A model generated the notes under the pieces. The model saw only the letters and a program-made list of their open reading frames with translations, searched no databases and was not told the origin of the DNA. The position numbers and the translations under genes were made by a program. Source: a virus. Taken from it: a stretch of DNA of 64,000 bases. Within the stretch, counting starts at the first letter, position 1. Each line of letters opens with the position of its first letter. Positions 1 to 64,000 of this stretch are shown piece after piece. The stretch covers positions 1 to 64,000 of IMG/VR virus record IMGVR_UViG_3300042565_001021; one strand, written 5' to 3'.

Positions 1-681
1 TTAGTTGCCACTGTGCCCTTTCATCGTGCTCAGTATAGCATAGAACTCGTTTCGCAACACTGGATCGTCATGGAATGCGCCAAGCATAATACTTGTAGTC
101 ATATCGCTTTCGTGCTCACGAACTCCGCGATGTGTCATACAGTGGTGCGTTGCTTTAACAACCACTGCGATATGCTCGGTCTTTGCATACGCTTTCAGCG
201 AGTCAGCAATCTGCGAAGTCATCTCTTCTTGAATCTGTGGACGTTCAGCAATGTGTTGAATGAGCCTGTTAAATTTGCTTAGGCCAATTACTTCCTTGTC
301 AGGCACGATACCGACCCACGCATTGCCTACAATGTTTTGTAGATGGTGAGCGCAAGTAGAGCGGATAGATATAGGACCGCTTGTGTAAAGGCTCTTGTAT
401 CCCATGTTAGGAAATGCGGTGATCTTTGGTGCTGCATGGTATCGACCTCCGAACACTTCCTTGATGTACATCTTTGCAACACGACGAGCAGTTTCGTTTG
501 TGTTGTGGTCGTTAGCAGTATCGATAACTAAGCTTTCTAGTACCTCTTGCATTTTTTCTTCTACTTCTGCTTGTAGCATCGGCAGTTCTCCGTCTAGGAT
601 ATAATCGGAGATGTTATCGTTGCTGTGGTAACGAGTACCCGAATCTTCTAGACGCTTTTTGATTGTTTTTGAAATGGACAT
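1..681 (-). CDS. folE: GTP cyclohydrolase I
   Basis: STCAHH Zn motif, IGLSKFNR, RPQIQE and HHCMTHRGV motifs. Confidence 0.95.
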   Translation of the reverse strand: MSISKTIKKRLEDSGTRYHSNDNISDYILDGELPMLQAEVEEKMQEVLESLVIDTANDHNTNETARRVAKMYIKEVFGGRYHAAPKITAFPNMGYKSLYTSGPISIRSTCAHHLQNIVGNAWVGIVPDKEVIGLSKFNRLIQHIAERPQIQEEMTSQIADSLKAYAKTEHIAVVVKATHHCMTHRGVREHESDMTTSIMLGAFHDDPVLRNEFYAILSTMKGHSGN

Positions 682-702
682 GAAATTTCCTAATAGTAAA
701 TA

Positions 703-731
703 AGTGTAACTGTATTTAGATCTTAAGTCAA
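703..731 (-). promoter_or_regulatory. sigma70-like promoter with nested late promoter upstream of folE
   Basis: TTGACT-N17-TACACT, with CTAAATA inside the spacer. Confidence 0.5.
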
Positions 732-732
732 G

Positions 733-1800
733 TTATTTGAAATTGTTAACCAAACCGTCTGCGCTAAAGTAATGGGTTGTTAGAGCCTCGGCTTGCTGCT
801 CTAATAACTTCTTCCTTGTGTCAAAGTTCTCGATATGGTCCATGATTGTTTTAACGATCTCTGCTCGATGTTCCATATATAGATCCCAATCTTTTGTCCA
901 TTCGCTTGGATATTTGAACGCTTTAAAATACATTTCTTTGTAAGAAAGACGATCCGGAACCATCGGTATAGCTCCGACTAGTGCACCTTCGTAACAACCA
1001 ATGCCTAGAGTTTCTTGTAAGGAAGCCGAGAACACAATCTTGGCCTCACCTAATAGCTTGTGATATTCGTCCTTAGTGAGTTGCTTGTCTTGGCAAACAA
1101 CAAATTCGTATTGAGGTAGCAGTTTGGCTAAGTCGCGGAAGATCTCAACTTGCTTTTCTGGAGCAATGCGATGCGGGAATAGTATTAGATTGCTCTTTTC
1201 TATGTTCTTGTATGGAACAAGGACGTCTGACATATATTCCATCGGCCATCCTGTGCGAACAATCTTTTTATCATCGATATATCGAGTAGCGAAACTTCCA
1301 TTGGTGTTCAGTAAGTTCCAAGTAAAGATTTCGATATGGAAGTCGGTGGCAAAGTAGTTGTAGTCAACAGCGTGGAAAAAGGATTTCTCAGCATTCCTGA
1401 CCCAAGGCGCATGACCAATTAGCCGGCCAAGGAAGTCAGCGGGGTCGTAACTACCGGCATGCCACAATGCATGAATCTTTACAGGGATGCCGAGCAGCTC
1501 GCTCATATACTTCAGGTTGATAATACCAGGATGCCAAGCATCTGTGAAAAGAAAATGATCGCCTGCCTGTATCTTGTTATCGCAAAACAAGCGGCTAATC
1601 TTTTCTACCTGCACAGCCTTGTAAACATTAGTGCCACCGAAGTTCAAGAACGCACCCGGTGAAGTAGCAGGCGGAATGTCGGTCGGTCCTTCAATGACGG
1701 TAACTTCGTGTCCAGCTTTACGCAGCAACTCTGGAACATGAATTTTCCATTGTCCGGTGTATCTTGTAGGTACAGATTCTAGATCGACAATGTAAATCAT
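733..1800 (-). CDS. GT-B fold (family 4-like) glycosyltransferase
   Basis: FPHRIAPEKQ and ETLGIGCYEG (ExxGxxxxE) nucleotide-sugar-binding signatures. Confidence 0.8.
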   Translation of the reverse strand: MIYIVDLESVPTRYTGQWKIHVPELLRKAGHEVTVIEGPTDIPPATSPGAFLNFGGTNVYKAVQVEKISRLFCDNKIQAGDHFLFTDAWHPGIINLKYMSELLGIPVKIHALWHAGSYDPADFLGRLIGHAPWVRNAEKSFFHAVDYNYFATDFHIEIFTWNLLNTNGSFATRYIDDKKIVRTGWPMEYMSDVLVPYKNIEKSNLILFPHRIAPEKQVEIFRDLAKLLPQYEFVVCQDKQLTKDEYHKLLGEAKIVFSASLQETLGIGCYEGALVGAIPMVPDRLSYKEMYFKAFKYPSEWTKDWDLYMEHRAEIVKTIMDHIENFDTRKKLLEQQAEALTTHYFSADGLVNNFK

Positions 1801-2048
1801 AGCTGCTCCAATGTTCTTACTGGTCGAGTAATTGTTTCTGTAGTTTCGACGATAGTTAGGTTATTCTTAGCCCACTTCCATTGCGCTCGCATCTCAGATT
1901 CTAATGCTTTAGTTAGGCCAACACCCATATGGCTTCTATACTGCCACAGGCGATCGATCTCTAAGATCATCTCGCCCCATTCGGTCCCGTCAAGCTCTGC
2001 AAATTCTATTAGCTGGGTGTAGTCTTCTTTACTCATTGATGTCATCAT
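1797..2048 (-). CDS. hypothetical protein
   Basis: ORF coupled to both neighbours by ATGA overlaps; start moved to 2048. Confidence 0.6.
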   Translation of the reverse strand: MMTSMSKEDYTQLIEFAELDGTEWGEMILEIDRLWQYRSHMGVGLTKALESEMRAQWKWAKNNLTIVETTETITRPVRTLEQL

Positions 2049-2518
2049 GGCGCTATCCAATTCAGATCAAGTGGCTCTACTACATACCGGTCGAAGTGTA
2101 AATCTTTGAAGTATTCAAGTAGAGTATCATTAGGTAATTCTCTTGTGTAATCGTAACTCAGTGTAATGTGTGGAAGGTAGCTTGGCCAATCGTGCGTTGC
2201 TCCGTGATTCTCTTTAATCTCGTTGTGTAGATCGTGGAGCTCTAGGCTTGCTAACTTTACTACAAGACACATGGAACCGTCTGCGTTAGGAAGAACAGCA
2301 AACTCAGATCCATGTGCCTTAAGCGGAAGCTTTACTGGTAAGTCTTTAATCTCTGCGCATTCTTTTCTGCTGTAGATGACTGTTACATGAAGGTCACGGA
2401 CGCTAGTCGAGTTCTCAATGTTTAGCATCCCTGTGATCGCTGCAATGCGAGTTTTAGTGTTGTCACACGGTATCATCTTTGCGTAAGTACCAATACGCCG
2501 TTCAACGTCGGGTTTCAT
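2045..2518 (-). CDS. 2H phosphodiesterase, Acb1 / T4 gp57B-like (anti-CBASS candidate)
   Basis: two HxT motifs (LHVTVIYS, PHITLSY), GATHDWPSY segment, 157 aa. Confidence 0.8.
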   Translation of the reverse strand: MKPDVERRIGTYAKMIPCDNTKTRIAAITGMLNIENSTSVRDLHVTVIYSRKECAEIKDLPVKLPLKAHGSEFAVLPNADGSMCLVVKLASLELHDLHNEIKENHGATHDWPSYLPHITLSYDYTRELPNDTLLEYFKDLHFDRYVVEPLDLNWIAP

Positions 2519-2730
2519 TACTTCTTATTATGTACAGGCCTGTTTTTACTCTTCAGAAACTTTTGCCACAACGGGCTAGAGTTCTTGTACAAGTCCGCCT
2601 CATTGAAAGCTACTTGCGGATACTGTAAGCGTACCCAATCACGATACTCCTCAAGGTCATTGTAAATCTGCGTAACCTCAGGTTTCATACGAAGGTACTT
2701 CACATTGTACTTCTCGACTGTTACAGCCAT
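2518..2730 (-). CDS. hypothetical protein
   Basis: AGGAG RBS, coupled to the next gene. Confidence 0.65.
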   Translation of the reverse strand: MAVTVEKYNVKYLRMKPEVTQIYNDLEEYRDWVRLQYPQVAFNEADLYKNSSPLWQKFLKSKNRPVHNKK

Positions 2731-2804
2731 TTTGTTGCTCCTAGTGCTAGTTAAAGTTAAATTTTGATAAACTGGATAAATAATGATAGCGATATGGAAC
2801 TTCT

Positions 2805-3530
2805 ATGCCACTAATACTTATACCTACAACTAATGATACTTGTTTTTATTGCGGAAAGCAAGCCTTTTTTGTGTCTGTGAACACCAAAACTAAACGATGT
2901 ACCGAAAAGGTAAATCAATGTCCGGGAGTAATTTCTAAGATGAAACAATCTCGAACCTCTAACGGGTTTGATATAAAAGCTCATATGAAAAATATGAGCA
3001 TCCGAGGAAACGAAAAGTTAAAAGAACTACATACCGACGAAGATTGGGTTAAAAATAAAGGTAATAAAATATCTGCCAAGGTAAAGGAAAGGGGCGGTCA
3101 TTCTGGAATCAACAATCCAATGTATAACAAAAAACATAAAAATTCAACAATACAAAAGTTGGCATTAGCTGCTAATAACAGAAATCCGCAATGCTATATT
3201 CAAGCCACAAATACTAAAATTCTCAATGGTAATGCTGTCTCTAAGGAATTAAAGTCTGATTGGGAATTATATGAAGAACAAGTTGATAATATCACTAGAA
3301 TTAGTTGGATAAAACATAAAAATTTAATAAATCCTTACAAGCTCCCTAGGGGCAAGCAATATGAGCTTGATCATAAATTTAGTAAATATGAAGGATTTAT
3401 AAATAAAGTTCCTCCAGAGATAATAGGGCATTATGCTAATCTTGAAGTAGTCCCAAAGCAATTAAATAGATCAAAGAGTAGCAACTCTTCTATCAGTTTA
3501 ACTGAGCTTTATGAAAGAATAAACTCGTAA
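2805..3530 (+). CDS. HNH/NUMOD-type homing endonuclease
   Basis: N-terminal Cys cluster, NNPMYNKKH NUMOD-like motif, C-terminal LDH...ANL...N HNH motif; AT-rich, antisense to neighbours, ATAAATA at 2776. Confidence 0.7.
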   Translation: MPLILIPTTNDTCFYCGKQAFFVSVNTKTKRCTEKVNQCPGVISKMKQSRTSNGFDIKAHMKNMSIRGNEKLKELHTDEDWVKNKGNKISAKVKERGGHSGINNPMYNKKHKNSTIQKLALAANNRNPQCYIQATNTKILNGNAVSKELKSDWELYEEQVDNITRISWIKHKNLINPYKLPRGKQYELDHKFSKYEGFINKVPPEIIGHYANLEVVPKQLNRSKSSNSSISLTELYERINS

Positions 3531-3958
3531 TGTGCTCCATTTTCTCCATCTTCACTTATGTCAATTATTACATTACGGTCAGGGTATTTAATTGCTATTT
3601 GAAGGTATAAGTCCTCGGTCATCATCTCGCAACTTTTATTGTTTAGTTTTAGAACTCCTTCATTGGCATATAATGATTCCAGCCAGCGTTTGAATTGTAT
3701 AAATTCAATCGAACGGTCGTTGTGCTTAACTTCGATGTGTACTTTAAAGTGAAAGGTATGTCTGTGAGGTGAAGCAAGAAAACTCACGTCATATTGGTCA
3801 CCGGTGGCGAGAGTGGGGTCGGTTGCTGCTGCTGGATAGGCGTGGATGCCTTCTTTGCGAAAGGTGGCCCAGATGTATCGTGCTGCGCGATTCATGTTGT
3901 TCATTGCGCGATCACGCCTTGCCGCTACTACGTTTAGTTCAGTGATGTTATCGTTCAT
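3509..3958 (-). CDS. QueD / 6-pyruvoyl-tetrahydropterin synthase-like T-fold protein
   Basis: HRHTFH His motif, SCE and C-terminal ISEDG; lies between folE and the TGT-like gene. Confidence 0.65.
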   Translation of the reverse strand: MNDNITELNVVAARRDRAMNNMNRAARYIWATFRKEGIHAYPAAATDPTLATGDQYDVSFLASPHRHTFHFKVHIEVKHNDRSIEFIQFKRWLESLYANEGVLKLNNKSCEMMTEDLYLQIAIKYPDRNVIIDISEDGENGAHYEFILS

Positions 3959-4494
3959 TTTAGCATCTTATCTTCGTTGTATTTGTCCCATGAAGTAAAA
4001 CTGTCGATGTCCATAAGTTTGTCTAACCTGTGACACCAGACCCCCGGATTCGTAGCATCGAATCCTTTGTCGTCGATCTTTATAGTTGTATTATAGTTGA
4101 GAAGTTTGATGTAGGGCAACTTAATTGAAATCATTGGGATGAATCGACGCTGTTCGGTTAGCCCGCCTTCAAGCAAGTTTTCAACTTGTTTGACATCTAA
4201 GTCAAGCGTTACCCAATACCCGTGGTCTAACCAAATGTCAATCATGTCTTCCCAAGTGCGCCAGTCGTCAGCTGTAACAGGATTAAAAGATTGGTTGGCT
4301 CCGAAGTAAATATGCCGAATTGGATGAGCAATAGAATCGCCTTCTTCTATCGATTGTCTGATCTGTTCTTCGGCCTGGAGCCCCACGACAAATAATGTGC
4401 CCATCCCTTTAGCCGGCGAATGTTCAACTTCAATGCCAGTAAAAAATGCTGCTTGAACTTGCTTGTTTGGCGCGTTAGCGTAATCTCTTTTCAT
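3955..4494 (-). CDS. hypothetical protein in deazaguanine cluster
   Basis: 179-aa ORF coupled to neighbours; HIYFGANQSF and NPGVWCH motifs. Confidence 0.65.
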   Translation of the reverse strand: MKRDYANAPNKQVQAAFFTGIEVEHSPAKGMGTLFVVGLQAEEQIRQSIEEGDSIAHPIRHIYFGANQSFNPVTADDWRTWEDMIDIWLDHGYWVTLDLDVKQVENLLEGGLTEQRRFIPMISIKLPYIKLLNYNTTIKIDDKGFDATNPGVWCHRLDKLMDIDSFTSWDKYNEDKMLK

Positions 4495-4670
4495 TTTGCT
4501 TTCTCTCCTAAAGATTTAAGTTCGATTATAAGGTCTTTAGCGAATAGCTTTTTCTTCTTAAGCTCAGTAATAGTTAAATCGTCTGCGTTGCGTTTTTCTG
4601 CTGCGGTTAGTTCTTTTTCGAGTTCGGCATGAACTTCCATTAAATGGTCAATCCTACGTTCATACGACAT
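4491..4670 (-). CDS. small coiled-coil protein, DUF465/YdcH-like
   Basis: H..L..EL...ELKKKKL..KD.I pattern. Confidence 0.55.
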   Translation of the reverse strand: MSYERRIDHLMEVHAELEKELTAAEKRNADDLTITELKKKKLFAKDLIIELKSLGEKAK

Positions 4671-4674
4671 GCTG

Positions 4675-6261
4675 TTACTCCTCAAACAGTGATGGGTTAA
4701 GTATTGGTTTCGTTGGTTCTGCTTTTACTTTGACTACCTTCTCTATGCCTAACATACCTTCAAACTCAAACGTTTCGTGGAAGAACGTGTCTGGATTGAT
4801 AAGGTCGTCTCCTTTGTTACCACGTGTTCCAATGATGCGAGCAAAGTATTTCTTGTAGTGCTCGATTAATGCTAATGCTTTACCTTTGTCGCTCGTTGCG
4901 AAGATGGCATCAATGACTTCGGCGAAGTAATGTAACTCGTATTGCCTAAATCTCTTGCCTTCCATGTAAGACGCATTCATCATCTCTGGGCGTTCGCCGT
5001 TACTGTATCGACGATTAGCTTCCTGCACCGCTTCGATATGACGATGAACGTTGTGTCCCATCAGGATAGCATAGCTGAAACTATCCCAACTGGTGCGTCC
5101 TTCTTTCCCTATCTTATTTAGGTCGCCGGGTCCATAGATACAAATATCTTTGATCGTGCAGCGTTCGCTGACTGGACTTTCTTCGAAAACAGGGAAGATG
5201 CCATCTTGTAATACTGCGTCACGGAAGCGTCGCGTGTCCGTTGAATACTTTTTGTCATCGACGCTTGGTGCCATTCTGTATGTCCATTTGTCATTGTGCG
5301 TGTATTCGTTTGCGACATAGACTTGACCGTTAGCAGTAGCTAAGAATGGACTAGCGCAGTCAAAGCTCACTGTAAAGTTTTCGTTGTGATACTTGCGTAC
5401 CGCATTTTGGATGTCAGTGAGCAACACCGCCCATTCTAGCTTACTGGTTCCTAGGAAGTGCATCCAATCGTGTTTGCCTTTCTCAAGTAATCCGTCGTGC
5501 CGTAGAGCTACTAGCCTTCGAAGGATTAGCTCAACGTCGCACATATTCTGTCCTCCCATCGACCAACCTTCAAATGGTTGTTCGTATTGCTTAGGATCGC
5601 AGTATTTCTTCATCCTGTCATACCAATCGTCTGCCTGTGCGTGTGTCTCGCCTTGTAGAACATTTAGGAATTTACAGTTCCCGTTACGATTGCGCATAAA
5701 GAATTCGTTGTTGATGTCTGTTGCTGCTACCGCTTCAGCGTAAGTGCTTACACCTGTTGCTGCTGCGCCTGCTGGGCTGCGGGCGACCCAGGCCGGAATA
5801 TCAAGGATCATTCCGTAGTCCATGTATGCGTCCATCCAGCTCAATACTTGCGCACGTTTTAACGATGCCTTAGGGCAGTTGATATTTTTCCAATCGCCTT
5901 CCCACACGCCTTTACCGATCTGGAATCCTCCGGAGTCGCCTACTACGAACGAGTATTTGCGATCACGATTGCGAACCATGTCTTCTTTCGGTGCCACTTT
6001 GTTAACATCGAGCTCGGCGTGTCCTGCCGAATACAAAGCCCACTTGTAAGGGAAGTATGCTTCTTCTTTGTTCAGCCAGTTCAGACCTTCTACTCCTGTT
6101 TCAAAGTCAGCAGGTACGCGAGCAGGATCAACGTAGTTTGGATCGAATCGTTGCTTACCTACGTAAGTCGCATAGAACCCACTAAGGGCCGGCAGGAAGA
6201 CAGCCCATCGGCTGCGCCCGTCTGCTCCTACCTGCTTAGATGTTAAGTCATCTCTTAGCAT
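4675..6261 (-). CDS. tRNA-guanine transglycosylase-fold protein (TGT/DpdA-like)
   Basis: DSGGFQ, MILD, VLQG, HFLG, SFDCAS and GHN motifs in TGT order. Confidence 0.8.
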
Positions 6262-6949
6262 TTTTCTTCTCTTCCCAAATTCGTTTCCTTGCCTCTGACA
6301 TTTTTTTCTTTGTCTCTTCAGACATTATTCTTCCTTTAAGTTTAGCACTAATTTTTGCTTTTTGCTCTTCAGTATTCGCTTTACCTTTATGTGACTCACT
6401 TAGTTTAGCACGATGTTCGTCAGTAAATATACGGCCTTTGAGTGATTCAGCATATCGTTTCACTGCTTCGTTGTTCTCTTTAGTTTTACCGGTATTCCAC
6501 GGAACATTACCTTTACCAGCTTCACTTAGCTTTTTTTTATGTTCTTCGGTTTTCGGCTTTCCCTTAGCAGCAGCAGACACTTTTTCTCCATGATTCTTTT
6601 TGATTCCCTTATTTGCTTTACTAATCTTATTTCTACCTTTTTCAGTTAGGAAAGACCCGATTTCTTTATCCTTGTTCCACGGAATAGCACCGCTACATCC
6701 ATCACCTCCGTCTGTTTGGTTACGAAGAATGCCTGTACCTAAATCTTTTCTTCCCCACCAACGAATCAGTCTGCGTTCAAGAGCAAGAGCTCCTATTTCA
6801 GTTAAGTTCGATTCTAGAATTACTATTCGGCGCCGGTCTTTAGGAACAACAACAGAGTGATTGTTTGTGTAAGCACGATTTCCTTGTCCTTTGCCGATGT
6901 AGTAAGGCGTTAGCTCAGAGGTCCGTAAGTAAGCATAAATGTAAAACAT
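6248..6949 (-). CDS. GIY-YIG homing endonuclease with NUMOD3 repeats
   Basis: YIYAY...YYIGKG, E..LI, N.TDGGDG and repeated TEEHKKKLS motifs; ATAAATA at 6969-6975. Confidence 0.85.
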
Positions 6950-7002
6950 AGTAGTCTCCTATATACTTTATTTATCTCTACTTGCGTTATCTGCTTATTA
7001 TG

Positions 7003-7221
7003 TCATACTATACGACCTATACCTTTGTAAAATAATTCACGCATTAATCTTTCCACGTCGTGGCCTTGGTTCAACAAGTAAGCAGTATGAAGCTTCTCAA
7101 TGACTTCAACGACATCGCCAGAGACTTGCACGTTTCGATTTTCGAGCACTTCAAGTAAGTCATCTGTGTCGAAGTCATTGAGATCGACATCTACATCAAC
7201 TTCGGTGGTAATAGTTGGCAT
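7003..7221 (-). CDS. hypothetical protein
   Basis: 72-aa ORF abutting the clamp gene. Confidence 0.6.
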   Translation of the reverse strand: MPTITTEVDVDVDLNDFDTDDLLEVLENRNVQVSGDVVEVIEKLHTAYLLNQGHDVERLMRELFYKGIGRIV

Positions 7222-7956
7222 TTATTTCTGCTGTGCAGGCATTGTGTAGGTGTAAAGTGCTAAGCCGCTATCGACTGTGATCTGAGCAGCGCCTTCATCG
7301 CTAATGCGGAAGACCTTGTCGCCTGCTAAGTTCAGGATGCCCATTACTTCAGTGATAGGCCAGTGGAAACCTTTGGCGACTGTTCCGGTCACACTGTCGG
7401 CGAATACAAAGTCGCCTGCGTGTGAGCTATGGTCACCAAACATAAACTTCAGTGAGCCTTTTTCAGTCTTAGCGATGAAAGTCTTTTCTTCGCTGTTAGC
7501 ACTTGCCATGAACTTCAGCCGCTGAATGTTCTGAACTGTAGGCTCAAACTCAACGTTCCACTTTACGCCTTTAAACTTTAGCTGCTTCAGTTGCTCGTTA
7601 ATAAGAGCGGAGCTCATAAAGCGGTAGTCGTTCTTAAAGTCGCCTGCCTTGTTTTCAAAGTGCAGGCCAGCAAGTTCTTCTACTTCACCGACCTTCTTTT
7701 TAGTGACAGTGATTTTAGAATCTGCTGCGTATTCTGGAATGTTCAGAATAACGTTAAGCTTGTCTAAGTTAGGCATACCAAACTGCCCAATAAACATTGG
7801 CCAAGGGTTATGCGTCTTTGCTTGTAGAATAACGCTGCGGTCTTCGGACAAAGCATCGATTGCTGTCTCGCTCTCGGTGCCAGTAACCTTCACCAGATTA
7901 ATTCCTCCGAGGCTAAATGTATGTTGAACGATATCTTTTAAAAACGAGTATGGCAT
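7222..7956 (-). CDS. DNA sliding clamp (gp45/PCNA-like)
   Basis: 244 aa, beta-rich two-domain pattern, adjacent to the polymerase. Confidence 0.6.
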   Translation of the reverse strand: MPYSFLKDIVQHTFSLGGINLVKVTGTESETAIDALSEDRSVILQAKTHNPWPMFIGQFGMPNLDKLNVILNIPEYAADSKITVTKKKVGEVEELAGLHFENKAGDFKNDYRFMSSALINEQLKQLKFKGVKWNVEFEPTVQNIQRLKFMASANSEEKTFIAKTEKGSLKFMFGDHSSHAGDFVFADSVTGTVAKGFHWPITEVMGILNLAGDKVFRISDEGAAQITVDSGLALYTYTMPAQQK

Positions 7957-8022
7957 GTGAAACTCCTCTAATATGTGTTATGATAGCAAATGTATTTAGG
8001 TAAACGCAACCTGTTTGAACAA

Positions 8023-10779
8023 TTAATCAAACGAAAATAATGAATCGAACGACGATTTGACTTGAGTATTGTTGGTAATATCCCAATTCAAAACTCCGAG
8101 TAAGTTTTCGAATTTCTTAGCGATAGTATCTTCCATTTCACTACTATCGAACGGTAAATCCTTAAACCAATCTGGAATATGAAGAACGTCTGTTGGATAA
8201 GCAACCGAAGTGTATCCCATCGGATTTGGGCGAAGCTTACAGACGATGACTTTCATTCCATCAACTATCTTCATGCTGTAATTGTCGCCATTCATTCGGC
8301 GTAAGATATTCCAATTCATTGCTGCTCTGACGTGTCCGGGCAAGTTCGACTTACCTTCGCGCTCTTCTGTTTCTGTGTAGTTCGTCAAGTTGTTTACACG
8401 TTTCGGAGAACCTTTTTCCCAAGCTGGGACTTCAGCAAAGAACCGCTTAAACTCTTTAATTTTCTCAATGATCTGTTCCTTTGGCACATCGAGAAGAACG
8501 TCTTGTAAAATAACGCTTAGGAATTCCTGAACGACCTTCGGGGTGTCGCTGCGTCGTAGATCAAGTCCAGTAGCCTTTACTTTACCTAACCCTTCAATAA
8601 CACCTTTCTTCTTTGCTGTTTCGTGATCATAGTGATCAAGTCGTGTACCTTCTTGCTCATATACTAGAATAGCATAACGCTTCTTAGTAACAAACAATCC
8701 ACTGAGAGCAACAGTTTCTCGGCCGCCTTTAATCAGCGTACCGCGCTCTGATGGGCAATGGCATTCCCTCTCCATCATTGCTGGGAAGCTTTCGTTTACT
8801 TGTTCAGCAATGCTGTCGTATAGTTGGATGGCTATCTCTTTGTTCCATTCCATTTTCTTTGCTTTGACATCATCTTTAACCATTGGCCAAGCAGAGAAGT
8901 AAGCAGAGTCAGTATCACCGTACACAATAGCTTCGCCGTTGTATTCGTATTTGCCCGTTAAGCATTCGTTAATGAATGCGTCCATGTGTCTCGCAATGAT
9001 ACGACCAGTTAACGTAGTAGATTGACCTAAGCGATGATCGTGGAATCTACAACCTGGGTTAAGCAATGCTCCGTACAAACTGTTTAGGTTAATCTTCTTA
9101 ACAAGCTGTCGCTTATCCCAGAACGCAATTTCTTCTTTATCAGTTGCTGCTTTCTTTTTAGCTTGTAGTTCTTTTCGTTCAGCGTACCAAGTTGCTAGTA
9201 GCGTAGGTATAATACCTTCTGTCTCGTATTGGAAGATCGTACCGTTTGCGCTCAGGACCCACTTCTGACCACCTTCGAAGATGATACGCCATACTTCGTC
9301 TGCTGTGTGAGCAGTAGATACCCCATCTTCTTCCCAGTCAATAATGATCTCGGTACCTTTCTCCATGTTCATAACTGCGGTGTACTCTAAACTACCGAAC
9401 AGTCCTTCCCACGCGCCAGCAAACGACGCACCTTTAATCGTTTTCTTACCTACCTTCTTATCGGCCATTTTCTCAGAAATGTATCTATCAGTCATTACTG
9501 GACGAAGCTGACCGACAATAGTTTCTGGACCCATGTTCAGGGCACGAATACACGAAGGGTACAGAGAGTTAATGTCGATTGCTCCGATGTATTTGTGCAT
9601 TCCTTTTCTCGGATAAGCAACATACGCACCGGCTGCCTTTTCTGTTAGGTCCTCTTCTTTATCCTCGTCGTCTTCGTTGTGGAATGTGCGTTCCTTGCGC
9701 GACGGAACAATAAGCCCTTGCTTATGAGCAGCATTGATGATTGCCTGGTCGGTGACCGCAACCGCTCCCATAGTTGTCTGTAGCAATACTGTGTTATCGT
9801 GCGCTAGTTCGTTTGTCAGGTCCAGGAATTTTAGCTTCTTGTCAAGCTTCGCTAGTAGTATAACGTCCTGTCTGTTATAGTCTAAGAACTTGTAGTAGTC
9901 TTGGTTATACAGTTGATCCAGTGATCCCTCGTAGGACACCTTTCTCTCACCTAGCTCGTACTCACCAATAGCATCCAGCGAATAGCTGTGACGCTCTTCG
10001 TAAGTGTACTTGCGATACAGTTGCATGTAGTCAAGGTGTACGCGGCCAATTAGATCAAATGTAGTGCTCTTAGCACCGTACCGTTCGAACTCTCGCTGCT
10101 TAGGAAGCTGACCCCACAAACACATACGACGCAGGTCATCTTTAGCTAAGGTACGAATGATTCGCCCTACAATGTAGGGTATGTCGTACCCTTCGCTGTT
10201 CCAACCTGTTAAAATATCTGCGTCGTCGATGAGAGTTAAGAAAGAGTCAAGCATGTCAGCTTCTCTTTCAAACACATAAGTATCGTCGAACTTATTTGCT
10301 ATCACTTCAGCAGCTTCTAAAGACAACGATTTCGGTGGAACAGATAAAGTAACTAACTTATCTAGCCAGTCAAAGTAAATCGTGATAGCAGTGATTTTGT
10401 TGAATGGGTTATCTGTCGGAGCGTATCCACCTTGCTCTATGTCAAAGTCTGCCTCGATGTCGATAAATGCTGTGTGTAGCTTAGGAGACTTTGCTCCCAT
10501 GTAGTTAGTTTCTAAGCATCGAAAGACTACGTTACAGTCATTTTCCCACAGCCGCTTTCCACTGTGGATACGCATCTCTTTCCTAAACTCTTTATTGGAA
10601 CGAGATGTGAATCTGCTTACTGGTGTGCGGTAGATTGTTTGATGCTTACCTTTTGGGTCATCGAAATAAAAAATATATTCCGCCGGGAAATCTCTGAATA
10701 CTCGATTCCCATCTTTGTCGCGTTCTACTACGTGAATGCGATCTTTCTCTCGGTCGTGCCGTGCGTCGACGTAACTCAA
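8023..10779 (-). CDS. family B DNA polymerase (T4 gp43-like), TTG start
   Basis: exonuclease DIE and YNxxD motifs; polymerase DINSLYPS, KINLNSLYG and YGDTDS motifs. Confidence 0.97.
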   Translation of the reverse strand: MSYVDARHDREKDRIHVVERDKDGNRVFRDFPAEYIFYFDDPKGKHQTIYRTPVSRFTSRSNKEFRKEMRIHSGKRLWENDCNVVFRCLETNYMGAKSPKLHTAFIDIEADFDIEQGGYAPTDNPFNKITAITIYFDWLDKLVTLSVPPKSLSLEAAEVIANKFDDTYVFEREADMLDSFLTLIDDADILTGWNSEGYDIPYIVGRIIRTLAKDDLRRMCLWGQLPKQREFERYGAKSTTFDLIGRVHLDYMQLYRKYTYEERHSYSLDAIGEYELGERKVSYEGSLDQLYNQDYYKFLDYNRQDVILLAKLDKKLKFLDLTNELAHDNTVLLQTTMGAVAVTDQAIINAAHKQGLIVPSRKERTFHNEDDEDKEEDLTEKAAGAYVAYPRKGMHKYIGAIDINSLYPSCIRALNMGPETIVGQLRPVMTDRYISEKMADKKVGKKTIKGASFAGAWEGLFGSLEYTAVMNMEKGTEIIIDWEEDGVSTAHTADEVWRIIFEGGQKWVLSANGTIFQYETEGIIPTLLATWYAERKELQAKKKAATDKEEIAFWDKRQLVKKINLNSLYGALLNPGCRFHDHRLGQSTTLTGRIIARHMDAFINECLTGKYEYNGEAIVYGDTDSAYFSAWPMVKDDVKAKKMEWNKEIAIQLYDSIAEQVNESFPAMMERECHCPSERGTLIKGGRETVALSGLFVTKKRYAILVYEQEGTRLDHYDHETAKKKGVIEGLGKVKATGLDLRRSDTPKVVQEFLSVILQDVLLDVPKEQIIEKIKEFKRFFAEVPAWEKGSPKRVNNLTNYTETEEREGKSNLPGHVRAAMNWNILRRMNGDNYSMKIVDGMKVIVCKLRPNPMGYTSVAYPTDVLHIPDWFKDLPFDSSEMEDTIAKKFENLLGVLNWDITNNTQVKSSFDSLFSFD

Positions 10780-10844
10780 ATTGATACTCCTATTATCCGC
10801 TTGTGGCCGGAATCACCGTGATTTAAGTGCTGCTAGATTATTTC

Positions 10845-11105
10845 CTAGAGAGTACGCCCAACAGTTTCAAGAAGATCAGCAACTGTTTCGTGGTCTTCGT
10901 TCATTTCGGTGAACCTGGACTTTTGGGCAACCTTTACGGCTTTCTTCAGTAAGGCCGGTTTTATCTCTAGCTCTTCTGCTACTGCTTTGATTGTATCCGA
11001 AAGGCCTTCAGACAAGTCTTCTACTTCTTGGAGCACCGCTATGCTTTCGGTGAATAGCTGTGTCAGTTTCGCTTTCTGTTCCGGTGTAAACATCCTAGTA
11101 ACCAT
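10845..11105 (-). CDS. dsDNA-binding protein (T4 DsbA-like)
   Basis: 86-aa helical protein with IKAVAEELEIKP motif. Confidence 0.65.
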   Translation of the reverse strand: MVTRMFTPEQKAKLTQLFTESIAVLQEVEDLSEGLSDTIKAVAEELEIKPALLKKAVKVAQKSRFTEMNEDHETVADLLETVGRTL

Positions 11106-11167
11106 ACAATGAATCTCCTATTTAAATTATTATAACGTAATATTATTTGTTAAATCAACCCGTTTGG

Positions 11168-11238
11168 TATAAATAATAGTGCGGTTCGCTGGTTTCGTCG
11201 ACCCTAACCGCTCTATCGCTAACTGGAGCAACAGCATG
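11168..11238 (+). promoter_or_regulatory. late promoter plus conserved structured leader of homing endonuclease (copy C)
   Basis: TATAAATA followed by GCGGTT/AACCGC, GGT/ACC and GCT/AGC stems; same layout at 46303 and 47385. Confidence 0.7.
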
Positions 11239-11907
11239 AGTATTTATAGTCATATCGCGCCACCCACTGGATTTTATGTATACGCATATATTCGGATTAA
11301 AGATTCTAAAACAGCAAAAGCAGGCACACCTTACTACATTGGTAAAGGTAAGCAATCAAGGGCAATCGCAAAACATTCTTTTACAGTTCCGGAATGCTCG
11401 AGAATAATTATCTTAGAAGAAAACCTAACCGAAATCGGTGCTTTAGCAATTGAGAGGCGCCTTATTAGATTATGGGGCCGTAAAGATTTAGGAACCGGTA
11501 TTTTGTTGAATATGACTGACGGCGGCGACGGTGCCGAGGGGCAACTGTGTTCAGATTCGAAGAGAGCTGCTCTTTCGAAAAAGTTAACCGGGTTATCAAA
11601 AACTACCGACGCATATAAGAAAATACTATCTGACGAAATCAAGAATGGTAAGCGACCCACATTTACTACTGCCGGATATAAATTCACGGATGAACAATGT
11701 TCTAATATATCAAAAGGAAGAAAAGGGCAACCTGCGAACAACAAAGGGGTATCGCCGACAAAAGTAACCTGCTTACACTGTAAGAAAGAAGTAGATGTCC
11801 GCAACTATTCGCGATGGCATTTTAATAACTGTAAGAAGGGTGTCCGATTCGAACAAGCAGGCAGCGAATCTACTTATTCAGGTTCGGATCGACCTACGCC
11901 ACCGTAG
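11236..11907 (+). CDS. GIY-YIG homing endonuclease
   Basis: FYVYAY..YYIGKG and NMTDGGDG motifs, C-terminal CLHC...WH..NC; start moved to the ATG 7 nt after GGAG. Confidence 0.85.
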
Positions 11908-11926
11908 CCATAACGGTCCCGGTTAC
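11839..11926 (-). ncRNA. candidate pseudoknotted structured RNA
   Basis: GTAACC/GGCTAC, GGTG/CACC, AGGT/ACCT and 10-bp GAATAAGTAG/CTGCTTGTTC stems plus a TCCGA/TCGGA pseudoknot. Confidence 0.5.
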
Positions 11927-11931
11927 GTTCT

Positions 11932-13149
11932 TTATCGTCGGCCACCAAGGTCGGTGACCGGTTCCTTTAACCATTCTATGCGGTTCTTTATTTTAGCAGC
12001 AAGTGCTGGATCTTTATCGACTACTTGTTCGTATCGTTGTTCTAACTTAGCAATCTTCTCGTTAGTTATTTGATCCATTTTATGATAAGCACCACCTAAC
12101 CCACCAACAGTGCCAACAGCAATTGCAGTAGCAGCTATATTTTGTTTCCATCCTTCTTTAATCTCGTCTTCAGTAAACACTGGTGGATTTTGCTTGGTCT
12201 GTATCTTACGTTTCAGTGCTTCACGACCTTTAACACGATCCCACATGCCGCGGACTTTACCTTTAGCAATCTCACCTTTTACTTCGTCTGGTTGAGTTCG
12301 AAGATCGCGCAGTCTCTTTGCTTGTAGATTTGCTACTGTTAGGTCGTCGATCTCGCGAACAATCTTCTCTCCGTTATCATCATACTCTCTGTGTATTGAA
12401 GTTAAGTCTTTTAAACGGGAATCCCATGGAGCAAACACTTCGTTTGGTTGTACAGCAATCATATCACCTGCTGCCCAGTTCCTTAGCTTGCCACCGTTTA
12501 GTTTAATGTGACACAGTCCGGTCTCACCAATGCGCTTAAACAGTCCATACGATACATTATCTGGATGATCGTTAGCAACAATTGCTACCTGCTGACCTAC
12601 GAGTTTCTCTACACCTTTGTTGAATATGCTTCCTTGCTTGTTAGGGATGCTCTTAGTCATTGAGGCTTCTGGCACCGGAATACCTTTGTCATACCCTTCT
12701 ACATAGTATGCGTCGTATACCTTAAACCCTTGCTTCTTGTAATGTTCAACTGCTTTCTTGAGTGCGTCAACTTCGTCGCCTTTAACACGGATGAACTTTT
12801 GAATTTCCTCGTTTCTTTCTGACACTGCTACGGCGTTAGGATTAGATATCGTAACAGAGATGCGATGATAGGCTGTGTTAGATTCGTTTATAGCAGTTCC
12901 TTCATTCTCGATCTCTTCTGTAAACCCCTTTAAGGCCATTGTAGCTTTAATCTTTTCAAACGGCAAAGTAACAGGAATACGCTTCTTCTCTTGCCCTACT
13001 TCCATCTCGAAAGCGTTTTCTCCAGGACCCGTCTTCCATAGGTAGATCTTAGATGCCATGCCAGTTGGTTTATCTAGTGTAGGACCTTTGCGGAAAATAG
13101 CAATTAGCTTGCCTTCGCTTTCTTGTAAAAAGAGTTCAGTGACAAACAT
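11932..13149 (-). CDS. putative internal virion protein (modular)
   Basis: N-terminus MFVTELFLQE and internal INE-S, FTE-D and IKE-G motifs. Confidence 0.5.
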   Translation of the reverse strand: MFVTELFLQESEGKLIAIFRKGPTLDKPTGMASKIYLWKTGPGENAFEMEVGQEKKRIPVTLPFEKIKATMALKGFTEEIENEGTAINESNTAYHRISVTISNPNAVAVSERNEEIQKFIRVKGDEVDALKKAVEHYKKQGFKVYDAYYVEGYDKGIPVPEASMTKSIPNKQGSIFNKGVEKLVGQQVAIVANDHPDNVSYGLFKRIGETGLCHIKLNGGKLRNWAAGDMIAVQPNEVFAPWDSRLKDLTSIHREYDDNGEKIVREIDDLTVANLQAKRLRDLRTQPDEVKGEIAKGKVRGMWDRVKGREALKRKIQTKQNPPVFTEDEIKEGWKQNIAATAIAVGTVGGLGGAYHKMDQITNEKIAKLEQRYEQVVDKDPALAAKIKNRIEWLKEPVTDLGGRR

Positions 13150-13151
13150 GC

Positions 13152-13514
13152 TTATTTTTCCTTGTTAATAAGATTCAGTGATTTTTCATCTTCTCGACGA
13201 GCGTCTCGGATACGACGAACGTATCGATCATGTAATGCTTGCTCCATCGGCTCAAGCCTGCCGCCTTGTGCTTGTTTCTTAGCGTCGAGCTTAAATAGCT
13301 CGTCTTCAGTTTGTTCTATGCGCAACTGTCTGACATTGTATTCCATTGACTGCTGCATCCTGGCTACGTCAGCAGCTGAGGCATAGTGACTGTCGATTGC
13401 CCAGATGCTACCCAGGATAGCAACCACCGCGGAAACTACTGACCCGACCGTTTTTAAGCTAATTGTCACATGCTTAGATTCTAATGCTGTTGCTGGTTCT
13501 TGTTCGTCTGCCAT
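13152..13514 (-). CDS. single-TM coiled-coil protein
   Basis: hydrophobic helix VGSVVSAVVAILGSIWAI followed by a helical domain. Confidence 0.6.
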   Translation of the reverse strand: MADEQEPATALESKHVTISLKTVGSVVSAVVAILGSIWAIDSHYASAADVARMQQSMEYNVRQLRIEQTEDELFKLDAKKQAQGGRLEPMEQALHDRYVRRIRDARREDEKSLNLINKEK

Positions 13515-13515
13515 A

Positions 13516-14658
13516 TTATGCCTTTGCTATAGTCTGTTTTAGAGCATTAAATGCTGCCGGCTGCATCGAACTCTTTAGCCCAGTTACCATGTCAGGTACT
13601 GATGCCTTAGCTGCCATCGGTGATCCTGGAGGTGCTGGCGGTTGCTGTGGTTGCGTTTGTGCTGCTGGTTGTTGTCCTGGCTGTACAGGTTGTCCTGGTT
13701 GAGCTTGAGCAGGTTGTCCGGGAGTAGGAACGACCTGGTTAATCGGAGCCTCTTTAAGAGACTTGTTAGCCATTGCCTTCTTAGTTTCTCTTAGCTTGCC
13801 CTGCATGTCCTCTAGCTTCCTGCGCAATGCTTCTGCTTTTGATCTCTTAGACTGAGGGGCACTTTCGTCTGTAAGCGGCTTTGCGCCTTGTGCTTTTACG
13901 ATTGATTCCCAGGACGGAGTTTCTTCTTGCTGAGGTTTAGTTGCCGGCTTTCTAACTGGTGGTCGTGAGCGCTCGGTCGGGACATCTTTGCTTGCTCCAC
14001 GGAATTCGTCGTGGCCGGCCTTCGCTTCGTTCATTGCTTCGTAATCTTTATTGTCGACATACATGTCGGAATCACGATCGTAATACTTGCCTTCTCTTGC
14101 GTCGTAATACAGCACCTTGCCGCTCTTTGTGCGGAACGGTCCTTCTAACCCTTGGTCAGACATATCAGTGTAGCGTTCTCTGTCAATGCTTGGCACTGTG
14201 CCGCGGGCATTGATACGATCCCATAGTGCTCTATTCTCACCCTTGGCTTCTTCAACTGGTTTTTCAACGACCGGTCCCGGTGTCACTGGGGTTTCGATAA
14301 CACGAACTTTTACCCCAGTTGTCTGAACTGTTGGAGCTGCTGCTGGCTTTGTTTTAGTAGAAGTGACATCAAACTCTACCATTGGTTTAAACTCGATGGA
14401 CTCAGTTAGTGGAACAAAGAACTTACCATCTACAACCACTTCAAGTTTTGCTTCAAATGTTCCGGCTGGTAAGATACCTTTTAGCTTCGGAATCGTAGCA
14501 GTAATCGTACCGTTGTTCTCAACGCATTTACAGATAATCCCGTAAGTTGGCCCTTCAATAATGAAGCGGATCTCGGACGTTGATTCTGTAGTGCCGTGCA
14601 CTTCGATACCAAAGTCCATCTCAGTTGCTTCATTTAATTCTAATTGTGCTAAAATCAT
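13516..14658 (-). CDS. putative virion protein with beta-rich N-domain and modular low-complexity tail
   Basis: Pro/Gln-rich segments and repeated xxE-A motifs. Confidence 0.55.
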   Translation of the reverse strand: MILAQLELNEATEMDFGIEVHGTTESTSEIRFIIEGPTYGIICKCVENNGTITATIPKLKGILPAGTFEAKLEVVVDGKFFVPLTESIEFKPMVEFDVTSTKTKPAAAPTVQTTGVKVRVIETPVTPGPVVEKPVEEAKGENRALWDRINARGTVPSIDRERYTDMSDQGLEGPFRTKSGKVLYYDAREGKYYDRDSDMYVDNKDYEAMNEAKAGHDEFRGASKDVPTERSRPPVRKPATKPQQEETPSWESIVKAQGAKPLTDESAPQSKRSKAEALRRKLEDMQGKLRETKKAMANKSLKEAPINQVVPTPGQPAQAQPGQPVQPGQQPAAQTQPQQPPAPPGSPMAAKASVPDMVTGLKSSMQPAAFNALKQTIAKA

Positions 14659-15020
14659 AGCTTTTTACCCTTAACAAAGATATTTTTAATATTTATGCCT
14701 AATTGCTGAATCTTAATAGAGACTGTATCTACCAGTCTTATAGCACCCGTAAACCAGGCTGTGATAGCTGGTATTTGATCAGCAAAGAATTTAGATGTTC
14801 TGTATTCTGACTCCCATACTTTATCGTCTTTCTTAATGCGGACGATAATAACATGGTCCATCCCTGTGTAAGGATAGAGTTTGCCAACTCCGGAGCCACC
14901 ACCTCCGCCACCACTGGAAGGAGGGATAACAATTACGTCAAAGCTGTATCCGCATGTAGCCATGCTGAACGTAGTCCATCCCGGACCTACACCCTCAGTG
15001 GCTAACTGAAAGTGATCCAT
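14655..15020 (-). CDS. hypothetical virion-associated protein
   Basis: poly-Gly linker, coupled ORF in the structural block. Confidence 0.55.
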   Translation of the reverse strand: MDHFQLATEGVGPGWTTFSMATCGYSFDVIVIPPSSGGGGGGSGVGKLYPYTGMDHVIIVRIKKDDKVWESEYRTSKFFADQIPAITAWFTGAIRLVDTVSIKIQQLGINIKNIFVKGKKL

Positions 15021-17506
15021 TATACCCTCGTAACTACTGTGCTATTTGCGTCAGAAACAATAGTTTGGCTAATAGTTCCTGCGGTCCTTGCTGTCTTAGT
15101 AACAGTTAGTGGCTTCGTTGGGTCTAAACCAAGGAGCTCGTACATTTCGAGTATCATTGTCTCTTGCGTTGAAGACAATGTCTCAATTTGATCAACTGTA
15201 GTTTGGATATCAAGTATTGTAGCACCTGCTGTTCCTGGGCCATAGGTAGATAGGTCAGCAGTCCACGGGTCGCCAGCGTTACCAGCACCGTTCAACTTTG
15301 CACCCATTGTTAGAGCAGTATTGTGGTCAGCTGAGGATTTGTCCCACACTGCATCAGCAATGTCTGCAGCAGTAATGATATCAATTGCTGTTATGGCGCA
15401 GGAATCAATATGTAGATCGTGGGAGTTGTGATATGTTGTTACGTTATGAACAAGACGTATTTTAACTTCGTTATTATTTGACCGATCGACATGCTGTTCA
15501 TAATAGCTGTGACTAAACTCTGTGTCTAGTGTAGTACTGATCATAAAATCTTCATGCAATAGTTCCCACGCTGCAGATTCTACGTTCCATACCCACAACT
15601 CTATGTAATGGCTAGTACCCTTTCCGTCGTACCGTCCAAATAACGTAAATACTCCCGCCCTCTGTGCTGCTGATGCTAAGTTGAAAACAAACTCAACTGT
15701 TAAACCAGTGACGTTATCTTCGTCAATCACCCAGTGATTATTATCTCGGATTGTGGTGTCTGCTATTGTGCCAGAAGTTAGAGTACCGTATATTATAGAT
15801 CCACTGACGTAAGGTATTGTCGACGTCGCCGTTGCTGCATGTATGTCGGAATGTGTAGCTAACTCTTCACCGAAGGTTCCTTGTGTTGTGTAGTCAACCA
15901 GCTGGGCATACCACACTGCATCGGCAATCTCGGTTGACGTCAATGATGAAGATTCCAACAACGTCCTAAAGTTTATAGCTACGACTTGGTTGTTTGATAT
16001 GTTGCCACCAGTAGATTCGGTAAGAGCCACATTTATCGTTACATATCCGACGTTGTTAACTGTACTGCCCACAACCCACTTCTGCATGGTTCCTGAATCG
16101 TCCTTGTCTTGGATCATTATTTTTGTTCCAGCGACAATCGTGCCTACATGAGCACTAATATCGAGCCCAGTGTTCGTGCTGTGATCTAGGTATATCTGAG
16201 TTGCACTTGCCTGAGTTGCATTATTCCAACGAACTCTTCCTGCACCCGGGTCGGAGTCGGTAGTGATATTGCTAGCTTTATATTCTAGCAGAGTCGATGC
16301 ACTTACCGAAGTGTCAGTTAATGTTCGTGAAGTCGCACTCCATATTGCATCTACTGTAACAGCAAAGCCATCTGCATCAACCTCTGTACCTAGCGAATTG
16401 TTAACCAATGTGCCAAATCCTGTTACTGTAATTTTACCTGTAGTGCATGTTGAATCAACCGTAACAGTTCCACCATTCATATGAATCCACATTTGACCTG
16501 ACGTGGTAGGGTGGTTTTGGTTGATGATCTTAATTCTACCGTTGAATCCATCTAACGTGATGTTCAACCGTGCACCATTACGATCGATGATAGCCGTTGC
16601 CTCGTCAGAGTAGCATTCTTTGAAGTAAGAGGCGTGTCCGGAAGACACGCTTGAGGTCTGCTTAATCGTGTATCCACGGGAGGTACCATCTAATAAGCCG
16701 CATTGTTTGTAGATACAGTGGGCGTTTTCAAGACCGTCAATGATACAATCGTGATACTGCGATTCTCCGCCTTGATATCCCGTTATCTTGCAATGTGTCC
16801 ACTGAGAATTTGTAGTGATACACCCTTGCATTAACGTGACCGTAGTACGGAACACGTTTAAAGTAGCGCCATCGCCTTCGAACCTAAGATTAGTGACATC
16901 GTCTGTTGCCCCGATAGTAATGTTGCTCTTCAGATAAAACAAATCCAGACCACGCTGTGCAGCAATGAACTTTGCGTCTACTAATGTCTTAACTGGCTTT
17001 TGAAGAGTACCAGTTGGGTATACTGTCCCATCAGTTCCGTTCGCTGTGTCAATATACACCTTACCGTTGTAAGATGCCTGTTCCAATTCTCGAGTTTGAA
17101 TAAGACCAGCTGAGTTAGCAGATCTAACAGATACTTGGTTAACAATAACTCGGTCAGCGATGTTTGTGTTAGCGCCGACGATGTTAACAGCGTATTGGCC
17201 GTCTTCGAACGTTACTGTGTAATCATTGATGAGCTCTATAACCCGTGCCAGAGTAACACCACCGACCGTTGTAGGTGGATAATTGTTGTGCGTGTTTGGA
17301 AACACCATTGCTTCGGGCTCATCTTCAAAGCTTTTTAGAGCAAGCCTGAAGGTGTTTGCGTCGAGTTCACGGACTTCGACCGGAGATGTCTGAATTAAAG
17401 TCATCTCAGTTCTCGGAATGATGATATTCCGATTTGGCCAATCCATAGTTATGCCAACCTGTACGTACTTGGTGTTAGCATACCCCGATGCGAAATAATT
17501 AGCCAT
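15020..17506 (-). CDS. virion structural / fibre protein
   Basis: Thr/Gly-rich, beta-helix-like region, repeated IADAVW motifs. Confidence 0.65.
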   Translation of the reverse strand: MANYFASGYANTKYVQVGITMDWPNRNIIIPRTEMTLIQTSPVEVRELDANTFRLALKSFEDEPEAMVFPNTHNNYPPTTVGGVTLARVIELINDYTVTFEDGQYAVNIVGANTNIADRVIVNQVSVRSANSAGLIQTRELEQASYNGKVYIDTANGTDGTVYPTGTLQKPVKTLVDAKFIAAQRGLDLFYLKSNITIGATDDVTNLRFEGDGATLNVFRTTVTLMQGCITTNSQWTHCKITGYQGGESQYHDCIIDGLENAHCIYKQCGLLDGTSRGYTIKQTSSVSSGHASYFKECYSDEATAIIDRNGARLNITLDGFNGRIKIINQNHPTTSGQMWIHMNGGTVTVDSTCTTGKITVTGFGTLVNNSLGTEVDADGFAVTVDAIWSATSRTLTDTSVSASTLLEYKASNITTDSDPGAGRVRWNNATQASATQIYLDHSTNTGLDISAHVGTIVAGTKIMIQDKDDSGTMQKWVVGSTVNNVGYVTINVALTESTGGNISNNQVVAINFRTLLESSSLTSTEIADAVWYAQLVDYTTQGTFGEELATHSDIHAATATSTIPYVSGSIIYGTLTSGTIADTTIRDNNHWVIDEDNVTGLTVEFVFNLASAAQRAGVFTLFGRYDGKGTSHYIELWVWNVESAAWELLHEDFMISTTLDTEFSHSYYEQHVDRSNNNEVKIRLVHNVTTYHNSHDLHIDSCAITAIDIITAADIADAVWDKSSADHNTALTMGAKLNGAGNAGDPWTADLSTYGPGTAGATILDIQTTVDQIETLSSTQETMILEMYELLGLDPTKPLTVTKTARTAGTISQTIVSDANSTVVTRV

Positions 17507-17512
17507 TAACGG

Positions 17513-18214
17513 TTAGGCCCAGAAGCTAGGTGCGCGGTTCTTAGTAGGAGCTCCGGTACTCTGGTAGTGTATGTCGACCATGTGAATAAACGGGTCAGGT
17601 ACTAGCCCGCCACTAACTGTTATGTCGTTAGAGTCAAGGAATAAACGACACTGAATCAAACCATCAACCTCTAAGTCTGTTGTATTAAGAAGAACACCTG
17701 ATCCACCCGGAGTAGAAGCTAGTCCTTCAGCGATCATATGCTGGTATTGGGTAGTGCTTGCGTTTTGAGAAACAGACACTGTAATAGGTGCTGGGAAAGC
17801 AGCCTGGTCGTGTCCTCTAGCATACATTAACTCAAACCCCCACGTTGTTGATCCACCGGTTACCAATGTACCTGTGTGTGACCAGTGAACGTGTATGTAT
17901 AAATTTGTTCCCATAGCGTAATCATGCGGCATATGGAAATCAACGCGCGCGCATTCCCCTTCGACAACTTGAACCGCGTGTATTCCGCCACGATATACTT
18001 GCCGGCTTCCTTAACCAGCCAGTCCGTAGATTTGAAGAGCACCTGTTAAATCGTGCCACCCAAATGTTTCTGATCCATTTGGCCCAATTTTAAGCCCCTT
18101 ACCCTGGGTCTTTGGAACCATTAGGTTAACACCATCACGGAGGTCCGTGAAGTTCGTGTCCATTTCAGCGTGGGTTAGTTCTGATCCCTTAACATTTCGT
18201 AGTGTGATAGTCAT
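17513..18214 (-). pseudogene. virion protein interrupted by an in-frame TAA at 18011-18013
   Basis: ORFs 18011..18214 and 17513..17932 are in the same frame with 26 sense codons between them; N-terminus has the virion-type LR..KGS.LT..E.D.NF motif. Confidence 0.7.
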
Positions 18215-18266
18215 ACGTATTCCTATGAGTGTAGCTAGTATTTATCATAGGAAAAATTACTACGAA

Positions 18267-18494
18267 CTATTGTGTAGGGCCATGTCCCATACTCATCACC
18301 TTCATAACCATTACAGTCTGTTTAAGCGCAGCTAATTCGGCAGCTAACATAGCGACCTGACCTTGTAATCCGTGAATCTTATCCACGTTTACTTGCTGTT
18401 CAGCTTGGATCACTTTCAATTGTCCTACTAACGCAGCGACATTCTTCGTGTTTACGTGTAGCTGTGTTAGCTTATCGTTTTCCATTTCGCTCAT
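18267..18494 (-). CDS. coiled-coil hypothetical protein
   Basis: 75-aa heptad-rich ORF. Confidence 0.55.
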   Translation of the reverse strand: MSEMENDKLTQLHVNTKNVAALVGQLKVIQAEQQVNVDKIHGLQGQVAMLAAELAALKQTVMVMKVMSMGHGPTQ

Positions 18495-18497
18495 AGT

Positions 18498-20318
18498 TTA
18501 TTCATCCGGAATTAGTTGTACAGTTGTTGAGAATCCGAGAGTAGAGCTAACAGATCCTGATATGTTTGAAGTCTTGTAATACGGTGATCCTGAACTTTTT
18601 CTTGCCCATCCAGTGACTGGTTGTGCTGACGCAAATACTCGAGACATAGTAATGTCCCCGGTTACATTAGTCAGACCACTTAATACCACAAAGGTAGATT
18701 TTATCGTTCCTGTTGGATTAGAACCAGGGGCGGACGGCAACGTGTAAGTGTATGTGTTTGTTCCTGTGTTAGTAATCGAGAACACTCCGTTATTTTGATA
18801 ATGACTTGCTCCTTTAATCAATACCTTATCGTTTGTTGCTAGTCCGTGCGAGGTATGTGTAACAGTTGCAGTAGTGCCTGAGTTTGTTATCGTTACTGTT
18901 ACGTTATACGGGAATGGTCCTCCGGTGTCAGCAGCAAGCAGAACATTAGCATTCTCGATTGCTGTGCCGGCTATGGTGGTTACTTTAACGGAAGCTGAAA
19001 CTAATCCAGCAATAACAGTCACAGTCGCCCCGGCGGTTCGTACGCTTGGAACAGTACCACCTGTAATGGTCAAATTCATGGACCCGGTCGCAATATTTAC
19101 ATACACAGCCTCATTACCCGTGCTACCGTTTCCAGCAGCATATCCTGACCAGGTGTTATTAGTCAGGGTCATGTCGGCAGCGGTACCTGTGATCTCTAAC
19201 CCATGTCCCGTGCCACCACTGGTGAATGTTGACCCTGTGACCAAAGCTGCTCCAGCTGGTGATGCAGCTATGACAGCAGATGCAGCAGAATTAGCATTGA
19301 TGACACAGTTGGTTAGAGTTGCTCCTTGCAGGGTTATAGCCCCGGTTTGTCTCCAGGTGCACCCCGTGGCTGTTACGTTGGCGTTGAGAGTGGATATACC
19401 AATCTTAGAGAATGAGCACGATGTTAAGTTTCCGTCTGTGCTGCTATTGTTGAACACTAGTCTACCTGGATTGTTTGTTCCGATAGCTTCGACAGTAACG
19501 TTAGTCCAGTTTACCACGGTCGATGCATGATCAGCTATTAACTGAGTAAAGTCAGTCAGGGAATGTGGGGTATCTACTAGAAGGATTATTTTATTAGAGT
19601 CATCGAAGTGACACTGTGTGGCCGTCCCTGCATTATTCTGCCCCATCACAAATCTACCCTGTAATTCATATACAGGTCCACCCAGTGCCGTAAATATACC
19701 CCACCGAGCCGAAATAGCATCGTTTGCTGAAGCCGCTCCAGCGAATGTTGCTGGGGATGCAATCTCCCCTGCGGTTATATACATTCCTGTACCGTGTCTT
19801 ATTGCATCTACGCCAAGGTTTACTGATTTAACAGTACCAGTAATGTTTGCTGTGGCACCAAAGTATTGAGGATTTGCGCCAGGCGAACCTGTCAGGGTCC
19901 GATACGGTGCCGAAGCGTTTGAAGTTGTTACGTACCGAATCGGATAACATTTACCTACTCGCCCAGTGGCGCCGTAGGTCTCAGATCCTTCTACGTGGAA
20001 CTTGTTGTATGCGGTTGTTGATGTGCCTAATACTATTCCTAGGCCACGGTTAGCTAGTGTATTCGTTAATCCAGGTGTAGCTAAGAACACCCATACGAAA
20101 AAGTGTGTGTTAGTACCTGGAGTAATGGTTGAACCAAAGTTGTAAACTTGCCCCTTTTCCGCATCAGATACTTGTTTATCAACGCAGTTGGTTCCTTGCA
20201 TACGGAAGTCATTACCAATGCCCAGACCAGATGTGCCACCACCCAGTGCCGACCAACCAGTAACACTCTCAGCCAGAGTTATATCTGTCAAGTCTTCCGT
20301 GTATGATGGTACTGCCAT
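18498..20318 (-). CDS. virion structural protein (beta-helix/fibre-like)
   Basis: Thr/Gly/Ala-rich; TATVTHTSHGLATNDKVLI beta-barrel motif. Confidence 0.65.
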   Translation of the reverse strand: MAVPSYTEDLTDITLAESVTGWSALGGGTSGLGIGNDFRMQGTNCVDKQVSDAEKGQVYNFGSTITPGTNTHFFVWVFLATPGLTNTLANRGLGIVLGTSTTAYNKFHVEGSETYGATGRVGKCYPIRYVTTSNASAPYRTLTGSPGANPQYFGATANITGTVKSVNLGVDAIRHGTGMYITAGEIASPATFAGAASANDAISARWGIFTALGGPVYELQGRFVMGQNNAGTATQCHFDDSNKIILLVDTPHSLTDFTQLIADHASTVVNWTNVTVEAIGTNNPGRLVFNNSSTDGNLTSCSFSKIGISTLNANVTATGCTWRQTGAITLQGATLTNCVINANSAASAVIAASPAGAALVTGSTFTSGGTGHGLEITGTAADMTLTNNTWSGYAAGNGSTGNEAVYVNIATGSMNLTITGGTVPSVRTAGATVTVIAGLVSASVKVTTIAGTAIENANVLLAADTGGPFPYNVTVTITNSGTTATVTHTSHGLATNDKVLIKGASHYQNNGVFSITNTGTNTYTYTLPSAPGSNPTGTIKSTFVVLSGLTNVTGDITMSRVFASAQPVTGWARKSSGSPYYKTSNISGSVSSTLGFSTTVQLIPDE

Positions 20319-20321
20319 TTA

Positions 20322-20660
20322 TTACGTCACCTTTGTGCTCAGACCCTGGTCCTTCGTAATGAGGGCTGCGATAGCAGTTTCAATGCTCTTAAACGCCATA
20401 ATCAACGTTGGGTCTCCGGCTGCGTATTCTTTCATTGCCATAGTTAAAAAGTCGTCTATCTCAATCTCTATTTCTTCAGGACGATAATGTCGCTTGTTGT
20501 CTGCGTCTACACCGAATAAACGATAAACGATCATAATATGATAGTTTGGCGACAGTAAGTGATTTTCCTGAAGAGGCTGAGTAATATTTAGCCTGACTAA
20601 ATGTACTTTCTTATATTCAAGTACCGGAACAGCCGCTGCGTTAGTAACTTCAATTCCCAC
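20322..20660 (-). CDS. hypothetical protein
   Basis: GTG start with AGGAG RBS. Confidence 0.6.
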   Translation of the reverse strand: MGIEVTNAAAVPVLEYKKVHLVRLNITQPLQENHLLSPNYHIMIVYRLFGVDADNKRHYRPEEIEIEIDDFLTMAMKEYAAGDPTLIMAFKSIETAIAALITKDQGLSTKVT

Positions 20661-20672
20661 GTAGGTTCTCCT

Positions 20673-20703
20673 AAAATAAGGGAGAGGAAATCCTCTCCCT
20701 TAT
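20673..20703 (-). terminator. intrinsic terminator
   Basis: perfect ATAAGGGAGAGGA/TCCTCTCCCTTAT inverted repeat followed by a T run on the minus strand. Confidence 0.8.
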
Positions 20704-20710
20704 AGTCGTA

Positions 20711-23134
20711 TTACGCATCTGGCGTTCTAATAGCAGCAGACGAACCTGGGAACGACGCTGGTGATTCGAACGTCTTGATAGCGTCAGTGTAGCTGTTTCC
20801 TGACGTACCACCGAATCTAACGCGAGCGTACAATGCTCTTGGTGTCGAATAAACTGCGGAGTACGTAGCTGAGACTGATTCGCCTTCTACAAGAACTCCG
20901 TTACCTGCCGATGCGTTGTTAACGTTAAACGCGGTAGACGTAATAGTAAATCGCGTTTTACCGGCCGTCGGTGTACCTGCTGTAACAGCAGAGTACGCTA
21001 CACGGATCCAGACACCTAGATCATTTTCAATCTGTAGGAATCCAGTTGTCGGAGTAGCGAACGCTGTAGTAATATCTACGGCAGTAGTTGTAGCACTTGT
21101 CAATGACGAATTCAACACGTACGGCTGAGTTACAGTACCGACTAGTTCATCAAGATAAGCGATAAACAAATTATTACCGGCAGTAGCATTCACTGTTCCA
21201 AAGTCTTCGTTGCCGTCAGTGGTATCGACAGTAAACGTTGTCTTACCTGCAGGAGAATTTAATGCTCTTGCGGTATAGTGAAGTCTTCTGTAGTTACCTA
21301 AGTTATCAGCAACTCGAATATAACCAGAACTTGGAGTATCGCCTGCGGCAATAGCATTGGCTACCACTGATACGACGTTGTTGGTTGATAAAGTCACATC
21401 TAATGCGAACTGGTTCAGCTGAATTGTGTTGCTCGATTCTGGACCAACGATAACATAGTCGAGACCAGCAGCAAGACCAGTTACAGAGAATGTTCTGTTG
21501 TCTGGTGGAGTAATCTGGGTGTTAGTTAAGTCGAACACCTTGTCAGTAGCCGCTAAGTCTGTAGCTTCAAGTCCGAGACCGTAAGCACCAATAAGAGCTG
21601 AGCCAGTTGATACACCACAGAACGGGAAGGATAACGCACGTTCAGTTACAGTTACGTTAACAGCACAAGTAGCACCAGAAGTTCCGCCGGTTATTGTCTG
21701 CCCATCCGTTGGAGCAACACCAGTTAATAACTGGATCCATATCTTAGTTGCTGCGTTAACATCATTGACAGCAAGCATCTGACCAGTACCGCCGGACCAG
21801 CTAACTGCTTCGAACGGGCTAAAGTCTGTTACGCTTGGAGTATCTACGTTGATTTCATGAGTGATACCACGGAACAGTTCACCGTTTAGTCCGTACAATG
21901 TTTCGCTTGTTCCTTGTCTCGACACCCACTTCATTCTTTCATAGAATTGGTTAATGGTGTAGGTAGACTTATCCCACTTCGAGTAGTAGTATTCATCTGT
22001 TAGGTTATTATCAACGTCGATAGCATTGTACCCTTCGACAGTATTTGTGATACCAGTGTAGCCCGCAATAGTAGCTATCGCAGTAGCATTGTTCAAGTCA
22101 TTAGCATACGATAGAGCCATAACGTTGTTACCACGCGATGTTCCGTTAATTTTGAACTCTGAATATGTTTTGCCCCAAACGCGAGTCTGTCCAAGCAAAC
22201 GTCGTCCGTCTATGTCCGTTGTTGTTCTAACTTTTTGCATGAAACGGTGTGAGATACCGTTTCCAGAATCTGGGTTTATCCCCTTGTAGCGGTTATAGTA
22301 AATCGGTTCACTGCCTGCTGTTGCACTAGCAAGTACAGGAGTAACTGTTAAAGCGTTTGTAGCAATTGAGACGACCGTGTAATTCGTAGTGTGACTTGCA
22401 GTAGTAATACGAAGTTGGCCGCCAACGTGGAATAGTGTTCCGTTTGATACGTTAAGGACAGCTTGCGACGCAGCATTAACACCGCTAACTGTTGCTGCGC
22501 TAAGTGTCTTTGGATATTCATTCCAGAAGTCAGAAGCAATAACTGCTGCATTCTGAACAATTTGTAAGTCCATGCCTGCACCAGCAATGACGACCAATCC
22601 GTCCCAGATATCTGTACCGCCACCCTGGATGATTGATCCGTCATACAAATGCTCGGACGCTGTCTGATCAATGTTAAAGCTGTTGATAAGCGTAACGATG
22701 TTATCAGTTGATCGTTCTGATGGAGTTCTGTCAGTGATGTCTAGATAATCGTTAGAGCTTGCTGAACTCAGTGCTGCAGACGCGTTGTCTGCTAAGTCAG
22801 ATAGCCAACGGTGAAAAGAAATGACAGTGTGATATCCAGACGCTTGTCCTGTTACGGCTGTTGCAGCCGCAACAGTCTGTGAGTTGTTTACCGTGTAAGT
22901 ACCCGCTCCGCCGTCACCTGTACCGATAGCAGTAATCTTTGTTCCTGCTGTTATACCGGTTCCAGTAATCATCTGGCCAACGCCAAAAGATCCTGAACCA
23001 GATCCTGAAATTGTTAGTGTAGTTGTAGCAATTTCGCAAGTCCAGCCACCGGACGTAGCACCAACACCGTGGTCGGATCCTACGTATCTGATGTCGCCTG
23101 CTGATGTTACGGTGAAGTCGTCTAAAATAGCCAT
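20711..23134 (-). CDS. large virion structural protein
   Basis: 807 aa, Thr/Gly-rich, duplicated C-terminal module (GYIRV..N.G / GFLQIEND.G); tandem ATAAATA promoters at 23163-23177. Confidence 0.7.
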
Positions 23135-23214
23135 CTAAATCTCCTTGTTTGAGCTCTTACTCTATTTATCTATTTATTGAATATTGTCGTCTAATACTAA
23201 GTAAACTGGCATGC

Positions 23215-24903
23215 TCACGGGCTAACCTTCTTTTTGTTTTTCTTGTTCCATGCTTGTCGTGCCATTTGATCGCGATGCGGAGAGTTAGGGGTAATACCAG
23301 TTAGCTTTTCGTAATAGGCAGAAATTTTAGCCCATTCGTCGTCGTTTGCTTTGGCTTGTTCTTTTGGCGGGCCCTTGACTTCATACATTTCCTTGCCGTC
23401 TTTTTTAACAGTCTTTGGATCTTTTGGTGCCTCTTTATCAAGCCCTGTCTTCTTCTTGTAATCGGACATTTGCTTTGCTTTTACTGCTTTTTCGTTCCAC
23501 GGAGTATCAGCAAACGGGTCTTTGCCTTTGCTTTCGCCTACTTGTGTTGCATCAGCCGCTTTCTTTTCTGCCCGTTTCTTTTGACGCCACTTATCGTTAG
23601 CAATCATTTTCTTTAATTTACGGGCATCTTCTTCTCTTTCTTTCTTAGCCTGAGCAGCAAGTCTTTCTTTCTTTGTTGGGAGAGCCATAAACTTATCGTA
23701 TGCGTTTTGTATAAATCCTTCGTTAGCGAAGTCACGCGGGTTACCTGTTGCAGCAGCATCTTTGAATGGTTTCTCTACTTTTTTAGTCTTACGTTGCCAT
23801 ACGCTATAATCTTTTCCTGATTGCTCGCCTGCTTGTTTTAGTTCCCATCCAAGTCCCTTAGGACGTTGACCGTTCGGTGCTTTGGTTTGCTCAGCAGCAC
23901 CTTTGCCGCCTTCTTTACGCCACTTAGCTAGTTCAGACAGGTTATTAGGATCAACCACCTTAGGTGCTTTTACTTTCTTCTTGTCTGCTGTTGGCTTTTG
24001 ATTCTTCTTCGGATAGATCTTATCGTCGGAGTATTTCTCGTTGCTTACATAGTCTTCGTATGCTTTAGTTAATGCTTCGATCAAGGCATCTTCGGTGTCG
24101 TAGTCTTTGCTGTTAAACTGTGGCATTGGCTTGTTCAAGTCGGCAACTCGTTGATCTTTTGGTGATAGCTGGTCTTGCTGACCCATCTTAGCTAATTCTC
24201 GTGTTGCTGCTAATCGTCTTGCTGCAGGTGATAGACCAGGCACTTGAAACACGCTTTGTGGTTTATCGTCTGGTGTAGCCATGTCAAGAGCGACATCAGG
24301 TGCTTCTTCGAGACCATCTTCAGTTTGAAACTTGGATTCCGACGATGTTAGTGTGTCGGCATATCGGCGAGCAGCACGGTCATCGCGACCATTGCGTAGG
24401 GCTCGTTGGTAATGTTGTTGCCAAACTCCGCGCTGTTCTCGATTCTCACGGTCCGGCAATCTAGCTTTAGCAGTAGCTTGGTTCAACTCTGTTGCTGGGC
24501 TTTCGCCGATAGCATTTTGTCCGTCGTATACGCCAGTTTTTGTTTGCCCTTTTGAATTCATAAGCTGATACTTAAAGGTCCCTGGTTCATCGCCTGGGCC
24601 AATTCCAGACAGCTTGTAGTCTGGGAAGGTCTGACTAACGTATGAAAAAAGCTGATTATAAGCTTCGTCGCTCATAAACTCACCGTCAGAAAGATCATCG
24701 TTTTCCGACTCACCAACTAGCTTATCCTTAAACGGATGTTCGCCCTCGGCACTCTCGCGCTTGTAAGGCTTGCCAAGGAATTTACCGGAACCCTTAGGAG
24801 CTTTAACTCCCTGGTCTACTTGGTCGCCAGGCTTTTGTTCTGGCTCTCCTGCGAAGTCTATTGCTTCGATCAGTTTCTTCATGTTGTCTTTATGGTTGTT
24901 CAT
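23215..24903 (-). CDS. putative internal head polyprotein
   Basis: charged low-complexity modules separated by LIE-A, VGE-S, IGE-S, LEE-A and ANE-G motifs. Confidence 0.55.
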   Translation of the reverse strand: MNNHKDNMKKLIEAIDFAGEPEQKPGDQVDQGVKAPKGSGKFLGKPYKRESAEGEHPFKDKLVGESENDDLSDGEFMSDEAYNQLFSYVSQTFPDYKLSGIGPGDEPGTFKYQLMNSKGQTKTGVYDGQNAIGESPATELNQATAKARLPDRENREQRGVWQQHYQRALRNGRDDRAARRYADTLTSSESKFQTEDGLEEAPDVALDMATPDDKPQSVFQVPGLSPAARRLAATRELAKMGQQDQLSPKDQRVADLNKPMPQFNSKDYDTEDALIEALTKAYEDYVSNEKYSDDKIYPKKNQKPTADKKKVKAPKVVDPNNLSELAKWRKEGGKGAAEQTKAPNGQRPKGLGWELKQAGEQSGKDYSVWQRKTKKVEKPFKDAAATGNPRDFANEGFIQNAYDKFMALPTKKERLAAQAKKEREEDARKLKKMIANDKWRQKKRAEKKAADATQVGESKGKDPFADTPWNEKAVKAKQMSDYKKKTGLDKEAPKDPKTVKKDGKEMYEVKGPPKEQAKANDDEWAKISAYYEKLTGITPNSPHRDQMARQAWNKKNKKKVSP

Positions 24904-27368
24904 CGTGTTGGTTTCCAAGGGTTTGGTCTAGGTGTTACGTTGCCTGCTTTATCTATATCGTAGAACGGTGAATTGTCACTTACACGTGAAAAATTGTGAC
25001 CTTGTTTCTTCATAATTTCTACGTCATACAATTGGTCAGCTTGTGTATCATCCCAATATTGTGCTAAGGCGCCATAGAAGTCAGTCTTATCGAACTTCCT
25101 AAATGCTCTGTTAACAATGTCCATATCTAGCCCGCGTTTTTCTAACCACGGATACAAATGGTCACCTGGGTCACCGTCTGGGAAAGAATTACCAATGGCG
25201 TCTTGTGCTTTTTGGTAGATAGCGTCAAGTGTATATCCTTTGTATTTCTTAGGAGGTGGTTTGTATCCAGGAGCTAACTTAGCTGCGGCTTTAGCTGCAC
25301 GAGCTGCTCTTTGCTGTTCTTTACGCTGATAGATTGCTTCTTTTTCCTTAGCAATCGCATCTGCGTTAGCTGGGTGGTTAGGGTTTAGCTTTCCGCCAGC
25401 TAAGGTCCTAGGAATGATCTTTGGCTTTAGCTCGTTAAGCTGCGATTCTGCCATTCCAATGCCTTCGCCGATTTTGCTCTTCTTCTTCTTCACTTTAGTT
25501 TCCTTTACACGCTTCTGTGGTTGAGCAAACAAGTTACCTGCTGGACCTGAAGCAATAGCACCGGCACACGATGCGCCGCCGGAAGCGTCTTCGCCAAAGG
25601 TCTGGCGGTACGAGTTCTTACCCATACCATACTTGTTGCCGATAACTTGATGACCTTCGCCAGCTAGCAGCAAGTCGTACATCATTTTAATGATAGCTAG
25701 TCTGCTATTTTTTTGCTCAAGGTTGCGACTAAACCAACTTACTTTTTCTGGTTTCATCTGGTGTTGGCTAGAAGTTGATATTAGCTCCATGCAACGTGCT
25801 TTCAGCGTAGGAACATCAGTTATCTTCTCTAATGCTTTAATGTCTTCTGGGGAAAAGTTGCTTTCCGGGCGAGGATCAGCACCGGCTTCCGACATCTTAG
25901 ACTTGTTAAAGTCTCGTGTTGCCTGATTGAAGCGTGACTTAGGTTTAGCACTTGCTTTTACCAGCTGATCGAAGTGCACGAACCATCCGCGACCTTGCTT
26001 GTCGCCAATCCAGCACTTCTTACGCTCTGGATCACATTGTGACACAGTAAAGATCTCGTTGCCCGGCTCGTCTGAGTATTCGTCCTTTAATCTGACACGA
26101 GCACCGTCGCTAAACGAGACAGATCTTTCTCTCGTTTCTTCTTTAACCGACCGCCCTAATGTTTTTGCCCAGGCCGCTGTTATTCTATCATTGGTTAGGT
26201 CGTCTTGTTGCCACTTACGAGAATTTGGCTCTGACGCAATTTCCGGACGATGTTGCATCAGACCGTAATCGTATGGCTTGCCTTCTTTGCGACCAGGTTT
26301 TGTTTTGTGATACTCAGCGTCTAGATCGTTAGATTCGTCCATGCCCGGAGTCTTCTTAGAGATTAGCACATTCTTTTGACGGACCTCTTTTGTTTCTCCG
26401 CTGTCTAGCTTGATCCACACCATTGTGATGAACGGGACCATTTGGCTAAATGTGTGTTCGCGGCACAGACGGATTACTTCACCTACTTCGTTTGTTCCTT
26501 TAATCTTAGCACGACGAGCAATCCACGGATGGTTAGCAATCTCGCCCGACTTAACTTCGTCTAATGTTTCTTCCTCGTTAAACACGTTACCGTATTCGTC
26601 TGGCTGACGCTTTTGATGATTGCCGTACTCGTCATCGTCAAATGGGTTACTTGCTGCCTTCATTCTGTCTAGGTTAGCCTTACGAGTTGCTGCCGCTTGT
26701 GACGCCGGAATCTCACGCATGTTGCCTGCGTTATCGTAAACCCAACGTCCACCTTCCTCTCCTAGATGTGCTTTGTTCCATGCCTTTTGTGTCCTGCCTG
26801 CCGCTCGTTCGTGACGACCAGACGCAGTATTAGGTTCGCCGTGCGCATCTTCTATGTCTTTATGTGACTGTGCTAAATCATCGTGCTTGGCTAGCTGAAT
26901 AGCTGTTCTGGCATTGCCTAGAACATTACTACGCACAAACCTTCTAGCCTTGTCAAACATGCCTGCTTCAGTTAGTTTAACTGTAATTGCCTCTAACAGC
27001 TCCTTGTCACCCTTTGCTACAGCTTCCATGTAGATAGTGTTTAGGTCAAGGATCCTTTGCTCGAACGCAGGTGTTCCTGGAGATAGTCTGCCTTGCTTTG
27101 CTGACTCTAAGTCACGGGTTCCAAGTACCTCAGCATCCCAACGATCGCAAAACTTTTCCATTTGGGCAGCATTCTTAAATGTCTTTGTCCATGGCTTACG
27201 CTCTAGTCCACGAATACCGTGTGCTTCAAACGGTGAATCACCTTTAGCTTCGGATACCTTCTTAGTGCCGCACAGCTTACACTCTCCATTAGAGCCTGTA
27301 GAAGTATTAGTCTGACACTTTGGGCACTTCTCGTTTACGCCTTCGTTTAAAATTTCAGTTGGTTTCAT
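24900..27368 (-). CDS. putative internal head polyprotein
   Basis: MKPTEILNE N-terminus and more than ten hydrophobic-x-Glu sites separating short modules. Confidence 0.55.
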   Translation of the reverse strand: MKPTEILNEGVNEKCPKCQTNTSTGSNGECKLCGTKKVSEAKGDSPFEAHGIRGLERKPWTKTFKNAAQMEKFCDRWDAEVLGTRDLESAKQGRLSPGTPAFEQRILDLNTIYMEAVAKGDKELLEAITVKLTEAGMFDKARRFVRSNVLGNARTAIQLAKHDDLAQSHKDIEDAHGEPNTASGRHERAAGRTQKAWNKAHLGEEGGRWVYDNAGNMREIPASQAAATRKANLDRMKAASNPFDDDEYGNHQKRQPDEYGNVFNEEETLDEVKSGEIANHPWIARRAKIKGTNEVGEVIRLCREHTFSQMVPFITMVWIKLDSGETKEVRQKNVLISKKTPGMDESNDLDAEYHKTKPGRKEGKPYDYGLMQHRPEIASEPNSRKWQQDDLTNDRITAAWAKTLGRSVKEETRERSVSFSDGARVRLKDEYSDEPGNEIFTVSQCDPERKKCWIGDKQGRGWFVHFDQLVKASAKPKSRFNQATRDFNKSKMSEAGADPRPESNFSPEDIKALEKITDVPTLKARCMELISTSSQHQMKPEKVSWFSRNLEQKNSRLAIIKMMYDLLLAGEGHQVIGNKYGMGKNSYRQTFGEDASGGASCAGAIASGPAGNLFAQPQKRVKETKVKKKKSKIGEGIGMAESQLNELKPKIIPRTLAGGKLNPNHPANADAIAKEKEAIYQRKEQQRAARAAKAAAKLAPGYKPPPKKYKGYTLDAIYQKAQDAIGNSFPDGDPGDHLYPWLEKRGLDMDIVNRAFRKFDKTDFYGALAQYWDDTQADQLYDVEIMKKQGHNFSRVSDNSPFYDIDKAGNVTPRPNPWKPTR

Positions 27369-27385
27369 GGTGGTTTCCGTTTATA

Positions 27386-27748
27386 CTATTTATGCTTCTG
27401 AATAACTACGATGGTCGGAGTGTCAGACTTACGAATATGGTCGGCTCTTACTACAGTATTAATATAAGCTAGCTGAACTTCGGGTGCCCCAAATGATGTA
27501 AACTTACATCCAAGTTCAATGCCTTGCACGTCATCTCTTACGTAAAACTGCGGGAAATGGATCATCTGCTTTAGTTCTGGTTTGAAGTTTTTTAGGCGGT
27601 TAATAATCCTAAGGATGTCATTCCATTTAACATTTCGATCAGGCAATGCTGCTTGTGTTGATACATGAGGCGACACACCATAGGTCATCCCGTTTCCGAT
27701 TACTCCTTTAAGGATAAATGCCTCAACTAGGAATTCCTTAGATAACAT
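27386..27748 (-). CDS. putative internal virion protein
   Basis: MLSKEFLVE N-terminus; TAATG overlap fixes the start at 27748. Confidence 0.55.
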   Translation of the reverse strand: MLSKEFLVEAFILKGVIGNGMTYGVSPHVSTQAALPDRNVKWNDILRIINRLKNFKPELKQMIHFPQFYVRDDVQGIELGCKFTSFGAPEVQLAYINTVVRADHIRKSDTPTIVVIQKHK

Positions 27749-28209
27749 TATTTTATTTCCCGTCGAATAATAGTCCAATCACTAAACTTCAAGTTGAGTA
27801 AAGTCTCAAACTGAGTCGCTTCTCCTACCTGCTGAAACATAAACGTAGATCTAAGCAAATCACCGTTAAGTGATTCTCCTTCGGGGTATTGTTTTATTTT
27901 TCCATTTATTTCAAAGTAGGCATAAGAATTTTCAATTTGCATTAGTTTATACGGTTGAGTAAATGCTGCAACTGATAAAATGTGAGATGGCATCATTGAA
28001 ATCACTGACAAAAACACATAAGATTTACCTATGACGGGTTCGTCGGTTTTGTGCAGCAATAAAAAAGCCTGTAGGTTTTTATAGTCAGTTAACTCTTCGA
28101 ATAGCTCTGGGGTCTTTAATATTTCTTGTCGTAAATCTTCTTCTTGCTGTTCCCACAAGTTAACCACTTCATATTCAAAGGGTCCCGACGTAAATTCTTT
28201 AGATAGCAT
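27748..28209 (-). CDS. putative internal virion protein
   Basis: shares the MLSKEF N-terminus with the adjacent gene. Confidence 0.55.
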   Translation of the reverse strand: MLSKEFTSGPFEYEVVNLWEQQEEDLRQEILKTPELFEELTDYKNLQAFLLLHKTDEPVIGKSYVFLSVISMMPSHILSVAAFTQPYKLMQIENSYAYFEINGKIKQYPEGESLNGDLLRSTFMFQQVGEATQFETLLNLKFSDWTIIRREIK

Positions 28210-29779
28210 TGCGACGCACCGTCCTCATTGCCTTATCTACGCTTTCAGTAATCTCTGCCCTAGCAACATCTACGAACGGCTGTAGCTTCTTCATATACTC
28301 AGCTACGGCTCGCATATTGCCTTCTCTGGCATACTTTAGCATCTCTGCTGTTAGCCCTGCTACTTCCTTCTTTACCTGCTCTGGGGTCATTTCTCCAAAG
28401 CCAGGAACGATGGTTTCATCTAGTCCGTTTCCTTCGCTGCTGTCTATAGCTTGTAGCTGTTGCTTCATCTTAACTGCTGCTTTAGCAAGTGAGCTGATCT
28501 TAGGATCTGGGTTGTCTAAGTTTTGTTCGCTAACACCTTCGTTAATCTTAGATTCCTCGACCGTAGCTAACTTGTCGTAGTAGCCTGGATCTTCTTTGAT
28601 ATGGTCTAAGGCGATCTCAGTAGCAACTTTTTCATCGGAAGTATGTTCTTGCTCAACAGCAATTCCTTTTCGCAATTGTTCGATGATTTGTTTAACAGGA
28701 AGCTTATGTAAGTTAGCTAGTTCCATCGGTGACAGTGTAGGAACGTCTAATACATTCTCAGAAAAAACCCGCTGGGAGTTAGCAATCGACGCTTTGTCTC
28801 GAGCACGTAGTTCTATTTCACCCTGTAGCTTCCTAATATTTAATTTGATTGCGTCTAAGCTATTGTAGTCACGACGATCAAACGCTTTCTTTAGTTGCTG
28901 CTTTAGGCGAGCCATCTCTTGCGAGTTTGTTTCTTCAGTAAACACATTGTCTCCGGTTGACGTGCGACCCTTCTTCATCAATGTAGTTCCTGGTTGCGGT
29001 GCCTTCGGCGCAAATATCGGGCGCACTTCCCAATCTTGGTCTTTTGCTGTGCTTGCTAGTCCTCCGTATTCTCCTTTAGGCATAGTTAACCTACGAACGC
29101 CTTTCTTGTCGAATCCTGCGTAATGTGAAGGATTTGGGTCTATTGCTACTTCGGTGACTGTACTTTCTAACCGAGCCTTCATTATGTTGAATACATTATT
29201 GTCAAACTTACCAAACAAGTCGGTTACAATTTTACGCTGAGTTGCTAAGTCTGCTCCGGCGAATTGCGCACGGATCTCAGACGCGCTTCTAGCTGGCTTA
29301 CCTAGCACTGTAAAATCAAATGTAGGGACAGTCATCATGTAACCGTGCTTGTCCAATGTTTCACAGCTCTGTAGGTTTGTGAATTTTTGGAAGTAGCTTG
29401 GGCTACCGTCCTTCTTTGGCTTAAACTGAAAGCGAGGATCTTCCGCCATATCCTTTTCGCTAACCGCAAACAGTAATATGGTGCTCTTTGCGTCGAACTG
29501 TGCTACGAGCCCAGGCGCTCTGTATGGTTGTGAATCCAGTATAACTCTGTCAGTATCGACGCCAGTTAAGGCCCACATCTTCGCTTTTTCAACAAAATTG
29601 AACGGTGATTTAGGCATTTCTACCTTGTCGCTTGTAACGATGTAAACGTTGTCTTTGCCAAACTTCTGACAGAGGTGGTTATAAACTTGCGAATGCCCTT
29701 TGTGCGGTGGCTGAAATCTCCCCGGAAGTATTACTTTCACTTGTTTTTGCGTTCCTTCAAAGAGATCGTACACGAACAT
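28199..29779 (-). CDS. HxGH nucleotidyltransferase (cytidylyltransferase-like) fused to further modules
   Basis: GRFQPPHKGH and SASEIR motifs; C-terminal E.EHT....A..IA.DH..E...YY motif (DUF5661-like). Confidence 0.75.
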   Translation of the reverse strand: MFVYDLFEGTQKQVKVILPGRFQPPHKGHSQVYNHLCQKFGKDNVYIVTSDKVEMPKSPFNFVEKAKMWALTGVDTDRVILDSQPYRAPGLVAQFDAKSTILLFAVSEKDMAEDPRFQFKPKKDGSPSYFQKFTNLQSCETLDKHGYMMTVPTFDFTVLGKPARSASEIRAQFAGADLATQRKIVTDLFGKFDNNVFNIMKARLESTVTEVAIDPNPSHYAGFDKKGVRRLTMPKGEYGGLASTAKDQDWEVRPIFAPKAPQPGTTLMKKGRTSTGDNVFTEETNSQEMARLKQQLKKAFDRRDYNSLDAIKLNIRKLQGEIELRARDKASIANSQRVFSENVLDVPTLSPMELANLHKLPVKQIIEQLRKGIAVEQEHTSDEKVATEIALDHIKEDPGYYDKLATVEESKINEGVSEQNLDNPDPKISSLAKAAVKMKQQLQAIDSSEGNGLDETIVPGFGEMTPEQVKKEVAGLTAEMLKYAREGNMRAVAEYMKKLQPFVDVARAEITESVDKAMRTVRRNAI

Positions 29780-29816
29780 ATGGTTTCCTAACAATATTAG
29801 TATTTATGCGATCGTG

Positions 29817-29842
29817 ACAATGCCCGACGAATCGGGCATTGT
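29817..29842 (-). terminator. stable hairpin with UUCG loop downstream of the tRNA-like gene
   Basis: ACAATGCCCGA-TTCG-TCGGGCATTGT, 11 bp perfect; no clear U tract. Confidence 0.55.
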
Positions 29843-29880
29843 GTTGTATTACAGGCCTTTAGCTTCAAGCATTGCTGCTC

Positions 29881-29952
29881 GCTGCTCGGCGGGAATCGAA
29901 CCCGCTGCCTTGAGTTTTAGAAGCTCTTGCTCGACCAATCAGCTTCGAGCGC
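29881..29952 (-). tRNA. degenerate tRNA-like gene, anticodon CUA (amber)
   Basis: T arm GCGGG-TTCGATT-CCCGC, D arm with GG, CTA at canonical 34-36; anticodon and acceptor stems imperfect, no CCA. Confidence 0.6.
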
Positions 29953-29963
29953 AGTATGTGTAT

Positions 29964-29992
29964 ATAGTAGCACCTTTATTCGTCGTTGTCAA
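29964..29992 (-). promoter_or_regulatory. strong sigma70-like promoter for the tRNA-like gene
   Basis: TTGACA-N17-TACTAT with extended -10 TG. Confidence 0.75.
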
Positions 29993-30804
29993 CCAGTTTG
30001 GGAAGAAACTTGCGGGCCCGAAATCAAGCTCAAATCCCCTTGAAATTCATGGGTTCCCGAATGATTTAAAAGCACCCTCGAGTCACACCATATATCATAT
30101 CCTAAGGCCGAAGCACGTCTACAGAATGCCCAGTCTTCACTCAAGTAGTGGCCTTTTTCGTCTATATATGGATCAAAGATAGCATACATGTGAGGTTCAT
30201 ATTCTTTACCTAGCCCAACATCATCTACATATTTTGATTTTGGATGTGCTTCGATGAGCTTCTCGTACACGTCTCGTTTAAACATAAGGAACCCAGTGGC
30301 TGCTGTATCAACTGTAAATAGTGGTCCATGTAACTTCGTCTGTGGCTTCAGATTAATGTTGTATTGTATTGGGTATGCCTTCTTGGGATAGGCTCCGGAG
30401 ATGATATCTTTGTCAGCTGCCATCATTTGAAAGATAGAGTTCGAGTCAAACCTAATGTCGGCGTCGATAAACATGTAATGAGTAGCAGCCGAGTTTGCCC
30501 TCATCTTTGCCATTAAATTGTTGCGGCCCCTAGGGATCAATGACTCGTTGCTCATTGTATCCATCGACCAGTTTAACCCGACCTGCCTTGCTAGTAGAGT
30601 GAATTTTATGATGCTAGTCATCGTAGATTCGAGAACTAGTCCTCCGTAGCAAGGTATTGATATGTGTAGGTGTGCCTTAGTAAAATCGTACGGAACGCCC
30701 TCTGCGGGAGGAGATTCTTTAGCTTGCTGTTCTTGTATTGCTTTAATCTCTCTGACTAAGTCAGTATGAGTCTTTTCGGTTGCGTTAATTTTATGATCAG
30801 CCAC
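29989..30804 (-). CDS. GT-A fold glycosyltransferase-like protein
   Basis: RGRN, FIDAD (DxD), GAYPKK, ATGF, SEDWAFC and late H.G motifs. Confidence 0.75.
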   Translation of the reverse strand: MADHKINATEKTHTDLVREIKAIQEQQAKESPPAEGVPYDFTKAHLHISIPCYGGLVLESTMTSIIKFTLLARQVGLNWSMDTMSNESLIPRGRNNLMAKMRANSAATHYMFIDADIRFDSNSIFQMMAADKDIISGAYPKKAYPIQYNINLKPQTKLHGPLFTVDTAATGFLMFKRDVYEKLIEAHPKSKYVDDVGLGKEYEPHMYAIFDPYIDEKGHYLSEDWAFCRRASALGYDIWCDSRVLLNHSGTHEFQGDLSLISGPQVSSQTG

Positions 30805-30815
30805 GAATGAACCTT

Positions 30816-31181
30816 TTAGTTGTGTGTTAGTAATACTCTGTTTATTTCGCCAGCTGTAAAGTCTGTCACTTTAGAGCGGATCCATACATGCTGACCAGCA
30901 AAGTTTTCTACTACTGCTCCGTCAGTTACTGGAGTAATTGCGTCACCGTACGATGTGATATCGTACCAGTCATCCTCAGTCGGAGTAGTTGCTAACGACC
31001 CTTGAATTACAACGGTGCCGACGAAGTTGTTTACTGTAGTGAATTGAACAGTATGTAACGGGCTAGTTTGCCCATGGTAACCGCATCCTTTAGCTTTTTC
31101 ACTGAGAAGAGGTAAGATGACGCTAATTCCAACATCGGAAACATTTACAGAGTCAATCAATACAGTTGATTGATTTGCCAT
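30816..31181 (-). CDS. small beta-rich putative virion protein
   Basis: FVG...IQGSLA..P...DW and NF.G..VWIR motifs. Confidence 0.6.
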   Translation of the reverse strand: MANQSTVLIDSVNVSDVGISVILPLLSEKAKGCGYHGQTSPLHTVQFTTVNNFVGTVVIQGSLATTPTEDDWYDITSYGDAITPVTDGAVVENFAGQHVWIRSKVTDFTAGEINRVLLTHN

Positions 31182-31351
31182 TACTCTGGTTCCCTGTGAC
31201 CTTCAACAACTACTCCTTCGCCTACTAGTTCGGCGGCTACAGTTTCTAGAGTGGAAATCAATTCGCTATCAATGATAGTAGATGTTTTTGTGTCATCTTT
31301 AACCAACCTGCTTAATGTAATTATAATCTTTTCTTCAACTAGCTTTGCCAT
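31181..31351 (-). CDS. hypothetical protein, 56 aa (not in the ORF track)
   Basis: MAKLVEEKIIITLSRLVKD...; AGGAG RBS, TAATG coupling, ATAAATA upstream. Confidence 0.7.
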   Translation of the reverse strand: MAKLVEEKIIITLSRLVKDDTKTSTIIDSELISTLETVAAELVGEGVVVEGHREPE

Positions 31352-31370
31352 AAAAGCTCCTTTTTACTAT

Positions 31371-32111
31371 TTATGCTGCTAACTCTAGCTTGTTAACTTT
31401 ATGAACAAAGGACGGGCAAACCATAGCCAGGAAAGTAAGCAAAGAAGAATCGTCGACGTAGTAATACCCTTCGAGCCAGGCGTTGCCGCTGTTGTTTAGT
31501 CTTGATCGCAGCCCGTCGGTAAAGTGGAAACCATTCGGGTAGTTTTTAACATAGTTAGTGATTTGCTGCTTTACCTCAGGAGTGTATCTTTTGCTTTTAA
31601 TAGTGACCTTGAACTTATGCTTAGGAGGAGTCTTAGAGTAGATCGTTCCTTCGTTAAGGGAAGCAAGAGTGGATAAGTCGGCGGGCTGCTCTATTCCTTT
31701 AAACAAAGTTCTGCTAAAAGAATTTGATCTCAATAGCTCTTTAATCGGATCTGCTGAGACTGAGAATATCCTAACTCTGTTACCTTCAATGCGAAGTCGC
31801 GTGTTTTCTGCGCTTGCAGCAATCCGTAGAGCAACAATAACGTCTGCCATATCTTCAGCGTAGTCGCCGCCGGCCGTCTTCGGTTCTAACGTGTGATAGT
31901 TAAATCGATATTGTCTTTCTTTTTCGCGCAAGATATCGTCCCTTATCGACTTAATGTAATACGGTCGATTGAATCGAACATGACGCACAAAGTGCGCCAG
32001 CGGCACTTCAAAGTCTGCCCGAAAGAAATACTTGCCGAAATACAACTTCGGAGTCGTAGTTACCTTATCAATCGAGAGCCATTCTTCCCATTGTTCTTTG
32101 CTGAAATCCAT
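31371..32111 (-). CDS. hypothetical protein
   Basis: 246-aa ORF with an internal repeat-like Y.F/K pattern. Confidence 0.65.
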   Translation of the reverse strand: MDFSKEQWEEWLSIDKVTTTPKLYFGKYFFRADFEVPLAHFVRHVRFNRPYYIKSIRDDILREKERQYRFNYHTLEPKTAGGDYAEDMADVIVALRIAASAENTRLRIEGNRVRIFSVSADPIKELLRSNSFSRTLFKGIEQPADLSTLASLNEGTIYSKTPPKHKFKVTIKSKRYTPEVKQQITNYVKNYPNGFHFTDGLRSRLNNSGNAWLEGYYYVDDSSLLTFLAMVCPSFVHKVNKLELAA

Positions 32112-32123
32112 TGGTGTTCTTTC

Positions 32124-34418
32124 TTAAGTGATTTGAATAAATCCGTCTTTATCTACCATCGGGTGAACATTACCAGTCATTGGCAACATCTCAGTAACGT
32201 CGAACGTTACTTCTCCATTGACGAAGTCAATAGCAATGCTCGATCCGTTAGGCACCTTGTCGAACAGAATCTTCTTGGACAGCGGCACTTTAATAATAGA
32301 ATTGATCTTACGCGACATTGGTCGTGCACCCATCTTAGAATCGAATCCCTCTGCTGCTAAGTGATCAATGATTGCGTCCGACAGCGTAAGCTTGATGTGC
32401 TTATCAGCAAGTAGCTCGTTCACCTCATGCATGAACTTAACAACTACCTTACGAACACTATCAGGACCAAGATTATTAAACTTACAGATACCATCCAACC
32501 GGTTGCGGAATTCTGGCTTAAAAAACTCTTTAATCGCTTTGTCGTCCTCTCCACTTCGTTGTAGGTCTCGTCCAAAGCCAATAGCGTTCTTCTCATTCTC
32601 GGATGCTCCTAAGTTAGAGGTCATAATAACCATTACGTTCCTTGCGTCAGCTTTCTTGCCGTTGCTTGCTGTAATAGTTCCTTCATCCATTAGTGCGAGC
32701 AGGATGTTAGTAACGTCTGGGTGAGCCTTTTCGATCTCATCAAACAGCAGGATGGAGTTCGGGTTCTTCTCGATCTCGCTAATAAGCAGACCGCCGCCGA
32801 GGCTGCCATCTTCGTAGCCAACGTAGCCCGGAGGAGCGCCGATCAGCTTTGCTACGCTGTGACGTTCTTGGTACTCCGACATATCGAAGCGCAGTAGCTT
32901 CATAGTTAGGTTAGCAGCAAGCAACTTAGCAAGCTCAGTCTTACCAGTTCCCGTTGGGCCTGTAAACAAGAAGCTACCCATTGGCTTGTTAATAGACTTT
33001 AACCCTGCGCGAGCGACATAAATCTTCTCAAGGATCTCATCAACTGCTGCGTCCTGTCCGAACAAGTGCTCTTTAATGTTGGACTCTAGGTCAGATAGTG
33101 AGCTAGCAACATGATCAGCACCGATTTGATCAGCTGGGATCTTAGTCAGCTTACTAATAACGTCGATGATGTTTGCTCGCGTAATCGTAAATGTACCACC
33201 GCGAATACGTTGTTTAGCGCAAGCTGTGTCAATAAGGTCAATGGCCTTATCTGGAAGCTTCTTGTCGGTCTGATAGCGAACACTTAGCTCAACTGCTGCA
33301 TCAATGGCTGCTTCGCTAATCGTTCCTTTGTGGAACTTCTCAAAGTGGCTACGCAGACCACGCAGAATGTCTTTAGCGACATCAACGGTAGGTTCAGTAA
33401 CCGTCATACGATAGAAACGGCGCATTAGGGCGCGATCCTTCTCAAACGACGTGGTGTATTCTTCCCATGTAGTAGAAGCGATGACTTTGATGTTGCCTTT
33501 GCTAAGAGCAGGCTTAATCATGTTAGCGAAATCTACCGAGGATCCGCTGCTACCTGCTCCGGCGCCGCGCATTTGGTGTGCCTCATCAATGAACAGGATG
33601 GTCTTGCCCTTGCTGTCAAGTGCCTTAAGAACATCCTTTAGCTTTTCTTCAAACTCGCCACGATACTTACTACCAGCAAGTAGCGATCCAATGTCTAGGT
33701 TATACACGACGTAGTCGAGCAAGTATTCTGGAACGTTGGCGTCGATAATTTGTAAAGCAAGACCTTCGGCAATAGCTGTCTTACCAACACCGGGGTCACC
33801 TACGAGCAACACGTTGCTCTTGTTGCGCTTGGCAAGAACTTCAGTGATTTCTTCCAGTTCTGCTTCGCGTCCGATAATTGGGTCAATCTTTCCTTCGGAA
33901 GCCTTTTCGTTAAGATTAGTACAATACTCTTCCAGGATGGAATCGGCTCGGGCTGCGGTCGCTTCCTTGTTGCCTTTTGCGTCGTTGTAATGCTTCTGGT
34001 AGAAACTAATTAGATCCCTGCGGTCAAGACCATACTTCGAATAAACGTATTGAGCATAACTGTTGCTCTCGCTTGCCAAGCTGATGAAAACATCGAGTAC
34101 CTGCATAGTGGAACGGCCGCTAAACAATACTTGAGTAAAGGCGCGGTTAAACACACGTTCCAGTGAGTGCGTCTTTTTCGGTACCGAATAATCCGGATCC
34201 TTACTAATCAAGTAATGCTGCAAGCTAAGGTAGTTTGTTAGATCCTGTTGGAGAGCAACAACATCTGCGCCAAAGTTCGCTAGCAGTTGATTGAATGGCT
34301 TGTAGCTAACTAATGCCAATGCCAGGTGTTCGAGAGTCACGTATTCATGATTCTGTACTTTTGCATTTGCAGTTGAATTTGCGACAATGACTTCAATTTC
34401 GGGGTTGGTCTGGATCAT
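32124..34418 (-). CDS. clpA: ClpA-type AAA+ unfoldase
   Basis: Clp N-domain, two Walker A motifs (GDPGVGKT, GPTGTGKT), GYVG pore loop, IGF ClpP-binding loop, no ClpB middle domain. Confidence 0.92.
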   Translation of the reverse strand: MIQTNPEIEVIVANSTANAKVQNHEYVTLEHLALALVSYKPFNQLLANFGADVVALQQDLTNYLSLQHYLISKDPDYSVPKKTHSLERVFNRAFTQVLFSGRSTMQVLDVFISLASESNSYAQYVYSKYGLDRRDLISFYQKHYNDAKGNKEATAARADSILEEYCTNLNEKASEGKIDPIIGREAELEEITEVLAKRNKSNVLLVGDPGVGKTAIAEGLALQIIDANVPEYLLDYVVYNLDIGSLLAGSKYRGEFEEKLKDVLKALDSKGKTILFIDEAHQMRGAGAGSSGSSVDFANMIKPALSKGNIKVIASTTWEEYTTSFEKDRALMRRFYRMTVTEPTVDVAKDILRGLRSHFEKFHKGTISEAAIDAAVELSVRYQTDKKLPDKAIDLIDTACAKQRIRGGTFTITRANIIDVISKLTKIPADQIGADHVASSLSDLESNIKEHLFGQDAAVDEILEKIYVARAGLKSINKPMGSFLFTGPTGTGKTELAKLLAANLTMKLLRFDMSEYQERHSVAKLIGAPPGYVGYEDGSLGGGLLISEIEKNPNSILLFDEIEKAHPDVTNILLALMDEGTITASNGKKADARNVMVIMTSNLGASENEKNAIGFGRDLQRSGEDDKAIKEFFKPEFRNRLDGICKFNNLGPDSVRKVVVKFMHEVNELLADKHIKLTLSDAIIDHLAAEGFDSKMGARPMSRKINSIIKVPLSKKILFDKVPNGSSIAIDFVNGEVTFDVTEMLPMTGNVHPMVDKDGFIQIT

Positions 34419-34443
34419 AATGTCTCCGGGGTTATTAAAATAT

Positions 34444-35343
34444 TTATGGCTGAACTACGTTAGCGTTAACTATCTCTTTAATCTTTTCTAGTTCAGCGTC
34501 TGTTAGGTGCTGCAGAACGTGAACATCGGCTATGGCAATAAGCCTTCCTCTGCCTGGCTCGTTAGTTGAATACAATCCTTGGTTCGATAATCCAAACTTT
34601 GTACCATACTGCGTCCCGGGCGGAATTGTAAGCTTCAAAACTGTTCCATCCAGGCCACGTATTTCTTTCTCACATCCTACTATAGCTTCTAAACAATTTA
34701 CAGTAATCTGGGTCACTAAGTCAATTCCGTACTGCTCAAAGTTTGGATGTGGCCTAAAATGGAATTGGACAAACAGGTCTGCCCTAGGAGCGTCTTTAAC
34801 TGAATGGTCTCCAAGACCGGGATATCTGACAGTTGTGCCGTTTGTTACCCCTCGCGGAATCTTAATCTCGAGGTTCTCTTTCTCGTTCCCAGGCAATGTA
34901 ATGTTTATCGTCTTTGTTTGTTCTTTAAGATTATCGACTAAGTCGAGTTCCATCGAGATTCGAACATCTCGATTCGTCGGTTTCTTATTTTGGTGCTGTT
35001 GTTTAAACTGCGAGAAAGGATCACCACCAGCGCCATTACCTCCGAAGTTGAAACTGAAGCCGAACTGCTTCCTAAGTAGGTCAGCAATATCATCTTCGTT
35101 CATTTGCCTACTTCTGCCGCCTCCGAACCCAGAGTGTCTTGGACCGTATTCTAGCTCTTGGTCATACTCGGCTCGTTTCTGGTCATCAGATAGAATCTGA
35201 TAAGCGGTGTTAATCTCTTGGAACTTAGCAGTATCGCCACCTTTGTCCGGGTGGGTGGTACTTGCCTTTTTCTTATAAGCCTTCTTAATGTCGTGGCTTG
35301 TGGCAGTCTTATCAACTCCCAGAGCTTCGTAATGATTAGTCAT
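34444..35343 (-). CDS. DnaJ/CbpA-type co-chaperone
   Basis: J-domain with HPD, G/F-rich linker and C-terminal domain; no Zn finger. Confidence 0.9.
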   Translation of the reverse strand: MTNHYEALGVDKTATSHDIKKAYKKKASTTHPDKGGDTAKFQEINTAYQILSDDQKRAEYDQELEYGPRHSGFGGGRSRQMNEDDIADLLRKQFGFSFNFGGNGAGGDPFSQFKQQHQNKKPTNRDVRISMELDLVDNLKEQTKTINITLPGNEKENLEIKIPRGVTNGTTVRYPGLGDHSVKDAPRADLFVQFHFRPHPNFEQYGIDLVTQITVNCLEAIVGCEKEIRGLDGTVLKLTIPPGTQYGTKFGLSNQGLYSTNEPGRGRLIAIADVHVLQHLTDAELEKIKEIVNANVVQP

Positions 35344-35351
35344 ATGTGATA

Positions 35352-35380
35352 ATTATGCGCTAATTACGCACATAAGTCAA
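35352..35380 (-). promoter_or_regulatory. sigma70-like promoter for dnaJ-clpA
   Basis: TTGACT-N17-CATAAT. Confidence 0.6.
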
Positions 35381-35389
35381 ATATTTTGG

Positions 35390-35815
35390 TTAGACCTTAA
35401 CACCTGGAATATTTGGTAAATCTGGTACTTTTGGAATTGCAGGGATAACAGGAGCAGAAGCTCCGTTTTGCGGTAACTTTTCTTCTCTAGGGTTATGCGT
35501 AGTTGGTCCTTGCGTTACCAGTTTGACTACTACTGGAGCAATCCAGGCAGCAGCATATAGACCGAAATACCCTTCGGTCATCTTACCTATTAACGTAAGC
35601 TCGACCATCATCCAACTAGTTAATGAAAACGCACCCATCATGACAACCGCGGCTTTAGACACATGCCCGTTCTCCATTAGTAGGTCGAGAACGTTAAAGT
35701 CATTATCTGGTCGACGGTGTAAGCTAATGCCAGCAACGACAATCAGCACAACAAAAATACTTAAGGCAATTACCATGCCGTTGGTCTGAGTGAAAAGAGA
35801 AAGAAAGTTTTCCAT
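35390..35815 (-). CDS. 3-TM membrane protein, holin candidate
   Basis: three hydrophobic helices; last gene of the lysis cassette. Confidence 0.5.
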   Translation of the reverse strand: MENFLSLFTQTNGMVIALSIFVVLIVVAGISLHRRPDNDFNVLDLLMENGHVSKAAVVMMGAFSLTSWMMVELTLIGKMTEGYFGLYAAAWIAPVVVKLVTQGPTTHNPREEKLPQNGASAPVIPAIPKVPDLPNIPGVKV

Positions 35816-36105
35816 TACTTAAATACTTTCTTCTGCTCAGTTACCCAATTTTGCCAACTAAAAATAGTTTCACGGTAGACGTTACATTGCGTATAGTTGT
35901 CAGTGATTACCTTAGAGACTGTAGTAAATGGTATCCCGCTATCTGTCTTATCTGTTAAACTAATTTCTGTGGGCCACTGCCCAACTGTTTTCAGTTCAAC
36001 CGGCTTTTCCATTAACTTAGCTGGCGGCTCAGGAAACTTCATTGGTTCTACGCTTGCGCAAGATACTGTTAAGAACGGTATTGCTAAGATTAGAAATAAT
36101 TTCAT
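35815..36105 (-). CDS. o-spanin (Rz1-like lipoprotein)
   Basis: signal peptide with lipobox TVSC and Pro-rich segment. Confidence 0.75.
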   Translation of the reverse strand: MKLFLILAIPFLTVSCASVEPMKFPEPPAKLMEKPVELKTVGQWPTEISLTDKTDSGIPFTTVSKVITDNYTQCNVYRETIFSWQNWVTEQKKVFK

Positions 36106-36461
36106 GGCTTTTCTCCTACTGGAACACCTTTAACTGCGCGGTCGTGTATAACAACAAAGTTTTTAGGAATAACACATCCATCGTTGCTGAGATACCGATC
36201 AACGTATTCTGTAATTGTGTCGCCCTTTTGTGTTACTGTTTTAACGCGGTCGATGTATTTGACTACTTCTTTAATCGTAACCTCTTTTGACGCAGCTTCA
36301 AGCTTTACGATTAGGGCTGCTGTTTCTGCCTTTTCTAAATCCCACTTAGCTTGAACGTCGTGGCGACCTTTAAAGTAAGCAGAGCCGAGAATGCCGGCAA
36401 TGATGGCAACTATTATAATTTGCTTCCAAGGGAGCGAAGCTAGCATTGTGACAGGTATCAT
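36102..36461 (-). CDS. i-spanin (Rz-like)
   Basis: N-terminal TM, coiled coil, C-terminal Cys; lies between endolysin and o-spanin. Confidence 0.75.
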   Translation of the reverse strand: MIPVTMLASLPWKQIIIVAIIAGILGSAYFKGRHDVQAKWDLEKAETAALIVKLEAASKEVTIKEVVKYIDRVKTVTQKGDTITEYVDRYLSNDGCVIPKNFVVIHDRAVKGVPVGEKP

Positions 36462-36463
36462 GA

Positions 36464-37093
36464 TTATCCTTTCAGTATGTCGATTGCTCGTTCATACCGT
36501 GCTATTCTGGAGCTCAATCCATGAGTTCCACCGTTAATACGCTTTGTAATAAGCGTTATGTTTTGCGCGCCAGCTATTTCATTTAGGTTGTTGGTTGTCC
36601 AGAACCAACAAGCTGACTCAACCGCGCCTTCTGGAGTAAGTAGATAGTCAGGATCTTCTAAAAGACGTAGATCATCGAACTTAGCATTGCTAAATGCAAC
36701 GTAGTTGTTCTTACCTGTGATTTGAATAATGCCGCGTCCGCGATACTTCCATCCGTCACCGCTTGCTTCGTTGCCGTTGCCCATCCTGTCAGCGTACACC
36801 TTGTTAGCAATCTTCTCAGGTTTGCGATGATAACCTTGTGCTGTTTCTTCTGTGAAACGTTTCGGCCAAGTTTTAACCAGACCAGCGGCACTATAGTTTA
36901 GGTTTTCGGTTAGACGAGTAAAGTCTGCTGACTCATGTCCCATTTGCGCTAAGAACGCAGAAACCCTTGGTAAGGTATTAATTTGGTAATTCAGAAGTAT
37001 TACATTAAGAGCGACGAACCAGGCTTCGGGAGTCTTGTTAGTTGGAATTGTCTTAGCAAGCTTCTCTATAGTAAAGTCGAAGTCGAAGCTCAT
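36464..37093 (-). CDS. GH19 endolysin
   Basis: FLAQMGHES, YRGRGIIQITG..NY and TKRINGG motifs. Confidence 0.92.
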   Translation of the reverse strand: MSFDFDFTIEKLAKTIPTNKTPEAWFVALNVILLNYQINTLPRVSAFLAQMGHESADFTRLTENLNYSAAGLVKTWPKRFTEETAQGYHRKPEKIANKVYADRMGNGNEASGDGWKYRGRGIIQITGKNNYVAFSNAKFDDLRLLEDPDYLLTPEGAVESACWFWTTNNLNEIAGAQNITLITKRINGGTHGLSSRIARYERAIDILKG

Positions 37094-37095
37094 TT

Positions 37096-37671
37096 TTACC
37101 GGATCCCTGCTGCTACCTGTATATCAATCAAGTCGCGGCTTGTTTTAGCCGCCGGCTTAACTTTAACTCCAGATATTGCTCTTAGGTGGTTTAGCTCGAT
37201 GCTTTCTTCTAAGCTCTCGCCTGTTTTTATTTCGTACTCAGCCGACGAATTGATAATCTTCTTAAACAAGTTCTCTTCGGTAACTGGAAGACGATCAGCA
37301 CCCTTATAGTAAGTAAATGACCAGTCTTCTAACTCTTGCTCAGTGAGATTCATCATATCAACTAGCATCGTGTAAATGTTTTTAGCTGCGTTTGTTTTAC
37401 GCTGAAGTTCAATGAAGACCATGTAATTACCGTCAGATGTTTCACCGCTACTTACGTCTGCGTCTAGCACCCAGTCATAGCTCTTTTCAATAAAGTTAAC
37501 TAGATCGTCGGCTGGCTCTTTACCTAGCACAGTAAAGCCTACAACAACAATGTCTTTATCCTCGCCCATTTTACTGCGGAACTCGTCAATGGACATGATT
37601 GGATTCACTACCCTTGCTAGGTCTCCGTATTCAACTCCCTCTGAGACTAACTTAGAACTGTTGCTGCGCAT
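37096..37671 (-). CDS. conserved-looking hypothetical protein
   Basis: start moved to ATG 37671 (GGGAGG RBS); IDEF.SKMG and DADVS.GE motifs. Confidence 0.65.
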   Translation of the reverse strand: MRSNSSKLVSEGVEYGDLARVVNPIMSIDEFRSKMGEDKDIVVVGFTVLGKEPADDLVNFIEKSYDWVLDADVSSGETSDGNYMVFIELQRKTNAAKNIYTMLVDMMNLTEQELEDWSFTYYKGADRLPVTEENLFKKIINSSAEYEIKTGESLEESIELNHLRAISGVKVKPAAKTSRDLIDIQVAAGIR

Positions 37672-38248
37672 TTGGTGGCCCTCCCATCTGTTGTTGTGCT
37701 GGATCCATTGGTGCTCCACCCATATTACCTGCCATTGGGTCCATTCCCTGATCTTGCGTTTCGCTCTGATCGGCTTCCTCTTCGTAAGCCTCCTCGACAT
37801 CATCGATATCAAGCTTCTCATTTTCAACTTCAATGGATCCTTGATGGATCTCATTGATAAGCTTCTTGGGCATAGTAATAGTCACTAGCCAAATTGGCAC
37901 TGTTTTAGTTTTGGCCATCTTAGTGCCTGGGCGGAAGTCGTCTTCGGACTTTGGCTTTACTGGATACTCGAGCTCGTCTTTCTTGTATAGCACTTCGCAG
38001 TTGTAGTTTAGCAACTGCTCTCCGCCCCTTGGGTCAGGCATTTTAGAATGAGGCCACATAAAAGTACAAGTCACGAAGTATTTCTCGTACTCTGGGCCAG
38101 CGACTAGTTCACCTAGTTTCCAGTTACGGAAAGCGTACACATCTAGCTCGTCGATCACGCGTTCAAAGTTCAATAGAGTATCCAAAGCTGAATCGCTTAG
38201 GTAAATCTCTTTTACGTTTTCAAGGGCACTTTTAATACTCTGTGGCAT
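37652..38248 (-). CDS. hypothetical protein with acidic, Gln-rich tail
   Basis: 198 aa; NW..GELV.GP and MPDPRGG motifs. Confidence 0.7.
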   Translation of the reverse strand: MPQSIKSALENVKEIYLSDSALDTLLNFERVIDELDVYAFRNWKLGELVAGPEYEKYFVTCTFMWPHSKMPDPRGGEQLLNYNCEVLYKKDELEYPVKPKSEDDFRPGTKMAKTKTVPIWLVTITMPKKLINEIHQGSIEVENEKLDIDDVEEAYEEEADQSETQDQGMDPMAGNMGGAPMDPAQQQMGGPPNAQQQF

Positions 38249-38273
38249 AATAGTTAATCTATCCAGTTATCTA

Positions 38274-39317
38274 TTATTTAGCCTTTTTAGCGATGTTTTC
38301 TTTGTAGAAAGCCTCTTGATTAAAGACAGTCGAGTTCCACACTACCAGGTTCTTTAACGCTTTTTTAGTAGTTAAGTCCTCTAGCTTACGCAATGCTATG
38401 CTTACGTCGTTTCCAATGAGCCACAGGTATTTCCCAGTTTCCTTCTCGATCGCAGCAACAGATTCGGGATCAGTTAGCATTTTAGTCAGGGCTTGTCGTA
38501 ATGCCTTTGTGTTAGGGTTGTTCTTGCTTACCCAAAGACTCTTTTGGAGTACGTCTCGGTAATGCTTAACAAGAAGATACATCTCATAAAACTCGCCGGA
38601 CGGATAAACTCCCCACTTTGCTTTGAACACTTCTTCGAACACTGGATAGCTATCAGCAACGACTTTACCTGTCTTTAAATTCAGCACACCAGCAGAGTAC
38701 CATAGCACAAACTCTGGCTTCATGTAATGCTTCATGTACGTCGCCGGTGTTTCGCGAGTTACGTTTAGCTCGCCGCGCAGGTAAGCTAATCCTCTTTCGT
38801 TGCCTTTCATACCTTTAACATACTTGACTTTTTCGTTGTAGCATTTCTTGTACTCTTCTATTCTTGCTTTAGGTCCGCACGCCATCATTGTAATGGATAG
38901 CATGTCAGGATTCGTACCAGACGAATAAGCAAACTTTACCCCGTCGAACGGATTTGAGTCCTTACGGTGCCCGACGACGATAGTCAGATTCTGTAGGCCA
39001 ATGGGATCGTAATCTCTGTATTCGTAATCAACCTGGTGGATAAGGTAAGATTCGCCGTTTCCGCCGTGCCCTAGCATAATTGTCTTTGAGTCTTTTTGTA
39101 GTTCATTGTGAAACTTGTTAAACCCTGGGATATCGTTTGCTCCGGGGATGTGCACTAGTACTATCTTCTCGCCTAGTGCTTTCTCTAGTTCCTTTGCTAT
39201 AATGCTTCCCCATACACTTGTTCCTTGTCCTGGACTTTGCGGGATGATTAGCTTATAATCTGCTACTGCGAACGCGCTTAGTAATGCCAGTGCTAGTGCT
39301 AAAATATACTTTTTCAT
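38274..39317 (-). CDS. TctC/Bug-like periplasmic substrate-binding protein
   Basis: signal peptide, LIIPQSPGQG and PGA motifs. Confidence 0.7.
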   Translation of the reverse strand: MKKYILALALALLSAFAVADYKLIIPQSPGQGTSVWGSIIAKELEKALGEKIVLVHIPGANDIPGFNKFHNELQKDSKTIMLGHGGNGESYLIHQVDYEYRDYDPIGLQNLTIVVGHRKDSNPFDGVKFAYSSGTNPDMLSITMMACGPKARIEEYKKCYNEKVKYVKGMKGNERGLAYLRGELNVTRETPATYMKHYMKPEFVLWYSAGVLNLKTGKVVADSYPVFEEVFKAKWGVYPSGEFYEMYLLVKHYRDVLQKSLWVSKNNPNTKALRQALTKMLTDPESVAAIEKETGKYLWLIGNDVSIALRKLEDLTTKKALKNLVVWNSTVFNQEAFYKENIAKKAK

Positions 39318-39328
39318 TTCCTCTCCTT

Positions 39329-40213
39329 TTAATTATACGTTGCTAGTACTCTTTCAGCCTTTGTTGTAATTGTGTTTTTTGCTGCCAATGGGTCATGCTG
39401 CACGTCCACTAGCTGTGCAGCATGCCAGGCCTCTAAGTTTCTAGTTGCATACTCGGTCTGTTCAACTGATAGCGGTCCTATTGCTGCTTCTAAAGTTTCT
39501 AAGAAGCGATCAGTGATTCCAAAACGCAAAGCTGAGTACGGTAGCTCTATAGCGTCTGAGATGTACGTGCTTGCCTTTGCTTCAAAGTATTCAGTTGTGT
39601 GCCACGAATAGTTCAGCATGGAATACAACATTAAAGTTTTTACATCAGCGTTGTCTGTATCTTGTAAGAATGTCAATAACTCAGTAGCTTTTGCAGGCGG
39701 CACAAGAGTAACTAAATGGTCTGCACACATTTGCCTTCGGCTTAATATTATGTTCTGATCGTAGGCCACTCTGTTTGTACAATTTGTAAGCACGTACTTA
39801 GAGAATCCATTTATCTTACATACAATCGAATCGACCGGAGTACAAGTAATGTCAATGATCTTAGCTGTCGGAAATATTTCGCGGTATACTGGGATATTAT
39901 GGTAATCGTGTGAAATTTCTACCACCGGAGTCAGGTCCCTTGCACGGGGATCTACTGATTTTGTAGTCTCTTCCAACATACATGCCCTTAGGTCTGCTGC
40001 CGTTGGGCTCGCATACTTTTGCCCCAATGGGGCACTTATCCAGAGCCCCGTATGAATCAATATTCCTTGAGAATTAGCTTCTCCATGCAAATCTAAGGGT
40101 ACATCAGCATAGTTTGCATCGAGTAACTTTTGTAACAGACTCCCTACAAATCTTCCGCCGGCTCCATGACGATACATAACAATGTAATACTGCCTATCAA
40201 AAACACTAGACAT
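39329..40213 (-). CDS. hypothetical protein, possible sulfotransferase-like P-loop fold
   Basis: YRHGAGGRF glycine loop and later SH motif. Confidence 0.45.
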   Translation of the reverse strand: MSSVFDRQYYIVMYRHGAGGRFVGSLLQKLLDANYADVPLDLHGEANSQGILIHTGLWISAPLGQKYASPTAADLRACMLEETTKSVDPRARDLTPVVEISHDYHNIPVYREIFPTAKIIDITCTPVDSIVCKINGFSKYVLTNCTNRVAYDQNIILSRRQMCADHLVTLVPPAKATELLTFLQDTDNADVKTLMLYSMLNYSWHTTEYFEAKASTYISDAIELPYSALRFGITDRFLETLEAAIGPLSVEQTEYATRNLEAWHAAQLVDVQHDPLAAKNTITTKAERVLATYN

Positions 40214-41654
40214 ACTTTACTTCTCCCTGGTGATAAAATAGCCCGTACACTAGTGCACAGACAGTTACTAATATAGTTATCCCGCTTATGGGCCTGGTTA
40301 GAATATCAGTTAGTCCATACAGAGAGGAGTATTGAATGAAGCTGTTCTCTATCCTGTGTGCCAGAACAAACCCAATGATAAACGCTGCCCTGCTTAGTTT
40401 TAGATATCGCATCCCTATGCCAGCTGCGCAACAGATAGCAAACATAACGTAGTCTTCCCAGTATCCAGTGTATTGAACGCACGACCAGAGTATCAGAGCA
40501 AACAAGATCCAAAAGTAATACTTAAACGGAATCAGCGTGATCAGCGTAGCCCAGCGGATAAAGAACATAGCAATAACAAATGTCAGACCTAATGCCCACA
40601 AGTAGGAGCCAAACAGCACATCAAAGAACTTTGTGTCGTTTAGCAATGATGGCGTCCCTAACTCTAAGCCTACCATTACAAACAAGCTCATAATGATTGC
40701 CTCGAACGGCGCAGCAGGGATTCCAAATAAGACCGTAGGAACATACGCTGTTGCCTTCTGTGCGTTGTTAGCACCTTCGCAGCCTATTACACCTTTAACA
40801 TTACCTGTGCCGAACGGTATCTTTTCGTGTTTGTTAAATGCCACGGTCTGTCCATACGACAGCCAATCAACTATGTTGCCGCCCACTCCGGGAAGCATTC
40901 CGAATACCCCACCAACTGCTCCACCGCGTAACCCGTCCCATCTGTGTATCCAGCTGTCTATAAACCCTTGCCGGATCTGTCCCCAAATGTGCCTTGACTT
41001 TATCTTCAGGAATTCTATCTTTACACGGTACGACTCTAACAGCTCCGGAATGGCTAAGATTCCGGCTAGAACTGGCATGATTTGAACGCCGTCTCGGAGG
41101 TAATACCAGCCAAAAGTAAACCGTTCTGCTCCACTTTCGTTCTGCCCTATTAACCCGACTAATATGCCAATCCCTAGCGCAATAATACCTCTGAACCAAT
41201 ATTCGCTGTTAACAAACACGACACACACCATTGCCAGAATAAGCAGGGCTAAGATCTCTGGGATTGCTATGTGTAACACAGCTTGTCCGTAGAATGGAAG
41301 GAACGCAAAGACTAACACTCCCCATAGCAGCCCGTTAACAGTAGAGGTAGTTATTGCTGCGCTCAGCGCTCTTGCGCCTTCTCCGCGTTTAGCCATTGGA
41401 AACCCGTCTACCATAGTAGCGGCTGATCCGGAGGCCCCGGGTATGTTCATCATTATGCTTGAGAACGAGTCTCCAATTGTGACAGACACAACAATTGCCG
41501 TCGTGAATATAACAAGTAGGTAAGGGTCTGCTCTGAATACATCAATGAAGCTGTAAATCGTAAGCAGAGCTGTAGCAGCACCAGCGACAGGTATGATACC
41601 AAAAAGGAAGCCGTACAGCGTTCCACCTAGTAAGGCAAGTAAGTATTCTATCAT
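40206..41654 (-). CDS. TctA-family tripartite tricarboxylate transporter large subunit
   Basis: multi-TM protein with NIPG...SAAT..DG.PMA, MLPGVG, E.ANNA and GIP motifs. Confidence 0.85.
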   Translation of the reverse strand: MIEYLLALLGGTLYGFLFGIIPVAGAATALLTIYSFIDVFRADPYLLVIFTTAIVVSVTIGDSFSSIMMNIPGASGSAATMVDGFPMAKRGEGARALSAAITTSTVNGLLWGVLVFAFLPFYGQAVLHIAIPEILALLILAMVCVVFVNSEYWFRGIIALGIGILVGLIGQNESGAERFTFGWYYLRDGVQIMPVLAGILAIPELLESYRVKIEFLKIKSRHIWGQIRQGFIDSWIHRWDGLRGGAVGGVFGMLPGVGGNIVDWLSYGQTVAFNKHEKIPFGTGNVKGVIGCEGANNAQKATAYVPTVLFGIPAAPFEAIIMSLFVMVGLELGTPSLLNDTKFFDVLFGSYLWALGLTFVIAMFFIRWATLITLIPFKYYFWILFALILWSCVQYTGYWEDYVMFAICCAAGIGMRYLKLSRAAFIIGFVLAHRIENSFIQYSSLYGLTDILTRPISGITILVTVCALVYGLFYHQGEVKYV

Positions 41655-42253
41655 TTAATGAGGGTGATTAGGATATCGGGCTTCTGTAACGAAACTTCAA
41701 CCTTGGCTCCAATTTCTTTCTCTATCCACTCTGAACTATAGTGCGACCAAGTTGCGTTACGCTTATGCGCAAATTCTAGTATCTTTTGATTTTGTTTAGT
41801 AATCTCGCATAACATACCGGCGCTATCCTTGTAAGCAGAATAGTTAGGGTAGGTTATATTAAACCCGCCGGCTTCGTGCCACCAGGCATAGCTAGCCATG
41901 TCATGACGATATACAAGTATAATCCAATCGTCCGGAAAAATTTTTTCAATGACATCAAATCGGTATGGCCAGTCGTGACTCTTAAGCAATTTAGTGCCGC
42001 CCTTAGTTGCCCAAGGAAGATCGAGATACTGATGTAGGAAGGTAACATTAAACTTCTCTAATGCAGAGTCATATTCCATTCCTCGACCAAAGTACACACC
42101 TTTGTGCCCTTTAAAAGATTTAATGTCGTAGTTGCGACCTTCTATTCTATCGCTTGTGTTAAATCCTAGGATCTGTTCTATGTCTTGTGCTATTGCTGAC
42201 CAATGTGAACCGGGCACACCAGTAAAGAAGATTTTGTCAGGTAATGTAATCAT
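41651..42253 (-). CDS. sulfotransferase-like P-loop protein
   Basis: FFTGVPGS.WS, LLKSH and ILVYR motifs. Confidence 0.5.
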   Translation of the reverse strand: MITLPDKIFFTGVPGSHWSAIAQDIEQILGFNTSDRIEGRNYDIKSFKGHKGVYFGRGMEYDSALEKFNVTFLHQYLDLPWATKGGTKLLKSHDWPYRFDVIEKIFPDDWIILVYRHDMASYAWWHEAGGFNITYPNYSAYKDSAGMLCEITKQNQKILEFAHKRNATWSHYSSEWIEKEIGAKVEVSLQKPDILITLIK

Positions 42254-42257
42254 ACAG

Positions 42258-42278
42258 TATTTAGTGTTCAGATAAATA
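42258..42278. promoter_or_regulatory. back-to-back divergent late promoters
   Basis: CTAAATA on the minus strand and GATAAATA on the plus strand in a 29-bp intergenic gap. Confidence 0.6.
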
Positions 42279-42282
42279 CACT

Positions 42283-42804
42283 ATGAAAAACCAACTATTC
42301 CTCAATGAGTACTTCGCAACTGAATGGAAACCAGATATAGAAAAATACAAATACTCGGGGTTATCGTTAATTGACCAGATACAGCCAGACGAGTGGGTTC
42401 TTGATGTAGGATGTGGCTATAATCCTTTTAAAGGAAAGATTAAGAACCTTGTCGGCATTGATCCGGCAAATCAAAACGCCGACGTAATAACAACCATTGA
42501 AGGTTACAAGACTGACAAAAGATTCGACGTAGCTTTCTGTTTAGGTAGCATTAACTTTGGCGACTCTGGCGAGATCTATCAACAAATAAAGAAGGTTACT
42601 TCTTTATTAACCTCTAAGGGTCGAATCTACTGGCGGTGTAACCCAGGACGGCAAGATCACGGAACAGAAGGGTGTACGAAAATACAATTCTTCAATTGGA
42701 CCACGACGTGGCACTATTACTTTGCTGCTGCGTCAGGGTTTACTGTTGTCGAGGTAAAAGAGGACTCAGGTAATCGTTTATACGCTGAGTGGATTTTAAA
42801 ATAA
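42283..42804 (+). CDS. class I SAM-dependent methyltransferase
   Basis: VLDVGCG, GID and FDVAFCLGS motifs. Confidence 0.8.
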   Translation: MKNQLFLNEYFATEWKPDIEKYKYSGLSLIDQIQPDEWVLDVGCGYNPFKGKIKNLVGIDPANQNADVITTIEGYKTDKRFDVAFCLGSINFGDSGEIYQQIKKVTSLLTSKGRIYWRCNPGRQDHGTEGCTKIQFFNWTTTWHYYFAAASGFTVVEVKEDSGNRLYAEWILK

Positions 42805-42925
42805 CTCGCCAAGTCTTTTATTTAGTGTTCGATCCAAATTTATAGTATGTGTGGTTTGCTTTTGTGTAATTGGCCTTAAATATTTTTGTAGGTGCAATGC
42901 CTACTAACTTTAAGGAGTAACTACA

Positions 42926-43711
42926 TTGTCTAAGCGTAAAAGTAACACACGCCGTTCATACTATGACATCGAAGAAACCAACAAGCAACCATTTTACAAA
43001 GGAGTAAAAGCAAACGCAGCAGGCAGCAATGTATTACCGTTTAACACATACGCAACACACCACAAGACTACGGTAACACTATTACCGAAAAGCGATAAGC
43101 AGGCAGAGTATATCAAACTCTTGCTAAACAAATCAAAGACAATCATCTTTGCTACTGGCCCAGCAGGCACAGGCAAAACCATGCTGGCTGTTACCGCAGC
43201 CATTAAAGCATTTAAACATGGCGAGTGCGACAAAATCGTTATTACACGCCCAGCAGTTGAAGTAGATGAAGAGAAACATGGCTTCCTACCAGGAACCTTA
43301 AACGAAAAGATGGCACCGTGGGTCAGACCAATTATTGATGTAATGAAGGATTACTTTACACCTAAAGATATCCAGCTAATGATCGAGGATGAAACCATTG
43401 AAGTTTCACCACTGGCATTTATGCGTGGTCGAACTTTTAAGAACAGTTGGATCATTGCGGACGAGATGCAAAACGCTACCCCAGGGCAGCTAAAGATGCT
43501 ACTAACCAGGATAGGAGAAGATAGTAGAATCATAGTAACGGGAGATACGCAGCAAACAGACAGGAAAGGGGCATCTAACGGTTTAGTAGATTTCCAGAAG
43601 AGGACTAGCGGGGCTACTTTATCGTTTATTAGCGGGGTCGAATTTTCAGGAGAAGATATACAAAGGCACCCAGCAGTAGAGGAAATCCTTAGAATATACG
43701 GAGATCTGTAG
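42926..43711 (+). CDS. phoH: PhoH-family ATPase, TTG start
   Basis: GPAGTGKT, GFLPG, MRGRT, DEMQN and GD..Q.D motifs. Confidence 0.93.
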   Translation: MSKRKSNTRRSYYDIEETNKQPFYKGVKANAAGSNVLPFNTYATHHKTTVTLLPKSDKQAEYIKLLLNKSKTIIFATGPAGTGKTMLAVTAAIKAFKHGECDKIVITRPAVEVDEEKHGFLPGTLNEKMAPWVRPIIDVMKDYFTPKDIQLMIEDETIEVSPLAFMRGRTFKNSWIIADEMQNATPGQLKMLLTRIGEDSRIIVTGDTQQTDRKGASNGLVDFQKRTSGATLSFISGVEFSGEDIQRHPAVEEILRIYGDL

Positions 43712-43747
43712 TCATACTTTAAAAGTTAAGGTTGGGCTAAATACGGT

Positions 43748-44233
43748 ATGGATGTTTTTGGCCCAACTCACTTCTTCACTACATTAGCTCTAATGTATAA
43801 AAACCTGCGATTTATTTTGACCAGGGGTAATACTATTGTCGCTAGATTCTTGCTCTACTTGAGCGCGATTATTTGGTCAGTGGATACCTTGTTTCTCCCG
43901 TCAAGGCATTGGATGATGTTACATGAGTTAATTCGTATCTCACCTAATTTATTAAATGATATAGTGGTTTGGTTCTTACCTCTAGCAGCACTAATTTACG
44001 GAGTTTCTTCGATGATTGTATTGTTAGCAAAAGTTAAGATTCCTTACTTAACAGTAGCTAGCTCATTGACCGGCGCACTAATATGGACCATTGGATTGTC
44101 CTTAGACATTGCAGTTACTTCAGTATTATCCGGGTTCCCGAACAACTTTACAGAAATAGAAGCCACAACAATTACAGCAACACTTCTAGCTTGGTGGTTA
44201 TTAGCTAGGGACTTACTTAAGGTATCGAGATGA
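43748..44233 (+). CDS. 4-TM membrane protein
   Basis: four hydrophobic helices; CTAAATA upstream. Confidence 0.6.
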   Translation: MDVFGPTHFFTTLALMYKNLRFILTRGNTIVARFLLYLSAIIWSVDTLFLPSRHWMMLHELIRISPNLLNDIVVWFLPLAALIYGVSSMIVLLAKVKIPYLTVASSLTGALIWTIGLSLDIAVTSVLSGFPNNFTEIEATTITATLLAWWLLARDLLKVSR

Positions 44234-44703
44234 GTGAATCAGACTTAGCCAATCAATTAATCTCTTGGGCGATCGGAATCCCGTCGGTGGGTGTAGTTAT
44301 CGCTTACGGAATCTCAATGATTCGTCGACGTGTTTCGTCTGATTCTAAATCATTGAACGAAGATAAGTCCTATAACGATATGCTAGAAACATATCGCAGA
44401 GAGCGAGACGAGATTAAAACTGACCGAGATAGAATTATTGCTCGCATGTCTCTCATCGAACGCGAAAGAAATGAAGCAGTTGGGAAGGTAGGAAAACTAA
44501 CGGCAGAAGTTGAGTTCTTATCGACTCAAGTTACAGAGCTAAAGGTGCTAGTTGAGAAACTTAGCGTTACCTTAGACTTAGCAAGAGCAGAAATGCAAAA
44601 GTTTGCTGTAGAAAATGCTAAACTTGCTGCTCACGTGTCGTATCTGGAAGAGGTCATTGACCGTAACGAACAGAGACAAAAAGGAAACCACAATGGCGAG
44701 TAG
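44230..44703 (+). CDS. single-TM coiled-coil protein
   Basis: N-terminal TM and long heptad region; ATGA overlap with the upstream gene. Confidence 0.7.
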   Translation: MSESDLANQLISWAIGIPSVGVVIAYGISMIRRRVSSDSKSLNEDKSYNDMLETYRRERDEIKTDRDRIIARMSLIERERNEAVGKVGKLTAEVEFLSTQVTELKVLVEKLSVTLDLARAEMQKFAVENAKLAAHVSYLEEVIDRNEQRQKGNHNGE

Positions 44704-45049
44704 AGCCACTAAACCTAACTTAGAAGCCAACGACGAGATGCTTAAAACTTTGTCTGAGACACGATCAGCGATTAGTAAAATCGAAGGAACGGCCTCTAAC
44801 ATCAACAAGATCGCACATGAGGTGACTATGCCTACTGAGGTCAGAGTTCGGCGCGACCCTAGCGAACTTTCTAACAGGTTTATTACAGGGATATTAGTAG
44901 TGCTAGTGGCAGTGATGGGAATGTTTGGCGTGCTGTTTTTCCATATCACTAGTCAAACCAGTAAGGATATTCAGCAGCTAGAATACCGCGTGTTGGTGTT
45001 AGAAAGTAAGACCGGTATTAAACAGCCTTTAAATAATTCAGTGAAGTGA
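44693..45049 (+). CDS. single-TM protein
   Basis: start moved to ATG 44693 (AAGGA RBS); TM FITGILVVLVAVMGMFGVLFF. Confidence 0.6.
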   Translation: MASRATKPNLEANDEMLKTLSETRSAISKIEGTASNINKIAHEVTMPTEVRVRRDPSELSNRFITGILVVLVAVMGMFGVLFFHITSQTSKDIQQLEYRVLVLESKTGIKQPLNNSVK

Positions 45050-45713
45050 CTATCGCGTTGTTGTGCCAATGGTCGGGACCAGACTTCTTAATCTTCCCAG
45101 TGTAAGTGCCGTCGTCGCACAGTTCTTCGTGCTTAGTTAAGAACGAAACAAGGTTACCGAATTCGTCCTTGCCGAACGCAGAGTAGCAGTCAAACGATGC
45201 CACATAACGCTTCTCAATCAGCGTAAATTCCACAGTTACCTTATTGCCGTCGGCACCAAGCGACTGGCTGGTGTACATACACTCAGTCGTCTTTTCGTCG
45301 ATTGCTTCCCTGACCTTAGCGGAAGCATACACGTTAGGAGCATAAACCAGGATGCCAAGTTTGAACTCAGGCAGTTCTTCCTGTTCGAGCTCCTTGGCCA
45401 TGTCGGATATGAAGTTGCCAACTTTTTTACCGGCTAACAGGCTCAAAGTAACTTGGGACTGAATATGCTGAATGACTTCCGCCGCGTGTTCGCGATCAGC
45501 GTCAGTTATCTTTTTGTTGACAAGGGCGTCAAGGGCGATGCGCTTGTTGGACTTGACCTCGGGCGTTGCCGGAATCGTGACGCCGTCGAAATCCTTCCAC
45601 TCCGGGCGGGCGGGCTGATCTTCGCGAACAATCTCGTTGCCTTTAATGCGATAAGCATAACAGGCAGCAGCTACCATTTCGGCGGTATTGCGTTTTGGAG
45701 TATTGGTTTTCAT
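45018..45713 (-). CDS. hypothetical early protein with possible C-terminal OB fold
   Basis: 231 aa; G..G.KV.V....IEKR and T.LNY.K pattern. Confidence 0.6.
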   Translation of the reverse strand: MKTNTPKRNTAEMVAAACYAYRIKGNEIVREDQPARPEWKDFDGVTIPATPEVKSNKRIALDALVNKKITDADREHAAEVIQHIQSQVTLSLLAGKKVGNFISDMAKELEQEELPEFKLGILVYAPNVYASAKVREAIDEKTTECMYTSQSLGADGNKVTVEFTLIEKRYVASFDCYSAFGKDEFGNLVSFLTKHEELCDDGTYTGKIKKSGPDHWHNNAIVTSLNYLKAV

Positions 45714-45725
45714 TTTAACCTCAGC

Positions 45726-45956
45726 TTAGGCAAACGGAACAAAGTCGTACAAGAACTCAACGCGCCGCGTGGGCTCGTGGGTTACGATGTTGGAAAGCTT
45801 GATGTCGCAGAGCACGATCATTCGGAGCACGTTCAGCAGTCCTTTTGCGGTGTCCTCGGACACATCATCGACGCACAGGGTGCCGTCATAAAAGTAAGCT
45901 TCGACGCCCGGGAGTTCCTTGCGAACTGCGTTTAGCACTTTAGTCTCGAATCCCAT
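45726..45956 (-). CDS. hypothetical early protein
   Basis: 76-aa ORF immediately after a sigma70-like promoter. Confidence 0.6.
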   Translation of the reverse strand: MGFETKVLNAVRKELPGVEAYFYDGTLCVDDVSEDTAKGLLNVLRMIVLCDIKLSNIVTHEPTRRVEFLYDFVPFA

Positions 45957-45989
45957 TTTGTTTAGTCCGTAGCGTTATTCAATAAAGCT

Positions 45990-46017
45990 ATTATACGCTC
46001 TTTTACGGAAAAGTCAA
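45990..46017 (-). promoter_or_regulatory. sigma70-like early promoter
   Basis: TTGACT-N16-TATAAT. Confidence 0.6.
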
Positions 46018-46047
46018 CCAAAATCTTAGGCTTTGTAAGTCATTGAT

Positions 46048-46287
46048 TTACTTACGGTTCTGACGCATTAGGTTTGTGAGAAGATCTAGCCTGTACTCGG
46101 TCGTTCTTAGCTTGTTGCGCAGGCTCGTGATTTCAGCCTGCTGCTGCTGGAGCGTTATCTGCTGCTGCTCCTGCTGTTCCTTCGTCAAGCGTAGGTCCTT
46201 CACTTGGCCCAAGAGGGTCGGTGGTGGCGGAAGATTCGGATCCCGAATTCTTTTTGTTTTCTCAGCATACATTTTTTTGTAGTTCAT
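46048..46287 (-). CDS. small coiled-coil protein
   Basis: DPN.PPPP.L motif then Gln-rich coil; ATAAATA only 5 nt upstream of the ATG. Confidence 0.6.
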   Translation of the reverse strand: MNYKKMYAEKTKRIRDPNLPPPPTLLGQVKDLRLTKEQQEQQQITLQQQQAEITSLRNKLRTTEYRLDLLTNLMRQNRK

Positions 46288-46302
46288 ATTTGTATTTATC
46301 GG

Positions 46303-46370
46303 ATAAATAAGTGTAGTCCACGGAGCGACAACTCCCGACTACTCTAACATTAAAGGGCAATGTCAGCATG
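46303..46370 (+). promoter_or_regulatory. late promoter plus conserved structured leader of homing endonuclease (copy A)
   Basis: ATAAATA; GTAGTC/GACTAC, GGAG/CTCC and ACATT/AATGT stems. Confidence 0.75.
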
Positions 46371-47027
46371 TATATTTATTACGTTTACGCGTACCTCCGA
46401 AGTAAAGACTCAGCAACCGCTAAGGCCGGAACACCTTATTACATTGGTAAAGGCAAAGATGCCCGAATTGATAAACTACACGGGAAAGTTCCGGTACCAA
46501 AAGACAAAAAGAATCGAGTTGTTCTCGAAAGACACTTATCTGAAATTGGCGCCTTTGCCATTGAGCGTCGACTAGTAAGATGGTTTGGTCGTAAGGACTT
46601 AGGAACAGGAATACTATTAAATCAAACAGATGGCGGAGAAGGTTCTGCAGGTAGAATAATGCCAGAATCTGAACGGAAAAATAGATCAGCTCGCAATAAA
46701 GGAAAACCCGGAAGAATCTGGACTGAGGCTGAAAGACTAAACAAATCAACTCAGATGAAAGGTAGATTGCGAACAGCCGAGCAAAGGAAAGTAACATCTG
46801 AGTCATTGAAAGGTAAAGCAAAGCCGCCACGATCCGCCGAGCATAGCGCGAATCTTTCGAGGTCATTGGCAGGTAGGATTAGGAAACCGCTAACTCAAGA
46901 ACATATCGCAAATATCTCAGCCGGAAAAATAGGCAAAACTAAAGGGAAACCGTGGAGCCAAGCAAGAAGAGATGCTCACATTAAACGGTTGGCGCTTCGG
47001 GCTCAGTTGGTGTCGTCTCGGGCGTAG
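46368..47027 (+). CDS. GIY-YIG homing endonuclease
   Basis: YYVYAY..YYIGKG and NQTDGGEG motifs; N-domain very similar to 11236..11907. Confidence 0.85.
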
Positions 47028-47370
47028 GATTTTCTTGAACTGGTTCATCTTTTTCCTTTGTCTCTACGCTTAGACCAAACATCTGAAACCGTTGATTCAA
47101 CTCATCCTTGTTGTTGCTGTAGAAGTAGTTAAACAGTTCCTCAAAGGTTTTGTCGTTCTGGAAACTGTTTCGTTCAACTCGCCCCTGACTAATATTTAGC
47201 ACAATTCGAGCCGAAAGGAAGTCTTTGTTCTTCAGCCCGTAAGTGACAAGAAGTTCTTCATCCCACTTAATGTTGCCGGGATTCTTCATGTATCCTGGTT
47301 GAGCAGTGGCATGCTTCTTGCGTGGGTGAGCTGAGTATTTTGCTACGAGGTAAACGTCTTTAGTTTTCAT
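46981..47370 (-). CDS. hypothetical protein
   Basis: 129 aa with AAGGA RBS; flanked by two endonuclease genes. Confidence 0.65.
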
Positions 47371-47384
47371 CTTGTTCCTTTGAG

Positions 47385-47455
47385 ATAAATAATTGTGTAG
47401 TTCGCGGACCCTCCAATCCCAACTACTCTAACATAAAAGGACTATGTCAGCAATG
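47385..47455 (+). promoter_or_regulatory. late promoter plus conserved structured leader of homing endonuclease (copy B)
   Basis: ATAAATA; GTAGTT/AACTAC, GGA/TCC and ACATA/TATGT stems. Confidence 0.75.
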
Positions 47456-48228
47456 TATTTAACAAACAAATATACTAAGTGGTATAATAACATCATATTA
47501 ACCGCCAAAGCAAGAAGCTTGCTCAAAATTGGTTATTCTGAGAAACATCATATAATACCTAAATCGCTGGGTGGAAACAACAGTAAAGATAACATTGTTG
47601 CTTTAACCGCAAGAGAACACTATGTTTGCCATTTACTTTTACCTAAGATGACCACCGGTAAGGATAGAAATAAAATGGCCTACGCTCTCTCCACCGTATG
47701 CTAAGTGGAAATAGCGATAGGTATCTTCCTAAATCAAAAATATACGAACTTGTTCGTAAATCTATTAAGTCAATGCTTCTCGGTCGTGTTTTCACTAAAG
47801 ACACTCTACAGAAAATGAGTCTGGCAAAGAAAGGAAAACCTAAACCAGATGACATAGCAGCTCGGCTCCGTGTTGCTCGAAAAGGAATGACTAATAGTCA
47901 AGCACATAGAGACAAGTGTTCGTATGCGCTGAGCGGTAGAACCTTCTCAGATACAGCTAAAAAGAATATGAGCTTAAACCACGCAGATGTGGCAGGAAGT
48001 GGCAACCCAAGAGCAAGAGTATGGTTAGTAACAGACCCCAATGGAAAAGAAACTGTATTAAACGGTAACATGGGACAATTTTGCCAAGAAAATAACTTAC
48101 CTGTTTCAGTAATGAGATCAATTGGCCGCGGAAATCGGCCCCCTAAGAGTGGAAGATGCGTTGGTTGGGGTGTATCTCTTATTTCCGACGAATCCGACAT
48201 AATTCTATTAAGGTCGCGGACAGGTTAA
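47453..48228 (+). pseudogene. HNH homing endonuclease with a frameshift near 47685-47691
   Basis: EKHHIIPKSLGG.N...N...LTAREH...H HNH motif; removing one CT repeat unit gives AYALHRMLSG and joins the NUMOD ORF. Confidence 0.8.
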
Positions 48229-49111
48229 TCTCTGGGTCAGCGCAAAGCGAATGATTTACTAACCCTTGCCTGATAATAATGATTGCGTCATCTTGTTCTT
48301 CTTCACTGTCTCCCCATAAAGAGAGATTATTATAAGTCCAGGCAAAGATCTCATCAACGTCCTCTGGGTTAGCACTTCCGCAAATAAGAGCCCTTGCGTC
48401 TTTAATCTTGCCTTTCTTAAACAGATCAACTGCGTCAATGCGCCAGTCTAATATAGACTTGTCAGCAGCAGACGGCATTAACAGCTTTCCTGTAGTTGAA
48501 TGCTGTTGAACCGAGTTCAAGCATTTGCGCAGGTCTGGGTAAGTGCCTTTAACGTAAGAGTCTAAGGTGTCAAGGTCGAACTCCACACCTTCAGTTACTA
48601 GAACAGTTGCTACGCGGGCAGTGAATTCTGTATGATCAGTTTGCGCAAAGTGAAAACCTTGACAACGGCTGTGAAGCGGAGGTGTTATCTTGTTAGGGTG
48701 GTTAGTTGTCAAGATAAATCTAACGCACTGGCTGTATTCTTCCATGGTGGCTTTCATTGCGTCTTGGCCTTGAGGAGATATACGATCTGCTTCGTCTAAC
48801 AGGACTACCTTCATGTCCCCGAACGGCATGGTCTGGCAAAAAGGGTGTACTTTCTCACGGATAAATCCGATACCGTTCTCGCGTGACGCATTGACGTATA
48901 GAACATCGTAGTCATCAATCTCTAATTGATGAACTAACAACTTCGCAAGCGTTGTCTTTCCAATACCTGCGCTACCACTAAACAGCAGGTTTGGTATTGT
49001 CTTTGTCTTAATCCAGGCCTCTACCTGATGCCTTTGAGTTTCGTCTTTGAAGACGTAGGAAGAGACTTCTTTCGGACGGTATTTTTCTGTCCAAAGTTCA
49101 TTAATCGCCAT
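48179..49111 (-). CDS. clamp loader AAA+ subunit (gp44/RFC-like)
   Basis: LWTEKYRP, GSAGIGKTT, DEAD and SRC motifs. Confidence 0.93.
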   Translation of the reverse strand: MAINELWTEKYRPKEVSSYVFKDETQRHQVEAWIKTKTIPNLLFSGSAGIGKTTLAKLLVHQLEIDDYDVLYVNASRENGIGFIREKVHPFCQTMPFGDMKVVLLDEADRISPQGQDAMKATMEEYSQCVRFILTTNHPNKITPPLHSRCQGFHFAQTDHTEFTARVATVLVTEGVEFDLDTLDSYVKGTYPDLRKCLNSVQQHSTTGKLLMPSAADKSILDWRIDAVDLFKKGKIKDARALICGSANPEDVDEIFAWTYNNLSLWGDSEEEQDDAIIIIRQGLVNHSLCADPEINLSATLIELCRIRRK

Positions 49112-49175
49112 TTGCTACCTTTCTAAAGTATAGCTAATTATAGTGGTTCAGTCAGGTAAAGAGCAAGTCGTTTGA

Positions 49176-49562
49176 TTAATACCGCGGAGCACCGTTCATC
49201 TGTTCGTTAGTAAGCGGGATGCCCATGTTTTCGTCTAGTATTTCTTCGTCCGAAATAGCTAGGATATCGTCAGTATCAACACGGCGAACTGTATGCTTGC
49301 CATCAGCATCCTTAATATCGACACCTCGTGTCCAGCGTCCATGAGATACAAGGACCCATTGGCCGACTCTAATGTGTTTCTGGTCTGGACCGACAGAATA
49401 AACTCGTCCCCAACGAGGATGAACCCCGTGCAGTTGTTTGTCATCGCTTGGTATAAACAAGCCTGTTGAAGTGACGCGCTCTTTAAACTGCATGTCTGCT
49501 ACAATAACTCCGTCGAACAACGGGGTTAAGGACTTTAATTCAATCGGATCGTATGCGCTCAT
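49176..49562 (-). CDS. GroES-like co-chaperonin
   Basis: PL.D.VIV, T.TGLFIP and G.V.SVGP motifs. Confidence 0.8.
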   Translation of the reverse strand: MSAYDPIELKSLTPLFDGVIVADMQFKERVTSTGLFIPSDDKQLHGVHPRWGRVYSVGPDQKHIRVGQWVLVSHGRWTRGVDIKDADGKHTVRRVDTDDILAISDEEILDENMGIPLTNEQMNGAPRY

Positions 49563-49753
49563 TTAATGTTTTCTTTCTCTAGGATAGTTAAAGTTACTGC
49601 TTTCCGTATCTTCTTAGCTGATACATGTTCTGGTTCTTGCCATGGTTTAAGAATAGGCAAGAACCCTTGTTTCTTTCGTTCTTTCTCAGCCCTGGCTTGG
49701 TAAATTCTACTAGCCTCTTTAATAGTAACCATCATCGGATACTTTTTGCTCAT
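49559..49753 (-). CDS. hypothetical protein
   Basis: basic ORF with ATGA overlaps at both ends. Confidence 0.55.
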   Translation of the reverse strand: MSKKYPMMVTIKEASRIYQARAEKERKKQGFLPILKPWQEPEHVSAKKIRKAVTLTILEKENIK

Positions 49754-50112
49754 TTTTTAGATTTCGATACTGTGCTTGCTAATGTGCCACGCATTGGCTT
49801 TGCTGTTGGCTTTGGTGCTACTACGGCCTCTTGTGGTTCTTCAAAGTCAGACTCGTCAAGCCCAGATTTTGCGCTAATAGGTGCGTCTGCTTGCGCTGTG
49901 TGCTTAGGCGGATCCATTGCGGTCGGAGTCTTCAGAGCGTAATACTCTTTCATTATCTGATCTTTAGTTTTCACTACTTTGCCGCCGCGGCCGAGCTCGT
50001 CGCCCCTAGCATTTACTTTCATGTTACCGATAGCAATCGCTGTGTCATTTTTAAGGAATAGTTTTTCAACGTCGACTACTTTCCCCATCGCTGTTCTGTG
50101 AATCTTTGGCAT
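49750..50112 (-). CDS. late hypothetical protein
   Basis: RTA.GK.VD and GNM.VNARGD.LG.GG motifs; TATAAATA at 50136-50143. Confidence 0.65.
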   Translation of the reverse strand: MPKIHRTAMGKVVDVEKLFLKNDTAIAIGNMKVNARGDELGRGGKVVKTKDQIMKEYYALKTPTAMDPPKHTAQADAPISAKSGLDESDFEEPQEAVVAPKPTAKPMRGTLASTVSKSKK

Positions 50113-50157
50113 TGTGTTGTTCTCCTGTTGTTAAGTATTTATAGGACTTAACATGGG

Positions 50158-50670
50158 TTATTTTAAAAACTCTTCGATAGGGAGATCAAAAAATAGAGAA
50201 TTTATGCGGTGTACGCCTATGAGGTAAAGGACATAAGACGCAGTTGAACTACCGCGACCAACTCCCCACACTATTCCATTTTTACGAAAGGTATCAACCA
50301 GATATTTCATAAAACGCAGAATATCAAATGCGTCACGGTCTTGGAACATTAGCAGCTCTTTACCGACCCGTTGTAGTTCTTCGTCGGTCTTACATTCACG
50401 CAATACCCAATTGGCTATGTCTAGTGTTTTGTATTCGTCCGGCATCAACCAATTGCCTTGGTTTTGTTTGTCAAAGTCTTCGACTGAAATCTCTAGTGTC
50501 TTGTATTTTTCTAACTTCGGGAGATCGACAAACAGAGCCTTGATGCTGTTATTAAAGTCCTCTGGGTCGTCGACCCTGATATTGCTCAAGTCAAGCAAAG
50601 GATCTGCGTATAACATATCGCATATCTCTTCTGAGCTTGCGTGAGGAGTTCCGTATTTGTCTATTTGCAC
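50158..50670 (-). CDS. truncated DNA polymerase III alpha (DnaE)-like protein
   Basis: R...EL and GVGRGSS.AS.VLY..G motifs; ends before the PDxD catalytic motif. Confidence 0.75.
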   Translation of the reverse strand: MQIDKYGTPHASSEEICDMLYADPLLDLSNIRVDDPEDFNNSIKALFVDLPKLEKYKTLEISVEDFDKQNQGNWLMPDEYKTLDIANWVLRECKTDEELQRVGKELLMFQDRDAFDILRFMKYLVDTFRKNGIVWGVGRGSSTASYVLYLIGVHRINSLFFDLPIEEFLK

Positions 50671-50924
50671 TTGCTTTCCTCTATCTTCATAATTGCTACC
50701 ATGTTAGCGATTATTTCGTCGTCGATTGCTCTCTGAATTTCAACAGCAATTCGCGCACTCATTTCGGCCTCAAACTTTTCCTGCTCTGTTCGGTTGTCAA
50801 CTGGAGCCTGTAAAGCTTCCCAAGTTGCCTTCTTGCTTACTCGTTTCTTTTTAGGTTTAGGACATTGCGGCATTTCCACAATGTAATCTGTCAGCCATTT
50901 GGCCATTAGTTTTCGATCAGTCAT
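50661..50924 (-). CDS. hypothetical protein
   Basis: likely start MTDRKL at 50924. Confidence 0.5.
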   Translation of the reverse strand: MTDRKLMAKWLTDYIVEMPQCPKPKKKRVSKKATWEALQAPVDNRTEQEKFEAEMSARIAVEIQRAIDDEIIANMVAIMKIEESKCK

Positions 50925-51096
50925 CTTTTTTCTTAGCTGTGTAACAGCGGTCAAAATAGGCTTCGTCTGCCCGTTCTGCTGCTGCCCGTATCTTCTCACG
51001 GATCAATCTACCAAGTTCACCTTCGTTATAACGCCGTCGCAACTCTTCTGCGCTAGTGTTTAATGTTTTCCACATCTCTTCTTGCTCAGGTGTCAT
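50917..51096 (-). CDS. hypothetical protein, 59 aa (not in the ORF track)
   Basis: MTPEQEEMWKTL...; N-terminus matches the adjacent gene. Confidence 0.6.
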   Translation of the reverse strand: MTPEQEEMWKTLNTSAEELRRRYNEGELGRLIREKIRAAAERADEAYFDRCYTAKKKDD

Positions 51097-51268
51097 CTTT
51101 GCTAGCTCTGTCTAATAACTCTTTTCCGATCGAATCTCTAAGAGAATCTCTAAGTACCCGCAAGTTTTTTCTGATTGTAGCCTGAAACCTTTCTTCGGCA
51201 ATCTCAGCAGCAATTTCCTCGTTAGTTTTCTTTAGTAAATCCCACACCTTTTGTTGCTCAGGTGTCAT
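51086..51268 (-). CDS. hypothetical protein
   Basis: MTPEQQKVWDLL N-terminus. Confidence 0.6.
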   Translation of the reverse strand: MTPEQQKVWDLLKKTNEEIAAEIAEERFQATIRKNLRVLRDSLRDSIGKELLDRASKDDT

Positions 51269-51269
51269 C

Positions 51270-51509
51270 TTAATTAATGTCGATGATGTTCTTAAACTCT
51301 GCCGATTTTTCGACCATCTCAGCTATCTTTATGTCGTTGCGCCTAGTTAGTTCGGCATGGTAATCTCTCTGAAACATTTGGAGTTGATTAATAGCATCTC
51401 CCATTCCGAGCCTATAAGCTTGGCTAATCCTCTTAGCGATTTCACCTATCTTCGTCTGGAGCTCGTCGTCCGTTAGTTTGGTTAAATCCTGTATCAATGG
51501 GTGAGTCAT
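51270..51509 (-). CDS. hypothetical helical protein
   Basis: HPL..DL..LTD.EL..KI motif; AAGGA RBS. Confidence 0.65.
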   Translation of the reverse strand: MTHPLIQDLTKLTDDELQTKIGEIAKRISQAYRLGMGDAINQLQMFQRDYHAELTRRNDIKIAEMVEKSAEFKNIIDIN

Positions 51510-51858
51510 GATTAAGTCCTTTAATTAGCACAGCTGGTCGGTTTGAAGTAAACCATTTGAACCACTTCTTCGGATCAATTCCAGTTTGAAGACCGTGCAC
51601 TGTACAGTTATTTACTCTCTGCCAGGTGCCATGCTCGGTAAATTGACACGGGCGACGGTTCATGTCGTAGTCAAACTTAACTGTACCTTCCCACTCAATA
51701 CCTTTCTTACCGTCTTCGATAAACAGATAATCTCCGTCTGCTAAGATATTTAGTGAAGCATATCCAGCAGCTGAGTTATCAAAAACTGCCCATACGATCC
51801 CTTCTGTGTGCTGTTCAGAAAATGCTTCTAAGGTGCCTATAATTCGAATTGGTATCAT
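51442..51858 (-). CDS. hypothetical protein
   Basis: 138-aa ORF with ATGA coupling. Confidence 0.55.
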   Translation of the reverse strand: MIPIRIIGTLEAFSEQHTEGIVWAVFDNSAAGYASLNILADGDYLFIEDGKKGIEWEGTVKFDYDMNRRPCQFTEHGTWQRVNNCTVHGLQTGIDPKKWFKWFTSNRPAVLIKGLNHDSPIDTGFNQTNGRRAPDEDR

Positions 51859-52319
51859 GGTTTCTTTGGCGGCGAAAGGTAAGTTGTATTTTTTTCGCTT
51901 GTTAACTTATTTAACTCAATCCAGGACTTTGTCTCTTCTAAATCTAACCCTTCCCACAGCACTTCTGTCGTCTTAGTTTCTTTTGCTAACGACGCTCCTT
52001 CGAGGAATTTCAGATGCGCAGCCATAGCTTCGTCTTTATCTGCGAACCAAGTGTTATCGACTCGTTTCCAATTTTTATCGATGTATGTTTCTGTGTAGTA
52101 ATAAGTCTTTGCGGCGCCGTTAATAGGTTCTACGGTGTAGGCAACAAATCGAGTATTAGATTTATTGTGCTTAACGATGGCCGTCGTCTCTCGCTTTTTT
52201 ACTTGTGGGAGTGTAGTAGAAACTACTCCTTCAGCAGGCGGAAACACTAAGGTAATCGATACCTTAGCTTTCCACAGATCGCGTAACTTTTTAGATATCG
52301 CCTTGAGCACGGTTTTCAC
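51855..52319 (-). CDS. hypothetical protein
   Basis: 154-aa ORF; start uncertain. Confidence 0.5.
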   Translation of the reverse strand: MKTVLKAISKKLRDLWKAKVSITLVFPPAEGVVSTTLPQVKKRETTAIVKHNKSNTRFVAYTVEPINGAAKTYYYTETYIDKNWKRVDNTWFADKDEAMAAHLKFLEGASLAKETKTTEVLWEGLDLEETKSWIELNKLTSEKNTTYLSPPKKP

Positions 52320-52698
52320 TTGCGTCTACGCTGAACTTACCGCCTGGATAACGAGACTCAAGCTTAGTTACATTGTCGGCAATGATTTGGTTTGGATCAA
52401 GATTAAGAGCGCGACATGCGTTAGTCCAATACCAAATTACATCACCTAATTCTTTTGCACAATGGGCGCGGGTTTCTTCAGTAAAGGGTTTGCCGTGAAA
52501 CAGGATTTTCTTAAAGATTTCCGAAAACTCACCAGCTTCACCAGACATACCCATTGCCGCTGTAAGGGCAAGAGAGATGTTTAGATTGCCATCCAAGTCA
52601 ATTTGGTAAATGCGTTGGGTAAAATCAGTTGCGCTTTCCGAATCGCGGCTGGTGATAGCTTTAACAAATTCGGTGTATTTTTGTAGATCAATCTGCAT
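52291..52698 (-). CDS. MazG-like nucleotide pyrophosphohydrolase
   Basis: GEAGEF.E..KK, KELGDV.WY and N..KL..RY motifs. Confidence 0.88.
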   Translation of the reverse strand: MQIDLQKYTEFVKAITSRDSESATDFTQRIYQIDLDGNLNISLALTAAMGMSGEAGEFSEIFKKILFHGKPFTEETRAHCAKELGDVIWYWTNACRALNLDPNQIIADNVTKLESRYPGGKFSVDASENRAQGDI

Positions 52699-52722
52699 AA
52701 CATCTCCTGATTAAGTTCTACC

Positions 52723-52751
52723 ATTATAGCAGAACGAACCAGGAGAGTCAA
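52723..52751 (-). promoter_or_regulatory. sigma70-like promoter
   Basis: TTGACT-N17-TATAAT with extended -10 TG. Confidence 0.7.
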
Positions 52752-52760
52752 ACATTATGG

Positions 52761-53711
52761 TTAGCCAAATGTGGCACCGTTGTTACCAACGCAGAACCAT
52801 TTTGAACCAACGTACCTTAAGGTACATGCCTCACCAACTGCGTCTAACGTAATGGTACCAGAACCACCCCAGCCTGGGTTAGTAACCGTGATAACATACG
52901 CATCGGTCGGTCCCGAGTTTGCTAACATCATGAATTCGTGTAACTGGCCTTCCCTTGATCCTGCTGCAAATGTAGCAGTGCTTGGTCCTGCTGCCAATGA
53001 AATATGTGAGCTTGTAACTGCTACGTTACCAACACCTGGACTAGTTAATGTCTGTGCTGGTCCGACCCATACGTTAGCGGTTAGACCAGATACATCAGTT
53101 TGTAGAGTCGTTACATCGGCCGCGATAGCAACTTCTTCTGGGCTCTGTACGCCTGTTGGACCAACTAGTAACTTAACTGTAACTGCTAATCCTGCGTTAG
53201 CCGAACTGAACTCAAACAGGTAGTTACCTGCCACTGGTGGAGTAAAGACCTGTCCAGTAACTCCGGGAATCTGTCCTAAGCCAAAGACAACTTCAGCAGG
53301 GAAAGTTAGCGTTTCAGTGATAAGCATTCCTGTAAACAATACCTGAATCGTCGAATACTGTCCAGAAGCTGGCCAATTAGCGTAAGATAGAGTTAAGTTT
53401 TCAGTTACTTCTTTAGTCTGATAATCACCGAGTGAATAGTCAATTGCTAGAGTAGCACCTGCACCGGTTGTGTAGTTGTGTACTTTTTCAGTTGCACCCC
53501 ATAACTTAGGATTCTTTAGGGTCGTAGTAGCTAGGTTGTTTTCTGCTCCAATAGTAACTGCGCTACTTTGAAGAGCAGTAATCTCACTTTCAGCAACTTG
53601 CAGGTTAGACCTGATGTTAGTGAAGTTGTCACGGAATCCTTGGCTATCGTTGTCCTGTCCGGCAATTGGATAGGCTACGTTGATATTTGCTGGGTAAATA
53701 TTGCTTGCCAT
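52761..53711 (-). CDS. virion structural protein
   Basis: YP.AGQDNDSQGFRDNF N-terminus; tandem ATAAATA promoters upstream. Confidence 0.7.
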   Translation of the reverse strand: MASNIYPANINVAYPIAGQDNDSQGFRDNFTNIRSNLQVAESEITALQSSAVTIGAENNLATTTLKNPKLWGATEKVHNYTTGAGATLAIDYSLGDYQTKEVTENLTLSYANWPASGQYSTIQVLFTGMLITETLTFPAEVVFGLGQIPGVTGQVFTPPVAGNYLFEFSSANAGLAVTVKLLVGPTGVQSPEEVAIAADVTTLQTDVSGLTANVWVGPAQTLTSPGVGNVAVTSSHISLAAGPSTATFAAGSREGQLHEFMMLANSGPTDAYVITVTNPGWGGSGTITLDAVGEACTLRYVGSKWFCVGNNGATFG

Positions 53712-53753
53712 GTAAAATGTCCTTATTAAGTGTATTACTTATTTATCTATTTA

Positions 53754-56700
53754 TCAGTTGTAGATATTAGTTTTCGGGAATTTCAAGTAAACATCCAACG
53801 ATTCTGGCGGTAGGTACATATCCCTGTTATTGTAGAACCTAGTTCCACCACAGTCGAATCTAGTAGTATCGCCTGCTATCTTGTTTTCAGTTGTTAGAAT
53901 TGTATAAGTAGGTACTGTATTTCCTGGTTGCGTAATCGGGTTATAGTAAATCTTAGAGTTACCGTAGCTGCGACCACCTGTACCAACAAGAACGTGCTGA
54001 TTAATCTCAACTTCTTTAACAAATACCAAGGTGACTAGTTTGTCTTCGTAGTTGTCGGCATCTCCTAGCACTATTTGCCATATTCCAGCTCTTTGATTTA
54101 CTTCGTTGTTTAGTAGCTTGTCTAAGAACCCCGGAATTACCGTTGATGGAGCATACGGTTCGCTGCCCCAAGGGTCAGAACCATACGGGGCAGATTCTAG
54201 GTTCCATCCATCGTTTGGACTATTGTACTCTCTCGGAGAGACAGATAAGTTAAATCCTGACGAATCGAAATTGTTAGTGTCATAGGCATCTTTAACGTAT
54301 CCTGCAAAACCGTCGCTGTACTTTTCTTGTTTAGCAAAGACTACAAGTTGCCCGTCTTTAATATTAACTGAGCCGTCTAATCCTCCGGCAATTGTTATGT
54401 AATGGATTGTTCTACCGTTTACTTCGTCGAATGGTATAGTTACCGCAAAGTCTACATTACCAGCGTATGGGTTTTGTTCAGTGTTCGGCGGCAATCTATC
54501 AAACGTAGTTTCAGCCGAATCGATAAACTTCTTCTCGCCTATGTCATAGAACTTACTTAACGTGTGATCAAGTTGGTACCTATCTGCGACGAAGTCGATG
54601 TTATTAAACGATATATTGTTTTGCTTTAACCTGTACGCAATTAATTTGCTTGCGCCCGGCACAGTATATGCAAGGATAACGCCTCGAGTAAATCCTAATA
54701 CTCGGCTGTCTTCTTGAGGGTTAATCATCCACTGTGGTAGAGCACCTTTGTTATTGTACCCTACTGCTCCTACTTCTGTCTTCATATTATCTAGGCTGTT
54801 TGGGTGAACAACAGTAAATGGTGGAACATTGTACGGACTTTTAACTTCGGCAGTTCTATCTATGTAGGAAGCAACAGATTTACCGTTCTCTGTTAACTCG
54901 TCTAGTACTTCGACGTACACGATCTCATACTTAACGTTAAAATTAGCATCTGTTGCAATTGCAGTTTTTATGTTCCCTAAGTTGACTTGCTTGTTGTAAT
55001 GGTTATTTTCCATCTCGGCAATGTACGACGCTGCTAAGTTAGGTTCTAGCCCGGCAGCAAACAAGAATTTGATACTAGTTGCTTTTCCAAACCAAGGATC
55101 ACCAGCTCGGTATATTAACTGATCTGGAAAAATATCAGTATCAGCTACAGTCGATAAGAATGTCTCTCTCTGATCTCTGCTTGGTAGTGCTTTTAAGTAA
55201 ATATTTTCGTAAGGATGAATGTTATAGTTCTTAACTCTGATAGTAAACGTCTTATCGTCTGACACAGTTTCATTCGACACTACCGTTGGGTCTGTATCGT
55301 CAGACGCAGTAACAGTGAATGTGTAAACATTGTCAAAGAACAGAGTATTCTTATCAAAGGTTGTTGTTCTACTATCCATTGAAAAATGGTCAAATGAAAC
55401 TCTACCTACTAACAAACCGTTTGGTAATAGCGTTAGTCCTTGTGGCAACTTGCTCTTTACAACTGGAGTGTAATCAATGACTGTCTGGTCAGCTTCGATC
55501 CCTACAGGATTTGGTGTGCCTTCTGCTATCCTGTAATTAAGTGTCTTTCCTTTTCTTGACACAGCAACAATGGATACTTCGCTTATGTCGCCGTTTGTTA
55601 TTAATCCTAAGTCAGACGGAGTTGACCAATCAATCGTATTGTTTCTATCGCCTAGTACAGTTAGCGTGAATGTTACATACTGGCTTCTCGCATCTTCTAC
55701 GTCATTGACTTCAGTCCAACAGTATACCTGAAACGTATAAGTTTTAACTTCCTCAGTTTGAGCGCCTAGCGATCCGGTTATCCAGCCTGTTGTTTCGTCG
55801 ATTGTTACTCCAGGAGGTAATGTAAAGTCAATTTGGTCGAAAGCATCCTGGTCGAAAGCCGACGTTGGTATTCCTGGATGCTCTACAGTAGGCTCTTGGT
55901 CAAACCAAGCCGCATTTTCTGTCAGAATTCCCCAGTGTAACGTATCTCCGTCGAGGTCTCGTCCTTCAACCTTAAAGGCAAAGTTACTTAACTGACGTTG
56001 CTCTGGTAGTTCTTGCGGACGAGTAATAACATAAGGAGCGTGTTGTTCGTCGGTATCAACAGTAATAGTGTTATTGTCGATTGTTAGTTCAGTATTGTCA
56101 ATTGACAAAGTGTCTTTAGCCTGTACAGTTAGTGTGTACCTAGACAGATCAAACCTAGCTCCGTCAAAGACCTGGATCTCAAATCTGTACGTTCTAGTCT
56201 GCGGTCTTGCTGTAGGTTGATCCCACAGTGGTCCATCCCATAGCCCATTGCCCCAACGTAAGATTGCTACTTCTTCGTCGAGGTAAACTGGTTCTAAGTA
56301 CCCGAATAGTCTTCCTTCTTCAGTTAGTTCTACCCCAGGAGGTAGTTCTCCGTCGACTAGCTTCCATTCTAATCCGGCGACTGAGTTCTGGTCAGTTGCT
56401 TCTAGTTGTAGGTCGAAGAAGTATCCGTCGTACCAAGTGCCTAACGACACATTCTTAGGAATAATTTGCGGAATAGAGATAGAATTTGTAACAATACTAA
56501 ATGTTCTATCGTTAATCTGACCGCGCCCGTTTGTAATTCGAACTGTGAACGTCTGTAAGTATTCCTGTTGATCTACAGATGCTTCTTCAACTGACGCCAC
56601 GCCTTGTATCAATCCAGTTCTAGTCAGTCCGAGGCCATCAGTTAAATTACCGGCTATTACGGTGTAAGTGAGAGGCAACCCTTGTGTGTCATACGCGTCA

Positions 56701-56777
56701 AGTTGAAACTCGAAGTATTCTTCTTCAGCGATACTAGCAATTTGCCCCTTAGGAGTGATCCACTTAATTTCTGACAT
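53754..56777 (-). CDS. baseplate-like protein with Ig-like repeats
   Basis: repeated G.LP.GL.L...G.I.G and F.V...D Ig modules; acidic, 1007 aa. Confidence 0.7.
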   Translation of the reverse strand: MSEIKWITPKGQIASIAEEEYFEFQLDAYDTQGLPLTYTVIAGNLTDGLGLTRTGLIQGVASVEEASVDQQEYLQTFTVRITNGRGQINDRTFSIVTNSISIPQIIPKNVSLGTWYDGYFFDLQLEATDQNSVAGLEWKLVDGELPPGVELTEEGRLFGYLEPVYLDEEVAILRWGNGLWDGPLWDQPTARPQTRTYRFEIQVFDGARFDLSRYTLTVQAKDTLSIDNTELTIDNNTITVDTDEQHAPYVITRPQELPEQRQLSNFAFKVEGRDLDGDTLHWGILTENAAWFDQEPTVEHPGIPTSAFDQDAFDQIDFTLPPGVTIDETTGWITGSLGAQTEEVKTYTFQVYCWTEVNDVEDARSQYVTFTLTVLGDRNNTIDWSTPSDLGLITNGDISEVSIVAVSRKGKTLNYRIAEGTPNPVGIEADQTVIDYTPVVKSKLPQGLTLLPNGLLVGRVSFDHFSMDSRTTTFDKNTLFFDNVYTFTVTASDDTDPTVVSNETVSDDKTFTIRVKNYNIHPYENIYLKALPSRDQRETFLSTVADTDIFPDQLIYRAGDPWFGKATSIKFLFAAGLEPNLAASYIAEMENNHYNKQVNLGNIKTAIATDANFNVKYEIVYVEVLDELTENGKSVASYIDRTAEVKSPYNVPPFTVVHPNSLDNMKTEVGAVGYNNKGALPQWMINPQEDSRVLGFTRGVILAYTVPGASKLIAYRLKQNNISFNNIDFVADRYQLDHTLSKFYDIGEKKFIDSAETTFDRLPPNTEQNPYAGNVDFAVTIPFDEVNGRTIHYITIAGGLDGSVNIKDGQLVVFAKQEKYSDGFAGYVKDAYDTNNFDSSGFNLSVSPREYNSPNDGWNLESAPYGSDPWGSEPYAPSTVIPGFLDKLLNNEVNQRAGIWQIVLGDADNYEDKLVTLVFVKEVEINQHVLVGTGGRSYGNSKIYYNPITQPGNTVPTYTILTTENKIAGDTTRFDCGGTRFYNNRDMYLPPESLDVYLKFPKTNIYN

Positions 56778-59389
56778 TAGAGTATAACTGCGTTAATAAC
56801 CTTCGTGCCTACAGCCAGGTTTTCTTCTAACGACTTAGCAAAAATGGCCACCCCGTAAGATGCTTCCCTACCTACGCTTTCGGCGTGCCCCGACATCGAG
56901 CTAGTCACTAATAAGTCTCCTTTCTTAACAGGGCCATATACTTTAACAGGCACCTTTCCGCGCAAAGCTACAGCCACTGAATTGGGTGCGTCTTTGTTCA
57001 TCAAGTAAGCAGGATCAGTTGAAACAGCCCCGGCGACTGAGATATCGGCTTTGTAACTAGTAACTGTTACCTCTTTAGAACCGCCAAATATTAGAACTGT
57101 GCCTGGTTCATACTGTTGGTCCGATTCGTATTTTTCTGCTAAGTCAGCGTACTGCGCACTAGTAGCGATAACTGTTAGCACCCCGGTGCTAGGCACAAAC
57201 GACATCTTAGAACTTGACACCTTCTGCCCCTGGTTACCGGACGCAGTTGATACCCAGGTTGGGTACACCGGTGTCGCTGTTGCTACATCATCAGTGATTG
57301 CTGTGTTTGTTGCGTTCGTTGCAGTAGTTGCGCTTGTTGCACTACCGGCAGTAGTTGCAGTATTAGCATTTCCGTACAGTGCGCCAGTGAAGATAAGAGA
57401 AGTTAAGTTTCCGGTGCTCGGGTTATAAGTAAACCCAGAATCTGTCCTAGGCTCTGTGTTTCCGGTTGTAACGTTGCCGAAGAATGGATAGTTAGTTGCA
57501 TTTGTAGAGTTGTCGGCAATTGCTGTAACTTTAATCGCTACGTTAGCTAAGTCAACGAATCCACCCGCTGATGTAGTTTGGAATGTTCCGTCTGGGAATT
57601 TAAGTCCTTTACCAGTGGTTGATATTTGAACGTTACCAGTTGACACTGTAAGGGCAGCAGAAGTAAATGTTCCTGAGTTGTTTATTGTTGTTGAATAAAC
57701 TGTACCGAATCGACCCGAGCTGGTACCAATATCGCCAGCAGCACTAGAAAGGAGTGTTCCACCGACCGTAACGTTGCCCGACACTAACGCCGAGGTTAAT
57801 GTGCCAAGTGAAGTAATTGCTGGTTGCGCCGCAGTTAACACGTTACCAGTTATGTTTCCTGTTACATGCCCAACGAATCTGGTAGCTGTAATATTCCCCG
57901 ACAACGGATTGTAAGTAAATCCTGTGTCGGTCCTTGGAGAAGCGTTTCCTGTTGCTATGTTTGAGAACAAAGGATAGTTTGTAGCATCTGTGCTGTCGTC
58001 AGCAGTTAACGCAACTGTTCCCGAAGCCCCTGTAATGTTTCCAGTGATAGGTGCTGTAACTGTTAGTCCCGATAAGGTTCCGACTGATGTAATACTCGTC
58101 TGTGCGGCTCCTGTTACCGTTGCTGCTGATCCCGATATATTACCTGTGATAGTTGCGGTAACAGTTAATCCAGATAATGTTCCGACCGATGTAATATTTG
58201 GTTGCGCATTAGTTGTTAATGTTCCACCTAAGCTAGCTGCCGAGAAGCTTCCTGCTGTTAAGGTTCCAGTAACATCGCAGTTTCCAGTGGTAGCAATGTT
58301 TGCTGCATGTATGTTGCCACCTACACCTAGTCCACTGACACCAGAAAGTATTACTGTTCCTGTTGATGTGCTGGTACTAGCTGTATTAGCGTTAAATGTC
58401 GTGGCGTTTGGAACTGCGCCGCCAGTAAAGTTAGCATCAACAGTTGAAACTTGAACACCATTTATCCGCAGCGTTGTTCCTGCTGGACCAGTAATATTAA
58501 TGTTACCAGTAGAAACATCCACGTTGCCACCAGTAACTTGTAGGTTAGCAAGAGTGCCAAGGCTTGTGATGTTAGCTTGTCGAGCAGTAACTAAGTTACC
58601 TGTCATGCTTACTATGTTAGATGTTGTTCCTGTAATCGCATTAAACGCACTAGTCCCAGTAGACGACACGTTAGCTTCTACTGTGTCAAATAATGCAGTA
58701 CCTAAGGTACCTGAGAACTGCTCAACGTTGCCTCCGTCTTCTGGCACCTGAGTTGCTCTTGGAATGAAGACTAGCTTCTGACTTGAATTGTCAAATCCGA
58801 AGAATCCTTTTCGCTCTTGCGAGTCGTACCAGTAAAACTCAATACCTCTATCGTTTCCGTCGTTACTTGAGAGCGATGCCCCCGGTGTGCTGCTTAGTTC
58901 AATCGTAGGATGCTGGATTATTAATTCAGATCGTGTAACAGAGGTGACGTTTCCGTTGACTAGTAGGTTACCGGAGATCTCTACGTCTTTACTTACTGTT
59001 AGGTTACCTGTTATTCCTGTTGAATTACCACCAAAGATAGCGTCGCCATAAGTTAGTGTCGTACCAGTTACAGTCAGGTTGCCTATTAATGCAGTAGTAC
59101 TAGTAACGTTTCCAGTTAGTTTGCCAAGGATGTTTCCGTTGACTTGTAAGTTTCCTGTTACCGTTGTTGTAGTGGCAGTAAGCGAAGTAATGTTTGCTAC
59201 GTTAGCATCAAGAGTCTCGGTGTTAAGAAGTTCAACGTTAGCTTCTGTAAACTCGGGAGTCTGTGATAAAAACTCGTGGATTGCGGTTACGTTGTTGTTC
59301 GTTATTACAAATGCCGCTCGTAAGCTGTCGCCTGTTCCGTCGTTTGGTGATAGACCTGTATTAACTAGTGAAGTAGAGAGTATTGTCAT
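56777..59389 (-). CDS. tail fibre-like protein with C-terminal chaperone domain
   Basis: gp9/gp10-like NDGTGDSLRAAF start, internal repeats, YADLAEKY...VALRGKVPVKV tail; TATAAATA at 59398. Confidence 0.75.
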   Translation of the reverse strand: MTILSTSLVNTGLSPNDGTGDSLRAAFVITNNNVTAIHEFLSQTPEFTEANVELLNTETLDANVANITSLTATTTTVTGNLQVNGNILGKLTGNVTSTTALIGNLTVTGTTLTYGDAIFGGNSTGITGNLTVSKDVEISGNLLVNGNVTSVTRSELIIQHPTIELSSTPGASLSSNDGNDRGIEFYWYDSQERKGFFGFDNSSQKLVFIPRATQVPEDGGNVEQFSGTLGTALFDTVEANVSSTGTSAFNAITGTTSNIVSMTGNLVTARQANITSLGTLANLQVTGGNVDVSTGNINITGPAGTTLRINGVQVSTVDANFTGGAVPNATTFNANTASTSTSTGTVILSGVSGLGVGGNIHAANIATTGNCDVTGTLTAGSFSAASLGGTLTTNAQPNITSVGTLSGLTVTATITGNISGSAATVTGAAQTSITSVGTLSGLTVTAPITGNITGASGTVALTADDSTDATNYPLFSNIATGNASPRTDTGFTYNPLSGNITATRFVGHVTGNITGNVLTAAQPAITSLGTLTSALVSGNVTVGGTLLSSAAGDIGTSSGRFGTVYSTTINNSGTFTSAALTVSTGNVQISTTGKGLKFPDGTFQTTSAGGFVDLANVAIKVTAIADNSTNATNYPFFGNVTTGNTEPRTDSGFTYNPSTGNLTSLIFTGALYGNANTATTAGSATSATTATNATNTAITDDVATATPVYPTWVSTASGNQGQKVSSSKMSFVPSTGVLTVIATSAQYADLAEKYESDQQYEPGTVLIFGGSKEVTVTSYKADISVAGAVSTDPAYLMNKDAPNSVAVALRGKVPVKVYGPVKKGDLLVTSSMSGHAESVGREASYGVAIFAKSLEENLAVGTKVINAVIL

Positions 59390-59420
59390 AGTACTACTAT
59401 TTATACAAGATTGAATTATA

Positions 59421-59448
59421 AAAATAGCTGCGGTTAAGCAGCTATTTT
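59421..59448. terminator. bidirectional intrinsic terminator
   Basis: AAAATAGCTGC-N6-GCAGCTATTTT. Confidence 0.75.
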
Positions 59449-59461
59449 ACGTTAAAGCTAT

Positions 59462-60652
59462 TTACGGCCAGGTCGAAACTACGCTCAATGCAGTACGAGA
59501 CCAAATGTCTGATATTCCGTCGGTCCAGGTTGCAGTACAGTAATAAAGATAGGATGCATCTATTGCAACATCTCCGATTGTGTTGCCAGTTTGTCCTTTT
59601 GACGTAGTAGGTGCAGTTGCTACAAATCCGTCCCCTATCAGCCCAGAGTAACCAGAGACACCAGAGTAACCTGAGGTGCTCGAATAACCTGAATAGCCGC
59701 TTGTTCCTTCTATACCACTAATTCCTGAGTACCCACTTGTTCCATCAATTCCTGAATAGCCGCTTGTTCCGTCTATACCACTAATTCCTGAATAGCCGCT
59801 TGTTCCTGAATAACCAGAGATACCTGACGTACCGCTAGAGCCCGAGTACCCAGAAGTTCCGCTGACCCCCGAATACCCACTCTTTCCGCTTGTTCCTGAC
59901 GCGCCACCTAACCCTGAGTATCCAGAGATTCCGCTTGTTCCAGAGATACCCGAGTAACCGCTTCTGCCTGAGGTACCGCTCTCACCTGAGTAACCAGACG
60001 TACCACTTACTCCTGATTTCCCACTTGCGCCGCTAGACCCCGAATATCCAGAAGTTCCGCTTGTTCCAGAGATGCCTGAGTAACCGCTTCTGCCTGAGGT
60101 ACCGCTCTCACCGCTATAACCCGACCATCCGCTCTTTCCTGAGGTACCACTAATTCCTGAGTAACCTGAGGTACTTTGTCCCGAGATTCCCGAGTAACCA
60201 GAAGAACCACTTAGTCCAGATATGCCGCTGTACCCTGAGGTACCAGAATACCCGCTCTTACCAGACCATCCGCTAGTACCAGAAAGTCCTATCCCGCTAT
60301 GTCCTGAATAACCCGATACTCCTGAGTAGCCGCTTGCGCCGTCTATGCCCGAGTATCCGCTTGTACCGTCTATACCTGAATAACCACTAAGCCCGCCTGG
60401 TTGCCCGCTAACTCCTGAGTATCCACTCGGGCCTGCTACGTTGCTTGAGAACCCAGAATAGCCACTTAGACCACCAGCTTGTCCGCTAACTCCCGAAAAT
60501 CCGCTAGGGCCGACTGCGCCACTATATCCGCTAGTCCCGCCGGCGGTGTATAGTTCAGTGAAGTTTTGGTTGATTTTGTCGAACGACGCCCGTAATGGAT
60601 CGCCGCTGCCATCTGAAGGCACTGTGCCGATATTGATTGTTTGCTTTGCCAT
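59462..60652 (-). CDS. collagen-like fibre protein with Gly-X-Ser repeats
   Basis: gp9/gp10-like DGSGDPLRASF..IN.NF.ELY start, about 300 aa of GxS triplets, GD.A.D..YLYYC cap. Confidence 0.8.
   Translation of the reverse strand: MAKQTINIGTVPSDGSGDPLRASFDKINQNFTELYTAGGTSGYSGAVGPSGFSGVSGQAGGLSGYSGFSSNVAGPSGYSGVSGQPGGLSGYSGIDGTSGYSGIDGASGYSGVSGYSGHSGIGLSGTSGWSGKSGYSGTSGYSGISGLSGSSGYSGISGQSTSGYSGISGTSGKSGWSGYSGESGTSGRSGYSGISGTSGTSGYSGSSGASGKSGVSGTSGYSGESGTSGRSGYSGISGTSGISGYSGLGGASGTSGKSGYSGVSGTSGYSGSSGTSGISGYSGTSGYSGISGIDGTSGYSGIDGTSGYSGISGIEGTSGYSGYSSTSGYSGVSGYSGLIGDGFVATAPTTSKGQTGNTIGDVAIDASYLYYCTATWTDGISDIWSRTALSVVSTWP
59640..60540 (-). repeat. degenerate 9-bp-period coding repeat
   Basis: SGYSG/SGTSG/SGISG units, including a near-identical duplication offset by 126 bp (about 59930-59990 vs 60056-60116). 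Confidence 0.8.
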
Positions 60653-60694
60653 TCCTTAGATCCTGTTATCATGTATTTATCGGATCTAAGGAAT
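60651..60694 (-). promoter_or_regulatory. RBS-sequestering hairpin with a late promoter in its loop
   Basis: 13-bp perfect ATTCCTTAGATCC/GGATCTAAGGAAT stem; GATAAATA in the loop. Confidence 0.85.
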
Positions 60695-60707
60695 TTATAA
60701 CTTGCTA

Positions 60708-60926
60708 CTAATTACGGTATACGATTCTACCTTTAGTCAAGTCATAAGCTGACATCTCTACAGTGACGCGATCACCAAGCAAGATGTTGATAGTGTTAGT
60801 GCGCAGCTTACCGCCTAAGTAAGCGATAATCTTGGTGTTCAAATCGTCTAGCTGAACACGGAATGTTGCGTTTGGCAACAATTCAGTGACTTCGCCCTCG
60901 AAACGGAGGGCCTCTTCCTTTGCTAT
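60708..60926 (-). CDS. infA: translation initiation factor IF-1, AUA start (not in the ORF track)
   Basis: 72 aa, [24 protein letters not shown]...GKLR...[22 protein letters not shown]; AAGGAG 7 nt before ATA. Confidence 0.92.
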
Positions 60927-60959
60927 GATGTTTCTCCTTTTATTATAGTAGCAGTTTAT

Positions 60960-61270
60960 TTAGTGCTGGTTTGCGAGTATTGAAAAGACATGGTACTTTT
61001 CGTGTAGCTCGTCGTATTTCGTCTTCAGTTTAGATAATTCTTTAACTACGCTTGCATGAAATTCTGCGTCGGTCTTTCGAGGTCGTGGATTATTACGTCA
61101 TTTGCATCAAACCACTCGTCTGGGTCGTTGCGGTATTCAGACGGTATAAAGTGAACAAGCATTTCTGCGTAGTACGCTAGTCTTCTAACCCAAGGATCTT
61201 TGTGCTCTTCGCCCCAAGCAGAAAGCTCTTGAATTGATACGTGGTCAGGATGAGTAGGAAATGATTTCAT
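60960..61270 (-). CDS. hypothetical protein, probably frameshifted near 61075
   Basis: ORF 61046..61270 continues plausibly in the -1 frame to a TAA at 60960. Confidence 0.5.
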
Positions 61271-61272
61271 TA

Positions 61273-61644
61273 TTACCGCCTCATTTTAGAAATAGCAACT
61301 GCTTCCTCGGATGAGAACACCGGAACCGCATTGCTCTTGTGCATCTGTCCTATCCCCAGAATTTTATCGCCTGTATAGACAGGACTGTCCTTAGCAGCAG
61401 CAACACCGACCCCGTCGCCCTTGCTTGGGATCTTTGGCGCGTCTGCTCCGCGGTAAGTAGGTTTGAACGAAAGTGGCTTCAATTTGTTTTCCTTCTTAGC
61501 TTTGGGTTTAACGTCGTACTTTGATAACAGATTTTCCCACCCTTCTTTCAGCTGGGCAGAAGTCCGCGCAGCATCAGCATTACGGAACTTCTTCTTACCT
61601 TTCTTTTTGCCGGTTGTGGTTAACCACGGGCCTTCCATGTGCAC
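61273..61644 (-). CDS. basic hypothetical phage protein
   Basis: YTG....GIG.MHKSNAVPVF and ISKMRR motifs. Confidence 0.7.
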   Translation of the reverse strand: MHMEGPWLTTTGKKKGKKKFRNADAARTSAQLKEGWENLLSKYDVKPKAKKENKLKPLSFKPTYRGADAPKIPSKGDGVGVAAAKDSPVYTGDKILGIGQMHKSNAVPVFSSEEAVAISKMRR

Positions 61645-61646
61645 GG

Positions 61647-62060
61647 TTACTTTGCTTTCTTAGCCAGTTCAGCTTCCATCTCGGCAACACCGTTCTGTAA
61701 TACTGCTGCCATGTTTAAAGTTTGCTGTTTAGTAAGCAAAGTGTAAGATTCAACCTCGACGTACCCTTTAGTGATAGCAATCCAACAAATTTTAGCAGTA
61801 GTGACCCAACGGTTAGCAGTTTCTTTCAACCACATAACAAACCAGGACTCGTCGTAAGTAATCGGAAAAGTTTCGCGCCACCAGGCAGTTTTTACCTTAG
61901 CCGAGATGTGACAGGTAATTATAGAATCGTCAGGCTCGTCAATCTCGATCATAATATCAACTTCAGCATCGCACCCACACTCACACGGGACGCGCCACCA
62001 ACGCCAGTTCTTGTATTCCTTAAGTGCCATAATGCCTTCTGCCGGTTTTTGTGCTTCCAT
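61647..62060 (-). CDS. hypothetical protein
   Basis: 137 aa, CECGC motif, TAATG coupling. Confidence 0.6.
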   Translation of the reverse strand: MEAQKPAEGIMALKEYKNWRWWRVPCECGCDAEVDIMIEIDEPDDSIITCHISAKVKTAWWRETFPITYDESWFVMWLKETANRWVTTAKICWIAITKGYVEVESYTLLTKQQTLNMAAVLQNGVAEMEAELAKKAK

Positions 62061-62404
62061 TAAACGGTTTCCTCTTTATCAAAAAGTGTAATTGTGCCGC
62101 CGCCTACTTGTACGACGTGGACAGTCTTTCCTTTAAATCTTTCTATTAGATCAGCCACTAACTCACGTTGACTAGTGTGCTGCGTTACAAACTTACCGGT
62201 GCGATGATTAAACACTAACTGGACCTCTTGTTCTTTATGCTTTACAGTTTCGATTCGTATAATTACATTTTCGTCGAGGACACGCTGAATGATCTCGAGC
62301 TGACGATACTTGGCATACAGCATCAAAAACTTGTACAAGCCAAGTATCGGAAGATAACAGAGCGCGCCAATAAGTAGCGCAGTAAGAATAAAGTTTAAGT
62401 CCAT
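62060..62404 (-). CDS. hypothetical protein with N-terminal TM
   Basis: start moved to MDLNFIL at 62404 (GAGGA RBS). Confidence 0.6.
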   Translation of the reverse strand: MDLNFILTALLIGALCYLPILGLYKFLMLYAKYRQLEIIQRVLDENVIIRIETVKHKEQEVQLVFNHRTGKFVTQHTSQRELVADLIERFKGKTVHVVQVGGGTITLFDKEETV

Positions 62405-63252
62405 AGTGAATTCCTCATTTTGACAAGACGGATTAGCATTTCGGTGTCTTCCTTCTCCCATTGTTCTTCCAGAGAGTCTCGTAATTCCGACAGTCGATTG
62501 TATTCTCGCTGTTCTGCCGGAGTCATTTTGCTCTTGCCAGATATTCCGAGCCACCCGGCAAAATCATGGTCTTCATCTTTATACTTAGCACTCATCTTCT
62601 CCCAGAACTGATCAAACCCGCTTGCTGACCACGGATCGCCACGCCGAGGACGAATAGTTTTCCACCATACATACAGCTCCATCTTTTCCTTAGCGGACTG
62701 CGCCTGATGTGGAGAAGCGTGCCAGTTGGGATCGTTTGGGTCTGGAATGTCAAGCGTCATTTCCCACCGTAAGTGATCAACTCCTGCCTGAGGGCAGCGC
62801 CAAGTTAATCCCCAGCGAAACCATCTGGACCTAGCATACCAAGGCACCAGATACTTAGACATATCTGCATTATCTCTCCACATAATGTGGCTGTGTGCTT
62901 CTTCGATCTCGATGAAATCAACGAAGGAATCGAAGCAGCTAAACAGCATACGCTCAGAATACTCGTGCCACTTACCTACGCTGAGAGTGGAATTCAGACG
63001 GTGAGTACCACCACGCCAGTTGCTAACAAAGTAACGGACTTCGTCGAGGTGATCGATTGTGTTCTCAGGAATCTTCTCGAGCCAGTCCGGGATAGTTTCA
63101 GTGAAGAGCCAACCGATAGGGTGAGCAGCCTTGGTTTCCTTCTTCCACTTGCTCCAGCCGTTTAACGGCAAGGCAATAGGTCGTTCAAACTTGAACACCT
63201 TTTCGCGAATCCAGTCAACTATCCTTGACCCCGAGTAATGCCTGTTAGCCAC
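62395..63252 (-). CDS. Trp-rich hypothetical protein
   Basis: 285 aa, ends ML.RL...R.SLWT; GTG start with AAGGA RBS. Confidence 0.7.
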   Translation of the reverse strand: MANRHYSGSRIVDWIREKVFKFERPIALPLNGWSKWKKETKAAHPIGWLFTETIPDWLEKIPENTIDHLDEVRYFVSNWRGGTHRLNSTLSVGKWHEYSERMLFSCFDSFVDFIEIEEAHSHIMWRDNADMSKYLVPWYARSRWFRWGLTWRCPQAGVDHLRWEMTLDIPDPNDPNWHASPHQAQSAKEKMELYVWWKTIRPRRGDPWSASGFDQFWEKMSAKYKDEDHDFAGWLGISGKSKMTPAEQREYNRLSELRDSLEEQWEKEDTEMLIRLVKMRNSLWT

Positions 63253-63268
63253 TATGTTCCTTTAAAGG

Positions 63269-63310
63269 TATTTATTGTTTATAATACGCTCAAACTTGGT
63301 TTTTTGTCAA
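63269..63310 (-). promoter_or_regulatory. sigma70-like promoter followed by a late promoter
   Basis: TTGACA-N18-TATTAT, then ATAAATA. Confidence 0.6.
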
Positions 63311-63321
63311 CCGTTTTGGAT

Positions 63322-63702
63322 TCAGTTTAATAGCGTTGATCGGTGCTTGCGGATACGCTCGAAAACATCAACTAAGAGGTCATTTGGCGATACGTCGATT
63401 CCGTAGTTTTCGTTTATTGTGCGCACCATTACAACTTTGCCAAGGGCGTAATGCTGTTCTAGCGTTAGCTTTTCGATCTCTTCGGAATCCGGCATGCCGC
63501 ATCCTGAAAAGTCGGCTAGGCTTGACTCGTCACTGATGAAGCACTCGTCGTAGTTAATCTTAAAAATCTTCTGTAGGAACTCACGAGCGATCTCCTCGTA
63601 GTCTTCTACGTCGTCTGACGATGCGTACACGATCTTGCCTTCCGCAGCAGCCTTGCGGATCTTTGCTTCTGCGTCTTCTGGGGTGAGCTTTTTCTTTGCC
63701 AT
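63322..63702 (-). CDS. hypothetical protein
   Basis: start MAKKKL with GGAGAGGA RBS; ISDESSLADF motif. Confidence 0.6.
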   Translation of the reverse strand: MAKKKLTPEDAEAKIRKAAAEGKIVYASSDDVEDYEEIAREFLQKIFKINYDECFISDESSLADFSGCGMPDSEEIEKLTLEQHYALGKVVMVRTINENYGIDVSPNDLLVDVFERIRKHRSTLLN

Positions 63703-63703
63703 A

Positions 63704-63973
63704 TTAGTATCCTCTCCTCCGTTTAACAAATTCTTCCACGTTTTTCTGGTTTATTTGAAGCAGAGCAAAGTCATAGCCACCGCCAAATAACGTTGCTGTT
63801 TCCTTTAGGTCTCGCATCGCCCATTCCATTGCAGTGCTAGGAAACAGTCCCATGCCAACATTGGGATTAGAATCGTCGGCGTATAGATAGCCTAACGCTT
63901 TATCAGCAACCCATTGTTCCATGTCATTCAATGTTGGCATTTGTGTATCGTTCCAGTATGTCTGCCATATCAA
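63704..63973 (-). CDS. hypothetical protein
   Basis: 89-aa ORF near the window edge; start uncertain. Confidence 0.45.
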   Translation of the reverse strand: MIWQTYWNDTQMPTLNDMEQWVADKALGYLYADDSNPNVGMGLFPSTAMEWAMRDLKETATLFGGGYDFALLQINQKNVEEFVKRRRGY

Positions 63974-64000
63974 CTTGCTTCATCGTAACATCGTCGCTGT

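Follow-up and report, generated by a model that had tools for sequence, protein, structure and literature searches.

Judged by its sequence, copy C (positions 11168-11248 of the window, by which we mean the whole 64,000-nt stretch of DNA analysed here) is a true member of a very common control module of about 80 bases, which is absent from Rfam and is found in uncultured T4-like phages. The conserved fold of this module fits the strand opposite to the gene, and we predict a small antisense RNA that would restrain the nuclease. The reading that we prefer, with a probability of about 45%, is that two facing late promoters would give the nuclease mRNA and an antisense RNA of ~65 nt, with two hairpins, lying over the ribosome-binding site.

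In large phages the chief selfish elements are homing endonucleases; the means by which they spare their carrier are understood for a few T4 genes only. If the action proposed here is true, hundreds of environmental phage nucleases would be under one antisense-RNA brake. The RNA family would then be one without prior description or Rfam entry, compact, portable between gene families and easily tested.

The cassette, its family and its genomic context

Within an IMG/VR contig of 155 kb, estimated to be 44% complete, the window covers the first 64 kb. The features of copy C and of the two other copies in the window, A and B, are listed below in window coordinates.

11129-11158, minus strand: sigma-70-type promoter TTGATT-18-TATAAT, facing the 86-aa gene at 10845-11105 and the DNA polymerase gene
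11166-11235, minus strand: predicted antisense RNA of ~65-70 nt, with two adjacent hairpins and a U-rich tail
11168-11175, plus strand: sense late-promoter-type box TATAAATA, read from the sequence
11181-11211, minus strand: bipartite hairpin P1/P2, based on covariation
11181-11186 with 11206-11211: P1, GCGGTT with AACCGC
11187-11189 and 11205: junction, CGC and T
11190-11193 with 11201-11204: P2, containing GGT (11191-11193) and ACC (11201-11203)
11194-11200: loop of the P1/P2 hairpin
11213-11234, minus strand: second hairpin, termed P3 on the gene strand and P3' on the antisense strand
11213-11220 with 11227-11234: arms of P3, CTATCGCT with AGCAACAG; loop 11221-11226
11225-11228, plus strand: Shine-Dalgarno (SD) sequence GGAG, inside the P3 region
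11236-11238, plus strand: start codon ATG, with CAGC directly before it
11236-11907, plus strand: free-standing homing endonuclease gene of GIY-YIG type, 223 aa (PHROG match)
11241-11248, minus strand: antisense late-promoter-type box, TATTTATA on the plus strand and TATAAATA on the minus strand
46302-46382, plus strand: copy A, heading a 219-aa GIY-YIG-type gene (46368-47027); 83 bits with model R2
47384-47467, plus strand: copy B, heading a truncated 83-aa HNH gene (47453-47704); 78 bits with model R2

The layout of the family runs from a box NATAAATA through GTG, a 6-bp P1, a CRC junction, a 4-bp P2, a single C/T and P1' to a CTCTA linker, the SD hairpin, CAGC and, 5 nt on, the inverted box. 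Every one of these elements was found in copy C at 11168-11248. The sense box is followed by the spacer ATAGT, P1 and P3 are separated by TCTA, and AG lies between the ATG and TATTTATA, so that the inverted box falls within codons 2-5 of the endonuclease gene. The deviations of copy C from the family layout are the first P2 pair, which is T.C, and the 3' junction base, which is T. On the minus strand, the complement of the sense box together with 11176-11180 forms a U-rich tail ACUAUUAUUUAUA past the hairpin. The first-pass annotation had described copy C as having the layout of copies A and B with compensatory changes, and all the parts that it named were found in their places. It had also pointed to a perfect antisense TATAAATA after the ATG; far from being a curiosity, this box belongs to the core of the module.

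We built a covariance model (R2) from copies A and B and 68 diverse IMG/VR copies, leaving copy C out. Copy C was recovered over its full length (1-83) with 65.8 bits (E = 5.5 × 10−13), and it is thus a family member; the check proposed in the first-pass annotation, a search for copy C with a model of the other copies and external homologues, has in this way come out in its favour. Two pattern scans of IMG/VR gave more than 200 distinct copies of the cassette. The looser pattern, which consisted of the fixed box and a few bases only, matched at least 119 loci. Among the matches listed, P1 was paired at 6 of 6 positions in 104 of 124 and at 5 of 6 in another 19, and almost all of them are real; a second pattern without the promoter box gave mostly new loci among the matches listed. 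As a control, the same loose pattern was run on 596 Gb of prokaryote genomes and gave 83 matches, mostly with the chance-like pairing of 2-4 of 6 P1 pairs; the real copies among them numbered only about 7, and each lay on a MAG contig.

All the copies that were checked head a GIY-YIG or an HNH homing endonuclease gene. The element had been proposed to be a leader of homing endonuclease genes, and PHROG matches agree with this for two unrelated families. The 223-aa product behind copy C, with the N-terminal motif ..FYVYAYI..PYYIGKG.., matched phrog_314 'homing endonuclease' (6 × 10−11) and also phrog_15526; a Pfam search of this ORF found no match at 0.01.

Database searches with the cassette and its surroundings were negative. 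Rfam 15 at the gathering score gave nothing at the cassette and one tRNA elsewhere in the whole window, and no match for 11120-11300 at E values up to 10. Megablast of 10500-12500 against 50,697 phage records found no match, nor did blastn of a consensus-like leader against the same records, a search of little power with a 92-nt query of short conserved blocks. The cassette models R1 and R2 did not match the isolates S-PM2, Phosso, Atu_ph07, HTVC008M, S-CRM01, S-SRM01, S-N03, RN05-S, B23 and MA01. These ten included the closest polymerase relatives and the cyanophages with the most similar endonucleases, and no cultured carrier of the cassette was found among them.

Ten copies lie on the 155-kb contig: an ATAAATA scan found nine that share the layout on the plus strand, and model R1 a tenth on the minus strand (contig position 136287-136356). 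Behind the nine plus-strand copies, seven ORFs belong to phrog_314 (GIY-YIG type) and two to phrog_655 (HNH), and the sense box is invariant across the nine. The ORFs of the contig number about 222 on the minus strand vs 34 on the plus strand; the nine cassettes belong to single plus-strand genes that stand against this minus-strand gene flow. The plus-strand endonuclease gene of copy C lies between minus-strand genes on both sides, with the 86-aa gene (10845-11105) followed by a family-B DNA polymerase on one side and a 405-aa gene on the other. Jumbo phages of the kind of Phosso, Atu_ph07 and 121Q are the nearest isolates by polymerase, with only 48% identity. One cassette (contig 65508) divides an RNA ligase gene, with the N-terminal part (profile positions 30-194) on one side and the C-terminal part (208-363) on the other. 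A Sigma70_r2 search found no gp55-type factor in this 44%-complete contig, and PHROG annotation of the genes behind the host-type ATAAATA boxes gave a single tail-fibre match, which says little on whether these are late genes.

Covariation and the strand that folds

The paired structure is far more than chance. In the nine plus-strand copies of the contig, 94% of the P1/P2 cells were paired, vs 28-44% with a slid partner, and 7 of the 12 P1/P2 pairs showed changes on both sides. When the antisense strand of 70 diverse copies was read, pairing reached 96.5% of the cells (30-50% when slid), and double changes were found in 14 of 18 pairs (262 cells); no shuffle of this set reached the observed values for pairing or double changes. 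The first-pass annotation had suggested that structure rather than sequence is conserved, and this covariation, in the nine contig copies as well as in the 70 diverse ones, confirms it.

We then investigated on which strand the helices fit. The helix registers were picked by Watson-Crick pairs alone, and the remaining cells were counted on the gene strand. Among the matches listed, the P1 cells comprised 727 Watson-Crick pairs, 23 A.C or C.A and 0 G.U, and the P3 cells 482 Watson-Crick pairs, 63 A.C and 1 G.U; the P1 mismatches arise from at least 13 different arm combinations. P1 and P3 together thus had 86 A.C vs 1 G.U. Because A.C on one strand is G.U on the other, the mismatches of the gene strand are wobbles of the opposite strand. 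The copies of the cassette are related and the counts are not independent events, and even so a ratio of 86 to 1 is past any plausible mutational bias.

Other results agree with this direction. On the antisense strand, the junction pair of the 70 copies was G-C in 40, G.U in 21 and A-U in 9, and P1/P2 including this pair forms an 11-pair helix that is 99% paired. RNAalifold predicted P3 in the antisense orientation only. The antisense fold was the more stable one in 112 of 119 copies among the matches listed, with a mean difference of 4.3 kcal/mol. In copy C, the two 'gaps' of P3 are A.C and C.A mismatches on the gene strand, and on the minus strand this interrupted stem (CT-A...C-AG) closes into a clean helix of 8 bp, two of them G.U. 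There is one exception in copy C, a junction pair that is G.U on the gene strand and A.C on the antisense strand, which favours the gene strand.

The calculated folds of the copies in the window can also be compared. The sense leader of copy C (11181-11238) reached −13.1 kcal/mol with an ensemble frequency of 0.10, and its predicted antisense RNA −19.7 kcal/mol with a frequency of 0.55. For copies C, A and B, the sense leaders gave −13.1, −13.9 and −9.9 kcal/mol; the predicted antisense RNAs (68-70 nt) gave −19.7, −21.7 and −19.4 kcal/mol with high ensemble frequency, and each was drawn as two clean hairpins side by side, its U-rich end unpaired.

That this fold serves as a leader structure in the mRNA of the endonuclease was not supported in the form proposed: nearly all the mismatches are A.C on the gene strand and the opposite strand folds better by 4.3 kcal/mol. 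The strand of a conserved fold cannot be inferred from the nearest gene, and the A.C/G.U bias here reverses the obvious annotation.

The inverted box, the tail and possible roles of the cassette

We analysed the inverted box in the IMG/VR copies. Among the matches listed, 75 of 120 copies had an exact TATTTAT in the first codons and most others a single-base variant of it; about a fifth had TATTTAC/G/A, and some had TACTTAT. Codon 2 encodes a dozen different amino acids, yet it ends in T in 89 of 120 copies (among the matches listed), and in HNH genes the TATTTAT motif stands in other reading frames. The post-ATG box is thus under selection as a nucleotide sequence and is no by-product of Ile-Tyr coding. 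The distance from CAGC, the base of P3, to the box was 5 nt in 92 of 118 copies among the matches listed. The same spacing was found in 9 of 10 copies scored as having the start codon upstream of CAGC, although copies A and B were wrongly counted among these ten. As the spacing holds whatever the frame or start position, the place of the box is fixed with reference to the fold and not to the gene.

In T4 late promoters, the box lies at −13 to −6. This rule and the 5-nt spacing together put the antisense +1 at a G one base 5' of helix P3'; in copy C the 5' end of the antisense RNA would be G 11235, 6 nt past the box.

The two boxes do not behave as the arms of one helix. The sense-box variants CTAAATA (12 copies) and GTAAATA (4 copies) had no complementary change downstream, and among the matches listed the family copies showed neither covariation of a box/anti-box helix nor pairing past the 7-mer. 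This absence of covariation points to two promoter-like elements rather than one RNA helix. The same variants show that NTAAATA is tolerated at what is presumably a functional sense promoter.

The motif NATAAATA is the late-promoter motif of T4 and cyanophages (PMC2984593). The spacer after the sense box was 73% A in the leaders vs 29% for 15 boxes of host type in this contig, and this A-rich spacer makes ACUUUUAUUUAU the commonest antisense tail. The 12 nt past the antisense stem contain 5-8 U, and two bases lie between the stem and the U run. The antisense hairpin and its tail look like an intrinsic terminator. A simple terminator scan passed over this hairpin, because its stem has an internal loop.

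The mechanism that we propose builds on what was observed above: the family and its covariation, the strand bias, the constant spacing and the composition of the tail. From these we infer activity of the antisense box as a promoter, termination at the hairpin and regulation by the RNA. The cassette would be a portable unit of ~80 bp that uncultured T4-like phages carry joined to the 5' ends of free-standing homing endonuclease genes. Its sense box would start the endonuclease mRNA at P1 or just inside it. The antisense box in codons 2-5, at its constant distance of 5 nt from the foot of the fold, would start an RNA of ~65 nt made up of exactly two hairpins, P3' and P1/P2, and ending in a U-rich tail that is the complement of the sense box and the A-rich spacer. 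This RNA would be complementary to the whole endonuclease leader, the Shine-Dalgarno sequence included, and in a second subtype it would reach over the start codon as well. Late in infection it would pair with the mRNA, cutting the translation or the stability of a potentially harmful nuclease. Several observations stand against this proposal. The TATTTAC/G/A and TACTTAT variants would make a weaker T4-type box. At some loci 26-29 nt separate the cassette from the start of the host gene downstream, so transcription of the host strand must sometimes pass the hairpin. The negative terminator scan, the junction pair of copy C that favours the gene strand and the negative search for a gp55-type factor in the 44%-complete contig also count against it.

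The surroundings of the cassette raise the question of whether the fold could act for the host strand. It might be a terminator, an insulator or a 3'/5' stabiliser for transcripts that cross the inserted gene backwards; the adjacent outward early promoter would then restart the host neighbour, and the antisense box would be a mere spare late promoter. We consider this rather unlikely as the whole explanation. The strand bias speaks for it just as it does for the antisense regulator, and 9 of the 10 contig copies oppose the 222-to-34 gene array. Outward promoters of sigma-70 type with a score of at least 10 of 12 occurred in 29 of 123 copies vs 4 in the opposite reading, among the matches listed; they usually lie 0-16 nt from the cassette and often 5-9 nt ahead of the ATG of the neighbour, and that of copy C starts 10 nt beyond the cassette. 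The C-terminal half of the split RNA ligase needs expression signals of its own, and Dassa et al. 2009 (PMC2677866) describe a hairpin that is retained where the endonuclease was lost. The promoter, split-ligase and context facts fit a terminator-plus-promoter arrangement on the host strand, and they keep this explanation alive.

Against it stands the gene context at other loci. Among the matches listed, the upstream neighbour was divergent at 67 loci and co-directional at 42; at these 42 of 109 loci there is no host gene downstream of the antisense box, and the box is equally kept. The inverted box was retained in 55% of copies with or without a downstream host gene (among the matches listed), which indicates that it does not serve solely to drive the neighbour gene. 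A role of the antisense box only for a divergent neighbour was therefore rejected as its sole role. A host-strand function also leaves unexplained the fixed 5-nt spacing from box to helix and the fact that the first hairpin is the exact complement of the ribosome-binding site.

The antisense-regulator and host-strand readings could both be true together. As a tentative extension, the cassette may be a self-contained mobile 'insertion kit' that accompanies phage homing endonucleases of unrelated families, with facing late promoters, a two-hairpin silencing RNA, a terminator made from the complement of the sense promoter and, often, an early promoter pointing outward, from which expression of the interrupted host gene restarts as a near-leaderless mRNA. 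If so, phages would have a new class of regulatory RNA of very wide occurrence, and the question of how selfish nucleases keep their cost low would have a general answer. The outward promoters and the split RNA ligase show how insertions become tolerable to the host phage.

An element of the sense mRNA, in which a 5'-terminal hairpin stabilises the late mRNA and a small hairpin presents or partly masks the SD sequence, seems improbable to us. The helices do still form on the gene strand, with about 90% of the cells paired, the common 5-nt spacing puts the sense +1 at the first base of P1, and the SD sequence lies within the loop and 3' arm of P3. However, an RNA of the gene strand would be expected to show the opposite of the 86 A.C vs 1 G.U counted in P1 and P3. 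The leaders of copies C, A and B fold weakly (for C, a z-score of −0.2 at the ensemble frequency of 0.10), and the 3-nt spacing of about a quarter of the copies, among the matches listed, puts the +1 inside P1.

Masking in the style of I-TevI would involve the two boxes directly. The AUAAAUA of a read-through transcript would pair with the UAUUUAU past the AUG and close the start region, and late transcripts, which lack the 5' arm, would be translated. Such a mechanism is established for I-TevI, segB and mobE (PMC2988022). Inverted 7-mers flank the leader in most copies among the matches listed, and RNAfold draws the box/anti-box helix for C and B when the box is included. At the 42 of 109 loci with a co-directional upstream gene, this gene ends a median of 9 nt before the cassette (among the matches listed), which makes read-through plausible. 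Nevertheless, we regard the explanation as quite improbable for the cassette: there are no compensatory changes in the boxes and pairing stops at the 7-mer, a 7-bp A-U helix is weak, and the strand bias of P1 and P3 is unexplained. Copy C and 8 other copies of the contig have a divergent upstream neighbour, so no sense read-through is expected there.

The ~80 bp might instead act as DNA, with no RNA involved: as a site of recombination or shuffling, or as an operator for a protein, for example one over the promoter at which the endonuclease represses itself. We hold this to be very improbable. Compensatory changes, and a G.U/A.C bias tied to the strand, are the marks of RNA and not of duplex DNA, and GIY-YIG and HNH enzymes of different specificities could not share one operator. 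In its favour, the cassette is common to unrelated endonuclease families and looks portable, and I-TevI binds an operator over its own late promoter (PMC2988022).

Comparison with known systems

Late promoters and hairpins that mask the ribosome-binding site have been described for I-TevI, I-TevII, I-TevIII and segB of T-even phages and for mobE of Aeh1 (Gott 1988; Gibb and Edgell 2007/2009; reviewed in PMC2988022). The cassette resembles them in having a late TATAAATA box and an RNA structure directly before a phage homing endonuclease gene, with the ribosome-binding site in a hairpin, and in the apparent restriction of endonuclease expression. The masking hairpin of the T-even genes encloses the promoter and folds in the read-through mRNA of the gene itself, whereas the box of the cassette lies upstream of P1, P2 and P3, the fold is selected on the opposite strand and a second, inverted box stands in the first codons. 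One conserved cassette also serves hundreds of genes from two families, unlike the T-even hairpins.

We compared copy C with two features of the I-TevI/mobE type and rejected it on both. A late promoter inside the inhibitory helix is not found, as the box of copy C is 5' of P1, P2 and P3; nor is a co-directional early or middle unit, as copy C is flanked by minus-strand genes. The weak pairing of box and anti-box, which has no covariation, is the sole feature of the cassette that would fit a helix with an internal promoter.

Dassa et al. 2009 reported hairpins before free-standing endonucleases in 'fractured genes' of ocean metagenomes (PMC2677866). Ten of them have the late-promoter element TATAAATA, two complementary conserved motifs form the stem, and the hairpins were read as translational hairpins of the mRNA of mobE type. 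These are, like ours, metagenomic free-standing endonucleases of GIY-YIG type with 5' hairpins, and a cassette of our contig also fractures an RNA ligase gene. Judged by their description, they are probably the same or a sister element. The strand test, the antisense box, the family model and the count are given here and do not appear in the text of that paper. Our literature search found no paper with an antisense reading of the cassette. We believe that the following are also additions of the present analysis: the leave-one-out test for copy C, the promoter-agnostic test of box covariation, the invariance of the spacing across two start-codon subtypes, the comparison of A-rich spacers, the prokaryote-genome control and the count of outward sigma-70 promoters.

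Cis-antisense control is known from RNA-OUT and RNA-IN of IS10/Tn10, where RNA-OUT acts on the transposase, and from sar of P22. The predicted RNA of the cassette resembles RNA-OUT and sar, as it would be a short and stable stem-loop RNA from a facing promoter just inside the gene and covering the ribosome-binding site. In copy C, the putative facing promoter of RNA-OUT type is a perfect late-type box at a fixed spacing. In contrast to IS10 and P22, the RNA of the cassette is predicted to have two hairpins and an end like an intrinsic terminator, and its sequence, host and promoter type (phage late) are unrelated to theirs.

The cyanophage S-PM2 has CfrI, a detected antisense RNA over a homing endonuclease gene (Millard et al. 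2010, cited in PMC2984593), which is ~225 nt long and links the endonuclease to psbA. In S-PM2, the best hit of model R1 had an E value of 1.8 at an unrelated place and R2 gave nothing, and CfrI thus lies outside the cassette family. CfrI is one experimental precedent, in a T4-like phage, for an antisense RNA over a homing endonuclease gene.

Outward promoters and divided or possibly divided neighbour genes

Sigma-70-type promoters that point outward were located past the cassette, usually by 0-16 nt, in 29 of the 123 copies among the matches listed, and the control in the reverse direction gave 4. Copy C (window 11168-11250) is one of these 29 loci; others include L014, L114 and L005.

Outward promoter beside copy C
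Window 11129-11158, (-) strand: sigma-70-type promoter

Because the ATG of the neighbouring gene often lies just 5-9 nt downstream of the promoter, this arrangement suggests that such neighbours would be expressed from near-leaderless mRNAs.

Past the window, the RNA ligase gene (phrog_562; contig G000:C1 64862-66847, loci L003 and L136) was found in two pieces, with a cassette and a GIY-YIG gene on the opposite strand between them. A perfect TTGACA-17-TATAAT is located 9 nt upstream of the ATG of the C-terminal half.

Pieces of the RNA ligase gene (contig coordinates)
66263-66847, (-) strand: N-terminal part, phrog_562 profile positions 30-194
64862-65455, (-) strand: C-terminal part, phrog_562 profile positions 208-363

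Two other genes adjoining cassettes on this contig match only the inner or C-terminal part of their profiles: a primase-like gene (104745-105296, (-); DNA primase profile positions 141-334 of 435) and a helicase-like gene (148903-150381, (-); helicase profile positions 242-613 of 986). They start 26-29 nt from their respective cassettes. Both may likewise be fractured.

Incomplete and divergent copies

A tenth cassette was a weaker match to R1, the covariance model of the cassette family (E = 1.5 × 10−4). Its P1 is GCAAGC/GCTTGC, its box-to-fold spacer is 6 nt, and it runs in the same direction as the host genes.

Tenth cassette
Contig G000:C1 136287-136356, (-) strand: locus L135

The GIY-YIG/NUMOD3 endonuclease of 233 aa at window 6248-6949 (-), which has the same direction as its neighbours, is a paralogue without a cassette; a GATAAATAA box lies about 12 nt upstream of its SD, and all of the hairpins are absent. 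The HNH gene of copy B (window 47453-47704, (+)) encodes 83 aa, versus 232 aa in its paralogue (contig 150477-151175), and is probably decaying, with its cassette intact. At L019 (722-795, (-)), an orphan cassette with intact box, P1 and P2 is joined straight to an apparent endonuclease C-terminal end (..RWHFENC..), and it is the remnant of a deletion.

Cassettes in bacterial bins and a different module in cyanophages

Genuine cassettes were also detected on short contigs of bacterial MAG bins (L259, L269, L279, L281, L287, L318 and L324), named Bacteroidia, Haliscomenobacter, Bacteroides, Luteolibacter and Dechloromonas, among others. These contigs are probably misbinned phage DNA, and the bin names should not be used for assigning a host. 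At the gathering score, Rfam gave a single match in the whole window, a tRNA at 29884-29950 (-) with 35.3 bits.

Among cultured cyanophages, S-SRM01, B23 and MA01 have the GIY-YIG genes of greatest similarity; the module they carry is unlike the cassette.

Cyanophage modules (locus coordinates)
L142 1090-1203: S-SRM01
L145 1098-1198: B23
L146 1083-1198: MA01

In this module a late box comes first, followed by a 10-15 nt stretch complementary to the leader of the same gene, a canonical terminator, another late box and, last, the leader itself. For a related idea, the module in these three phages could provide a system that can be grown.

Follow-up and report, generated by a model that had tools for sequence, protein, structure and literature searches.

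A predicted pseudoknotted RNA family of uncultured jumbo phages with conserved blocks complementary to the helix 69 region of 23S rRNA

Structured trans-acting antisense RNAs with recognition loops are known from plasmids (CopA and RNA I), and 3′-UTR-derived sRNAs are processed from mRNAs. An H-type pseudoknot of a phage mRNA is found in the T4 gene 32 leader, and recognition of a target at two sites is known from group II introns, in which EBS2/EBS1 pair with IBS2/IBS1, and from T-box leaders, which contact tRNA twice. Synthetic antisense oligomers and PNAs have been aimed at helix 69 of 23S rRNA (PMC12828698, PMC12916000), and 10,006 candidate structured RNAs have been predicted from IMG/VR (Fremin, Bhatt and Kyrpides 2023; PMC10690425).

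The subject of the present study is an uncatalogued family of predicted structured RNAs, approximately 92–110 nt in length, from uncultured T4-like jumbo phages of about 350 kb. It is represented by one member in the analysed stretch of DNA, a 64,000-nt window comprising positions 1 to 64,000 of the IMG/VR record IMGVR_UViG_3300042565_001021. Like the IMG/VR candidates mentioned above, it is a conserved phage intergenic RNA with covariation and comes from the same data source; the main text of that survey describes no rRNA-complementary motif, although the family may be among its candidates.

Location of the element and its genomic context

The element and its neighbours in the window are arranged as follows.

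8023-10779, minus strand: polB, following the dsbA-like gene
10845-11105, minus strand: dsbA-like gene
11129-11158, minus strand: sigma-70-like promoter TTGATT-18-TATAAT, preceding the dsbA-like gene
near 11163-11170, plus strand: late-type promoter TATAAATA, upstream of the endonuclease gene
11236-11907, plus strand: GIY-YIG homing endonuclease gene, 223 aa according to the gene finders
11841-11932, minus strand: RNA element in full, beginning with the AAGAAC lead and closing with the 3′ strand of the pseudoknot and two further bases
11927-11932, minus strand: conserved single-stranded lead AAGAAC, whose first A is the last base of a TAA stop codon (11932-11934)
11932-13149, minus strand: open reading frame of the upstream 405-aa gene, with no function assigned

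The element of about 95 nt lies directly 3′ of the stop codon of the 405-aa gene, with the strand, sequence and coordinates that a preceding sequence-only reading had given for it. A match of the covariance model R2 covers positions 11836-11934 (46.2 bits, E = 2.5e-9) and is the sole match in the 155-kb record. The AAGAAC lead is invariant in the alignments A3 and A4, an invariance that was partly built in, since the search pattern demanded AAGAAC, and it is overlapped by the upstream stop codon in about two thirds of the loci. The 405-aa product had no Pfam or PHROG match. Homologues of its gene are followed by the same RNA directly in the relative L181 and after one small ORF in L178, and the RNA most probably forms the 3′ end of this gene's transcript. 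Both the 405-aa gene and the dsbA-like gene are co-oriented with the element. Two translational roles were considered and rejected. A short upstream ORF would start from an ATG in the 5′ hairpin, which gives 5 and 17 codons in two members and is replaced by ATA in a third; a frameshift or readthrough signal is contradicted by a second stop two codons past the first, by the variable length of the element (92–110 nt) and by the unrelated flanking genes.

The assignment of the endonuclease is based on PHROG homing-endonuclease matches and on the genes called in identical contigs. Its final 23 codons (11836-11904) and stop codon (11905-11907) overlie the RNA on the opposite strand, and 25 residues follow the last zinc-finger Cys, against 2–12 in its relatives. 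The endonuclease cassette is thus inserted at the 3′ edge of the RNA in the window, with its 3′-terminal codons (KGVRF...PTPP) running on into the RNA, as had been supposed when this tail was described as run-on sequence.

In a pattern scan, at least 120 viral contigs carried the motif, compared with about 1 expected by chance. The covariance models gave exactly one match per locus and one strong match in each of five 97–100% complete genomes, that is, one copy per genome of about 350 kb; T4-type dispersed regulatory cassettes, in which promoters and stem-loops are repeated in many copies, differ from the element in this respect. The same pattern applied to 596 Gb of prokaryote genomes gave 4 matches, all in coding sequence (e.g., an 898-aa ORF), with a rough chance estimate of about 6, and the 3 matches from a metagenome scan were rejected as chance matches within coding sequence. 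No relatives of the region were found by Megablast and blastn among 50,697 phage records, a protein-pattern scan of viral contigs for the 405-aa neighbour found nothing, a strict 20-nt pattern had no matches, and no copy of the element was present in Sinorhizobium phage Phosso, Agrobacterium phage Atu_ph07 or Serratia phage BF. A weak match in Escherichia phage 121Q was discarded, being antisense inside a CDS and devoid of the motif. Nine contigs with an identical 405-aa protein were 100% identical over the element and therefore added no information.

Throughout the family, the element sits after an upstream stop codon, usually 0–11 kb upstream of dsbA-polB, and would be produced as the 3′ end of the transcript of whichever gene precedes it. 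Coding sequence with no shared promoter precedes it, and sigma-70-like or ATAAATA boxes and then the next gene follow it, comparable promoters being present before dsbA in relatives. Since the next gene has its own promoter after the element, the latter is not a 5′ leader. The downstream neighbours include dsbA-like, radical SAM, DNA-binding protein, terminase and tail fibre genes, which are mutually unrelated, and the upstream genes are diverse as well. No link to tRNA clusters was apparent, with no tRNA gene in 47 of 50 family loci; amber-suppressor tRNAs and tmRNA are present in some members of the phage clade.

Predicted fold and covariation

The following helices were assigned to the element.

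11896-11928, minus strand: candidate outer helix P1, ACGUAACCG (11920-11928) with CGGUGGCGU (11896-11904)
11913-11917 with 11901-11905, minus strand: ACCGU/ACGGU stem, a hairpin invariant in a 7-sequence subtype alignment
11880-11895, minus strand: P3 hairpin, AGGU (11892-11895) with ACCU (11880-11883), loop CGAUCCGA (11884-11891)
11851-11879, minus strand: P4 hairpin of 10 bp, GAAUAAGUAG (11870-11879) with CUGCUUGUUC (11851-11860), including two G-U pairs
11861-11869, minus strand: P4 loop of 9 nt, AUUCGCUGC
11843-11847, minus strand: UCGGA, 3′ strand of the pseudoknot, whose partner is UCCGA (11884-11888) of the P3 loop

From 5′ to 3′, the predicted fold is composed of the AAGAAC lead, a 5′ domain displaying (CCUUA)GGACCG, P3 pseudoknotted with the bases after P4, and the long P4. 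Covariation was judged on an 89-sequence family alignment and gave a score of 0.335, compared with 0.120 for shuffles, none of 500 reaching the observed value, and a maximum of 0.117 for slid partners. P3 was 97.7% paired with covariation at all four pairs (e.g., GC 46 / CG 42 at one of them), and the P4 stems were 76–77% paired, with many pair types and heavy covariation, around a loop with the family consensus AUUCGCUAC. A different P4 loop, GAGUCGUGCC, occurs in the subclade of L137 and L152, and L108 has no P4 loop. The pseudoknot core was 94% paired across the family (CG 69 / GC 11 at one pair). The element's own tail gives a pseudoknot of 5 bp in the window, whereas the family-consensus tail would give 2 bp; independent compensatory versions were found in L216, L296, L200, L206, L287, L181 and L178 as well as in the GGGUGCU/GACC and GGCUACU/GUAGC groups, and in divergent members each pseudoknot is specific to its own tail. 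Given this pairing of a loop with downstream bases, accompanied by compensatory change, the element would be classed among the H-type pseudoknots. Conservation is high in about 25 junction and loop nucleotides, and the peripheral stems vary in length.

Three of the helices proposed in the sequence-only reading, namely, P3, the 10-bp P4 with its two G-U pairs and the UCCGA/UCGGA pseudoknot, were thereby borne out by compensatory changes in related phages. The other two of the five proposed pairings were wrong: the P1 GUAACC/GGCUAC was 59.5% paired without covariation, and the GGUG/CACC helix involves bases after the pseudoknot that are not conserved in relatives. The description of the P4 loop as T-loop-like did not hold either, since AUUCGCUGC has C at the position of A58 and the UUCRANY motif with a U54-A58 pair is absent. 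The argument that G-U pairs favour the minus strand was sustained by the whole family, in which 55 G-U against 25 A-C combinations are found on the motif strand.

The 5′ domain is less sharply defined. For the candidate P1, 79% of the cells are paired and two pairs are changed on both sides, with 46 of 500 shuffles matching its score; it encloses block X (see below) and rivals the ACCGU/ACGGU hairpin for the CGGU bases, and a P1 enclosing GGAC is clear in other subtypes. The GCG linker and the CGC loop, a further possible pairing, are nearly invariant on both sides across the family. Besides the alternative of P1 and the ACCGU/ACGGU hairpin, an extended P3 could form in place of the pseudoknot. 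The folding-energy z-scores of the window against shuffled sequence were −1.28 for the minus and −1.94 for the plus strand; with a minus-strand value of only −1.28, energy alone would have missed the element, and such an unremarkable score is compatible with a real fold.

The resemblance to the T4 gene 32 pseudoknot consists in the classical H-type topology, an A-rich strand before the second stem and the occurrence in T4-like phages. Unlike the latter, the element is not located upstream of gene 32, has no sequence similarity to it, and is distinguished by the insertion of P4 into the crossing loop and by a further conserved domain on the 5′ side. Rfam 15 contained no match to the window element at E up to 10 or to eight typical family loci at E up to 1, the known small self-cleaving ribozyme classes included, and ARAGORN detected no tRNA or tmRNA in either the window or the 155-kb record. 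The helix order differs from that of HDV-like and pistol folds. No terminator-like site was called on the minus strand between 11830 and 11934, where the bases after the fold are CACCCUUCUUAC, so the element does not qualify as an intrinsic terminator; nor does its position after a stop codon, with a promoter before the next gene and unrelated neighbours, correspond to that of a riboswitch. The early proposal of a structured non-coding RNA of no known class agrees with a conserved, covarying, pseudoknotted family with no Rfam match and with co-oriented flanking genes. Among the ribozyme-, riboswitch- and sRNA-like natures that had been envisaged, the last would fit best because the element is situated between a stop codon and the promoter of the next gene and its predicted exposed blocks are antisense to 23S rRNA.

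Complementarity to 23S rRNA

Two conserved blocks of the family, CCUUAGGACCG and UUCGCUACC, correspond in reverse complement to 23S positions 1920-1930 and 1929-1937, respectively, i.e., to the 3′ strand of helix 69 and the junction following it, two neighbouring segments of the rRNA whose sequence is conserved universally. In the subtype to which the window belongs, the 5′ hairpin as a whole is an antisense copy of helix 69. Antisense matches to CGGTCCTAAGG(T), 1920-1931, were present in at least 57 of the 89 members, and the P4 loop was a perfect antisense of GGTAGCGAA, 1929-1937, in 84 of the 89, while the stems of P4 covary. In the window, the corresponding segments are as follows.

11902-11919, minus strand: block X with its hairpin, GGACCGUUAUGGCUACGG, an antisense image of helix 69
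11860-11868, minus strand: block Y, UUCGCUGCC, complementary to 23S 1929-1937 with one G-U pair

Positions 11910-11919 perfectly complement 23S 1916-1925 (10 nt), and the full 18 nt of 11902-11919 complement 1908-1925 with one G-U pair and one mismatch; in the relative L178, all 18 of 18 positions are a perfect antisense of 1908-1925. The sole change in the P4 loop of the window, A to G, still pairs as G-U. Block Y occupies the apical loop of 9 nt and GGAC(CG) either a loop or a bulge, and the 24-nt target in 23S rRNA is identical in E. coli, one Terriglobia genome and one Pseudomonadales genome. Taken together, this amounts to conserved and, according to the predicted fold, exposed complementarity to a defined target, as would be expected of a trans-acting antisense RNA.

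Several observations restrain this view. Of 20,000 shuffles, 13 had an adjacent bipartite match, at least 11 nt plus at least 9 nt, to an rRNA in the sense or the antisense orientation. This is no clean probability, given that the match was seen post hoc and given the length of rRNAs and the common descent of the family. The window does not pass the strict test of exact matching, having 10 nt plus 9 nt with a G-U pair, and in RNAduplex against 23S rRNA, a method allowing huge loops, the window RNA performed no better than shuffles. The blocks are arranged in a "parallel" order (X before Y) rather than as one continuous antisense stretch, and 2 nt are shared between their targets; binding of both at once would therefore need an unusual junction. 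The CCUUA part of block X is paired within P1, and 23S 1920-1924 is paired in helix 69 of mature ribosomes, which counts against docking. The complementarity could be a relic of an rDNA-fragment origin: local alignment to antisense rDNA yielded a gapped, weak extension beyond helix 69, and a derivation of the whole element from antisense rDNA may be called suggestive. The P3 loop is also complementary to 16S 517-528, and the tail to 23S 1099-1105, but with 7 conserved nt in each case these complementarities were rejected as possibly at chance level. Complements of the conserved blocks were not enriched in the phage's own genome.

As in CopA, RNA I and the 3′-UTR-derived sRNAs, short stretches that are conserved, unpaired and complementary to a target are displayed on a stable folded scaffold; the P4 loop contains the YUNR-type motif UUCG, and the element would be situated, like 3′-UTR-derived sRNAs, at the 3′ end of a coding transcript. 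It differs from all of these in that its proposed target is rRNA rather than mRNA, with two blocks in "parallel" order, and in that it has no Rho-independent terminator in the window. Two separated elements pairing with neighbouring parts of a target in the same 5′-to-3′ order are reminiscent of EBS/IBS pairing and of the T-box; the analogy is geometric only, as the element has no intron domains, reverse transcriptase or tRNA-related features. The anti-helix-69 oligomers and PNAs address the same rRNA region by base pairing, which makes such an interaction chemically plausible, but unlike the element they are man-made; no natural phage RNA pairing with the 23S helix 69 region was found in the literature searched.

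Possible functions and biological significance

We tentatively favour a trans-acting phage RNA that would dock on large-subunit rRNA, a reading that we hold to be quite possible though short of probable. The RNA would be released or stabilised as a small RNA, and its two loops would dock in trans on domain IV of 23S rRNA, be it nascent or part of free 50S subunits. The scaffold with its pseudoknot may keep both blocks apart and shield the RNA, and P1, which mimics the target, may open by strand displacement after the GGACCG loop has made the first contact. Speculatively, host ribosome assembly or function would be altered at bridge B2a and the A site, affecting subunit joining, termination or recycling. 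The stronger proposal of a dedicated, pseudoknot-scaffolded anti-ribosomal RNA, which would pair with the helix 69/70 stretch (bridge B2a, beside the A site) and reprogram or disable host large subunits, is put forward with greater reserve. Such an RNA might block the maturation of 50S subunits or the joining of subunits, weaken the action of release factors, amber-suppressor tRNAs and tmRNA being present in some members of the clade, or shield a site hit by rRNA-cutting toxins.

The element might instead act in cis at the 3′ end of the upstream transcript, ending or protecting it and insulating it from the dsbA-polB promoter as a 3′-exonuclease block, a processing site or a partial terminator, the rRNA complementarity being incidental or an ancestral relic. 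We consider this somewhat unlikely. The invariable position between a stop codon and the promoter of the next gene, the U-run right after the pseudoknot 3′ strand in about a third of the members and the insertion of cargo genes, the window endonuclease included, just downstream, as behind terminators, are all consistent with it; however, one copy would serve a 350-kb genome with hundreds of transcript ends, the unpaired blocks are far better conserved than a stabiliser or terminator requires, the window has neither a U-tract nor a called terminator-like site, and the match of the conserved blocks to adjacent 23S segments is left unexplained. Conserved junctions in a complex pseudoknotted fold, together with the alternative pairings described above, would also suit a ligand- or protein-binding regulatory RNA, such as an aptamer of the riboswitch type or the operator of a phage protein. 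With mutually unrelated downstream genes that have their own promoters, diverse upstream genes, no conserved expression platform and no Rfam riboswitch match, that function is unlikely. A new class of self-cleaving ribozyme, cutting a polycistronic transcript, e.g., at AAGAAC after the stop codon, appears more doubtful still: compactness, the pseudoknot, some 25 highly conserved junction and loop nucleotides and outer stems of variable length are typical of small ribozymes, and the element is intergenic and apparently co-transcribed in phage genomes, but hammerhead, twister, twister-sister, pistol, hatchet, HDV-like and other Rfam models remained unmatched at E up to 10, and a base-pairing target better explains the conserved P4 apical loop and GGACCG.

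Two further explanations are very improbable. Covariation that includes the pseudoknot and the excess of G-U over A-C indicate selection on a folded single strand and so oppose a site acting at the DNA level, whether a homing-endonuclease target, a recombination hot spot or a replication origin beside the replication genes. The single copy near dsbA-polB, the recurrence of endonuclease genes nearby (in the window, one relative's contig and G017) and the entry of cargo genes at the 3′ edge would accord with such a site, but most loci have no endonuclease, and no GC-skew turn is found near 11.9 kb in the window, which speaks against an origin. The opposite strand, for its part, might be functional as an rRNA decoy mimicking helix 69 and the junction in sense. 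Copies of 23S 1908-1925, perfect in L178, and of 1929-1937 lie on it in the sense orientation; in the window it would be transcribed at the 3′ end of the mRNA for the endonuclease, and it has the slightly better z-score. Against this, both flanking genes run along the motif strand in nearly all other loci, with nothing obvious transcribing the opposite one, on which each G-U pair of the motif strand, including the two in the window P4, becomes an A-C mismatch.

If the docking interpretation is true, the element would represent a new class of phage non-coding RNA, the first natural RNA found that is built to pair with 23S helix 69 and the adjoining junction, and thus a natural counterpart of the synthetic anti-helix-69 oligomers, addressed to a region central to subunit joining, decoding, termination and recycling. 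Since the target is identical in E. coli, the idea is directly testable by expressing the RNA of about 95 nt in this host. Even with an incidental rRNA link, a well-supported new predicted structured RNA with at least 120 members, a compensatory pseudoknot and one copy per genome is obtained, which constitutes a conserved landmark and a hot spot of cargo insertion upstream of the replication genes in an uncultured clade of phages of about 350 kb.

Setting of the element in the window phage

The ~95-nt element at 11841..11932 (minus strand) has a conserved RNA fold with a pseudoknot, present in single copy on the gene-sense strand. It is located at the probable 3′ end of a transcript and carries two blocks antisense to adjacent segments of 23S rRNA. 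The window derives from a 155-kb IMG/VR virus record (estimated completeness 44%) of a T4-like phage, in which the copy number of the element is one. The DNA polymerase of this phage has at most 48% identity to that of any cultured phage, and the nearest cultured enzymes belong to Sinorhizobium phage Phosso, Agrobacterium phage Atu_ph07 and the ~350-kb Rak2/121Q group.

Features neighbouring the element in the window
13149..11932, minus strand: 405-aa gene, function unassigned, preceding the element in minus-strand order
11236..11907, plus strand: GIY-YIG homing endonuclease gene, separating the element from the dsbA promoter and having its own TATAAATA box
11158..11129, minus strand: sigma-70-like promoter of the dsbA-like gene
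11105..10845, minus strand: dsbA-like gene, following the element
10779..8023, minus strand: polB, following the dsbA-like gene

The last 23 codons of the endonuclease gene overlie the element, and its product extends 25 residues past the last zinc-finger cysteine, compared with 2–12 residues in its relatives; this tail length and overlap bear out the sequence-only reading, which had regarded the tail as run-on sequence. At least four to six GIY-YIG paralogues occur within the 155-kb genome (stretches 11179-11904, 46377-46706, 94736-95101, 6488-6967, 150882-151175 and 65839-65931), sharing the N-terminal nuclease domain (49–58% identity) but not the C-terminal part. Two of them, 6488-6967 (minus) and 150882-151175 (plus), each contain one in-frame TAG. 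Relatives encode tmRNA in permuted, two-piece form (the tag ends in ALAA or AIAA) and tRNAs with the amber-suppressor anticodon CUA; these genes (L201:3994-4372, L201:4617-4690, L223:8374-8779 and L204:12170-12246; L-numbers denote family loci on viral contigs) lie 1–5 kb from the RNA element. Taken with these suppressor tRNAs, the TAG codons could reflect readthrough or recoding in some genes, or broken copies.

Collection of the family and support for its fold

The folding of the element by itself gave no convincing signal: the 88-nt minus strand had a folding energy of −28.4 kcal/mol (z −1.28 against shuffles), and the plus strand of the same 88 nt had z −1.94. An Rfam search of the element returned no match, even at E 10, and ARAGORN found no tRNA or tmRNA in it. 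Nine contigs encoding the identical 405-aa protein carried a 100% identical element and therefore added no information; the first real relatives were found beside distant 405-aa homologues (59–68% identity over the aligned part).

First relatives of the element
L181:2314-2412: directly 3′ of the stop codon of the 405-aa homologue
L178:5689-5784: one small ORF beyond the 405-aa homologue, just before dsbA

Compared with the window, both had a wholly different P4 stem sequence and a retained P4 loop, and their P3 substitutions were compensatory. With the window copy and these two relatives as input, a covariance model identified two further members among loci fetched by dsbA similarity, and a gapped pattern of the conserved blocks AAGAAC, GGACCG and GATTCGCTACC had matches in at least 120 viral contigs; run over prokaryote genomes totalling 596 Gb, the same pattern gave four matches, each within coding sequence. 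This pattern, which lies behind most members, forces the three blocks to be invariant; among members found by models alone, AAGAAC, GGACCG and the P4 loop can each vary. The second covariance model of the family, R2, gave exactly one match per family locus, one strong match in each of five genomes (97–100% complete, 345–358 kb) and one match in 6 of 12 further viral records, mostly fragments. The element was absent from the cultured relatives examined.

Covariation, which the sequence-only reading had proposed to test in relatives, was measured on the 89-sequence model alignment. Its score of 0.335 was attained by none of 500 shuffles, which gave 0.120, and slid partners gave at most 0.117. 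P3 was 97.7% paired and all four of its pairs changed on both sides (e.g., GC 46 / CG 42), the pseudoknot core was 94% paired (one pair being CG 69 / GC 11 / UA 1), and the lower and upper P4 stems were 76–77% paired, each showing four to six types of pair. Unusual P3 loops (window, L216, L296, L200, L206 and L287) find their pairing partner in the downstream tail of the same member instead of the consensus tail; the window pseudoknot forms 5 bp with its own tail and 2 bp with the consensus one. On this evidence, the P3, P4 and pseudoknot of the sequence-only reading are correct. Its P1 (59.5% paired, no covariation) and its GGUG/CACC helix received no support. For the 5′ domain of the window subtype there are two candidates, a long P1 ACGUAACCG/CGGUGGCGU (79% paired, two covarying pairs) and an invariant ACCGU/ACGGU hairpin; in other subtypes a P1 enclosing GGAC is clear, and an inner hairpin may or may not be present. 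An excess of G-U (55) over A-C (25) favours the strand co-oriented with the flanking genes.

Genomic context across the family

The element starts 0–30 nt from the upstream stop codon, which overlaps the AAGAAC lead in about two-thirds of loci, and is preceded by ordinary coding sequence with no promoter common to the loci. On its 3′ side, dsbA loci have a sigma-70-like promoter before dsbA, and other genes have an ATAAATA box followed by ATG within ~10 bases. The adjoining genes on either side are varied (dsbA-like, radical SAM, DNA-binding protein, terminase, tail fibre, endolysin-like, polynucleotide kinase-like, nuclease). Complete genomes place the element ~70 nt, 1.2 kb or 11 kb upstream of dsbA-polB, except for one in which 190 kb separate them. 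The element thus looks like a single-copy unit that closes a transcription unit and at whose 3′ edge variable cargo has been inserted; the window endonuclease is one such cargo.

In G001, the whole record of L187, the full copy precedes the large terminase gene, 190 kb from dsbA-polB, and a partial second copy (76964-77020; model positions 41–98, with only P3, P4 and the tail) lies ~525 nt upstream of dsbA, as if the element had moved and left part of itself behind. Within the first 10–40 nt after the RNA, cargo genes at L186, L187, L190, L191, L193, L208, L211, L213, L227, L254, L289, L291 and L293 are preceded by an (A/T)ATAAATA-like box similar to the late promoter of T4, ~5–10 nt before ATG and without a Shine-Dalgarno sequence; these two features suggest leaderless or near-leaderless late mRNAs in the clade. 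In contrast, dsbA has TTGAC-17-TATAAT plus AGGAG. At L200, a partial YrlA (Y RNA-like) match (2030-2099, minus; 32.6 bits against a gathering score of 69) lies ~600 nt from the element, and ARAGORN found no tRNA in this locus.

Complementarity to 23S rRNA and possible function

With E. coli rrlH as the reference, exact reverse complementarity links the conserved CCUUAGGACCG(U) to 23S 1919/1920-1930/1931 (the helix 69 3′ strand and following junction) and the P4 loop UUCGCUACC to 1929-1937. The second site is matched perfectly by 84 of 89 members and the first over 11–12 nt by at least 57; L178 carries an 18-nt perfect antisense of 1908-1925, which covers helix 69 in full, loop included. In the window element, 1916-1925 has a perfect complement, and 1908-1925 has one with a single G-U and a single mismatch; the sole change in its P4 loop retains pairing as G-U. 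As the antisense counterpart of an rRNA hairpin that does not vary, the ACCGU/ACGGU hairpin is itself invariant. The 24-nt target is identical in one Terriglobia and one Pseudomonadales genome. Of 20,000 shuffles of a family member, 13 produced a bipartite match as large as this to adjacent rRNA sites, with all rRNAs and both orientations counted; since the match was noticed post hoc and the window element itself fails the strict exact-match test used on shuffles, this complementarity is graded as a strong but not proven signal. Weaker matches pair the P3 loop of most members (GGCUGCU and adjoining stem bases) with 16S 517-528 (530-loop region) in antisense, the window loop (11884-11891) being a divergent version, and likewise the AGUGAGC tail with 23S 1099-1105; with only 7 conserved nt each, these matches may be due to chance. 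A subclade (L137:1563-1650 and L152:3836-3935) has the P4 loop G(G)AGUCGUGCC in place of GAUUCGCUACC, with the remaining fold kept; the complement of this loop contains GCACGA, also found in 23S rRNA ~30 nt downstream of the usual target.

We tentatively favour action in trans on large-subunit rRNA. A cis-acting 3′-end element, a distinctly less probable explanation, fits the position of the RNA but is at odds with its single copy and the conservation of its blocks. Binding of a protein or ligand is improbable given that no consistent regulated gene accompanies the RNA, and a new ribozyme, a candidate by fold, is slightly more doubtful still, being unlike known classes. We attach very little weight to a DNA-level site, and equally little to an rRNA mimic on the opposite strand, against which the G-U excess on the motif strand and the gene orientation both speak.

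If the RNA does act in trans on 23S rRNA, first contact would be made by the apical P4 loop, which holds a YUNR-type UUCG, and the GGACCG loop, after which P1, whose 3′ strand is target-like, could open, with the pseudoknot scaffold providing stability and geometry. The partner might, speculatively, be nascent 23S rRNA or the free 50S subunit, and the consequence might be arrested assembly, a lost bridge B2a, a change in termination or the shielding of a site attacked by toxins. Difficulties for such docking are the "parallel" order of the blocks, whose targets overlap by two bases, the partial pairing of the GGACCG-containing block within the element, the structured target in mature ribosomes, and the different P4 loop of one subclade.

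In its working the element would most resemble a structured antisense RNA; its bipartite two-loop recognition is like group II intron EBS/IBS pairing solely in geometry. The sequence-only reading could assign no known class; Rfam 15 has no family matching the window element or typical members, and literature searches on the P4 loop sequence and on complementarity of phage RNAs to 23S rRNA or helix 69 found nothing relevant. Fremin et al. (PMC10690425) predicted 10,006 candidates, unnamed ones, from IMG/VR, and the RNA may be one of them. We regard the element as a new RNA family, with a target potentially of a new kind.

Follow-up and report, generated by a model that had tools for sequence, protein, structure and literature searches.

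A portable cassette at the 5' end of diverse phage nuclease genes, with a conserved fold on the strand opposite the gene

A Short Cassette Heads Unrelated Nuclease Genes

We describe here a cassette of about 80 bp that precedes nuclease genes of several unrelated families in an uncultured, distant T4-like phage and in many metagenomic virus contigs. The strand under selection in this cassette is the one opposite the nuclease gene, and the arrangement of its parts suggests that it may encode a short antisense RNA directed at the nuclease mRNA. The window (the whole 64 kb stretch of DNA that was analysed) is the first part of a linear IMG/VR virus record of 155,045 bp (G000; 44.5% G+C, CheckV completeness 44%). 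A clamp loader of the gp44 type (PHROG 168, E 2e-75) is encoded by the ORF at 48179–49111 (minus strand) of this record, with its best cultured relatives among the PA5oct-like jumbo phages (53% identity).

A first-pass annotation of the window had quoted three copies (A, B, and C) of a structured leader, which we located at 46303–46370, 47385–47455, and 11169–11238, respectively. We confirmed their helices, CRC bulge and CTCTA linker, and likewise the CAGCA that precedes the ATG and the TATTTA within the first codons. The parts described as invariant turned out to be near-invariant in the record as a whole, since copies H and I carry CCCTA or CCTTA and copy I carries CAACA. With the covariance model (R1) a total of 10 copies were found in the record, against six with a regular expression alone. 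Their scores (53–79 bits, E 5e-15 to 6e-9) are far above chance, and the nuclease is on the plus strand in nine and on the minus strand in one. Two further nuclease genes, at 2805 (plus) and 6949 (minus), were said to lack the leader and indeed have no cassette by R1, but a plain ATAAATA 19–22 nt before the ATG.

The whole cassette of copy A extends from 46303 to 46379, with its predicted RNA on the minus strand (R1). At one end, the outer late-promoter-like motif ATAAATA (46303–46309, plus) faces the nuclease gene; its complement, UAUUUAU, would be the U-rich tail of the predicted antisense RNA. Then come hairpin 2 (46313–46342, minus; from RNAalifold, pair counts and the predicted fold), which joins the two helices described before, GTAGTC/GACTAC around GGAG/CTCC, and hairpin 1 (46344–46366, minus; CUGACAUU / AAUGUUAG), which contains the G.U pair fixed in the family. 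The inner late-promoter-like motif (46373–46379, ATAAATA on the minus strand) falls in codons 2–4 of the nuclease gene and lies 5 nt upstream of GCUG. This gene (46368–47027, plus) encodes a GIY-YIG-like homing endonuclease of 219 aa (PHROG 15526 and 314, “homing endonuclease”) with YxYAY...YYIGKG read at the N-terminus of the translation, and its 3' end overlaps by 47 nt a convergent ORF of 129 aa (46981–47370).

Copy B (47385–47462, minus; R1 78.1 bits, E 7e-15; predicted fold) has, as parts of this minus-strand feature, the outer ATAAATA at 47385–47391, hairpin 2 at 47397–47426, hairpin 1 at 47428–47450 and a degenerate inner motif (TTAAATA) at 47456–47462. It heads a MobE-like HNH gene (47453–48228, plus; Pfam HNH and NUMOD3, PHROG 655) that starts, by homology with its intact paralogue F (59% identity), at the ATG at 47453 and not at the one at 47444. 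The gene is split by a frameshift (47453–47704, then 47698–48228) and is probably decaying. Copy C (11169–11247, minus; R1 65.7 bits, E 6e-12; predicted fold) has its outer ATAAATA (11169–11175) facing nuclease C, a GIY-YIG-like paralogue of A with 223 aa and 42% identity (11236–11907, plus), and its inner motif on the minus strand is a perfect TATAAATA ending at 11241. Beyond the window, R1 places the predicted RNA on the minus strand in copies G (65509–65595), H (94663–94747), D (105326–105403), I (113249–113334), E (146398–146478), and F (150408–150487), and on the plus strand in copy J (136257–136355).

The Conserved Fold Lies Opposite the Nuclease Gene

The element had been taken for a structured leader of the nuclease mRNA, a reading that both the types of base pair and the folding energies disfavour. 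We counted the outer helix at fixed offsets from anchors, with no alignment, in 113 distinct copies, and on the gene strand there were 26 A.C or C.A mismatches and not a single G.U. Such A.C mismatches become G.U wobbles on the other strand. In a model-based alignment (114 R1 matches, 107 of them distinct) the opposite strand had 1690 Watson-Crick pairs, 214 G.U, 3 A.C, and 12 others, and in consequence only 88.2% of the cells were paired on the gene strand vs. 99.2% on the opposite one. When the core was folded with RNAfold, the opposite strand was the more stable in 102 out of 112 copies (Wilcoxon p 5e-18), and the mean gain in stability amounted to 4.45 kcal/mol.

Covariation, the significance of which had been set as a test, was strong. 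For 72 opposite-strand sequences, RNAalifold gave two hairpins with a compensatory change in 11 of the 18 pairs. Compensatory double changes were found in 13 of the 18 pairs among the 107 distinct copies, many of which share descent, so that independent events are fewer than the raw counts suggest. The covariation score was 0.557 vs. 0.176 in shuffles, with none of the 500 shuffles reaching the observed value, and pairing fell to 33–47% when the partners were slid. Hairpin 2, a bulged 10-bp stem, has compensatory changes in 8 of its pairs and 100% of its cells paired on the minus strand. Besides, there is a G.U at alignment columns 20/69 in 106 of the 107 distinct copies.

On the opposite strand the order of the elements is (N)TAAATA, a spacer of 4–6 nt, a G, hairpin 1, a single A, hairpin 2, AC, and a U-rich tail that ends in UAUUUA(U), the complement of the outer promoter-like motif. 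Here CAGCA and CTCTA(A) pair with each other (C-G, U-A, and the near-invariant G.U), which lengthens the last hairpin to 8–9 bp, and the CRC bulge contributes its middle base to a pair, G-C or G.U, with the single C across from it. In its loop, hairpin 1 has the sequence complementary to the Shine-Dalgarno sequence of the nuclease. The predicted RNA has a median length of 67 nt (65–76 nt, 5th–95th percentile), and all 10 copies of the record give the same predicted two-hairpin RNA, of 65–87 nt. It overlaps the Shine-Dalgarno sequence, plus the AUG in the standard arrangement. As for its end, a simple consensus scan did not call hairpin 2 as a Rho-independent terminator; the stem is bulged and the U-tail, which is interrupted, begins 2 nt after it, with 5–8 U in the 11 nt past the stem. 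Tail and outer promoter-like motif are the same bases, and hence inseparable. A hammerhead-like reading of CUGAUG was rejected, as these bases are paired and variable and have no match in Rfam.

Two Promoter-Like Motifs Face Each Other

The TATTTA in the first codons, suggested before as a possible antisense late promoter, proved to be a key point. It was found 4–6 nt after CAGC in 96 of 99 copies with a search pattern that left TATTTA unconstrained, and columns 2–7 of the model alignment are 94–99% TAAATA. It occurs in all three reading frames (80, 29, and 17 copies). All 78 genes that start with M-x-I-Y have a T in the third position of codon 2 (background 33%), a codon that specifies eleven different residues among them, and in 72 the Ile is ATT (background 43%); an M-T-I-Y start is also present in HNH_3-type proteins. 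In 13 copies, G, H, I, and J among them, the ATG is shifted upstream of CAGC, so that CAGCA is translated as M-S-S or M-T-S and the AUG lies inside the fold, and even here the inner motif and its spacing are retained. Conserved in three frames, with this codon bias and with a displaced ATG, the inner motif is not a by-product of coding. Its sequence, and the constant 4–6 nt that separate it from where the fold begins, mark it as a second late-promoter-like motif that faces inward, i.e., a predicted promoter.

Of 158 copies, which include those retrieved with the pattern that does not require it, 156 keep the outer TAAATA core at most 14 nt from the fold. In the record, 28 of the 39 minus-strand ATAAATA motifs are within 120 nt upstream of a minus-strand gene, mostly at 5–36 nt, and the genes behind them include two tail-fibre genes and those of a tail-spike-like, a head-decoration-like and a virion protein. 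ATAAATA is plausibly the late promoter of this phage and it agrees with the late-promoter consensus of T4, TATAAATA (PMC3014915), an analogy that suggests promoter activity for both motifs of the cassette. We found no homologue of T4 gp55 in the record, which is only 44% complete. At the two flanks of the fold, which hold the conserved TAAATA motifs, no sigma-70-like site was called; three weak ones overlap cassette B or fall in the ORF of nuclease B, compared with 2.4 expected from shuffles. The other role proposed for TATTTA, as partner of ATAAATA in a long-range helix of read-through RNA, found no backing in the flanks, where complementarity does not go beyond that of the commonest A/T, although with both heptamers invariant such a helix may still form.

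Spread and Cargo of the Cassette

A 20-base pattern derived from the invariant positions had matches in more than 117 IMG/VR contigs, and a second one requiring neither promoter motif in more than 119; the covariance model recognized more than 110 copies among the IMG/VR matches listed. The 596 Gb of prokaryote genomes scanned yielded 7 matches, all of them in MAG contigs that gave no clue to the host and are probably mis-binned phage DNA. Among the matches listed, an ORF of at least 40 aa follows 164 of 179 core matches. The Pfam domains of 130 complete, distinct downstream ORFs (also among the matches listed) were NUMOD3 (44), HNH (15), HNH_3 (12), HNH_5 (10), GIY-YIG (6), SegE_GIY-YIG (6), the I-TevI DNA-binding domain (2), REase_MTES_1575 (one), and a TnsA-like nuclease (one). 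The expected enrichment upstream of nucleases was upheld, which makes the element a nuclease-associated module, and since the genes downstream are GIY-YIG, three types of HNH and other nucleases, the cassette is portable. The record by itself has as cargo four GIY-YIG-like subfamilies and two MobE-like HNH genes, and nuclease F is 35% identical to T-even MobE.

Whether the motif was already catalogued had been left as a question. Rfam 15 at the gathering threshold found one tRNA only in the whole window, and at E ≤ 10 nothing relevant over 46200–47600, so that the motif is not in Rfam. By BLAST, neither the region nor a consensus-like cassette matched any of 50,697 cultured-phage records. R1 did not match T4, Aeh1, S-PM2, PA5oct, Phosso, Atu_ph07, or RsoM2USA either, and the cassette is therefore distinct from the known T-even hairpins and from CfrI.

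Insertion Site, Module Swapping and Orientation

Nuclease B sits between the gp44 clamp-loader gene and the 129-aa ORF at 46981–47370. This ORF has no Pfam or PHROG match, and we tentatively read it as gp62-like because it follows gp44 and has a homologue in a relative (L177). In L177 the stop codon of gp44 is followed by one base and then by the start of the 129-aa ORF homologue, in other words, an empty site. At the same position our phage has 808 nt that contain cassette B and, in antisense, the HNH gene; the outer ATAAATA of this cassette ends 14 nt before the ATG of the gp62-like ORF. The comparison of empty-site alleles that the first-pass annotation called for, together with this gap of 14 nt, thus puts cassette B at the edge of the insert, as the extreme 5' end of the inserted DNA.

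The similarity among leaders is incongruent with the nucleases they precede. The most similar leaders are E–F (80%), A–D (79%), and A–B (77%), with encoded proteins that have no detectable similarity, and the leaders of the true paralogues A–H, A–C, and B–F are less similar. The cassette shows regulatory DNA that moves as a module, on its own and not with the gene behind it. The Pfam cargo, the incongruence of the leaders and the empty site of L177 support the original proposal of a portable, covarying module that accompanies unrelated nuclease families at the edge of inserted DNA.

The nuclease genes had also been described as antisense to their neighbors. This holds for the three copies of the window and for 9 out of 10 in the record, and becomes only a preference in the metagenomic set where, among the matches listed, 67 are opposite to both neighbors, 26 have the same direction as both and 27 are mixed. 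The opposite-strand fold was favored in 25 of 26 same/same copies vs. 62 of 66 opposite/opposite ones, equally in both arrangements, and is therefore independent of read-through from host genes. Splitting the copies by the direction of the upstream neighbor, the inner motif was kept in 84% vs. 80%. We discarded the driving of the downstream host gene as the sole reason for the inner promoter, as the motif is equally kept where there is no such gene. This equal conservation of the fold and of the inner motif argues, at the level of sequence, for a self-contained transcription unit.

A Possible Antisense Control of the Nuclease

The main selfish elements of large phages are homing endonucleases, and it is only in part understood how dozens of these can be tolerated by their hosts. 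The T-even phages control theirs by sense-strand hairpins and autorepression. For the cassette we lean, with slightly better than even confidence, toward a cis-antisense RNA of ca. 67 nt that would damp the translation of the nuclease in a way analogous to IS10 RNA-OUT. The ca. 80 bp are bounded by two facing late-promoter-like (N)TAAATA motifs. The outer one would give the nuclease mRNA, with the base of the fold as its start. The inner one, on the opposite strand in codons 2–4, would give an RNA of ca. 67 nt that would start at GCUG and be fully complementary to the leader of the mRNA, its ribosome-binding site and its start codon. This RNA is predicted to form two hairpins with one A between them, exposing an anti-Shine-Dalgarno sequence in the loop of hairpin 1, and its transcription probably stops at the U-rich tail after hairpin 2 and AC. 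Contact with the mRNA perhaps begins loop to loop at the ribosome site; the pairing would then block translation, lead to cleavage of the duplex, or both, lowering the translation or stability of the nuclease message, and a potentially toxic selfish nuclease would be held at a low level. We infer, in short, that both motifs fire, that a discrete and terminated RNA is released and that it represses. What speaks against this antisense model is that, if both promoters are late, it leaves the escape and timing of the nuclease unexplained.

There are other ways of looking at the same features. The opposite-strand fold could act within longer transcripts, as a structured 5' leader or a site for processing or stability, or else as an insulator or partial terminator for antisense host genes, with the inner promoter restoring expression of the host gene downstream. 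We find this rather unlikely, with the following in its favor: 67 of about 120 cassettes among the matches listed are antisense to both neighbors, the cassettes of the record stop 14–64 nt short of the start codon of the next host gene, the terminator departs from the canonical form, and T4 endonuclease genes carry embedded promoters for downstream host genes (PMC2988022). However, the fold and the inner motif are just as conserved with co-directional neighbors, where there is neither host gene nor read-through, and GCUG, as the start of the RNA, is at a fixed 4–6 nt from the motif. An extruded single-stranded hairpin of the minus strand, or simply some 80 bp of shared homology, serving recombination, homing or cassette swapping at the DNA level, is a good deal less probable. 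G.T pairs are tolerated in DNA too, the leaders of E–F (80%) and A–B (77%) are alike when their proteins are not, and the cassette is at the very edge of the insert. PeSL cassettes have, moreover, been proposed to mediate shuffling (PMC2839356, PMC4122927). Homology alone, however, fails to explain compensatory changes with a strand-specific wobble bias, and promoter-like motifs at fixed spacing and an anti-Shine-Dalgarno loop suit an RNA better. We know of no homing step that needs a hairpin.

The structured leader of the nuclease mRNA, controlling its own translation by occlusion of the ribosome site, a protein-binding switch or autoregulation, has become the least credible of all. The gene strand can still form the three helices in shorter versions (mean about −12 kcal/mol) with the ribosome site in or on the last hairpin, and sense-strand hairpins do exist in T-even endonuclease genes (PMC3014915, PMC2988022), but this strand would have to tolerate 214 A.C vs. 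3 G.U, with one of the A.C invariant. CAGCA and CTCTA would have no role in the sense strand, in spite of CAGCA being conserved even within the ORF, and neither does this reading fit a TATTTA conserved across three reading frames.

Going back to the antisense RNA, we would propose, more tentatively and as something short of probable, that the cassette is a self-contained and swappable “taming module”, in which convergent late promoters act on one stretch of 80 bp to make both an mRNA and the antisense RNA against it. At least four unrelated nuclease families would have acquired it by grafting, with M-x-I-Y imposed on their first codons, and the ten partly similar RNAs of one phage might cross-regulate its nucleases as a network. 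If the antisense reading is true, this would be a new RNA family, widespread, covarying, and common to GIY-YIG, HNH, and other nucleases, and a second general solution to the control of these enzymes, convergent with the antisense control of transposons. With so short a cassette and a motif resembling T4-type late promoters, the model may be testable in T4-infected E. coli.

Comparison with Known Systems

The PeSL of T4-type phages consist of an early promoter and a terminator and flank ORFans (PMC2839356, PMC4122927). Like the cassette, they are short, conserved, and repeated units of promoter plus stem-loop at gene boundaries that are apparently shuffled between loci. In contrast, they are not tied to nucleases and have neither a convergent promoter pair nor an antisense logic, and no sigma-70-type early promoter, like the one that they fuse to a terminator stem-loop, was called at the flanks of the fold.

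Closer in function are the hairpins of T-even phages and Aeh1 that sequester the ribosome-binding site and have embedded late promoters (I-TevI, I-TevII, I-TevIII, segB, mobE; PMC2988022, PMC3014915). There is in both cases a late promoter, a candidate one in the cassette, and an RNA structure at the 5' end of an endonuclease gene, and translation is, or in the cassette would be, limited. However, in T-even phages and Aeh1 it is the sense mRNA that folds, with the late promoter inside the 5' arm, so that late transcripts escape (PMC2988022, PMC3014915). In the cassette the promoter-like motif is wholly outside the fold (all copies have ATAAATA 3–6 nt ahead of the base where pairing begins), the selected fold is that of the opposite strand and not of the sense mRNA, and R1 has no match in T4 or Aeh1.

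In phages, the account in PMC2984593 offers the only reported precedent, CfrI of the T4-like cyanophage S-PM2, an antisense RNA that was detected by experiment and lies opposite the gene of a homing endonuclease (Millard et al., 2010). It is described there as ca. 225 nt long, bridging psbA and the endonuclease gene. CfrI is analogous and not homologous to the cassette, R1 having no match in S-PM2.

In RNA-OUT/RNA-IN of IS10/Tn10 and art200 of IS200, a promoter that lies just within the enzyme gene, near its 5' end, and points against it produces a short, stably folded antisense RNA that spans the ribosome site and the start codon and keeps the enzyme scarce (PMC5006887, PMC4513863). The cassette differs from these systems in having no similarity in sequence or model and no Rfam match, in its T4-type late-promoter-like motifs and two hairpins, and in belonging to a lytic phage and a homing endonuclease instead of a transposase. 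The likeness is that of a mobile DNA-cutting enzyme with an opposing promoter motif, here the candidate promoter (N)TAAATA, conserved in three frames at a fixed spacing, and of a stable stem-loop that, in the fold of an RNA known only by prediction in the cassette, overlaps the ribosome site and the start codon. By this analogy, RNA-OUT/RNA-IN of IS10 would be the closest working analogue of the cassette (PMC5006887).

Gene neighbourhood of the cassettes

The full 155,045-bp record (G000) has a strong strand bias, with 187 of its 227 crude gene calls on the minus strand, and nucleases headed by the cassette (an element of about 80 bp, with a predicted opposite-strand RNA fold between two facing (N)TAAATA motifs) make up nine of the 40 plus-strand genes in these same calls. 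A minus-strand tRNA gene was also found at window positions 29884-29950 (Rfam RF00005, 35 bits).

The nuclease genes behind cassettes A and B run into their convergent neighbours at the 3' end. That of A overlaps the 3' end of a 129-aa ORF read as gp62-like by 47 nt (window 46981-47027), and that of B the 3' end of the gp44 clamp loader gene by 50 nt (window 48179-48228). Cassette E, elsewhere in G000, is directly adjoined by a 195-aa minus-strand ORF (G000 145759-146346) that matches the DNA polymerase family PHROG 11778 (E 7e-56), and the polymerase gene may be split here around an endonuclease insertion.

The MobE-like HNH gene B (window 47453-48228) looks like an endonuclease gene in decay: a frameshift near 47700 divides it into 83 aa and, in a different frame, 176 aa, while the gene's paralogue F (G000 150477-151175) is unbroken, at 232 aa. 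The inner promoter-like motif of cassette B is degenerate as well (TTAAATA), the fold being still intact. Two more nuclease genes in the window (2805-3530, plus strand; 6248-6949, minus strand) lack the cassette and are preceded just by a plain ATAAATA, 19-22 nt before the ATG; one of this pair carries NUMOD3, and its counterpart is GIY-YIG-like and paralogous to A and C.

At window 46293-46309 the perfect palindrome TATTTATCCGATAAATA yields late-promoter-like motifs back to back. The minus-strand one stops 5 nt ahead of the ATG of ORF 46048-46287, which would have either a nearly leaderless mRNA or a mis-called start. Minus-strand ATAAATA also lies 0-8 nt from the start codon at several other sites (e.g., 59404, 29807 and G000 146353). 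Immediately outside the cassette, a minus-strand TAAATA was present at 25 of the 87 loci whose neighbour is divergent, compared with 2 of the 57 whose neighbour is co-directional.

Among prokaryote genomes, cassette matches were confined to seven MAG contigs (L180-L186), binned as Haliscomenobacter, Verrucomicrobia, Bacteroides, Dechloromonas, Rhizobiaceae and others, and these are probably mis-binned phage contigs.
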